24,000 nt of DNA from NCBI RefSeq assembly GCF_000025505.1, contig NC_013849.1, positions 685,799 through 709,798 on the forward strand, written 5' to 3'. The stretch is from Ferroglobus placidus DSM 10642 (GTDB taxonomy: Archaea > Halobacteriota > Archaeoglobi > Archaeoglobales > Archaeoglobaceae). Below the pieces are notes generated by a model, which saw only the letters and a program-made list of their open reading frames with translations, was not told the DNA's origin and did no database searches. Below, piece after piece: positions 1 to 24,000 of the stretch; the first letter of the stretch is position 1; each line of letters starts with the position of its first letter. Both the position numbers and the translations under genes were made by a program.

Positions 1-489
1 ACAACGGACAGGCTGATAGTGACGACTGCCAGCAACATAACCTACGACATTCTGGCTAAAGCTTTTGGATTGAACGTGAACGGTAGAAAGTTCAAAGTTA
101 TTAACGCAATCGTTGTTTTCGCAGTGGGAATATCTTCGATCTACTTCGCTTTGCATCCCCAGCAGCTCTTAGCTTGGCTGATATGGGCTTCTCTCTCCTT
201 AATGGTAAACTGCTTCTTCTTTCCGATAATTCTCGGACTCTACTGGAGCGGGGTGACGAAAAACGGTGCGAGAGCGAGCATGATTTCGGGGTTACTGATA
301 ACGCTTCTAACCTTCGCGATACATGGAAAGACGCTATGGATTTTTGGAATCCCAGTTTACTCAGTCCTCCCCGGATTCATCGCAAGCTTCCTTTCAGGAG
401 TTTTGGTGAGTGTTATCGAAAAGAGAGTTGTTGCCCGCCCTGTGGAATCCCCTTCACTAATCAGGGGACGCATGGCAGGCGGGCAATAG
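1..489 (+). CDS. Sodium:solute symporter (SSF)-like permease, C-terminal fragment; the 5' end lies outside the window
   Basis: Frame 1 is open from base 1, so the GTG at 19 used by the ORF track is probably internal. The product is a run of hydrophobic helices (INAIVVFAVGISSIYFAL, LIWASLSLMVNCFFFPIILGLYW, MISGLLITLLTFAI, VLPGFIASFLSGVLVSVI). It carries an LGLYWSGVTKNGA segment resembling the last helices of SSF transporters, then a short charged tail. Confidence 0.5.
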   Translation, partial: TTDRLIVTTASNITYDILAKAFGLNVNGRKFKVINAIVVFAVGISSIYFALHPQQLLAWLIWASLSLMVNCFFFPIILGLYWSGVTKNGARASMISGLLITLLTFAIHGKTLWIFGIPVYSVLPGFIASFLSGVLVSVIEKRVVARPVESPSLIRGRMAGGQ

Positions 490-538
490 AATTTGATTTT
501 TTAAAGCTTAAAAAGTTTGTGTCAAAAGTTAAAAAGAG

Positions 539-1150
539 CTAACCTTCTTCCGCAGCCACCTTTATTTTGTGGAGAAGCTCGGCAGGAGATTTTACTGGAT
601 ACTCGATCTTGTCGAGCAACTCCTCGATTTTCTTACCCTTAACGACTATTCCTTCCAGCTTCTCCTTGAGTTCATCTTTGTTAAGCGGGAAGTGAGTTCC
701 TCTAATCCTCGCTAAAACGTGAACCGCCCAGTCTATTCCCAAAGCTTCTATTTCGTCGTGGTACATCTCAACTTCCTGCTCATCAAGCCTCTTCTCTTCT
801 TTCAGTTTTTTGTAAGCAAGCTTGGCTATTCCTCCAGCTATGTGCTCTTTCGGTCTTTCTTCAAGCTCTCCCTCCAGGTACTTCTTAACAGCCTCCTCAT
901 CAGCAGTAGCTATGTTCTTCACGGTCTGCTCCGTTATTCCTAAATACTCGGCAATCTCTCTGTACGTTTTAAAAGCTTCATTCTTCAAAACGAGAACGTA
1001 GGCTGCTTCTGCGAGACTCGGAAGCCACGTAAGATTTCTGTACTCGACGAGCCTCTTCAAACCTCCCAACATCTTTATAGCTTCCCAAAAAACCTTTTCA
1101 GCCATCTTATCTACGTTCATTCCACCTTTCGGCTTGGCAATTACCTCCAT
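539..1150 (-). CDS. Helix-turn-helix DNA-binding protein, cotranscribed with the upstream KaiC-like ATPase
   Basis: 203-aa soluble, charged, mostly helical protein with an HTH-like segment TYREIAEYLGITEQTVKNI. The ATG at 1148-1150 lies 12 nt after the stop of the upstream gene. That 12-nt spacer reads GGAGGTGATAGG on the coding strand, a near-perfect SD. Confidence 0.6.
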   Translation of the reverse strand: MEVIAKPKGGMNVDKMAEKVFWEAIKMLGGLKRLVEYRNLTWLPSLAEAAYVLVLKNEAFKTYREIAEYLGITEQTVKNIATADEEAVKKYLEGELEERPKEHIAGGIAKLAYKKLKEEKRLDEQEVEMYHDEIEALGIDWAVHVLARIRGTHFPLNKDELKEKLEGIVVKGKKIEELLDKIEYPVKSPAELLHKIKVAAEEG

Positions 1151-1162
1151 CCTATCACCTCC

Positions 1163-2023
1163 TTACTCCTCCACAAGCCTACCTCTCTTCTTTATGTACT
1201 CGCTCAGAGGGGCGATGATCTCTATTAATCCGCTCTCTGTTATCTCAAAAACCCAAGTTCTCGAGTCGTGTCCGGTCAGTCTGCATCCGTCAATCCTTAT
1301 CGTTCTTAAAACGCTTCCTATAGGCAGACCATAGAGATTCACGTCCCACCTCGTTTCTATTATTTTTTTGTCCATAACTATCGTTCCGTCAACTATGTGG
1401 GCAACCGCTAAACCTCCGGCAGCTTCAGCGCTCTCGCTTGCCTGAGAACTCCTCTTCTGAGATATTAGTATGGCTGTTTGCCTCCACTTCTTCAGGAAGT
1501 TGAAAATTTGTCTGACTATCTGCCTCGCGAGAACTTCCTTATGCTCGTAAAGTCCCGTAACGCTGTCGATAACGACGTTCGTACACTTCTTCTCCCTTAT
1601 CGCATAAGCCATGGTATCTATCAAAGCTCTCGTATTCTCTCTCAGCTCGTCGCTCTCTGAAGCGTCGATAACGACGACGTTCTGCTCCACCTTGCTAAAA
1701 TCGACACCCATTGCCTGTGCTTTTTGCTTTAAAGCTGTGTAAAGGAAGTTGGCGGGACTTTCCACTGTTACGAAGAGAACCTTGTAGCCATGTGCAGCCT
1801 GAGTTACCGTAAACTGCTCAGCAAAAACGCTCTTACCTGTGTCCGGAACTCCAGTAATGTTCATCACAGCCAGATACGGAATTCCGCCTAAGGGTTTTTT
1901 CACGAACTTTCCGTCTTCCTCTTCCACTTTAAAGAACATTTCGTCAAGCTTTGTTCCCGTTGGAATTCCGAAAAGCTTAGGAGCTTTGCTTTCGAGCTCT
2001 TTAAGCTCATAATACTTCGTCAT
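1163..2023 (-). CDS. KaiC/RecA-superfamily single-domain ATPase (KaiC-like, COG0467-type)
   Basis: The N-terminus GIPTGTKLDEMF...GGIPYLAVMNITGVPDTGKSVFAEQF matches the KaiC/RadA-like pattern (GIxxLDxxLGGGIP...GxxGxGKS Walker A). Walker B-like NVVIDSV is present. The 286-aa length fits one RecA-like domain. Confidence 0.8.
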   Translation of the reverse strand: MTKYYELKELESKAPKLFGIPTGTKLDEMFFKVEEEDGKFVKKPLGGIPYLAVMNITGVPDTGKSVFAEQFTVTQAAHGYKVLFVTVESPANFLYTALKQKAQAMGVDFSKVEQNVVVIDASESDELRENTRALIDTMAYAIREKKCTNVVIDSVTGLYEHKEVLARQIVRQIFNFLKKWRQTAILISQKRSSQASESAEAAGGLAVAHIVDGTIVMDKKIIETRWDVNLYGLPIGSVLRTIRIDGCRLTGHDSRTWVFEITESGLIEIIAPLSEYIKKRGRLVEE

Positions 2024-2146
2024 ATCGATATAATACTAACGCAGAAAGTATAAAAGCCTTATGTTATTTTTAGCACTAAGTTTCTCTTTCGAAATTCTAA
2101 AAGTTATCGCAACAGTTTTAACGTTTGAAATTTGAATAGATTTGAA

Positions 2147-3724
2147 ATGCCAAATCTCGGAGAGTTGGTAAGTAAGGGGGAGAGAGAAAACGTCGAGTTT
2201 AAGGAGTACCTTACGGATTATCATTTAAAAGATAGCAGAAGGCAGTCTTTAGCCTGTCAGATGAACCACCGAATTTTGATGGGGAAGGGTGTAGCCTACT
2301 ACATTATAGGAATTTCCGACAGTGGAGAGTTTAAAGGAATAAGAAAGGAGGAGCTCGATAAGACGATAAAAGTTCTCGAGGTCATAGCCAAAGACATCGA
2401 TGCGAAGATTACCGAAAAGGAGATTTACGAGGTGAACGGCGGATACGTTGCGGTAGTTGAAATCAGAAAGGACAAACCTAAAGAGCACATAACGGTCGGC
2501 ACAGCGGGACACGTTGATCACGGCAAATCCACCCTCGTCGGCTGCTTAATCACAGGAAAATGCGACGACGGAGATGGATTAACGAGAGTGTACCTCGACA
2601 CTTTGAAGCACGAAATAGAAAGAGGGTTAAGCGCAGACCTAAGCTTCGCCGTTCTGGGATTCAAAAACGGAAAAGCGATAAGGATGAAGAATCCGCTGAG
2701 CAAAACTGAAAAAGCTTGGGTTGTTGAGAATTCCGAAAAGATAGTATCCTTCGTCGACACTGTCGGGCACGAGCCTTGGCTGAGAACAGCCATAAGAGGT
2801 TTGATCGGGCAAAGGATAGATTACGGGCTGCTAACAATAGCTGCTGACGACGGCATAATGAGGATAACGAAAGAACACCTCGGAATTTTGCTTGCGATGG
2901 AGCTTCCGGTGATAATTGCGATAACCAAAGCAGATAAGGTGAGCGAAGAGAGAATAAAAAACCTGATTTCCGAAATTTCGAAGTTGCTAAGGGGATTGGG
3001 GAGAATTCCGTATCTTTTAAAGAGCAAAAGCGATGCTGAAAAAGTTTCGAGGCTCATTGCTAAGAACAGCTTCGTCGTGCCGATCGTCGTTACCTCGGCT
3101 ATAACTCTCGCCGGATACGAAATACTTGAAGAGCTTCTTTACAGACTTCCAAAGCTCAGATACGAGGAGAGCGACTTTTTAATGTACATAGACAGAATTT
3201 ACAAAGTTACCGGCGTTGGAACGGTTGTGAGCGGGACGATAAAATCAGGAGAGATTAGCGAAGGTGATGAAGTTTTTGTCGGACCTTTCTCAGACGGAAG
3301 CTTCGTGAAAACAAAGATTTCGAGTATAGAGATGCACCACTACAGAGTTGAAAGAGCTAAGAGCGGGGACATAGTTGGTTTGGCTTTGAAAAACGTCTCA
3401 GTCGAAGATCTCAGGAGGGGTATGGTTGTAACGAAAACCGAGCCTTACGCTGTGAGAGAATTTGAAGCTGAAGTTTACGTTTTCACGCATCCGACGAAAA
3501 TTTCAGCTGGCTACGAGCCCGTTTTGCACTGCGAAACCATAAGCGAGACGGTGATATTTAAGGAGATGGATAAAGAATACCTCAAAGCCGGGGATAGGGG
3601 AAAAGTGAGGATTAGATTCAAGTACAATCCTCAGTACATTATGCCGGGACAGAGGTTCATTTTTAGGGAAGGTAGGAGCAAGGGAATGGGGGAAGTGGTG
3701 AGAATTTATGAAACTGAATCTTAA
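2147..3724 (+). CDS. GTPBP1/EF-Tu-like translational-type GTPase with an N-terminal AlbA_2 (Schlafen-type)-like domain
   Basis: G1 is GHVDHGKST, G3 is DTVGHE and G4 is TKADK. An EF-Tu domain-II-like barrel (GVGTVVSGTIKSGEISEGDEVFVGP) and a domain-III-like C-terminus follow. The N-terminal ~110 aa carry ERENVEFKE ... YYIIGISDSGEFKGI. The ORF track starts at TTG 2132; the ATG at 2147 is preferred. Confidence 0.8.
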   Translation: MPNLGELVSKGERENVEFKEYLTDYHLKDSRRQSLACQMNHRILMGKGVAYYIIGISDSGEFKGIRKEELDKTIKVLEVIAKDIDAKITEKEIYEVNGGYVAVVEIRKDKPKEHITVGTAGHVDHGKSTLVGCLITGKCDDGDGLTRVYLDTLKHEIERGLSADLSFAVLGFKNGKAIRMKNPLSKTEKAWVVENSEKIVSFVDTVGHEPWLRTAIRGLIGQRIDYGLLTIAADDGIMRITKEHLGILLAMELPVIIAITKADKVSEERIKNLISEISKLLRGLGRIPYLLKSKSDAEKVSRLIAKNSFVVPIVVTSAITLAGYEILEELLYRLPKLRYEESDFLMYIDRIYKVTGVGTVVSGTIKSGEISEGDEVFVGPFSDGSFVKTKISSIEMHHYRVERAKSGDIVGLALKNVSVEDLRRGMVVTKTEPYAVREFEAEVYVFTHPTKISAGYEPVLHCETISETVIFKEMDKEYLKAGDRGKVRIRFKYNPQYIMPGQRFIFREGRSKGMGEVVRIYETES

Positions 3725-5258
3725 AGTTAAGCTGAAAAGAGAAGAGAGCGAAAGAGAAAGAATGAAAAATTTCAAGGAATTTACGGAAGTCATAAAAGAG
3801 AAGGCTGAGATTCCAGAGGGTTACGAAATTGTAGAAGATTACGAAGTTCTCGGAGACTTCGAGTTTTCGGTAGTTTTCATTTTAAAGAGAGATCACGACT
3901 ATTTTTACCACGCTGTCGAGCCGATTCTCGAGGAAGATTACGAGAAGTACAGAGAGGAGATAATTAAGAGGGTCGAGTACGCACTTCCTTACTATGCGGA
4001 TTTTAAGGATAAGGCAAAAACGATACTTTCGAGCTACGACAGGCTTCTCGAAGCTTTAAACCTCGATCCAGACGACTACCACTACTACGCTCTCCTCTAC
4101 TATTTGCTAAGAGACACGATCCTCTTCGGACCAATCACTCCTCTTATGAAGGATCGTCTGCTTGAGGATATAAGCTGTAACGGGTACGGCAAGCCTATTT
4201 ACGTTTATCACCGCAACTATCAGAACTTGCGGACGAACGTTGTTTTTTCCGAGGACGAGCTCGACAGCTTCATAATCAAGCTTGCCCAGCAGTGCGGGAA
4301 GCACATAAGCATAGCTGAGCCTATGCTCGACGCTACTCTTCCGGACGGAAGCAGAATTCAGATGACTCTGGGGAGAGAAGTAACTGACCACGGCTCGACC
4401 TTCACGATAAGAAAATTCAGAGACGTTCCTCTTACTCCTATAGACCTAATAGCTTGGAAAACGTTCAGCTTGGAGGAAATGGCTTACCTCTGGCTGTGCA
4501 TAGAAAACAAAAAGAACTTGATATTCGCAGGAGGAACTGCAAGCGGTAAAACGACGAGCATGAACGCAATAAGCCTATTCATTCCGAAGAACGCTAAAAT
4601 CGTGAGCATAGAAGATACGAGAGAAGTAATGCTCCCCCACGAAAACTGGATTCCGGCTGTGACGAGAGAAGGTGTCGGAGGGAAAGAGATTGACATGTAC
4701 GAGCTGCTCAGAGCAGCTCTGAGACAGAGACCGGAGTACATAATAGTCGGAGAAGTCAGAGGTAAGGAAGCTCTAACTCTGTTCCAGGCTATGTCAACCG
4801 GACACACAACTTACTCGACTTTGCATGCGGACAGCGTGAACGGAGTAATTCATCGATTGGAGAACCCGCCGATAAACGTGCCGAGGAGCATGATAGAGGC
4901 TCTCGACATAATAAGCATACAAGCTCAAGTTTACCTCGGAAATAAAAGAGTGAGAAGAAATTTGGAAATAGCAGAAATAGTGGGAATGGACCCCCACACA
5001 AAGATAATAAAGACTACAACAGTCTTCGCTTGGGACAGCGAAAAAGACGAACACTTAATGATAGGCTCCTCAAAAGTTCTCGAAGAAATAAGAAAAATGA
5101 GAGCTTGGAGCAGAAAAGAACTGGAAGAAGAACTCGAAACAAGAAAAAAAGTCCTGAAGTGGATGCTCGATAACAATATCAGAGACTACAAAGAAGTAGC
5201 TAAAATAATTCACTCGTATCAGAGCGATAAGGATAGACTGCTCGAAATGATCTCATGA
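3708..5258 (+). CDS. FlaI/VirB11/GspE-family secretion-type hexameric ATPase
   Basis: Walker A is FAGGTASGKTT, the Asp box/Walker B is IVSIEDTREV and RQRPEYIIVGEVRGKEA, and the His box is STGHTTYSTLHA. The N-terminal domain length is typical of archaeal FlaI-like ATPases. GGTGA lies 6-10 nt upstream of the ATG at 3708. The start sits 17 nt inside the preceding GTPase gene. Confidence 0.85.
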   Translation: MKLNLKVKLKREESERERMKNFKEFTEVIKEKAEIPEGYEIVEDYEVLGDFEFSVVFILKRDHDYFYHAVEPILEEDYEKYREEIIKRVEYALPYYADFKDKAKTILSSYDRLLEALNLDPDDYHYYALLYYLLRDTILFGPITPLMKDRLLEDISCNGYGKPIYVYHRNYQNLRTNVVFSEDELDSFIIKLAQQCGKHISIAEPMLDATLPDGSRIQMTLGREVTDHGSTFTIRKFRDVPLTPIDLIAWKTFSLEEMAYLWLCIENKKNLIFAGGTASGKTTSMNAISLFIPKNAKIVSIEDTREVMLPHENWIPAVTREGVGGKEIDMYELLRAALRQRPEYIIVGEVRGKEALTLFQAMSTGHTTYSTLHADSVNGVIHRLENPPINVPRSMIEALDIISIQAQVYLGNKRVRRNLEIAEIVGMDPHTKIIKTTTVFAWDSEKDEHLMIGSSKVLEEIRKMRAWSRKELEEELETRKKVLKWMLDNNIRDYKEVAKIIHSYQSDKDRLLEMIS

Positions 5259-5881
5259 AAAGGATTAAAGAGACCCTCGAAAAATACCCCGAAATATCGG
5301 AATTCAGCAGGAAATGCTTGGAAAGCAAGAGATACGACTCGAACGTCGTTTTAATGGTAGTAGACGCGGCTTTAACCTCCTCGGGATTGAATTATTTCGG
5401 CGTGGTCGTTCCGAAGGTTCTGGCTTTCAGCGAGAGGTACAAAGTAAAGAGGCTTGATGAGTTTTTAAAGCTGAAGAAGAGCGACTTGCTTAACTTGTGG
5501 AGAAACGAGAGGTGCTGGAACGTAGCTTTTGGTGTAGCCGAGAAGCTCCTCGAATTTGGGAGAGACGTTAAAGCTCTCAGAAAATGGGCTGAAAGCACGG
5601 CTCTCGAAAACTGGAAGAGTTACATGCCGGTAAAAGGCGTGGGAATAAACACCTACCAGTACCTCAGGATGATGGGCGGAGTAGACACAGTCATGCCGGA
5701 CAGAATCGTGAAGAGAGAGGTGAGAATAGAATCGAAAGACGACATAGATTTCATAGTTAAAGCGGAAAAGCTTGCAAAAGAAAAAGGAATTCTCGCAGTA
5801 GAGCTGTGCTTTGCTGCCTGGATCGCCCAGTACGATGAGGAAAGAGCCGAGAGGTATTTGAAGCTACTCAAAAATATTTAA
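5255..5881 (+). CDS. Hypothetical protein with a helix-hairpin-helix / HhH-GPD (endonuclease III-like) signature
   Basis: Residues 124-153 read PVKGVGINTYQYLRMMGGVDTVMPDRIVKR. This resembles the HhH-GPD pattern LPGVGxKTAxxxLxxxxGxxxxxVDxHVxR. The preceding helical region has EndoIII-like spacing. The ATG overlaps the ATPase stop (ATGA at 5255-5258). Confidence 0.45.
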   Translation: MKRIKETLEKYPEISEFSRKCLESKRYDSNVVLMVVDAALTSSGLNYFGVVVPKVLAFSERYKVKRLDEFLKLKKSDLLNLWRNERCWNVAFGVAEKLLEFGRDVKALRKWAESTALENWKSYMPVKGVGINTYQYLRMMGGVDTVMPDRIVKREVRIESKDDIDFIVKAEKLAKEKGILAVELCFAAWIAQYDEERAERYLKLLKNI

Positions 5882-5905
5882 ATATTACAGCTCGAATTTT
5901 TAGCG

Positions 5906-6688
5906 GTGAAATGCGATATCTGCGGAAAGGAAGAGGTTCTCCCGTATAGATGCAGCTACTGCGGAGGAACGTTCTGCTCAGATCACAGGCTTCCGGAAAA
6001 ACACTTCTGCGAAGGGATTTACGACATTCCGGTGAAGGTTAAAAAGGACTGGGAGATTGGTAGGAAAGAAGAGAAGGAAGTTTTAATTCAAAAGCCGAAA
6101 ATTTCGCTTTCCCAGTACGGATACAACAACATCTTTCTCGGGATAATCACTTTAATGTTCTTTCTCTCCCTCGTATTTCCACAGATAATGAATTTTCTCG
6201 CTTTGTATCCGAATAAGTTCTACTTCATGCCCTGGCAGCTCGTTACGAGCATTTTCCTACACGGAAGTTTCGACCACTATCTTGTTAACGCGATAGTCCT
6301 TCTCTTCTTCGGAGGGGAGCTCGAAAGGAGACTCGGATCGAAGAGATACTTGGAGATATTCTTCCTTTCCGGAATCGTAGGAAACATCTTCTACATCCTC
6401 TTCTCCTTCGCAACGAACAACTTCGCTCCGGCAGTTGGAGCTTCTGGAGCCCTTTACGGGATCATGGGTGCTCTGGCTTTAATTGCTCCGGAAATAAGAG
6501 TTCTCCTCTTCTTCGTGATTCCCGTTGACATAAAAACAGCCATACTGCTGTTCGCAGCTTACAACATCCTGATGCTTCCGTTCACAGCCTTTACCGGAGT
6601 GGCTTACATAGCTCACTTGGGAGGGTTGCTCGTAGGACTTTACTACGGTAAAAAGTACTCGATTTACAGGAGGTTCAGACTGCTATGA
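5906..6688 (+). CDS. Rhomboid-family intramembrane serine protease with an N-terminal AN1-type zinc finger
   Basis: The AN1 finger is CDICGKEEVLPYRCSYCGGTFCSDHRLPEKHFC. The rhomboid core has HGSFDHYLVN (Hx4Hx3N), catalytic GASGALYG (GxSG) and AHLGGLLVG (catalytic His), with six hydrophobic helices. The start is a GTG. Confidence 0.85.
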   Translation: MKCDICGKEEVLPYRCSYCGGTFCSDHRLPEKHFCEGIYDIPVKVKKDWEIGRKEEKEVLIQKPKISLSQYGYNNIFLGIITLMFFLSLVFPQIMNFLALYPNKFYFMPWQLVTSIFLHGSFDHYLVNAIVLLFFGGELERRLGSKRYLEIFFLSGIVGNIFYILFSFATNNFAPAVGASGALYGIMGALALIAPEIRVLLFFVIPVDIKTAILLFAAYNILMLPFTAFTGVAYIAHLGGLLVGLYYGKKYSIYRRFRLL

Positions 6689-7602
6689 AGGCTTGGTGGG
6701 AAAAGGAGAGACTCGAAGACGAGATAGTGGACTGTAGAACGATAATTCTTTCCACTGCAGGCTGCAAGTGGAGAAGATGTAAGATGTGCAGTTACTACTT
6801 GGAAGCGAATCCTAAAGCGAATTCGGAGACTATTCTTAATGAATTCAGAGAGGCTTATGAGAAAGCGGACGTCGTTAAGATATTTACCTCCGGCAGCTTT
6901 TTTGACGATAGAGAAGTAGATAAAGAAGTAAGAAGAAAAATCTACGAGTTCCTCGAAAAAGAAGGCGTGAAAAAGCTCGTTGTTGAAAGCAGACCGGAGT
7001 TTATTACGGAAGAAGTCGTTAAAGAAATTCAAGAGGCTAAGATTGCTATAGAAGTTGGAATAGGCGTTGAAACGAGCAACGACTGGATTAGAGAGAAGAT
7101 AATAAACAAAGGATTTACCTTTCAGGAATTTAAGAGAGCAGCTTCCATGCTTAGAGAGGCTGGAAGCAGGGTGAAAGCATACCTCCTCCTGAAACCGCCG
7201 CTTTTAAGCGAGGAGGAAGCAATTAAGGATGCGATACAATCCGTGAAAGATGTAGAAAGCTACGTGGACGTGATTTCTTTAAACCTCATGACGGTACACA
7301 AAAACACTTTAGTAGAGAAGCTTTGGAGCAAAAAACTCTACCGACCTCCTTGGTTGTGGAGCGCTGTAGAAGTGTTGAAGAAAAGCAAAATAGAGACGAT
7401 ATGCGATCCGGTTGCCGGAGGAAAAAGCAGAGGACCGCACAACTGCTACGACTGCGATCCCGAATTCGTTGAAGCGATAAAAAGTTTCTCTCTCACCCAG
7501 GACAAATCATATCTTGAAGAAGTTGAGTGCGACTGCGAGGAGCTTTGGGAAGTGAGCCTGAAAGGAGAGAGCTTGGCGAGATTGCCAGTGTTCGTGTTCT
7601 AA
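6685..7602 (+). CDS. Radical SAM protein, possibly the archaeosine-biosynthesis RaSEA (TIGR01210-like) family
   Basis: An N-terminal Cys cluster GCKWRRCKMCSY precedes a TIM-barrel-like region (IFTSGSFFD, VESRPEF, IEVGIGVETSND). The 305-aa length and layout resemble the archaeal TIGR01210 family. The start overlaps the rhomboid stop (ATGA at 6685-6688). The radical-SAM call is firmer than the RaSEA call. Confidence 0.6.
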   Translation: MKAWWEKERLEDEIVDCRTIILSTAGCKWRRCKMCSYYLEANPKANSETILNEFREAYEKADVVKIFTSGSFFDDREVDKEVRRKIYEFLEKEGVKKLVVESRPEFITEEVVKEIQEAKIAIEVGIGVETSNDWIREKIINKGFTFQEFKRAASMLREAGSRVKAYLLLKPPLLSEEEAIKDAIQSVKDVESYVDVISLNLMTVHKNTLVEKLWSKKLYRPPWLWSAVEVLKKSKIETICDPVAGGKSRGPHNCYDCDPEFVEAIKSFSLTQDKSYLEEVECDCEELWEVSLKGESLARLPVFVF

Positions 7603-7646
7603 TCCGACAACTTTTTTAAATTTTCGAAACCTCATAAGTAGAATTA

Positions 7647-10600
7647 ATGATTCCCGTCAAATACGCGAATCTTTGCTCCGTATGCCACAAAGACGTAACA
7701 TGGGAGGAGCTTGAAAAGAGTTACTGCAGATTCAAAAAGCTTCCTCAATGCTCCTCGTTCCTCGACAAGATCTATAAGGAGTTCGAAGAGTTTTTCAAAA
7801 AAATTATTGGGGAGCCGAGGTCCATACAGAAATTCTGGGCGAAAAGAGTACTTAGCTTTGAGAGTTTCGCAGCTGTAGCTCCGACTGGAATAGGAAAAAC
7901 ATCCTTCGGCAGCGCCATGGCTTTATTCCTCGCGTTAAAGAAGAGAAAGAGTTACATAATCCTGCCTACAACTCTTTTGGTCGCGCAGGTCGTCGAAAAT
8001 TTGAAAAAATACTGCGAAAAAGCCGGAATTGACTGCGGTTTGAACGAGGAGAAAGAAGTTACTATAGCTTACTATCACGGGAAGCTGAAAGAGAAGGATA
8101 AGTTCTTCGAAATTCTTGAAAAGAACTCCTTCGACATTCTCGTCACCACAACTCAATTCCTCCCGAGGTATTTCGAAAAGCTAAACGGAAAAATTTTCAA
8201 CTTCATCTTCGTGGATGACGTTGATGCGGTTTTAAAAGCTTCGAGAAACGTTGACAGAATTCTGAAACTTCTCGGCTTCAGATACAAAAATGGGAAATGG
8301 GAAGGAAAGCCGAAGGGAGTTTTAATGGTATCCACGGCAACGGCTAAGAAGGGGCAAAAGGTGAAGCTGTTCAGAGAACTCCTCAACTTCGACGTCGGAA
8401 CATCTACGCATGCCGTGAGAAACATAGATGACGTTTACGTCGAAAGAGCTGACGTTGAGGCGGTAAAAGAGATACTGAGAAAGATGGGAAGTGGAGGATT
8501 AATATACGCGAGAAGTAGCGAGGAGGCTGAAGAGCTCTACAACTCGCTAAAGGATGAGTTCAAAGTTGGATTGGTCACAGCCCAAAGAAAGAAGGACTTC
8601 GTTCTCTTCGAGAGAGGCGAAATAGACTATTTAATAGGGACTGCTTATTACTACGGAACTCTCGTCAGAGGTCTCGATCTCCCCGAAAGGATTAGGTTTG
8701 CGGTGTTCTTCAAAGCTCCGGTGTTCAGAGTTAGAATAGAGGACATAGACACGATCTCTCCGGGAATGGTGAGGGTAATTGCTCTAATATTCAAGGAGGA
8801 CGAGAGGGTAAAGAAGTTTATTCCCTACCTTCCCAAAATAACGGAGGGCACGAAGGAATTTGAAGAGCTTAAAAGCATTTTAAAGAAAGTTATAGCCGAG
8901 AGGAAGAAGGAAGTTAAGGACTTCGTTCTCAGAGAGGGAGAGGTAATATTTCCGGACGTGAGAACTTACATCCAAGGCTCCGGAAGGACTTCGAGGCTTT
9001 TTGCCGGGGGAATAACGAAAGGAGCTAGTTTCCTCCTTGAAGATGACGAGGACGTTCTCAAAGCTTTCGTAGAGAGAGCGAGATACTTCGACATAGAATT
9101 CAAGAAAATAGACGAAGTCGACTTCGAAAGCCTGATAAGAGAGATAAACGAGAGCAGAGAAAAGTTCAGGAGGAGAGCAGAGTTCAAAGACGTTATAAAG
9201 CCGACTCTGTTCATAGTCGAAAGTCCGACCAAAGCGAGGCAAATTTCGAGATTTTTCGGACAGCCGAGCGTTAAAGTTATTGGAGATGAAAACGACGTTC
9301 ACGTCGTAGCCTACGAAGTTCCAACGCCGGAGAGAATCCTTATAGTCACCGCAAGCCTCGGACACGTTACAGATTTAATAACGAACAGAGCATTCCACGG
9401 TGTTGAAGTTAACGGAATTTTCGTCCCGATTTACGCTTCGATAAAGAGGTGCAGAGACTGCGGCTATCAGTTTACGGAGGAGAGGGAAAACTGCCCGAAG
9501 TGCGAAAGCTCCAACATCGACGACTCGAAGAAGAGAATAGAAGCTTTGAGAAGGCTTGCGAAAGAGACGGGAGAGGTAATAATAGGCACGGATCCGGATT
9601 CAGAAGGAGAGAAAATCGCCTGGGACATAAAGAACCTGCTCTCCGGCTGTGCTACGATAAAAAGAGCAGAATTTCACGAAGTTACGAGAAGAGCCGTAAC
9701 CGAAGCTTTAGCAAATCTTAGAGACGTCGACGAAAATCTCGTGAAAGCTCAGATAGTCAGGAGAGTCGAGGACAGGTGGATAGGGTTCATTCTGAGTCAA
9801 AAGCTGTGGGAGGTTTTCAAGAACAGAAACTTATCAGCGGGAAGAGCTCAAACTCCCGTTTTAGGATGGATAATCCAGAGAGCCGAGGAGAACAAGAAAA
9901 AGAAGACGGTAGCTTTTGTAAAAGAACTCGGACTAAGCTTGGAGGGAATAGCGAAGAAAGAGCTTGAACTTGAAATAGAGCTGATAGAGAAAAAAGAAGA
10001 AGAAAGAACACCGCTTCCCCCTTACACGACCGATTCCATGCTCAGAGACGCTAATGCAATACTGAAAATGAGCGCAAAGGATGCGATGCAAATAGCTCAG
10101 GAATTGTTTGAGCACGGTCTCATAACTTACCACAGAACAGATTCAACGAGAGTGAGCGAAGTTGGGCTGAGAATAGCCAAGGAGTACCTCGGAGAATATT
10201 TTACTCCGAGAGAGTGGTTTGCCGAAGGTGCGCACGAGTGTATTAGACCGACGAGAGCCATTGATAGAGACACCCTCCAGAGACTGATAAGCGAGGGAAT
10301 TATCGTGGTGGAAAACTTTACGTGGAGGCACTTCGCCCTGTACGATTTAATCTTCAGAAGGTTCATGGCAAGCCAGTGCAAACCTTACAAGGTTGTGGTT
10401 GCCAAATACAGAATTAAAGCCGACGGTAAGGAGTTCGAGGAGGAGAGAATCATCAAAGCTGAGGGAAGGGCTTACGAACTTTACAAGTCAGTTTGGGTTA
10501 GAAACGAGCTGCCAACCGGAAAGATAAAGGTTGAAGCTGAGATAAGGAGAGTTCCAGCTGCTCCTCTGTACACTCAATCAGACGTCGTTGCTTTGATGAA

Positions 10601-10865
10601 AGAAAGAAGAATAGGACGTCCCTCAACTTATGCGACGATAGTGGACAAGCTCTTTCAGAGGAACTACATAATAGAGAAGGGAGGAAAGCTCGTTCCCACA
10701 AAGCTCGGTTACTCAGTCTATGAGTACCTGATTAACAACTACAGATCCTTCGTTTCGGAAGAGAGAACGAGGTTGCTCGAGGAGATGATGGACAAAGTCG
10801 AGAGAGGAGAAGCCGACTACTTCGAAACTTTAAAAGAAATGTATAACGAGGTAAAGCAAATTTAG
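7647..10865 (+). CDS. rgy: Reverse gyrase (helicase-like domain fused to type IA topoisomerase)
   Basis: The N-terminal Zn finger is CSVCHK. The helicase motifs are APTGIGKT (I), VDDVD (II) and QGSGRTSR (VI). The topoisomerase half has Toprim (LFIVESPTKAR, GTDPDSEGE), an inserted Zn ribbon CRDCGYQFTEERENCPKC, and the catalytic Tyr context LITYHRTDSTRVS. Total length is 1072 aa. Confidence 0.95.
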   Translation: MIPVKYANLCSVCHKDVTWEELEKSYCRFKKLPQCSSFLDKIYKEFEEFFKKIIGEPRSIQKFWAKRVLSFESFAAVAPTGIGKTSFGSAMALFLALKKRKSYIILPTTLLVAQVVENLKKYCEKAGIDCGLNEEKEVTIAYYHGKLKEKDKFFEILEKNSFDILVTTTQFLPRYFEKLNGKIFNFIFVDDVDAVLKASRNVDRILKLLGFRYKNGKWEGKPKGVLMVSTATAKKGQKVKLFRELLNFDVGTSTHAVRNIDDVYVERADVEAVKEILRKMGSGGLIYARSSEEAEELYNSLKDEFKVGLVTAQRKKDFVLFERGEIDYLIGTAYYYGTLVRGLDLPERIRFAVFFKAPVFRVRIEDIDTISPGMVRVIALIFKEDERVKKFIPYLPKITEGTKEFEELKSILKKVIAERKKEVKDFVLREGEVIFPDVRTYIQGSGRTSRLFAGGITKGASFLLEDDEDVLKAFVERARYFDIEFKKIDEVDFESLIREINESREKFRRRAEFKDVIKPTLFIVESPTKARQISRFFGQPSVKVIGDENDVHVVAYEVPTPERILIVTASLGHVTDLITNRAFHGVEVNGIFVPIYASIKRCRDCGYQFTEERENCPKCESSNIDDSKKRIEALRRLAKETGEVIIGTDPDSEGEKIAWDIKNLLSGCATIKRAEFHEVTRRAVTEALANLRDVDENLVKAQIVRRVEDRWIGFILSQKLWEVFKNRNLSAGRAQTPVLGWIIQRAEENKKKKTVAFVKELGLSLEGIAKKELELEIELIEKKEEERTPLPPYTTDSMLRDANAILKMSAKDAMQIAQELFEHGLITYHRTDSTRVSEVGLRIAKEYLGEYFTPREWFAEGAHECIRPTRAIDRDTLQRLISEGIIVVENFTWRHFALYDLIFRRFMASQCKPYKVVVAKYRIKADGKEFEEERIIKAEGRAYELYKSVWVRNELPTGKIKVEAEIRRVPAAPLYTQSDVVALMKERRIGRPSTYATIVDKLFQRNYIIEKGGKLVPTKLGYSVYEYLINNYRSFVSEERTRLLEEMMDKVERGEADYFETLKEMYNEVKQI

Positions 10866-12766
10866 TCGATGAAGAAAACTCCTGAAGCGTTTTTATCTAT
10901 TTTTTCCGCTATTTTCTTCACGACTTCCACGTTCGAAGCTATCCCGCTAATCTCCTTCTTTATCACTGCATCGGCAATAGCTCTCTTGAAGACTTTGCCA
11001 GCCGTCTTCGGAAGTTCCTTAACGAAAACGATGAGTCTTGGAAGAGCGATCCTTCCTATATCTTCTTCTATCTTCTTCTTAATTTTCTCAGCCAAATCAT
11101 CGCTTTTTTCGGCAACGACGAAGAGTGCTATGGCTGTTCCTTTAATTCTGTCCGGCACACCAATAGCGGCGCAATCAGCCACCTCCCTCAGTTCCTTAAC
11201 GACCTTCTCTATTTCAACGAGAGAAACTCTGTGACCGCTTATGTTTATAACGTCGTCAGCTCTTCCAGAGATCCATATGTACCCGTCTTCGTCGTAGTAA
11301 GCGTAGTCTCCCGTTAAGTATACTCTCTTACCGAACTTAGACCAGTAAAGCTGCACGTAGGCTTTAGGGTCTCCGTGAATTCCGAGCATGAATCCGGGGA
11401 ACATTTTCTTTATAACCAGATGTCCGAGCTGATAGGGCTTGGCTTTTTTCCCTCCGCTGTCGTATATGTCCACCTCTATCCCCGGCAAGGGTTTCGAAAC
11501 TGAGCCGGGTTTCATGGGTGTTAAGGCTGGAATTGGAGCGATGACTATCCCTCCAGTTTCCGTCTGCCACCAAGTGTCAACTACGGGACATTTCTTTTTC
11601 CCGACTTCCTCGTAAAGCCAGAGCCAGTTTTCAGCTTCGAGGGGCTCTCCGACGCTACCTATCAACCTTAGAGTCGATAAGTCGAAGCTATCTATGTTCC
11701 CACATCCCTGAAGCATTCTCACAAGAGTTGGAACTGTGTAAAAGACAGTAACTCCATACTTCTCTATCAACTCGAAGGTTCTGCATATGTCTGGATAGTC
11801 AGGAGCTCCTTCGTAGAGGAGAACCGTGGCACCTAAAGAAAGAGGTCCGTAAACCGAGTAGCTGTGCCCGGTGATCCAGCCGAGGTCGGCTGTGCAGAAA
11901 AGAACGTCTTCATCTTTCAGGTCGAGAACTATTTTGCTCGTCGCGTAGACGTGAACGAGGTATCCGCCAGTGGAGTGGATAATTCCCTTAGGCTCAGCAA
12001 CGCTCCCAGAAGTGTAGATTATGAAGAGCGGATCGTTAGCATCTGTTATCTCGCATTCCGACTTAGCTTTCTCCTTTCTTACGAGCTCAGCATAGTCGTG
12101 ATCTCTTCCTTCTTTCATATCGATTTCGTTTCCCGCTCTCCTAACGACTACGACGTTCTCTACGCCTTTGTACTCTTCGAGAGCCTCGTCGGCTTTCTCT
12201 TTTAAGTTTATCAAATTTCCCCTTCTGTAGTATCCGTCAGCGGTTATGAGAAGCTTAACTCCTGAATCTTTCATTCTGAAAGCTGCAGATTTCGGAGAAA
12301 ATCCTGCGAATATGAAAACGTGAGTTGCCCCTATTCTCGCGGCAGCGAGCATGGAGATTACCGCTTCCGGTAAATTCGGCATGTATATTCCAACTTTGTC
12401 TCCCTTCTTTACACCAAGATTTCTCAAAGCGTTGGATAGCTTTCCTACTTCTCTGTACAAATCGAAGTACGTCAGAACTCTGTTTTCCCCCTTTTCCCCC
12501 TCCCAGATTATAGCAGCTTTGTTCCTCTTCTCTTTTAAGTGCCTGTCAACGCAGTTGTAGCTTGCGTTTATTTTTCCGTTGACGAAAAATCTGTAGTAGG
12601 GAGCCTTCGAGTCGTCGAAAAACTTCTCCCAAGGTTCAAACCAGTGCAATTCTTTGGCAAAGCTTTCCCAGTAATCTATCCAGTTCTCCTTAGCTTTCGA
12701 GTAGATAGCCGGATCTTTAACGTTCGCTTTCTCGACAAAATCTTCCGGAGGGTATATGCTCTTCAT
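10862..12766 (-). CDS. acs: Acetyl-CoA synthetase (AMP-forming acyl-CoA synthetase)
   Basis: The AMP-binding signature is YTSGSVAEPKGIIHSTGGYL, followed by DTWWQTETGG, YLTGDYAYYDEDGYIWISGRADDVINISGHR, and a C-terminal ELPKTAGKVFKR. The ORF track begins at a TTG (12826). The ATG at 12764-12766 (MKSIYPPEDF...) is preferred. Confidence 0.9.
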   Translation of the reverse strand: MKSIYPPEDFVEKANVKDPAIYSKAKENWIDYWESFAKELHWFEPWEKFFDDSKAPYYRFFVNGKINASYNCVDRHLKEKRNKAAIIWEGEKGENRVLTYFDLYREVGKLSNALRNLGVKKGDKVGIYMPNLPEAVISMLAAARIGATHVFIFAGFSPKSAAFRMKDSGVKLLITADGYYRRGNLINLKEKADEALEEYKGVENVVVVRRAGNEIDMKEGRDHDYAELVRKEKAKSECEITDANDPLFIIYTSGSVAEPKGIIHSTGGYLVHVYATSKIVLDLKDEDVLFCTADLGWITGHSYSVYGPLSLGATVLLYEGAPDYPDICRTFELIEKYGVTVFYTVPTLVRMLQGCGNIDSFDLSTLRLIGSVGEPLEAENWLWLYEEVGKKKCPVVDTWWQTETGGIVIAPIPALTPMKPGSVSKPLPGIEVDIYDSGGKKAKPYQLGHLVIKKMFPGFMLGIHGDPKAYVQLYWSKFGKRVYLTGDYAYYDEDGYIWISGRADDVINISGHRVSLVEIEKVVKELREVADCAAIGVPDRIKGTAIALFVVAEKSDDLAEKIKKKIEEDIGRIALPRLIVFVKELPKTAGKVFKRAIADAVIKKEISGIASNVEVVKKIAEKIDKNASGVFFID

Positions 12767-12977
12767 TATAGAGGAAGTTAATCTTTTAGCGTATTTAGAG
12801 TTAACGAATTTTGCCTGAGTTTTCAAAACTCTACTGATCTTTCCCAGAATCGCTACGTGAAACGTTATGAAACTTTTTGAAGCGTTCTAAAGCCTTTTAT
12901 CGCTTATCTCCATTTCGTTTTATCCCCCAACATCTATTGCCCTTCAGTTCTTACTTTCAAATCAGAGGTGATGTGAG

Positions 12978-13400
12978 ATGAAAAGAAGTTTGGTGTTTAG
13001 CATATTGCTCGGGCTGGTGGCTCTGACAGCCTACGCATCAGCCCACGGATTTGGCATGATGGGGTACGGTATGGGTATGGGAGGTATGTACGGAGAGGAT
13101 ATGATGAACTACTATAACACAGACGAAGCACAGACGGAAGTGAGCGGGAAAGTTGCGGCTGTGTACCCAATGGCAATAGTACTTGAAGATGGCAAGTACA
13201 TCAGAGTTCCCTGGTGGGTTGCCGCAAATCTAGGCTTAAAGCCGGGAGATGTAGTGAAGGTCGAAGGAGTAAGCTACGGAAACGTGATAGTCCCAACGTA
13301 CATAGAAGCGAACGGTAAAACGTTCCAAAGTCCAGTTTACTACCAGAATCCGGGATACGGTTACTACTCCGGCTACCACTGCCCCATGATGGGGTGGTGA
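12978..13400 (+). CDS. Secreted Met/Gly/Tyr-rich protein (putative soft-metal-binding)
   Basis: GAGGTGAT SD lies 6 nt upstream of the ATG. A Sec-type signal peptide MKRSLVFSILLGLVALTAYASA is followed by HGFGMMGYGMGMGGMYGEDMM. A beta-rich central part and a C-terminal YYSGYHCPMMGW follow. No family was recognised by eye. Confidence 0.6.
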   Translation: MKRSLVFSILLGLVALTAYASAHGFGMMGYGMGMGGMYGEDMMNYYNTDEAQTEVSGKVAAVYPMAIVLEDGKYIRVPWWVAANLGLKPGDVVKVEGVSYGNVIVPTYIEANGKTFQSPVYYQNPGYGYYSGYHCPMMGW

Positions 13401-13433
13401 TACGATCTTCCCCAATTTTTTGGAGGTTGTGAC

Positions 13434-13682
13434 ATGATGGGATACGGTATGATGGGAGGCATGATGGGGAACAACTTCGGAGGATGGTACTTCGGCAGCT
13501 TCGTCTGGCAGATACTCTGGCTCGCGATAATAGTGGCTGTGATCTACATTCTAATGAACTCACTGAGCTCTGGAAAGAAGAGCGAAGATATGTCCCTTCA
13601 AATCTTGAAAGAGAGGCTCGCGAGAGGAGAGATCAGCCAGGAAGAATACATCAAGTTGAAAGACGCTCTATCGAGAAGTTAA
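13434..13682 (+). CDS. SHOCT-domain membrane protein with a Met/Gly-rich extracytoplasmic N-terminus
   Basis: GGAGGT SD lies 7 nt upstream. The layout is MMGYGMMGGMMGNNFGG, then one TM helix (WQILWLAIIVAVIYILM), then a C-terminal ILKERLARGEISQEEYIKLKDAL that matches the SHOCT short C-terminal domain pattern. Confidence 0.75.
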   Translation: MMGYGMMGGMMGNNFGGWYFGSFVWQILWLAIIVAVIYILMNSLSSGKKSEDMSLQILKERLARGEISQEEYIKLKDALSRS

Positions 13683-13695
13683 AGCTGTCGCAACC

Positions 13696-13721
13696 TTTTT
13701 ATACATTTATTGTAAAATAAG
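13696..13721 (+). promoter_or_regulatory. Copy 1 of the conserved ~26-nt promoter/operator-like element (TTTTTATACA-TTTATT-GTAAAATAAG)
   Basis: It ends 3 nt before the GTG of the thioredoxin-like gene. It shares 21/26 nt with copies 2 and 3 (hand count), including the exact 10-mer GTAAAATAAG. Confidence 0.5.
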
Positions 13722-13724
13722 TTC

Positions 13725-14204
13725 GTGAAAGAGAAGAGACCTCTACCAATCTTTGCGATGGCTCTCGTACTCTTCGGGGTAGCTGCGATCTTCTTTGGTG
13801 TCAACGAATACGAGGAGTATCCGATAAAATTCTACAGCCTCGAAGAGGGGTTTAAAGTTGCGAAAATGGAAAACAAGCTCGTTTTGGTTTACATCCACTC
13901 CGATACCTGCTACGTCTGCAGAGCATTCCTTGAGGATCTATCGAAGTACGAAGATTTGCAAAAAACCTTTGAAAAGTTCGTTGTTGTCAAAGTGGACTTT
14001 CTAACTGAGAGGGCTTTAGCAGTGAAGTTCGGCGCTACTGGCACTCCCGAATTCCACGTCTTCTACCCCAACGGCACGCCGATGAAAATAAATGGGGTGA
14101 GAGCAGTTTATATCGGATACGCCGGCTCTCCGGACGATGAAAAAGCGAGAAAGTCCTTAATATCTTTTCTTGAGACCGCTTTAGAAAGCTACGACAGAAG
14201 ATGA
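13725..14204 (+). CDS. Membrane-anchored thioredoxin-fold thiol:disulfide oxidoreductase
   Basis: An N-terminal TM anchor (LPIFAMALVLFGVAAIFFGV) is followed by a thioredoxin-like motif VLVYIHSDTCYVCRAF (CxxC) and a cis-Pro region GATGTPEFHVFYPNG. The start is a GTG with a TATA-like TTTTTATA 22-29 nt upstream and no SD, so the mRNA may be leaderless. An alternative ATG lies at 13758. Confidence 0.7.
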   Translation: MKEKRPLPIFAMALVLFGVAAIFFGVNEYEEYPIKFYSLEEGFKVAKMENKLVLVYIHSDTCYVCRAFLEDLSKYEDLQKTFEKFVVVKVDFLTERALAVKFGATGTPEFHVFYPNGTPMKINGVRAVYIGYAGSPDDEKARKSLISFLETALESYDRR

Positions 14205-14212
14205 TCGAAACA

Positions 14213-14238
14213 TTATTATACACCTAACGTAAAATAAG
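14213..14238 (+). promoter_or_regulatory. Copy 2 of the conserved element (TTATTATACA-CCTAAC-GTAAAATAAG)
   Basis: It ends 4 nt before the ATG of the 21-aa ORF, upstream of the rhodanese gene. The ACA-N6-GTAAAATAAG spacing is the same as in copy 1. Confidence 0.5.
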
Positions 14239-14242
14239 GAGT

Positions 14243-14308
14243 ATGAAAATCGAAAAAGTGAAGAGAGAAAAAAGAGGAGTTTGCAAGTGCCACAACTCTT
14301 GCAGCTAA
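14243..14308 (+). CDS. Candidate 21-aa Cys-rich small ORF (MKIEKVKREKRGVCKCHNSCS)
   Basis: It falls below the ORF-track size cutoff and was found by reading the 135-nt gap between the thioredoxin-like and rhodanese genes. The ATG is 4 nt after a copy of the conserved GTAAAATAAG element and about 25 nt after the TATA-like ATTATTATA, the same geometry as neighbouring genes. The basic N-half is followed by C-x-C-x3-C. There is no homology support. Confidence 0.3.
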   Translation: MKIEKVKREKRGVCKCHNSCS

Positions 14309-14339
14309 AATCAAATTTTTATTTTTTGGAGGTGGTTGC

Positions 14340-14735
14340 TTGTCCGGAAAGTTAATAACAGCTTTTGCTATCGGCATCGTTGCAGCGTTTCTGCTCTACA
14401 ACAGCTTCGTTCTCTTTCCAAAGGAAAAAGCCTTCAAATCTGTATCTCCTGAAGAATTTTACAAGCTAATGCAGAACGAAGAAGCTTTTGTAATAGACGT
14501 TCACGTTCCGGAGCAGAAACATTTAAACGGAACCGATGCTTGGATACCCTACGACAGGATTGAAGAGTTCAAAGACCTCTTACCCAAAGACAAGAACACT
14601 CCCATCCTCGTTTACTGCAGATCCGGACAGATGAGTAAAATTGCCGCTTCAAAACTCGCTCAGATTGGATACAAAAACATCTACGAACTTGATGGAGGTA
14701 TTTTAGCTTGGCAAAGAGCCAATCTACCTTACTGA
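14340..14735 (+). CDS. Membrane-anchored single-domain rhodanese (sulfurtransferase)
   Basis: A TTG start is preceded by a strong SD GGAGGTGG (14328-14335). An N-terminal TM helix (LITAFAIGIVAAFLLYNSFVLF) is followed by a rhodanese fold with the active-site loop YCRSGQMS and a C-terminal LDGGILAW. Confidence 0.8.
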   Translation: MSGKLITAFAIGIVAAFLLYNSFVLFPKEKAFKSVSPEEFYKLMQNEEAFVIDVHVPEQKHLNGTDAWIPYDRIEEFKDLLPKDKNTPILVYCRSGQMSKIAASKLAQIGYKNIYELDGGILAWQRANLPY

Positions 14736-14736
14736 G

Positions 14737-15273
14737 CTAAACAAATCCCCACGGAGTTGAAGAGTACTTCCACACCGCTATTAAAACTGAGAAAATCAAT
14801 ACCACAATTTTCAATTTTTCGTAGTCCACGAACATAACTTTGGCAAGAAAACTCGAATCTTCGAAGAGGGCATTTTTCTGTATAGTCGAGAGCATCCATA
14901 CCGTCCCAACCACACTTGATAAAACGCCAATCAGAAGGAAGAACTCCGTGTACAACGTGAGAAAATAGCTTATTCCCACCCCAAGTAGAGGAACTGCATC
15001 AGTGACATGGTGGAGACAGCAAGCGACCATGCTTCCTGCTGAAATCCCTCCGGTGGCTATGCTTTTACAACTTTCACGATAGGATTTTATGTGGGTGTAG
15101 AGTGCAATCTGCAAACCAAAGCCAGCGCTGATCGGGAATACGTACATCCAGTAATTTTTTAGATTCCAAATAACTCCTTCATAACCAGCTGCGGCGTAAT
15201 TCACGAGAATATAGAAGGTAAGGAGAGAAATAAAAGCTATAAAACCATTTCTCACTTCTTTCATATCTCCCAC
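14737..15273 (-). CDS. Polytopic membrane protein with an intramembrane vicinal-cysteine/His motif (GSMVACCLHHV)
   Basis: 178 aa with about five hydrophobic helices. The third helix carries ISAGSMVACCLHHVTDAVPLLG. The start overlaps the upstream gene by 13 nt. The family was not recognised by eye. Confidence 0.6.
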   Translation of the reverse strand: MGDMKEVRNGFIAFISLLTFYILVNYAAAGYEGVIWNLKNYWMYVFPISAGFGLQIALYTHIKSYRESCKSIATGGISAGSMVACCLHHVTDAVPLLGVGISYFLTLYTEFFLLIGVLSSVVGTVWMLSTIQKNALFEDSSFLAKVMFVDYEKLKIVVLIFSVLIAVWKYSSTPWGFV

Positions 15274-15692
15274 TCCAAAACCCTCTCACTCTCCAGCTTC
15301 ACAACAAGTTTGAATTTTCCAGCTCTTTCTATTTCTTTCAGCGCCTCTTCGGGAAACTCAAGAATTCCGATTCTGTGATGTCCCCAAGATTTTTCGTCTT
15401 CTTTCCAAGAAACCGGTGAAAACTTTTTTCCGCCTACCTCAAGAGTCGTTCCATTTACTATGTCGTAGATGTATAGGTCTCCGGAGTGCGTGTCGAGTCT
15501 GAAGTAAAAGGTCGGCTTCGTCAATTCTGGATACTTCGGGTTCAGGTACATGGCGGTAACCTGCACATTACCGTAACTGACCTTGACGAGATCCTCTTCT
15601 TTCAATTCCTTAGGTTTGCCGTAGAAGTTATAGAGAATCACAAACACTCCGGCAAAAATGAGAATTGCAGCAATCAACAATTTCCTGTCCAT
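15261..15692 (-). CDS. Membrane-anchored extracytoplasmic protein with His motifs (DTHSGD, GHHR), function unknown
   Basis: An N-terminal TM anchor (LLIAAILIFAGVFVILY) is followed by a beta-rich domain with FYFRLDTHSGDLY and SWGHHRIGILEF. The ATG (15690-15692) abuts the palindromic element. An ATATATA box lies about 27 nt upstream on the coding strand. Confidence 0.55.
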   Translation of the reverse strand: MDRKLLIAAILIFAGVFVILYNFYGKPKELKEEDLVKVSYGNVQVTAMYLNPKYPELTKPTFYFRLDTHSGDLYIYDIVNGTTLEVGGKKFSPVSWKEDEKSWGHHRIGILEFPEEALKEIERAGKFKLVVKLESERVLEWEI

Positions 15693-15716
15693 GTTTTACA
15701 TTTGATGTAAAATAAG
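15691..15716 (+). promoter_or_regulatory. Copy 3 of the conserved element, the most symmetric copy (GTTTTACA-TTTGA-TGTAAAAT)
   Basis: It lies in the 42-nt gap between the copG-like gene and the His-motif gene. Its left edge overlaps the ATG (15690-15692) of the minus-strand gene. A 7-bp perfect inverted repeat TTTTACA/TGTAAAA has a 5-nt spacer. An ATATATA box (15718-15724) flanks it. A further GTTTTACA occurs at 15732-15739. Confidence 0.5.
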
Positions 15717-15734
15717 GTATATATCGTTTTTGTT

Positions 15735-16178
15735 TTACACTTCGTCGAAGATGCCAGTGCGACTTCCCGAGGTGTAGTATATTTTAAAGGGCTTGCTTTT
15801 AACTCCCGGCATTCCAGGAGAGCCCGTCGGCATTCCGGGAAGGGAAATTCCTTCTATAGCTGGTTTTTCCTTTAAAAGTTTGTCTATAGCCTCTCTTGGC
15901 ACGTGTCCGATAACGTAGTAGCCCCCAATGTAAGATACGTGGCAGCTCCAGAGTTTTCTTGGGACTCCGTGTTTCTCGTAAATTTTCGTTAAGCTTTTAA
16001 CGTTCACGATTTCAACTTCGTAACCTTCTCCTTCAAGGTACTCCGCATACTTCTCACAACACCCGCAAGCTTCGGGTTTGTAGATCACAACCTGCGATGG
16101 AGCGTTGCCGAAGTTTAAGTAAAGACCGAAAGCTAAAATTACTCCCAGCCCCACCACAAGAAGACTCAAAATTCTCAT
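15735..16178 (-). CDS. copG: CopG/DUF411-family metal-binding protein
   Basis: An N-terminal TM/signal segment is followed by CGCCEKYAEYL, GVPRKLWSCHVSYIGGYYVIGHVPREAIDKLL and SLPGMPTGSPGMPG. This matches the DUF411 signature CxCC...SCH...GHVP...PGMPxGSPGM essentially motif for motif. Confidence 0.85.
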   Translation of the reverse strand: MRILSLLVVGLGVILAFGLYLNFGNAPSQVVIYKPEACGCCEKYAEYLEGEGYEVEIVNVKSLTKIYEKHGVPRKLWSCHVSYIGGYYVIGHVPREAIDKLLKEKPAIEGISLPGMPTGSPGMPGVKSKPFKIYYTSGSRTGIFDEV

Positions 16179-16205
16179 GGAGAGAGGCGGTCGAAAAAGT
16201 ATAAG

Positions 16206-16231
16206 TATTTTTTCATTAGGTGTAAAATATG
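16206..16231 (+). promoter_or_regulatory. Copy 4 of the conserved element (TATTTTTTCA-TTAGGT-GTAAAATATG)
   Basis: It lies in the 50-nt divergent region between copG and the methyltransferase. Its last three bases are the methyltransferase ATG. It matches copy 1 at 19/26 nt with identical spacing. Confidence 0.45.
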
Positions 16232-16840
16232 GTGAAAAAGGGATTGGATAAGAAAAGGTACGATAGAGTTGCTAAATTTTACGATATCTTTGAGTCTCCC
16301 ATGGAACTCTTGGCTTTTTCCTCTTGGAGAAGGGAACTTACGAAAAATGTCGAAGGTAACCTCGTCCTTGAAGTGGGAATCGGAACCGGAAAAAATATAC
16401 CATACTACAAAAACTGGGAGGTAGTTGGAGTTGACATAAGCAGAAGGATGCTGGAAAGAGCCGTAAAGAGGGTTAAAGAGAACAAAAAAGTTGTTCATCT
16501 GATCCAAGCTGACGCTGAAAGTTTACCTTTCAAGGATGGTGTTTTCGACGCAATCATATCCACCTACGTTTTTTGTTCCGTGGAGAATCCGATAAACGGG
16601 CTCAGAGAACTCCACAGAGTTCTGAAGAAAGGTGGCAAAGCGTATTTTCTCGAACACATGAGGAGCGAAAGTGAATTCGTCGGAAAAATTCTCGACATCC
16701 TAAACCCCCTCTTCAGAAAGCTCGGTCCGGAGATAAACAGGAGAACTGCAGAGAATATAAAGAAAGCTGGATTCAAAATAGTTGAGGAGAGGCACTTAAT
16801 GACGTCTATTTTCAGAATGATAGTGGCTGAAAAAAGTTAG
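16229..16840 (+). CDS. Class I SAM-dependent methyltransferase (UbiE/Methyltransf_11-like)
   Basis: The N-terminus has YDRVAKFYD. Motif I is VLEVGIGTGKN. The post-I acidic residue is GVDIS. Also present are FDAIISTYVFCSV and LKKGGKAYFLEH. Confidence 0.8.
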   Translation: MVKKGLDKKRYDRVAKFYDIFESPMELLAFSSWRRELTKNVEGNLVLEVGIGTGKNIPYYKNWEVVGVDISRRMLERAVKRVKENKKVVHLIQADAESLPFKDGVFDAIISTYVFCSVENPINGLRELHRVLKKGGKAYFLEHMRSESEFVGKILDILNPLFRKLGPEINRRTAENIKKAGFKIVEERHLMTSIFRMIVAEKS

Positions 16841-17967
16841 TTGAGGAGGAGACGTCTTATCAGCTCCTCCACCTTTCCTTCAATAACCTTACAAAGCTTT
16901 AAAGCATCTTCGTAGCTATTCGGAGTGGAAAGTTTCCAAACCTCGTCAACTCTCCGAACATCGACGCTTTCATCAAGAGAAATTACGTAGTCCGCATCTT
17001 CAAGCATCTCTTCTGTTAGCTTTTTCGGCTTTGTCAGCTTGACTCCACGCTTTTTTGCGAACTCTACCGCAACCTCGCTAAGACTCTTCGAAGGAGAAGT
17101 CCCGTAGCTGATAGCGTGCATGTTGTCCGGAGATATTTTATTGAAAACGTACTCAGCTATCTTCGTTCTCAAATCGTTCTTAACGGAAACGAAAAACACC
17201 CTTTTCGTTGACGTTAACTTTCTGTATTTGCCTATGGACTCTGGAACTTCAGGCTTTAACTTGAATTTTCCTATCTCAACACTGCCTACGTCTATAAACC
17301 TGAGCTCAAGTTTAACCGCTTCTTCATCAAACTCTACTACGTTGTAACTGTTGTCCGGCATCAGAACTTTGTAAGAGCTGAGAGAGCCAGCATGAATTAC
17401 GTGGGTTCTCAGGAGTTTTGTGGAGTAGGGAACATGCCTGTGACCGGCTAAAACCACTCCTCCGCTACAGTGAAATGCCATAGCTTCAACCATTTCTGCT
17501 GCGTCGATCAGAACGTTCATATTTCTCCCGGTGTGGGGAATCGGAACGAGGTGGTGATGCATGACGACTATGTTTATGCAGTTTTTCCTGACATTTGAAA
17601 GTATCCACTCTCTCTGCTCGTCCCCCACGTATCCCTCGTCGGAGTCTGGAAGGGTGCTGTCCACTCCTATAAAGACCGCATTATCAACCTTCACCCTCTT
17701 TCTCGTCCTTCCAAAGTACAGCCTGAAGTACTTCAATCCGTCGTTTCTCGCATCGTGATTGCCGGGAACGGCGAGAATCTCAGACTTTATACCAGAAAGC
17801 GTTTCATAAGCATCTCTAAACTCGTGATGCACTCCTCACAGTCCGATATCTCCGGTTAAAACGACCAAGTCCGGCTCGATTTCGTTTATCTGTTTTATAG
17901 CCTTCTCAACCTTGTCCTTCAGCAGCTCAAAGCCGAAATGAACATCCGATATGTGGACGATTTTCAT
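16837..17967 (-). pseudogene. Metallophosphoesterase fused to a degenerate LMW-PTP/ArsC-like domain, interrupted by an in-frame TGA (17836-17838)
   Basis: The minus strand reads ATG(17965-17967) MKIVHISDVHFGFELLKDKVEKAIKQINEIEPDLVVLTGDIGL-TGA-GVHHEFRDAYE.... Motif I (DVH) and motif II (GD) lie upstream of the stop. GNHD, MHHH and GHRH lie downstream in the same frame. C-terminal residues ~210-331 resemble an LMW-PTP fold with VFFVSVKNDLRT in place of the CX5R(S/T) loop. Confidence 0.65.
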
Positions 17968-18000
17968 AAAATAAATCGTGATGAATGCCGTTTTAGAATT

Positions 18001-18034
18001 TCGGTTGGAATAAAAATTAAAAAATTTAATTTTT
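18001..18034 (-). terminator. Oligo-T tracts and an A/T-only hairpin downstream of the surface-protein gene (putative archaeal terminator, also the promoter region of the next gene)
   Basis: On the minus strand, right after the stop (18035-18037), the sequence is AAAAATTAAATTTTTTAATTTTTATTCC, with T6 and T5 runs. AAAAATTAAA (18012-18021) and TTTAATTTTT (18025-18034) form a perfect 10-bp inverted repeat with a 3-nt loop. Confidence 0.3.
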
Positions 18035-19570
18035 TTACCTCATCATTCTACCCGCAACCAAGGCAGTTATAACGACAGCTATGCCCATCCACACCCCCGA
18101 AAACTCCGGAATAGAAGTTTGATCCGGAAGAGGGGTTAAAGTAGGCGTTTGAATTGGTGTTGGCGTTCCACCTGCTTGAAGAGGACAGATCGCGTTCGAA
18201 ATCGGAGAAATTCCGGATGTTTGAAGATCTAAGGAGTTTACGTTGATTCCAGCCGGTTGAAGGAGGGGTGCTGGAGCGAACACGTATTCGTCAAATCCAG
18301 CTTCACCGATTTGGGCGTTTGCAACGATTTCGTAAAGGCAAAGACCAGTGACGCTCCCGTAGTCGTTAAGCTTGAGAATCCAGAAGTCCGAGTCGCTCGA
18401 GAAGGATCTCGTGTTTGACGCAACAACGTAGCCGTCGTCGGCTTTTTTAACATCCGCCGCCCAGTCACTTTTGTCACCGCCGTATCTCTTCTGCCACTGA
18501 ATCAATCCGCTGCCGTCAATTTTGAAAATCCAAACGTCTCCTGCTGCGCTCCCAGCTACGACATAGCCATCGTTCACCTTCTGAATTGAGGAGATTTTTT
18601 CATAGGTACTTTCATTGTACGTTCTCTGCCACCGTATGTGTCCGCTGTTATCGATCTTTAAGATCCAAGACTCGTAGACATTCGGAGAGAGAACGCCGGC
18701 ACTTCTGCTCGTTCCAGCTACAACGTACCCATCATCAGCTTGCTGGAGGGAAGAAAACTCATCAACGACTTTCCAGTCGTATATCCCCTCCCACTCGACA
18801 AAACCCGAACTGTTAAGCTTTACCATCCAGAGATTCGAACGGTAGGGGTTTGGAAATGAGATAACATTGTAATCGGCTGCAACTCCGGCTACTATATACC
18901 CTCCATCGCCAGTTTGCTGGATGGAGTAAGCTTTATCTCTGTTATACATATCGAGCACTTTTTCCCACATCACATTGCCGTTGGCATCGAGCTTTAAAAT
19001 CCAGATGTTGTACTCTATCTCCCGCAATGGATCGGATGGAATTGTAGTGTATCCAGCCACTACGTAGCCGCCGTCACTCGTTTGCCGAATGGAATGGAAT
19101 GCGTTCTCCTGAATTGGCTCATCATCAACGTTTTTATCGTATTTTTTAGCCCAGAGGACGTTTCCATACTCGTCAACTTTCATAACGAGTCCGTAGAAAA
19201 TATCAAACTGAGTTCGAGAGCCGCTATAACTCTTCGAACCCGCTTTTCCGGCAATTACGTATCCATCGCTCACTTTCTGAATCGAATACGCGTAATCGTC
19301 AAGAGGTGAGCCATAACTTTTCTCCCATACAACGTTCCCCTCACCATCAAGCTTCACGATCCAGATGTCCGTATCTCCAAGCGAGTCCGTCCAGCCAGCT
19401 ACGACGTAACCGTCGTCAGTTCGCTGGATTGCATAGGCTGTCTCATTACCCTCTCCTCCATAGATTTTTGCCCATTCTGCCTGAACTGGAGTCAGTAGGC
19501 AGAACAGAGCAGCTACCGCTAAAAACAAAATTCTCAATTCAACCACCTTAATTAAATTATTTTTTCTCAA
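18035..19570 (-). CDS. Secreted seven-repeat beta-propeller-like surface protein with a Thr/Pro linker and a PEF-CTERM-like anchor
   Basis: The signal peptide ends ...LTPVQA. Seven copies of a ~55-60-aa repeat follow (Y(A/S)SIQxxxDGGYVVAG...WIxKLDxxGNxxWxK). The C-terminus is GGTPTPIQTPTLTPLPDQTS-IPEF-SGVWMGIAVVITALVAGRMMR. The start is uncertain. The track uses TTG 19570, but a TTG at 19537 preceded by AAGGTGG gives a tidier signal peptide (MRILFLAVAALFCLLTPVQA). Confidence 0.7.
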   Translation of the reverse strand: MRKNNLIKVVELRILFLAVAALFCLLTPVQAEWAKIYGGEGNETAYAIQRTDDGYVVAGWTDSLGDTDIWIVKLDGEGNVVWEKSYGSPLDDYAYSIQKVSDGYVIAGKAGSKSYSGSRTQFDIFYGLVMKVDEYGNVLWAKKYDKNVDDEPIQENAFHSIRQTSDGGYVVAGYTTIPSDPLREIEYNIWILKLDANGNVMWEKVLDMYNRDKAYSIQQTGDGGYIVAGVAADYNVISFPNPYRSNLWMVKLNSSGFVEWEGIYDWKVVDEFSSLQQADDGYVVAGTSRSAGVLSPNVYESWILKIDNSGHIRWQRTYNESTYEKISSIQKVNDGYVVAGSAAGDVWIFKIDGSGLIQWQKRYGGDKSDWAADVKKADDGYVVASNTRSFSSDSDFWILKLNDYGSVTGLCLYEIVANAQIGEAGFDEYVFAPAPLLQPAGINVNSLDLQTSGISPISNAICPLQAGGTPTPIQTPTLTPLPDQTSIPEFSGVWMGIAVVITALVAGRMMR

Positions 19571-19749
19571 GACTATTTAAACTTTTCATTAATAAAAATT
19601 TTTATATTAGGAAATTATAATAACTCAATTTATTTCAAATATTTTAACAGATGTAAAATTTAATCATAAAAAATTAAATTCCTTTTCCAGAACAAATGTC
19701 AACTCGTTACGTGATAAAATTTTTAGGGTTACGAAAATTTACTACCACC

Positions 19750-20334
19750 ATGAGCTGCGTTGCGGAGCTCGCGAAAAGGAGAAAGAGCGTGAGGAAATTC
19801 AAACCCGACAATTTCGACATGGAAGTAATTATCGAGTGCATAGACGTAGCCAAGGAAGCTCCGTCTGGAAGTAACGCCCAGCCGTGGCATTTCGTCATCG
19901 TAAAGGACGAGGAGTTGAAGAGGAAAGTGAGAGAGGTTTGTGAAAGGGGGGAAAAGAAATTCTACTCTCACGTGAGAGGAGAGCTGGCTGAGTGGTTGAA
20001 AAGCAAAGGGTTGAACTGGGAGAAGCCCTTCCTCACGGAAGCTCCTTACATCGTTGGAGTGTTTGCTAAGAAGAAAGCACCGTATTCGAGGGAGTCGGTA
20101 TGGATAGCTGTGGCTTATTTCCTCCTCGCTCTCGAAGAGAGAGGACTCGCAAGCTTAACATACACACCACCGAACAGAGAAGAAGTTGCGGAAGTTTTGA
20201 GGTGTCCTCCAGAGTACAGACTGGAAGTTCTAATTCCCGTAGGATTTTCAGCCGATAGCAAGGAAAAGGAGCCAAGGAAGAGTGTCGAGGAGATTACAAG
20301 CGTGGATTACTTCGATGTCCCGCTAAAAATGTGA
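19750..20334 (+). CDS. Nitroreductase-family flavoprotein
   Basis: RRKSVRKFKPD and APSGSNAQPWHFVIV are typical nitroreductase FMN-binding motifs. The ATG at 19750 (MSCVAELAKRRKSVRKF) is preferred over the track start at 19696, which adds 18 non-conserved-looking residues. Confidence 0.8.
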   Translation: MSCVAELAKRRKSVRKFKPDNFDMEVIIECIDVAKEAPSGSNAQPWHFVIVKDEELKRKVREVCERGEKKFYSHVRGELAEWLKSKGLNWEKPFLTEAPYIVGVFAKKKAPYSRESVWIAVAYFLLALEERGLASLTYTPPNREEVAEVLRCPPEYRLEVLIPVGFSADSKEKEPRKSVEEITSVDYFDVPLKM

Positions 20335-20339
20335 TCCGT

Positions 20340-21176
20340 ATGAGATTTTACATAGTGGACGTTTTCGCTTTGAAAAAGTACACCGGAAACCAGCTTGCCG
20401 TATTCAGAGACGCAAGTAAGCTGAGCGAAAAAGAAATGCAGGAAATAGCAAAGGAAATGAACTACTCGGAGACGACGTTCATAATTTCTGAAGACGACTT
20501 CGAAGTTAGAATTTTCACCCCAGAAAAGGAGGTTCCCTTCGCCGGACATCCAGTCTTAGGAACCGCATTCGTAATAATGGAAGAGATACTCGGCAAAGCT
20601 AAAGAGGTGGAGCTAAAACTGAGGATAGGAAAAATCCGCGTTTGGAAGGAAAATGATGTTCTCTGGATGAGGCAAAGCTCGCCGAAATTCGGAAAAGTTT
20701 TCTCCCCGCAGGAGATTTCGAGAGTTCTTGAGATTGGGGAAGAGGAGATCGATAAGAACTTTCCAATCCAAGAAGTCTCCACCGGCTTGCCCTTCATAAT
20801 CGTTCCCCTCAAATCTCTCGAATCGCTGAAAAAAGTAAGGGTAAATACTGACGAGCTTTACAAAATCGTCGAGGATTGCGAAGCGAAGGCTATCCTTGCC
20901 TTCTCTCCGGAGACGAGATATGAAGATAACGATTTAAGCGTTAGAGTTTTCGCTCACTACTACGGAGTTCCTGAAGATCCAGCTACTGGAAGCGCCAATG
21001 GTTGCTTGGCAGCTTACCTATCCAAGTACGAATACTTCGGCAGCGATGAAGTAAACATCAAAGTCGAGCAGGGTTACGAAGTAGGAAGACCCTCCCTTCT
21101 GTTTCTACGAGCTAAAGGGGATAGAGTGGAGATTGGTGGTAAAGTTATCATGATTGCGAAGGGCACTTTTATTTAG
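20340..21176 (+). CDS. PhzF-family (phenazine biosynthesis-like) isomerase
   Basis: MRFYIVDVFALKKYTGNQLAVF, SETTFI, FAGHPVLGTAF and DPATGSANGCLAAYL match the PhzF/DAP-epimerase-fold family layout. The ATG at 20340 is preferred over the GTG at 20331. Confidence 0.8.
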   Translation: MRFYIVDVFALKKYTGNQLAVFRDASKLSEKEMQEIAKEMNYSETTFIISEDDFEVRIFTPEKEVPFAGHPVLGTAFVIMEEILGKAKEVELKLRIGKIRVWKENDVLWMRQSSPKFGKVFSPQEISRVLEIGEEEIDKNFPIQEVSTGLPFIIVPLKSLESLKKVRVNTDELYKIVEDCEAKAILAFSPETRYEDNDLSVRVFAHYYGVPEDPATGSANGCLAAYLSKYEYFGSDEVNIKVEQGYEVGRPSLLFLRAKGDRVEIGGKVIMIAKGTFI

Positions 21177-21187
21177 GGAGTGATAAA

Positions 21188-21625
21188 ATGAAGTGTATTT
21201 GTGGAGTGGATGGTTGGAAAGTCAAGAAAATAACCGTAGGAAATCACCTCAATCCGGAGTACTGGCATTTGCTCAGCGATGACTTTTACTTCTGCCCAAA
21301 TTCGGAGTGCGACGTAGTGTACTTCGATGGTAGAGCAATCTTCACAACTAAAGAAGTTAAAACAAAGGTCTTTTTCAAAGAAAAAGGTTCTCCAAAGCCT
21401 TTATGCTACTGCAAGCAGGTTACAGAAGAGGACGTCATTGAGGCGATAAAGAGAGGAGCTAAGAGCGTTGAAGAAGTGGAAGAAATAACCGGCATAGGAA
21501 ACGGGGGACACTGCGTAATTACAAATCCGTCAGGCAGATGCTGCAAGCTGTATTACGAAGGATTTATCGAGGACTTGCTTGGGAAAAAAGATAGAGACGA
21601 ATGTCGGGAGTGCTGCGAATCCTGA
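21188..21625 (+). CDS. Stand-alone CopZ-N-terminal-domain-like Cys-rich protein (zinc-ribbon plus BFD-like [2Fe-2S] motif)
   Basis: CICG...FYFCPNSECDVVYF is zinc-ribbon-like. PLCYCKQVTEEDVIEAIKRGAKSVEEVEEITGIGNGGHCVITNPSGRCC has BFD-like [2Fe-2S] spacing (CxC...C...CC). There is an extra C-terminal DECRECCES. The arrangement resembles my memory of the N-terminal domain of Archaeoglobus fulgidus CopZ. No HMA domain is present. Confidence 0.6.
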   Translation: MKCICGVDGWKVKKITVGNHLNPEYWHLLSDDFYFCPNSECDVVYFDGRAIFTTKEVKTKVFFKEKGSPKPLCYCKQVTEEDVIEAIKRGAKSVEEVEEITGIGNGGHCVITNPSGRCCKLYYEGFIEDLLGKKDRDECRECCES

Positions 21626-22120
21626 CTACTTCAGCTGCTTTAAGTACTCTATCAGATCGTTCAAATCCTTTTCCGTCATCTGCCACCTCGGCATGCACCA
21701 GTTCAACTCCTCTCCCTCATCTCCAATCCCAGAAGTTATAGCTCTCTTTACGTCCTCTTCGCTCATTCCGTGTTCTCCGGAGAGGGTGGAATACCTTATA
21801 TCCGGAGTTTTTACACCACACATCATCGGGTAAATTCCTCCCTTCCCGTCAACACCGTGACAGCTCGCACAACCTCCTCCGTGCATCTGAAGCCAAGTTG
21901 GTCCGCCAACAAAAGGTATTCTTTCACCTTTTTCGTTAACTCCGGTGAGAAAAATTTTCTCTCCGTTCGACCTATACTCTCCCACCGGCTGATAGATATT
22001 CCTGTCTCCAAACTGCATGTAGGGCGTTCCACCAAACCAAAACACGTTAGCAGCGATAAATCCCGCGGCAAAAGCTGCTATCGCGACCGCGACAACGATT
22101 ATCGTTTCTCTTGTTTTCAT
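21626..22120 (-). CDS. Membrane-anchored monoheme c-type cytochrome
   Basis: A single CxxCH (GGGCASCHGVDGKGG) follows an N-terminal TM anchor (IIVVAVAIAAFAAGFIAANVFWF). Candidate distal Met residues lie downstream (YPMM, CMPRW). The ATG at 22118-22120 (MKTRETI...) is preferred over the track start at 22204, which would overlap the next gene. Confidence 0.7.
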   Translation of the reverse strand: MKTRETIIVVAVAIAAFAAGFIAANVFWFGGTPYMQFGDRNIYQPVGEYRSNGEKIFLTGVNEKGERIPFVGGPTWLQMHGGGCASCHGVDGKGGIYPMMCGVKTPDIRYSTLSGEHGMSEEDVKRAITSGIGDEGEELNWCMPRWQMTEKDLNDLIEYLKQLK

Positions 22121-22146
22121 AAATGTTTCTTTTTTACAAAAACTAC

Positions 22147-22656
22147 TTAACGTTTTCCCATATTCAAACAAACATGCCTGAAAGAGCACAATTTTGCAGA
22201 GCATTTCCTGGGAAAATCCGGCTTGTTTTCAAGAAACCAGCTGAAGTACTCCAGACTTTTTTCGTAAAGTTCCTCATCAAACTCAAAAGACTTCATTTGG
22301 GCTCCGTCTCCGTGAAATTTAACGAGAATACCTTTCTCAACATCGAATATTTTCATGTAGAGATTTAGCTGAGCGATCCACTCAATCGGAAAATTCCTCG
22401 AAGAATTCTTCACCTCTATGACGCACTTCTCCGTTAAAAAATCCGCCTTTCCGACCACAGAAAAGTTTTCAAGCTCCATTTTGCCTTTAGGTTGCTTAAC
22501 GTATTTAACTCCGACTAATTTCAAAAACTCCTCAAACTTCCTTTCAGCCTCAAAACCCTTCCTAACGACCTTCGAAGGAGCTTCGAGCTCCGGATAGTTC
22601 ATTTTGAGGTAAACCCACACCCTGCACCTGAAAACCCAAGAGGCGAAAAATTCCAT
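22147..22656 (-). CDS. Cas4-like PD-(D/E)xK nuclease with a four-Cys cluster (solo, no CRISPR context)
   Basis: An N-terminal Cys sits in FRCRVWVYL (compare the Cas4 YCPRxxW motif). The nuclease core is GKADFL ... IEVKNS (D...ExK). QLNLY is the QxxxY motif. The C-terminus is CSAKLCSFRHVC. Confidence 0.6.
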   Translation of the reverse strand: MEFFASWVFRCRVWVYLKMNYPELEAPSKVVRKGFEAERKFEEFLKLVGVKYVKQPKGKMELENFSVVGKADFLTEKCVIEVKNSSRNFPIEWIAQLNLYMKIFDVEKGILVKFHGDGAQMKSFEFDEELYEKSLEYFSWFLENKPDFPRKCSAKLCSFRHVCLNMGKR

Positions 22657-22724
22657 AGGGAAGGGAGTGAGAAGCTGAAGATAAGCTTCCTCCGCATTCT
22701 GGAAGTATTGAAAAGAAGAAGATA

Positions 22725-24000
22725 TTACTCTTCTTTTTTTATAAATTCGTCGTGAAGAACTTTTACAGCCTTTCTTCCTTCGTTTTTGCTCACGGCAAAA
22801 CTGATATTGTATTCGCTGCAGCTCTGACTTATCATCCTAACGTTTATCCTATTTCTTCCGAGGGTGGAGAAAATTCTACCAGCCACTCCGGGAGTTCCAG
22901 CCATTCCAGCCCCTACAGCGCTTATCACAGCAACGTCTCTTATCCCCTCCACCTTTATCGAACCGTTCTCGATCTTTTTCAGAGCTTTCATAGCCTTATC
23001 GTAATCTGAATCGTCTATAACTATGGAAAGGTTTAGCTCAGAGGAGCTCTGAGCCACCATGACAACGTTCACCTTATTTTCTGCCAGAATCCTGAAAACT
23101 TCCGTCATTATCTCGGCAAAATCGAATCCAGCTCCGCTGATGTTGACTATCGATACCTTCTCTATTAAGCTCAGAGCTTTAACAACGTCTTTAGTCGAGG
23201 TAATTCCGTCCCTTATCACGGTTCCCTCCGCTTCTGGATTGAAAGTGTTCTTTATTCTCACGGGAATCTTTCTCTTCATCACCGGCTCAATCGCCCTCGG
23301 ATGCAAAATCTTAGCTCCGAAATGGGACAACTCCATAGCCTCCTGATAACTCAGCTCCGGAATTAGCTTAGCTTCGGGAACTATTTTCGGATCTGTCGTC
23401 ATTACTCCGTCAACTTCCTTCCACAGCCAAACCTCATCAGCATCGATTGCTGCAGCTATCAGAGTGGCTGTTAAGTCGCTCCCCCCTCTTCCGAGGGTTG
23501 TAATGTTCCCGTCTTTAGTTACACCTATGAAGCCTGTAACAACCGGAACCAACTTCTTTATAGAGATTAGAGGTTCTATTCTGCTTTTTATTAAGCTGTA
23601 AACTTCCGGGAGGGGTTTTGCTCTTCCGTAGTTAGAATCCGTAACAATTCCCGCATCCCCACCAGTTAGAGCTACGCTGTCCACGCCGAGCGAGATGAGA
23701 GAAGCGGAAAAAATGGGAGCGAGAAGCCTTTCTCCGAAAGAGAGAATGTAGTCCTCGCTCCTCTTCGTCAGCTCACCAAGATAGCTTATCCCGAGGAGGA
23801 TCTTTTCAAGCTCGTCTAAAAGGTTGTCTATCCTGTTTATGACCTTCTCTTTAATTCTCTTATCCTTAACAGCCGTCTCGATGGCGTCGTAATGTCTCTT
23901 TGCAAGCTCGGCTATAAACAGCTTTATAAAACCGTGAGAAGCTTCTTTATAGCATTTGTGGGCAGCGTGAAGCAAAGAATCGGTAACCCCTTGCATAGCC
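22725..24000 (-). CDS. lysC: Aspartate kinase, N-terminus (~50 aa) outside the window
   Basis: GRGGSDLTATLIAAAIDADEVWLWKEVDGVMTTDPKIVPEAK and LSYQEAMELSHFGAKILHPRAIEP are the aspartokinase signature regions. Two C-terminal ACT-like repeats are present (VSIVNISGAG..., VAVISAVGAGMAGTPGVAGRIFSTLG). The frame stays open to base 24000, and the upstream KFGGTS P-loop is missing. Confidence 0.9.
   Translation of the reverse strand, partial: AMQGVTDSLLHAAHKCYKEASHGFIKLFIAELAKRHYDAIETAVKDKRIKEKVINRIDNLLDELEKILLGISYLGELTKRSEDYILSFGERLLAPIFSASLISLGVDSVALTGGDAGIVTDSNYGRAKPLPEVYSLIKSRIEPLISIKKLVPVVTGFIGVTKDGNITTLGRGGSDLTATLIAAAIDADEVWLWKEVDGVMTTDPKIVPEAKLIPELSYQEAMELSHFGAKILHPRAIEPVMKRKIPVRIKNTFNPEAEGTVIRDGITSTKDVVKALSLIEKVSIVNISGAGFDFAEIMTEVFRILAENKVNVVMVAQSSSELNLSIVIDDSDYDKAMKALKKIENGSIKVEGIRDVAVISAVGAGMAGTPGVAGRIFSTLGRNRINVRMISQSCSEYNISFAVSKNEGRKAVKVLHDEFIKKEE

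Follow-up and report, generated by a model that had tools for sequence, protein, structure and literature searches.

CopG, of the DUF411 family, is a CxCC protein that binds a copper cluster. A close relative of it is encoded in the stretch of the Ferroglobus placidus DSM 10642 genome analysed here (24,000 nucleotides, hereafter the window). This anchored protein, g8 (Ferp_0795; 15735-16178, minus strand; 147 aa), matches DUF411 (PF04214) with 81.2 bits against a cut-off of 27 (E 4e-23) and the solved CopG structure (PDB 6WIS) with E 5e-18; the CGCC, SCH, GHVP and PGMPxGSPGM motifs are aligned (the last reads PGMPTGSPGM in g8), and every Cu-cluster motif of CopG is present. It belongs to an island made up of Ferp_0789-0795 and an unannotated 21-aa ORF; no mention of Ferp_0789-0795 was found in the literature. 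All eight ORFs of the preliminary description were recovered at their coordinates, and an ORF check together with a Kyte-Doolittle scan, which is cruder than a dedicated signal-peptide predictor, bore out the listed motifs and hydrophobic segments: g1, g3, g5, g7 and g8 have an N-terminal segment, g2 a single internal one and g6 several. Charge bias would put the domains of g3, g7 and g8 outside and the N-terminus of g6 inside. The G+C content (0.42-0.47) is unremarkable. It also proved correct that neither the island nor the scanned ORFs of the window include a P1B ATPase, HMA protein, multicopper oxidase, MerA or regulator. There is, however, at a distance of 5 kb (21188-21625), a free-standing protein homologous to the Zn/[2Fe-2S] N-terminal domain of Archaeoglobus CopZ.

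The membrane protein g6 (Ferp_0793; 14737-15264, minus strand; 175 aa from its ATG; five TM segments; SMVACCLHHVTD) represents a previously undescribed family of about 950 clusters (representatives at 50% identity). It matches no Pfam or NCBIfam family, and no PDB fold was matched at E<1. AlphaFold models of g6 consist of five long helices; pLDDT is 89.5 in the AF2 model and lowest, at 63-78, exactly around the helix bearing the CC-HH motif. In 149 diverse g6 sequences C82-C83 of this third helix are invariant and M79, H85, H86 and P92 are each conserved in at least 90%, and we propose that CC-HH is the membrane metal site of the module. Its neighbour g7 (Ferp_0794; 15261-15692, minus strand; 143 aa) is anchored, carries DTHSGD and GHHR, and has the invariant residues H69, H105, H106, D77 and W96. 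The AF2 model of g7 is an Ig-like beta-sandwich, with DUF4426 and Helicobacter pylori CrdA as its best PDB neighbours at an E of about 4e-3; we count g7, like g6, as having no Pfam, NCBIfam or PDB relative. The earlier proposal of an envelope function in soft-metal handling, with most parts uncharacterised, is supported.

Several observations tie g7 to g6. The g7 stop and the g6 start overlap (ATGA), and the two form a single protein, with g7 at the C-terminal end, in P0016, P0019 and P0038-P0046 and in roughly half of the top 150 of some 951 family matches. We also surveyed 5 kb around g6 in 31 genome loci (Archaeoglobales, DPANN and Chloroflexi among them), mostly on metagenome-assembled contigs; g7 adjoins or is fused to g6 in 14 of the 31 (Archaeoglobales, Woesearchaeota, Chloroflexi, Saccharibacteria and Bathyarchaeia), and in the DPANN version of the island g7 is missing and g6 is shorter. 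Given the overlap, the fusions and the adjacency, the two are functionally coupled, and we propose that g7 is the extracytoplasmic partner of g6. Some relatives carry known metal-binding domains N-terminal to g6, in the architectures HMA-HMA-g6-g7 (P0115), HMA-g6 (P0226), YHS/TRASH-g6-g7 (P0177) and YHS-HMBD-g6 (P0174). The topology predicted for the window proteins, with g7 outside and the g6 N-terminus inside, agrees with an outer g7 and a cytoplasmic HMA domain in these fusions.

The island had been described as eight equal parts, a view that did not survive comparison: in Archaeoglobales g6 and g7 are constant and the other parts are not uniformly kept. Three Archaeoglobus MAGs (L008, L009 and L011) have only g7-g6, with or without a methyltransferase gene, still together. 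Rhodanese, DUF411, Met-rich membrane proteins resembling g2 and the methyltransferase recur elsewhere; g1-g4 of F. placidus are lineage-specific parts, and among the compared loci g1 and g4 were seen in close relatives only and g3 in F. placidus only. The first of these, g1 (Ferp_0789; 12978-13400, plus strand; 140 aa; MMGYGMGMGGMYG), is a lineage-specific accessory, a Met-rich, exported protein whose N-terminus is signal-like and whose core is beta-rich, and which carries HGFGMMGYGMGMGGMYG and, at its C-terminus, HCPMMGW; it matches no family, and the only orthologue found, in L007, keeps HMGYGMM and HCPMMGW. In g2 (Ferp_0790; 13434-13682, plus strand; 82 aa; MMGYGMMGGMMG) a Met/Gly-rich N-terminal tail precedes one TM segment, followed by GKK, and a SHOCT domain (PF09851; 32.4 bits against a cut-off of 27, E 6.9e-8) that flanking charges would place on the cytoplasmic side. 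Small membrane proteins of this kind were found in 10 of the 31 other g6 loci; a Met/Gly-rich stretch is present in most of them and SHOCT in some.

An anchored, N-in/C-out thioredoxin fold with CYVC is encoded by g3 (Ferp_0791; 13725-14204, plus strand; 159 aa), which matches Thioredoxin_2 (34.5 bits against a cut-off of 27), Thioredoxin_7 and Thioredoxin at E of about 3e-8 and is absent from L007-L011. The unannotated ORF g4 (14243-14308, plus strand; 21 aa; MKIEKVKREKRGVCKCHNSCS) is probably a real small Cys/His peptide: in L006 and L007 an ORF of equal length directly precedes the rhodanese gene, GVCKCH[N/S]SCS-stop is conserved, and g4 differs from the L007 copy by six synonymous third-position changes. 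The product of g5 (Ferp_0792; 14340-14735, plus strand; 131 aa) is a membrane-anchored single-domain rhodanese with the active-site loop CRSGQMS (56.1 bits against a cut-off of 22.2, E 5.5e-15; GlpE/PspE-like matches fell below cut-off), and its membrane orientation is ambiguous in the hydrophobicity and charge scan. On the right, the boundary drawn earlier left out a class I SAM methyltransferase (Ferp_0796; 16229-16840, plus strand; Methyltransf_11, E 1e-25) that belongs to the module. In 8 of the 31 loci a related methyltransferase is encoded no more than 5 kb from g6: next to the module in L006-L010 and L021, and flanked by an HMA protein on one side and CopA on the other in L016 and L028. 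An ICMT/PEMT-type methyltransferase also forms part of the same chain in one g6-g7 relative. An ArsM-like identity for Ferp_0796 was rejected, as it has a single Cys only.

Several promoters of the island share a sequence element. The palindrome TTTACA-TCAAA-TGTAAA stops 2 nt short of the g7 ATG and occurs at the equivalent position in L006-L009; in the same g8-g7 intergenic region (15689-15739) three copies of TGTAAAAY flank a TATA-like box. In the divergent g8/methyltransferase promoter (16193-16228), TTTTCA-TTAGG-TGTAAA likewise stops 2 nt short of the methyltransferase ATG and is kept in L006 and L007. Across Archaeoglobales the g7 and methyltransferase/DUF411 promoters fit the consensus TTWWCA-N5-TGWWAA, located between TATA box and start codon. 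Two further elements on the plus strand lie ahead of g3 (TATACA-TTTAT-TGTAAAATAAG, 13700-13721, a candidate operator whose left half falls within a TATA-like box) and g4 (TATACA-CCTAA-CGTAAAATAAG, 14217-14238, in a promoter block kept in L006 and L007). Upstream of g1 there is GAGGTGAT and the palindrome is absent; upstream of g5 there are T5AT6 and GGAGGTGG. Within the window GTAAAATA was counted 5 times where 0.85 would be expected, and 4 of these copies fall in promoters of the island. The full palindrome, with one mismatch allowed, occurs 3 times against 1.6 expected and is not significant alone; it carries weight because its position upstream of g7 or the methyltransferase is conserved in F. 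placidus and L006-L009. The promoters of g7-g6 and of methyltransferase/g8 have a palindromic operator in common, as those of g3 and g4-g5 probably do, which suggests a single repressor-controlled regulon.

Across the surveyed loci the neighbours of g6 point to copper. Rhodanese was found in 21 of the 31 loci, DUF411 and an anchored MarR-like regulator in 15 each, Cupredoxin_1 in 11, a P1B ATPase or HMA protein in 10 and ArsR in 7. The full-length ATPases carry CPC, YNx4P and MxxSS (CPH in L010), and the regulators of these copper islands are of the ArsR, MarR-like and PadR kinds. In L037, a further context, the order includes PadR, HMA and CopA, then a MarR-like gene, then a g6-g7 fusion and a cupredoxin, and finally ArsR. 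The preliminary description had proposed a self-contained envelope system for soft metals. Comparative genomics supplies the copper ties, but the system is not uniformly conserved, nor is it self-contained: elsewhere P1B pumps and regulators are physically linked to the module, which is therefore most simply read as an accessory to them.

We favor the possibility, and consider it fairly probable, that the cluster is an accessory, extracytoplasm-facing module for Cu(I)/Ag(I) homeostasis built around a new metal-relay pair, g6-g7. A soft metal is suggested because HMA, YHS/TRASH and HMBD domains are fused to g6 and because CopA-type ATPases, HMA chaperones, cupredoxins, DUF411 and regulators lie nearby; we infer the metal from these fused domains and neighbours only, and likewise infer which way it moves and what the accessory proteins each do, whereas the sequences themselves show the gene content, fusions, conservation, synteny and cis-element. 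In this model g6 would provide a mid-membrane Cys-Cys and His-His site in the third of its five helices and g7, an anchored beta-sandwich, its three conserved His on the outer face, so that relatives with the full architecture would run from a cytosolic metal-binding domain through the CC/HH site to the outer His domain. A soft metal ion may be handed across or into the membrane between the two sites, and we weakly favor the outward direction. The DUF411/CopG protein, anchored rhodanese, anchored CxxC thioredoxin, g1 and g2 and the CxCx3C peptide g4 might then hold on to exported Cu(I), control its redox state or trap it as sulfide; Ferp_0796 is a further member of the module. Against copper export, the energy source for so small an ATP-independent carrier is not obvious.

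Rhodanese is commoner beside g6 than copper pumps are (21 of 31 loci against 10), which also counts against the copper reading and raises the possibility that the module traffics sulfur or persulfide. Here g6 would use its cysteines to conduct sulfane sulfur, thiosulfate or polysulfide through the membrane, and we think this unlikely; that rhodanese and thioredoxin service it, with the copper link secondary (e.g., sulfide for metal precipitation), seems to us unlikely to the same degree. Consistent with such a role, in DPANN a single protein combines rhodanese with a CPLC membrane domain, and YgaP-like TM proteins, DsbA-like proteins and many Cys-motif membrane proteins share these islands. 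However, the domains fused to g6 bind metals, not sulfur, cupredoxin, DUF411 and Cu-type ATPases are co-located, g6 matches no sulfur-transporter or other Pfam family at E<=1, and the His triad of g7 fits a metal ion rather than sulfur.

CcmF/CcmH cytochrome c maturation genes abut g6-g7 in four loci, a further point against copper: CcmH-CcmF(-CcmH) lies directly 3' of g7-g6 in L010, where the palindrome is also present in the ccmH promoter, and nearby in L024, L026 and L029. A thiol-disulfide relay akin to CcdA, DsbD or ScsB, passing reductant to the outer thioredoxin-fold proteins g3, DUF411 and CcmH, could explain this, as well as the anchored CxxC thioredoxin in the window, the DsbA-like proteins of DPANN islands and the c-type cytochromes encoded nearby in F. 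placidus. We regard such a relay as improbable, and equally the idea that it helps to mature cytochrome c and to repair thiols damaged by copper. DsbD/CcdA models match neither g6 nor its 149 relatives, the fold search gave no PDB match for g6, and its cysteines are vicinal in one helix instead of one in each of two; moreover, the metal-binding fusions and His-rich outer domain would be left unexplained, and most hosts are DPANN archaea whose islands contain copper genes and lack Ccm genes.

Mercury had been raised earlier in view of the vicinal Cys pair within a TM helix, as in MerT/MerC/MerF. Uptake of mercury or another thiophilic metal in this manner would have g7 as MerP and g6 as the CC carrier; the HMA fusions and exported partner domain are compatible with it. 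That option is now weakened and we judge it quite improbable: no MerA-type reductase (looked for among the large neighbours) or MerR occurs among the scanned neighbours in the 31 loci or in the gene tables of L037, L038 and L040, no Mer-transporter model matches g6 (E<=1) or any of 149 relatives (E<=0.001), and DUF411, cupredoxin and ATPases with CPC/YN/MxxSS are copper-specific neighbours. It is very improbable that the genes have no joint function and that, though unrelated, these small membrane and exported proteins came to be encoded side by side by chance. The restricted occurrence of g1, g3 and g4, the undistinctive G+C and the bare g7-g6 loci of L008, L009 and L011 would allow this, but the pairing, stop/start overlap and fusions of g6/g7, the neighbours recurring across phyla (rhodanese, DUF411, Met-rich membrane protein, methyltransferase) and a common promoter palindrome with conserved position indicate more than chance.

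Taken with the copper assignment that we favor, the broader point concerns the family: the g6-g7 core recurs beside copper pumps in distant microbes.

The eight open reading frames of the island (g1-g8, 12978-16178) and the motifs that the preliminary description had quoted for them were all found in the window DNA; the G+C content of the island is not distinctive. Existing annotation of Ferp_0789 to Ferp_0796, which covers g1-g3, g5-g8 and the adjacent SAM methyltransferase gene (16229-16840, + strand), is restricted to "hypothetical" or the name of a domain. The profile searches that had been proposed confirmed a C-terminal SHOCT domain in g2 (PF09851, residues 55-79; 32.4 bits, cut-off 27), a thioredoxin-like fold in g3 (Thioredoxin_2, 34.5 against 27; Thioredoxin, 33.5 against 23.5; its CxxC is CYVC), a rhodanese in g5 (PF00581; 56.1 bits, cut-off 22.2) and DUF411 in g8 (PF04214; 81.2 bits, cut-off 27). 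The catalytic loop of g5, CRSGQMS, is of the six-residue CRxGxx[S/T/R] type, and NCBIfam equivalogs that would define its subfamily (GlpE, PspE) all scored below cut-off. For g1, g6 and g7 the same searches gave no match in either Pfam or NCBIfam, with E values up to 1 admitted. Sequence comparison of g1 with the PDB gave weak matches to nitrile hydratase and the Cdc48 N-domain, at an E of about 0.007 or worse, which were set aside. By hydropathy, g6 has several hydrophobic segments and g2 has one in its interior; in g1, g3, g5, g7 and g8 the segment is N-terminal.

The core of the island is the g7-g6 pair, in which the stop codon of g7 overlaps the start codon of g6 (ATGA) and which belongs to an undescribed family. 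Literature searches under the locus tags, CCxHH-type motifs and DUF411 returned nothing relevant to g6 or g7. The recorded g6 is the 175-aa form beginning at ATG; the form read from a GTG start had no exact database match. A word-indexed search found only 19 relatives of g6, two of which (P0016 and P0019) bear a C-terminal domain homologous to g7, and a g7 profile recovered further g6-g7 fusions as well as stand-alone secreted versions, one of them from a Burkholderiales bacterium. An exhaustive profile search of 1.84 billion representatives put the g6 family at 951 clusters (50% identity, E<=0.001), with members in Archaeoglobales, DPANN, Chloroflexi, Bathyarchaeia and Saccharibacteria. Of the best 150 of these, roughly half have the length of a fusion, about 300 aa. 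Across 149 diverse members C82-C83 of g6 are invariant, and M79, H85, H86, P92, S75 and a GFG-Q motif are at least 90% conserved. The invariant residues of g7 are H69, H105, H106, D77 and W96. AlphaFold models of the fusion P0019 (pLDDT 89.9) and of the window g6 (pLDDT 89.5, pTM 0.83) consist of five long helices, with the CC-HH site in the middle of helix 3 (C82-C83 lie within model helix 72-94), followed in the fusion by an Ig-like beta-sandwich. Foldseek returned no PDB fold match for the g6 membrane domain at E<1. For the sandwich its best PDB neighbours were the DUF4426 protein PA0388 and the copper-resistance determinant CrdA of H. pylori, which binds Ag/Cu, at an E of about 4e-3 that is below significance (TM 0.55-0.58 on the target, 8-13% identity). 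Like g7, both are sandwiches; the conserved residues of g7 differ from theirs, however, and the fold is a generic one.

Domain fusions point to a soft metal as the substrate. Pfam scans of the 149 relatives found g6 fused at its N-terminus to HMA in two proteins, to YHS/TRASH in two and to HMBD in one, in the architectures HMA-HMA-g6-g7, YHS-g6-g7, YHS-HMBD-g6 and HMA-g6. Since charge bias puts the N-terminus of g6 on the cytoplasmic side and the g7 domain on the outer side, these fusions describe a protein with a cytosolic metal-binding domain, a membrane CC/HH site and an outer His domain.

The pair is also the part of the island that is kept throughout the Archaeoglobales loci. When conservation of the cluster was examined as the preliminary description had suggested, g7-g6 was retained in all six Archaeoglobales contigs (L006-L011), whereas g1 and g4 occurred in close relatives alone and g3 in no genome but that of F. 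placidus. A Ferroglobus MAG (L006) carries the methyltransferase, g8, g7, g6, g5 and g4 up to its contig end; a second MAG at about 64% identity (L007) has the same set plus g2 and g1 and lacks g3. Two Archaeoglobus-type MAGs (L008, L009) keep the methyltransferase, an anchored regulator, g7 and g6; one Archaeoglobus MAG (L010) has the methyltransferase, g7, g6, CcmH, CcmF and CcmH, with genes for a SHOCT protein and a CPH ATPase after them; another (L011) has only g7 and g6. Proteins of the g2, g5 and g8 types are recurrent accessories, and the methyltransferase should be counted in the module. The 21-aa ORF g4 is probably real: L006 and L007 each have an equally long ORF immediately 5' of their rhodanese gene, the ending GVCKCH[N/S]SCS-stop is conserved, and the L007 copy differs by six synonymous third-position changes. 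In the g4 region (14243-14339), TTTTTATTTTTT and then GGAGGTGG separate the ORF from the TTG at which the rhodanese gene starts, and this block is conserved in L006 and L007; the oligo-T tract between the two genes could be an archaeal terminator or attenuator.

Several promoters of the island share a palindrome, TTWWCA-N5-TGWWAA, with TGTAAAATAAG as its extended half-site. Its halves are over-represented in the window: GTAAAATA occurs five times (0.85 expected), four of these within island promoters, and TGTAAAAY eight times (1.65 expected). The element lies within 15689-15739 and 16193-16228, between a TATA-like box and the start codon; only 2 nt separate its end from the ATG of g7 in the one case and, in the other, from that of the methyltransferase gene, which is divergent with g8. 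Related elements at 13700-13721 and 14217-14238 give the g3 and g4 promoters the form TATACA-N5-[T/C]GTAAAATAAG. The GTAAAATAAG 10-mer was not significant when one mismatch was allowed; the shorter cores and their positional conservation, in contrast, were. The palindrome recurs at the orthologous position in L006 (867), L007 (7012, 7551), L008 (7533) and L009 (7527), and before ccmH in L010 (8578, 8603). A further copy of TGTAAAAT (19652-19659), outside the island and 44 nt upstream of a nitroreductase gene (19696-20334), may mark another member of the putative regulon or be there by chance.

The position of the palindrome suggests a repressor that would block polymerase recruitment at leaderless promoters. 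In L008 and L009 a gene for an anchored wHTH protein is divergent from g7 across the palindrome and is therefore a candidate regulator; tblastn found no homologue of it in the window. The half-sites TTNNCA and TGNNAA equal those of the P. furiosus CopR operator, TTNNCAWWWTGNNAA, which belongs to the copper regulon of a hyperthermophilic euryarchaeon and lies upstream of the BRE (PMC7830388). The island element differs from that operator in having a spacer of 5 nt rather than 3 and in lying downstream of the TATA box, abutting the start codon, and the window has no CopR gene. We do not, then, assign it to the P. furiosus CopR regulon; the half-site match is a lead, not membership.

The preliminary description had remarked on the absence of P1B ATPases, HMA proteins, multicopper oxidases, MerA and regulators, and this holds for the window ORFs scanned. 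The 24-kb window has no CopA/CopB pump or HMA chaperone that would make the cluster a P1B-type Cu ATPase system, and tblastn with the anchored MarR-like and ArsR proteins encoded near g6 elsewhere found no regulator in it. Other features of the window lie outside the island. A 145-aa protein combining zf_CopZ with a BFD-like [2Fe-2S] domain (21188-21625, + strand), 5 kb away and adjoining a c-type cytochrome gene, is the N-terminal half of an Archaeoglobus-type CopZ without the HMA domain. A reverse gyrase gene (DEAD, Toprim and Topoisom_bac; 7647-10865) upstream of acs fits a hyperthermophile. A metallophosphoesterase-LMWPc (ArsC-fold) fusion gene (16837-17967, - strand) is split by an in-frame TGA (…LTGDIGL*GVHHEF…) and is called as genes of 43 and 331 aa in three independent read assemblies; it could reflect a pseudogene, read-through or recoding.

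The claim that the system is self-contained was not borne out, as elsewhere the module usually accompanies pumps and regulators. We compared 31 g6 loci, one genome per species, from Archaeoglobales, Woese-, Pace- and Nanoarchaeota, Chloroflexi/Dehalococcoidia, Saccharibacteria and Bathyarchaeia. Within 5 kb of g6 we found a rhodanese in 21 of the 31, DUF411 in 15, a membrane-anchored DUF7343/MarR-like regulator in 15, g7 (adjacent or fused) in 14, Cupredoxin_1 in 11, g2-like Met-rich membrane proteins (some with SHOCT) in 10, a P1B ATPase or HMA protein in 10, a methyltransferase related to Ferp_0796 in eight and ArsR in seven; DsbA-like, DUF5676 and YgaP-like TM proteins also recur. Pump and HMA genes are likewise present on a groundwater contig (L037), where PadR, HMA, CopA, a MarR-like gene, a g6-g7 fusion, a cupredoxin and ArsR follow in this order, with other genes between, on one strand. 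Complete neighbouring ATPases combine CPC with YNx4P and MxxSS, apart from one that has CPH; in Argüello's classification, the CPC, YNx4P and MxxSS signature denotes Cu(I)/Ag(I) pumps. Methyltransferases are tied to the g6 system twice independently: an ICMT/PEMT-type membrane enzyme is fused to g6-g7 in one protein (P0214, 490 aa), and a soluble Methyltransf_11 gene lies between HMA and copA inside the arsR-HMA-MT-copA operons of L016 and L028. For Ferp_0796 itself an ArsM-like identity was rejected because it has a single Cys and scores far below cut-off with ArsM models.

Seventeen DPANN loci lack g7 and have a shorter g6; ahead of this g6 lie genes for a CxxC/CC membrane protein and for a rhodanese that is joined to a CPLC membrane domain. 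Large, dense metal islands surround the short g6, within 5 kb of it, in L013, L015-L017, L019, L025, L028, L030, L033, L034 and L036. As many as four DUF411-type or Cys-rich genes (some ending MVGGC) stand consecutively in them, along with a 141-aa CxxC/CC membrane protein, small CC/His peptides (MGCCGSHKHG…), a PGCIACG membrane protein, a lycopene-cyclase-domain protein, DUF5676, cupredoxin and DsbA-like proteins, ArsR and CopA; most of these families lack annotation.

Several known systems resemble parts of the cluster. Copper resistance under anaerobic conditions depends in part on CopG-like proteins (PMC7558416), and g8 resembles CopG of P. aeruginosa (6WIS, E 5e-18) in being exported or anchored and in its aligned CGCC, SCH, GHVP and PGMPTGSPGM motifs (CxCC and PGMPxGSPGM in general form). 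It differs in being archaeal, hyperthermophilic and membrane-anchored, and in lying beside g7-g6, a rhodanese and a methyltransferase rather than copA, cus or a multicopper oxidase. As a CopG relative, g8 would be predicted to bind a Cys-bridged tetranuclear Cu cluster. The fusions, synteny and sandwich fold of g7 and g6 support a functional analogy to CopC-CopD and YcnJ (with YcnI), where an outer beta-sandwich metal domain is adjacent or fused to a small permease in copper clusters (PMC7558416). The analogy does not extend to homology searches, as CopC (PF04234), CopD (PF05425) and YcnI gave no match for g7 or g6 at E<=1 (g7 matched 0 families). Furthermore, g6 has five helices and PcoD eight, the g6-g7 ligands are CC/HH and not His/Met, and the outer domain is C-terminal in g6-g7 fusions, unlike in CopC-CopD.

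Copper, with silver by chemistry, is the best-supported substrate; our reasoning for this is the fusions, the ATPase signatures, the cupredoxin, DUF411 and pump contexts, the lack of a MerA-like protein among the large neighbours and the CopG precedent. The strongest competitor is a conduit for sulfur or persulfide, for which the predominance of rhodanese speaks and against which the metal-binding fusions speak. A second alternative is a reductant relay of the CcdA kind, tied to cytochrome c maturation: CcmF/CcmH adjoin g6/g7 in 4 of the 31 loci (L010, 8599-11569; L024; L026; L029), from Archaeoglobus, Bathyarchaeia and Chloroflexi, and are absent from the window island, and ScsABCD and the CcdA-ResA/CcmG relays likewise pair anchored thioredoxin-fold proteins with a Cys-bearing membrane protein in a copper-stress or Ccm context. 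However, CcdA/DsbD has one essential Cys in each of two TM helices whereas those of g6 are adjacent in one, neither relay shares the metal-binding domain fusions of g6, and DsbD/DsbD_2 matched neither g6 nor its 149 relatives. The CcmFH adjacency in four loci and the rhodanese predominance are the main facts that the copper model leaves unexplained. Mer-like uptake, suggested by the vicinal cysteines in a TM helix and a separate metal-binding partner as in MerT/MerC/MerF with MerP, fares worst: no Mer transporter profile matched g6 at E<=1 or the 149 relatives at E<=0.001, no mer context (MerA, MerR, MerP) occurs in the window or the neighbours scanned, no MerA or other reductase is among the large g6 neighbours, and, unlike in Mer systems, the outer partner is a His-bearing sandwich rather than HMA, which where present is N-terminal and predicted to be cytoplasmic.

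Gene content, fusions, conservation, synteny and the operator are observed; the island is a real, conserved and probably accessory copper-homeostasis cluster, whose function we infer from context. In a working model, g6/g7 would pass Cu(I)/Ag(I) between the cytoplasm and the outer face. Outside, the metal would be bound, redox-conditioned or trapped by sulfide through DUF411, the rhodanese, the thioredoxin, the Met-rich proteins and the small Cys peptide. As for the direction of transfer, co-transcription with CopA elsewhere gives detoxification or export a slight preference. A broader proposal, which we hold tentatively and rate somewhat below an even chance, is that g6-g7 represents a new and widespread class of ATP-independent soft-metal relay, running from a cytosolic HMA/YHS domain through the mid-membrane CC/HH site to an outer His-triad sandwich, which together with exported rhodanese, DUF411 and methyltransferase would provide thiol- or sulfide-based copper detoxification in anaerobes, under a conserved operator-repressor pair in Archaeoglobales. 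It is directly testable, since F. placidus can be cultivated and the operator, ligand residues and partner domains are specific predictions.

To our knowledge, nearly everything that is understood of how archaea and strict anaerobes handle copper concerns CopA/CopZ/CopR. The cluster points to a second, envelope-side copper layer built of proteins without family assignment. The g6 family, which has no Pfam, NCBIfam or PDB relative, has domain fusions that spell out a metal path from the cytoplasm to the exterior, and it is a marker of the large, dense metal islands of DPANN archaea with reduced genomes, which suggests strong selection for the function in anoxic, sulfidic, metal-rich habitats. 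The recurrent rhodanese and methyltransferase hint at copper-resistance chemistry undescribed so far, for example persulfide trapping or methylation.

Follow-up and report, generated by a model that had tools for sequence, protein, structure and literature searches.

A 27-bp palindromic element on core promoters of Ferroglobus placidus: a predicted operator and its candidate regulators

Four repeats in the genome of Ferroglobus placidus DSM 10642 are predicted to be copies of a palindromic protein-binding site of 27 bp located on core promoters. The repeats lie in a window of 24,000 nucleotides (NC_013849.1:685799-709798), within a gene island and in front of a methyltransferase gene (Table 1), and have the form CTTATTTTACA-N5-TGTAAAATAAG.

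Table 1. Dyads and genes of the window (positions in the window) and the membrane-anchored wHTH genes (genome positions).
Feature	Position	Strand	Remarks
Dyad copy 1	13695-13721	.	CTTTTTATACA-TTTAT-TGTAAAATAAG; 27.6 bits
Dyad copy 2	14212-14238	.	ATTATTATACA-CCTAA-CGTAAAATAAG; 31.4 bits
Dyad copy 3	15690-15716	.	36.7 bits, the genome maximum
Dyad copy 4	16205-16231	.	GTATTTTTTCA-TTAGG-TGTAAAATATG; 25.9 bits
Possible degenerate fifth dyad	19636-19662	.	before nitroreductase gene (start 19696)
Thioredoxin-like protein, membrane-anchored, 159 aa	13725-14204	+	copy 1 target; Pfam Thioredoxin_2/7
21-codon Cys-rich ORF, MKIEKVKREKRGVCKCHNSCS	14243-14308	+	first gene past copy 2
Rhodanese, membrane-anchored, 131 aa	14340-14735	+	Pfam Rhodanese
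Polytopic membrane protein, 178 aa, motif GSMVACCLHHVTD	14737-15273	-	overlaps the 143-aa gene
143-aa anchored protein, no assigned family	15261-15692	-	first gene of the copy 3 operon
DUF411 (CopG-like) exported protein	15735-16178	-	Pfam DUF411, 81 bits; promoter abuts copy 4
UbiE/MenG-like SAM methyltransferase, 203 aa	16229-16840	+	copy 4 target; Pfam and NCBIfam
Membrane wHTH paralogue	819289-819795		genome position
Membrane wHTH paralogue	1107677-1108135		genome position
Membrane wHTH paralogue	1521377-1521919		genome position

Sequence, position and rarity of the dyad

The 10-mer GTAAAATAAG was located at 13712, 14229 and 15707 and GTAAAATATG at 16222, and all four copies have an (A/T)CA box exactly 6 nt upstream, in agreement with the original prediction. 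The core TTTTACA-N5-TGTAAAA is perfect in copy 3, and the other copies match it at 6-7 of 7 positions per arm. For the 26-mers, 19-21 identical positions had been claimed, whereas pairwise comparison gave 15-21 of 26, the lowest value being that of copies 2 and 4. The claim that every transcription unit of the island starts with a copy was overstated as well, since the Met-rich 140-aa/SHOCT unit and the DUF411 gene have no copy of their own. The promoter of the former (12827-12977) contains no dyad (best score -10.5 bits), and the other promoter regions described as free of the motif were found to be so by scoring.

The left arm of copy 1 is at the same time a TATA-like box (TTTTATAC, 13697-13704), and the TATA-like box at 14213-14220 forms the left arm of copy 2. 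As predicted, the start codons follow after 3 nt (GTG, 13725) and 4 nt (ATG, 14243), respectively. Copy 3 holds the minus-strand ATG (15692-15690) and serves a minus-strand promoter whose TATA box (ATATATAC, 15724-15717) directly abuts the dyad. Copy 4 holds the ATG at 16229, likewise as claimed, and is abutted by a TATA-like box (16197-16204), whose spacing from the divergent DUF411 ATG (16178) is likewise that of a promoter; copy 4 is common to the DUF411 and methyltransferase genes. The geometry of dyad, TATA-like box and start codon is constant within three promoter classes. At every promoter of the 143-aa and methyltransferase genes the dyad has the ATG as its final three bases; promoters of the TATA-overlapping class have the start codon 3-5 nt past the dyad, and those of cytochrome c maturation (ccm) genes have it 7-9 nt past the dyad with an abutting TATA box. 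In all cases the dyad overlaps the TATA box or fills the gap between TATA box and start codon, a geometry that fits repression. This position over or after the TATA box of apparently leaderless genes fits the earlier reading as a predicted repressor operator. While the distances were measured, we infer transcription start sites, leaderless status and promoter blocking from the geometry.

The 2.2-Mb genome was scanned with a PWM built from related sites. The four copies scored 25.9-36.7 bits, compared with peak scores of 14.2-17.6 bits in five Markov-1 random genomes of equal size, and the sole comparable site elsewhere is found at genome position 1107200 (26.9 bits). Genome-wide, GTAAAATAAG occurs six times on both strands, three times inside this 2 kb. 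The 99th percentile upstream of approximately 2,190 crude gene starts was 5.8 bits, showing that the dyad is not a generic promoter consensus. The top five upstream scores belonged to the 143-aa, thioredoxin-like, methyltransferase and DUF411 genes, the latter two both by virtue of copy 4, and to one other gene. The possible fifth dyad of the window scored 8.3 bits, placing it near rank 14 among 2,188 upstream regions, and is not significant alone.

Conservation and the predicted regulon

Two findings would have contradicted the earlier reading, a similar frequency in front of unrelated genes and a lack of conservation at orthologues, and both checks came out in its favour, with conservation upstream of orthologues evident in several genera. 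In every locus searched, from four genera, a PWM made from the four window copies alone detected the dyad where the 143-aa operon begins; it also detected it in front of the methyltransferase and rhodanese units. Altogether, five or more genera of Archaeoglobaceae keep the dyad at the same promoters, namely those of the 143-aa/CC-HH membrane protein operon, the methyltransferase gene and the small ORF-rhodanese unit. Among 27 sites compared, positions T6, T8, C10, G18, A20 and A22 are invariant, columns 8-11 read T-(A/T)-C-A and columns 17-20 T-G-(T/A)-A, and the spacer is 5 nt long without exception (27/27). Pairing between the arms equalled that of shuffled controls (76.3% versus 76.4%), and there was no excess of covariation (0.172 versus 0.171), so that the dyad symmetry stems from conservation of the consensus. 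Because the arms are conserved in sequence without covarying, we predict a protein site and not a hairpin.

Orthologues of the thioredoxin-like gene adjoin the rhodanese gene in Geoglobus. The layout of copy 2, a dyad followed by the 21-codon ORF, is repeated in five genomes, and the pattern MK[IV]xKVxRxKxG[VI]CKCHxSC[SNA] of this small Cys-rich ORF is kept in five genomes of three genera. The rhodanese gene, which has a GGAGGTG ribosome-binding site in front, is probably co-transcribed with it. Sites orthologous to copy 3 were found in 12 related loci. The 143-aa protein, present in 14 of 96 genomes of the class, gave no match to Pfam or NCBIfam; invariant residues of its alignment include H69, W103, H105 and H106. 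Its model is an Ig-like sandwich (pLDDT 86), for which a comparison with the PDB returned no informative match. The gene of the 178-aa membrane protein always follows that of the 143-aa protein. The DUF411 protein contains the motifs CGCC and MPxGSPGM, and its counterpart in genome G056 has a dyad of its own (L057, site 752). Orthologues of the methyltransferase are preceded by a dyad in loci L002, L015, L019, L020 and L066. The dyad at the methyltransferase ATG is kept in Ferroglobus and Geoglobus, and the proposed link between island and methyltransferase via the motif holds in the genomes of both genera.

Relatives also have the dyad in front of the CcmH-CcmF2-CcmH cluster for cytochrome c maturation, a cluster confined to Fe(III)-reducing Archaeoglobales (PMC4600277). 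Dyads at cytochrome c/CcmH/CcmF2 or CcmG genes were detected in genomes G003, G012, G013, G037, G040, G043, G053, G054 and G056, and the ccm promoters of F. placidus, at 13.8 and 14.1 bits, took ranks 7-8 among 2,188 upstream regions. As delineated by comparative genomics, the predicted regulon comprises exported or anchored metal/thiol proteins, namely the 143-aa and CC-HH proteins, DUF411/CopG, the thioredoxin-like protein, rhodanese and the small CKCH peptide. The UbiE-like methyltransferase would also belong to it, and so, in relatives and more weakly here, would the CcmH-CcmF2-CcmH cluster together with a small PGF-CTERM cytochrome c. The suggested theme of metal or sulfur genes is better put as exported copper/thiol proteins plus cytochrome c maturation. 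The regulon would extend past the island to the cytochrome c maturation cluster, and candidate regulators can now be named.

Candidate regulators

Region 12978-16840 encodes no DNA-binding protein, consistent with the expectation that the regulator resides outside the island. With moderate confidence, we regard a Penicillinase_R (BlaI/MecI/CopY-family) repressor encoded at genome position 766840-767193 as the likely reader of the dyad. Its gene is located 57 kb downstream of the window and is unlinked to the island. The protein scored 58 bits against Penicillinase_R (cut-off 22.6) and can be aligned with MecI over its full length; MecI and BlaI were the best fold matches of its model, in which a single long helix makes up the C-terminal part. 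Across the orthologues, the recognition helix SSVAATLDRL shows no or almost no variation. The BlaI-like gene overlaps a membrane peptidase gene by 4 nt (translationally coupled). This partner of 215 aa matches Peptidase_M48, is of the HExxH membrane type with the sequence HEKFH, and has no penicillin-binding domain and no recognisable sensor domain. The same pair is present in eight further loci.

Strong orthologues of the BlaI-like protein are found in 19 of 96 genomes. The motif (E<0.03) was detected in 16 of these 19 genomes compared with 4 of the 77 others (Fisher p = 6e-12, which overstates independence, the genomes being phylogenetically related), using a motif model trained on sites from many motif-positive genomes. 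Four genomes outside the training set (G013, G014, G040 and G043) all have both motif and regulator, and presence and absence of the two co-vary within genera g2, g3 and g11. There are two exceptions: G042, a MAG 92% complete, contains strong dyads but the BlaI-like gene was not found, and G048 contains tandem dyads with neither candidate regulator found. In 10 genomes the distance between the repressor-peptidase pair and dyad-bearing ccm or island loci is 0.6-4.6 kb, and the pair is usually oriented tail-to-tail with the second CcmH gene. Promoters of the BlaI-like gene itself exceeded the 95th percentile of dyad scores in 13 of 18 cases, at a fixed position of -29 to -34 (p = 8e-14). These own-promoter dyads are degenerate, and that of F. 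placidus (12.9 bits) falls inside the range of random genomes.

A second wHTH family, membrane-anchored, is likewise linked to dyads and is the main rival; it is rather unlikely that this family reads the dyad, acting at the membrane. Its members, three of which are encoded in F. placidus, combine two TM helices with the outward loop S/T-HHYMMMGPYY and, at the C terminus, a DUF7343/MarR-like wHTH domain. As regulators they would sense extracytoplasmic copper directly by the His/Met loop, and an outward loop rich in His and Met is in keeping with target genes for exported copper-type proteins. The fifth strong site of the genome is 0.5 kb away from one paralogue, and 17 of the 20 motif-positive genomes encode the family. 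In G003 the wHTH gene and ccmG are divergent, separated by an 85-bp gap that holds a dyad (L065), in G041 and G044 the wHTH gene stands beside the methyltransferase gene and has a dyad of 23-24 bits over its own start codon, and in G053 and G054 a wHTH variant is divergent from the 143-aa operon with a dyad in between (L016). However, the recognition helix is near-identical in all orthologues, including those of Archaeoglobus fulgidus (G001), G009 and G017. These three genomes are devoid of the BlaI-like gene, and no dyad was obtained at E<=2 in G001 and G017 and only a weak one in G009 (E = 0.58). Among the five genomes with the wHTH family and without the BlaI-like gene, only the incomplete G042 contains the motif. 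Moreover, an own-promoter dyad is missing from all three paralogues of F. placidus (0/3) and from most orthologues elsewhere. This pattern fits a member of the regulon better than its regulator.

It is quite improbable that the dyad is the operator of some other transcription factor and that both linked wHTH genes are passengers or targets. G048, with its two tandem dyads (25.6 and 18.7 bits) and neither candidate detectable, would be explained in this way, as would a 5-nt spacer at odds with the known BlaI/CopY operator, and uncharacterised wHTH proteins are numerous in archaeal genomes. Yet no other DNA-binding gene recurred beside the approximately 40 dyad-bearing loci examined, two different families are already strongly linked to and co-distributed with the motif, and the G048 dyads lie on a 10-kb MAG contig, which could be mis-binned.

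Finally, AT-rich, TATA-like arms, a left arm that is plausibly the TATA box in two copies and the location of all copies within 2.5 kb might suggest a generic consensus (initiator or core promoter) of leaderless genes, a promoter cassette of recent duplication or a repeat that forms a hairpin, but this is very improbable given copies of 26-37 bits far above the 99th percentile, the invariance of C10 and G18, which is not TATA-like, separate TATA boxes abutting the dyad in other promoter classes, copies that share 27 bp only with differing flanks, sites kept between genera in which the proteins on either side share just 45-65% identity, and arms that do not covary.

Comparison with known systems and a possible mechanism

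The classical archaeal repressors acting between TATA box and start site are MDR1 of A. fulgidus, Phr, TrmB and LrpA, in which a dimeric HTH protein on a dyad overlapping or following the TATA box blocks recruitment of TBP/TFB or RNA polymerase. They differ from the present proposal in protein families and motifs, and none is known to be switched off by a membrane protease partner. CopR (Lrp/TRASH) of Pyrococcus furiosus, with the motif TTNNCAWWWTGNNAA, is archaeal and copper-responsive, and the TTnnCA/TGnnAA arms of its semi-palindrome have the same letters as TTTACA/TGTAAA here (PMC7830388). In contrast to the dyad, however, its motif has a 3-nt spacer (TTNNCA-W3-TGNNAA) and is located upstream of the BRE, not on or downstream of the TATA box, and CopR acts via an Lrp octamer that also activates (PMC7830388). 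The 5-nt spacer and the TATA-side position rule against a CopR site, and no Lrp/TRASH gene was linked to dyads in the loci examined.

Half-sites of the BlaI/MecI/CopY family are TACA/TGTA, the characterised operator being TACANNTGTA with a 2-nt spacer (PMC7253601). The BlaI/MecI-BlaR1/MecR1 systems of Staphylococcus aureus and Bacillus licheniformis resemble the candidate pair in coupling a Penicillinase_R repressor to an HExxH membrane peptidase, in inverted TACA/TGTA half-sites (TACA-N5-TGTA in the dyad core; PMC7253601), in (here predicted) operators that overlap the core promoter, several per regulon, and perhaps in an operator at the repressor's own promoter, for which the degenerate dyads here are candidates. 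Among solved structures, MecI and BlaI are the best matches in both sequence and fold. Unlike in these systems, the spacer is 5 nt and conserved flanks bring the total length to 27 bp, the M48-type peptidase of 215 aa has no penicillin-binding sensor domain, the modelled C-terminal part of the repressor is one long helix, and the promoters are archaeal (TATA/BRE) with apparently leaderless genes. The predicted targets encode cytochrome c maturation and exported metal/thiol proteins in place of a beta-lactamase or PBP2a.

The CopY/CopR cop-box repressors of Enterococcus, Streptococcus and Lactococcus (RNYKACANNYGTMRNY) belong to the same protein family as the candidate and have the same half-site core as the dyad, KACA/TGTM (PMC7253601). 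Copper-related targets are plausible here too (DUF411/CopG-like protein, Met-rich neighbours). As a difference, no P-type ATPase or CopZ gene is under a dyad in the window. There is no conserved cysteine in 14 BlaI-like orthologues and no cysteine at all in the F. placidus protein, which therefore lacks the C-terminal CxC copper/zinc switch of CopY. Unlike CopY, but like BlaI, the archaeal repressor is paired with a peptidase, and the spacing of the site differs. CenIR and other non-canonical BlaIR pairs of Clostridioides difficile likewise combine a BlaI-type repressor with a BlaR-type metalloprotease that has no penicillin-binding domain (PMC13492132). In contrast to the pair described here, CenIR is bacterial and its protease is of the M56 type with a C-terminal tail; the text of that study reports no operator motif and describes no link to cytochrome c maturation (PMC13492132).

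We propose that the four copies act as operators for one dimeric winged-helix repressor. Since the left arm of copies 1 and 2 is itself the TATA box, a dimer bound there would block TBP/TFB. At copies 3 and 4 it would span about -24 to +3 and block RNA polymerase, and at copy 4 the divergent DUF411 promoter would also be covered on its BRE side. On the model of BlaI/BlaR1, the peptidase would be activated by an envelope signal and would remove the repressor, and all units would be de-repressed together. As a guess, copper or thiol-oxidative damage affecting cytochrome c assembly may provide the signal, and sensing could involve three conserved cysteines of the peptidase, placed on the outer face by the positive-inside rule. 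To our knowledge, a repressor-plus-membrane-protease switch of the BlaI/CopY type has been studied to date only in bacteria. If this reading is true, the genes under the dyads would form an envelope-stress regulon in iron-reducing Archaeoglobales.

The dyad element in the window and in the genome

The four 10-mers of the original prediction lie exactly where it had placed them, and the element common to the four copies, when both strands are read, is a 27-bp dyad, CTTATTTTACA-N5-TGTAAAATAAG. The 19–21 positions counted by hand as shared were corrected to 15–21 by pairwise comparison of the 26-mers. A copy was also said to stand at every transcription unit of the island, but the Met-rich 140-aa/SHOCT unit has none. 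On the single contig (44% G+C), GTAAAATAAG occurs six times, three of them within the island region.

Sites could not be told from background with simple IUPAC patterns, and position weight matrices (PWMs) and a sequence-only Infernal model were used instead. Using a palindromic PWM, which was derived from related sites, copies 1–4 scored 25.9–36.7 bits in a genome scan. One further strong site (the fifth site, 26.9 bits) is located 5 nt ahead of a gene for a 149-aa anchored protein, and the next best site drops to 19.1 bits; the maxima of five Markov-1 random genomes were 14.2–17.6 bits. For approximately 2,190 crude gene starts, the best upstream scores had a 99th percentile of only 5.8 bits. 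Thus, the motif is not common upstream of unrelated genes and does not represent a generic promoter signal, the alternative named together with the original prediction.

The nitroreductase gene of the window is preceded by a sequence that resembles the dyad weakly (8.3 bits); its right arm, GATGTAAAAT, is good. In a sister species (G037) the nitroreductase gene directly follows the methyltransferase gene, and hence the phosphoesterase and arylsulfotransferase-like genes lying between the two look like an insertion in the window genome.

Coordinates of the features discussed (window positions unless marked as genome or locus positions)
Feature	Position	Strand	Remark
Window	genome 685799-709798		contig of 2,196,266 bp
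Copy 1	13695-13721		thioredoxin-like gene
Copy 2	14212-14238		21-codon ORF/rhodanese unit
Copy 3	15690-15716		143-aa operon
Copy 4	16205-16231		methyltransferase gene and divergent DUF411 gene
21-codon ORF	14243-14308		
DUF411 ATG	16178	-	
Methyltransferase ATG	16229	+	
TATA-like box	16197-16204		
Candidate bidirectional promoter	16178-16231		
Weak dyad-like sequence	19636-19662		ahead of nitroreductase gene
Fifth site	genome 1107200		
Dyads of ccm promoters	genome 1168939; 1169323		
BlaI-like gene	genome 766840-767193		
M48 peptidase gene	genome 766196-766843	-	relatives' loci L077-L092
Membrane wHTH paralogues	genome 819289-819795; 1107677-1108135; 1521377-1521919	-	outside window
Tandem dyads	L024 7077/7102; L062 3259/3284; L070 2688/2713		three genomes
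143-aa/CC-HH pair	L105 4113-6952		Candidatus Hydrothermarchaeum profundi
Copper-type cluster	L063 4893-12835		Geoglobus MAG; dyads at 4472 and 7900

The dyad occurs in three kinds of promoter. In class I (copies 1 and 2, the fifth site and the promoter of the candidate repressor gene described below), the TATA sequence, TTTTATAC or TTATTATA, is itself the left arm, and the start codon follows 3–7 nt past the dyad. In class II (copies 3 and 4 and all their orthologues), an 8-bp TATA box abuts the dyad and the ATG occupies dyad positions 25–27. Class III comprises the cytochrome c maturation (ccm) promoters of relatives, in which the TATA box abuts the dyad and the start codon lies 7–9 nt past it, behind GGTG. 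As an archaeal TATA box is usually centred about 26 nt ahead of the transcription start site, these distances would place transcription starts at or just before the start codon in all three classes, with the dyad filling the stretch from TATA to start. The start codons of the DUF411 and methyltransferase genes are divergent and 50 nt apart, and one and the same TATA-like box is at promoter distance from each of them. The region is a candidate bidirectional promoter with one common TATA element, at which one bound dimer could affect both promoters.

Conservation of the dyad and the genes behind it

Orthologues of the 143-aa protein were present in 14 of the 96 class genomes. A cross-genome search with a PWM built from the four window copies alone identified the dyad at the start of the 143-aa operon in Ferroglobus, Geoglobus and two further genera, its last three bases being the ATG at every such operon start found. 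By the same matrix the dyad was found ahead of the methyltransferase gene in Ferroglobus and Geoglobus, and also ahead of the small ORF/rhodanese unit. Conservation upstream of orthologues, on which the original prediction depended, was thus observed for these units. In 27 sites T6, T8, C10, G18, A20 and A22 are invariant, whereas the proteins flanking conserved dyads are only 45–65% identical, which marks the dyad as a phylogenetic footprint. A reading of the symmetry as a hairpin was rejected, because pairing of the arms (76.3% versus 76.4% in shuffles) and covariation (0.172 versus 0.171) were those of shuffled sequences; symmetric arms that do not covary point to two identical protein contacts. 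Tandem dyads exactly 25 nt apart were found in three genomes.

In Candidatus Hydrothermarchaeum profundi the pair of genes for the 143-aa and CC-HH membrane proteins is present and the dyad is absent. Judged by these comparisons, the distribution of the putative operator is narrower than that of its target genes. The 143-aa and CC-HH proteins form an independent module, which is kept beyond the Archaeoglobi too and has invariant His and Trp residues. The pair adjoins two thioredoxin-like proteins in Candidatus H. profundi. The 143-aa protein matched no Pfam or NCBIfam family; its structural model, though confident (pLDDT 86), shows no more than a generic Ig-like sandwich, and no PDB entry matched it with E below 0.006.

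The 21-codon ORF MKIEKVKREKRGVCKCHNSCS is shared by five genomes from three genera, with the consensus MK[IV]xKVxRxKxG[VI]CKCHxSC[SNA], and its start always lies 3–5 nt past the dyad (the window and loci L002, L015, L060 and L063 of relatives). This conservation and the fixed start identify it as a genuine gene for a Cys/His micropeptide at the head of the rhodanese unit. Two Geoglobus genomes have another ORF, of 33 codons, at this position.

The sequence-only Infernal model, built from 27 sites, was run on the 96 genomes and gave matches at E<0.01 in only 15. New sites outside the training set were obtained in G003, G012, G013, G037, G040, G043, G053, G054 and G056. Behind them are genes for a PGF-CTERM-anchored monohaem cytochrome c of approximately 125 aa, for CcmH-like proteins carrying the motif CPCGCG, for a second CcmF and for a CcmG-like thioredoxin. 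A CcmH–CcmF2–CcmH cluster has been described as peculiar to Fe(III)-reducing Archaeoglobales, the arrangement being published as Ferp_1362–1364 (PMC4600277). We found it in the genome of the window, where the two ccm promoters carry weaker dyads (13.8 and 14.1 bits) that rank 7–8 of 2,188 upstream regions. No expression data for Ferp_1361–1364 were found in the literature, and a search of public sequencing runs turned up DNA and metagenome data only.

By its gene content, the regulon would comprise cytochrome c maturation, exported thiol-redox proteins (thioredoxin-like, rhodanese) and copper-type proteins (DUF411/CopG-like, CGCC) with Met-rich neighbours. Copper poisons periplasmic cytochrome c assembly in bacteria, so that such a mixture would make sense. 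In a Geoglobus MAG, dyads flank a copper-type cluster, in which three P-type ATPases are encoded together with an ArsR-like regulator, a SHOCT protein and a Met-rich protein that ends in CPMMGW; the cluster supports the copper theme of the regulon.

Candidate regulators

No DNA-binding protein is encoded in 12978–16840, in agreement with the view that the regulator lies outside the island. Elsewhere, two winged helix-turn-helix (wHTH) families are linked to dyads, a membrane-anchored wHTH and a Penicillinase_R protein. The latter is a BlaI-like protein of 117 aa, whose gene overlaps by 4 nt with that of a 215-aa M48 HExxH membrane peptidase, and we favour it with some confidence as the predicted reader of the dyad. 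Strong orthologues are present in 19 of the 96 genomes. The motif was detected at E<0.03 in 16 of these 19 and in only 4 of the 77 genomes without the gene (one of the four being an incomplete MAG), although Fisher tests of this co-occurrence overstate independence, as the genomes are related, and many motif-positive genomes contributed sites to model training. Four genomes positive for both gene and motif lay outside the training set. The remaining three of the 19 gave best weak matches at E = 0.04–0.13, one of them just upstream of the BlaI-like gene itself. Gene and motif also vary together within genera: both are present in three genomes of genus g3 and in six of g11, and neither in three genomes of each.

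The distance between the repressor/peptidase pair and a dyad-bearing locus is 0.6–4.6 kb in ten genomes, and the pair usually stands tail-to-tail with the second CcmH. The promoters of the BlaI-like gene carry degenerate dyads at a fixed distance of −29 to −34 in 13 of 18 genomes, the dyad in the window genome being weak. Orthologues share the recognition helix SSVAATLDRL with little or no change, MecI aligns with the protein over its full length, and its best fold matches are MecI and BlaI. The Penicillinase_R family reads TACA/TGTA (PMC7253601), which is the core of each dyad arm.

Our first hypothesis was that the dyad is read by the membrane-anchored wHTH (DUF7343/MarR-like), which we now consider unlikely. 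In this protein, a C-terminal DUF7343 wHTH, whose recognition helix hardly varies, is combined with two transmembrane helices and a short, nearly invariant outward loop, S/T-HHYMMMGPYY; the family occurs in at least 24 of the 96 Archaeoglobi genomes including A. fulgidus (L027–L050). Its gene is divergent from a dyad in G003 and in G053/G054, in two Geoglobus genomes its start codon is covered by a dyad, and one paralogue lies 0.5 kb from the fifth site. However, most of its promoters lack a dyad, and almost the same recognition helix is found in A. fulgidus (G001), G009 and G017; in G001 and G017 the Infernal model matched nothing up to E = 2, and its match in G009 was weak (E = 0.58). The same helix in genomes that lack the BlaI-like gene is thus not accompanied by the motif. 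Distribution, within-genus co-variation, synteny, putative autoregulation, helix, family and half-sites are the grounds for preferring the BlaI-like protein. Probably, the membrane wHTH is a regulon member in some lineages. These proteins look like one-component sensors of extracytoplasmic metal; nothing was found on DUF7343 in the literature. Neither candidate accounts for G048, one of the three tandem-dyad genomes, in which no BlaI-like gene and no membrane wHTH was detected at the thresholds used; the contig with the tandem dyads may be mis-binned.

A possible proteolytic switch

Our computation shows that the core promoters of a defined set of genes carry a conserved, specific and symmetric site. 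The original finding is real and its interpretation sound; new here are the inclusion of cytochrome c maturation in the regulon and the naming of a probable regulator. A BlaI-like dimer would occlude TBP/TFB at class I promoters and RNA polymerase at those of classes II and III. The repressor contains no cysteine and is hence not a CopY-type metal sensor. Three cysteines of the M48 peptidase, two forming an N-terminal CxxxC and the third within an SMSCDM loop, are retained by each of the ten orthologues examined. By the positive-inside rule they are predicted to lie on the outer membrane face, with the HExxH domain in the cytoplasm; that they sense copper or thiol oxidation is speculation. By analogy with BlaI/BlaR1, the peptidase might inactivate the repressor upon a signal. 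We tentatively propose, as one possibility, an archaeal envelope-stress switch based on regulated proteolysis of the BlaI/BlaR1 type, in which the minimal M48 peptidase, through its outward Cys triad, would sense damage by copper or thiol oxidation, or a stall in cytochrome c assembly, on the outside of the cell. Destruction of the cytoplasmic BlaI-like repressor would then de-repress a dedicated second cytochrome c maturation system and exported copper/thiol proteins in Fe(III)-respiring Archaeoglobales.

To our knowledge, very few archaeal regulons have been defined from operator through to regulator, and we know of nothing on the control of c-type cytochrome assembly in iron-respiring Archaeoglobales, whose cytochrome set is unusually large. 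The present work contributes a precise operator model (27 bp, six invariant bases), two named candidate regulators and a target set that ties the 143-aa His-motif protein, the CC-HH membrane protein, the CKCH micropeptide and the UbiE-like methyltransferase to ccm and copper-type exported proteins. If the BlaI-like candidate is right, a repressor/protease pair is joined to its targets, and BlaIR-family systems would gain a physiological role beyond antibiotic resistance. Should the proteolytic switch also hold true, the BlaI family would for the first time have a defined regulon, operator and physiological role in Archaea, which would suggest an ancestral, non-antibiotic function of BlaIR systems. 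Our literature search found no study describing an archaeal regulon of the BlaI-type family.

In its proposed working, the archaeal system is likened to BlaI/MecI–BlaR1 and to non-canonical BlaIR pairs, which have turned out to be common among bacteria (PMC13492132). The archaeal system is set apart by the spacer between TACA and TGTA, which is 5 nt instead of the canonical 2 nt, by its minimal peptidase without a sensor domain, and by its archaeal promoter context and different targets. The motif of the Lrp/TRASH regulator CopR of Pyrococcus (P. furiosus) has similar arm letters and was rejected as a match, as its spacing and position differ.
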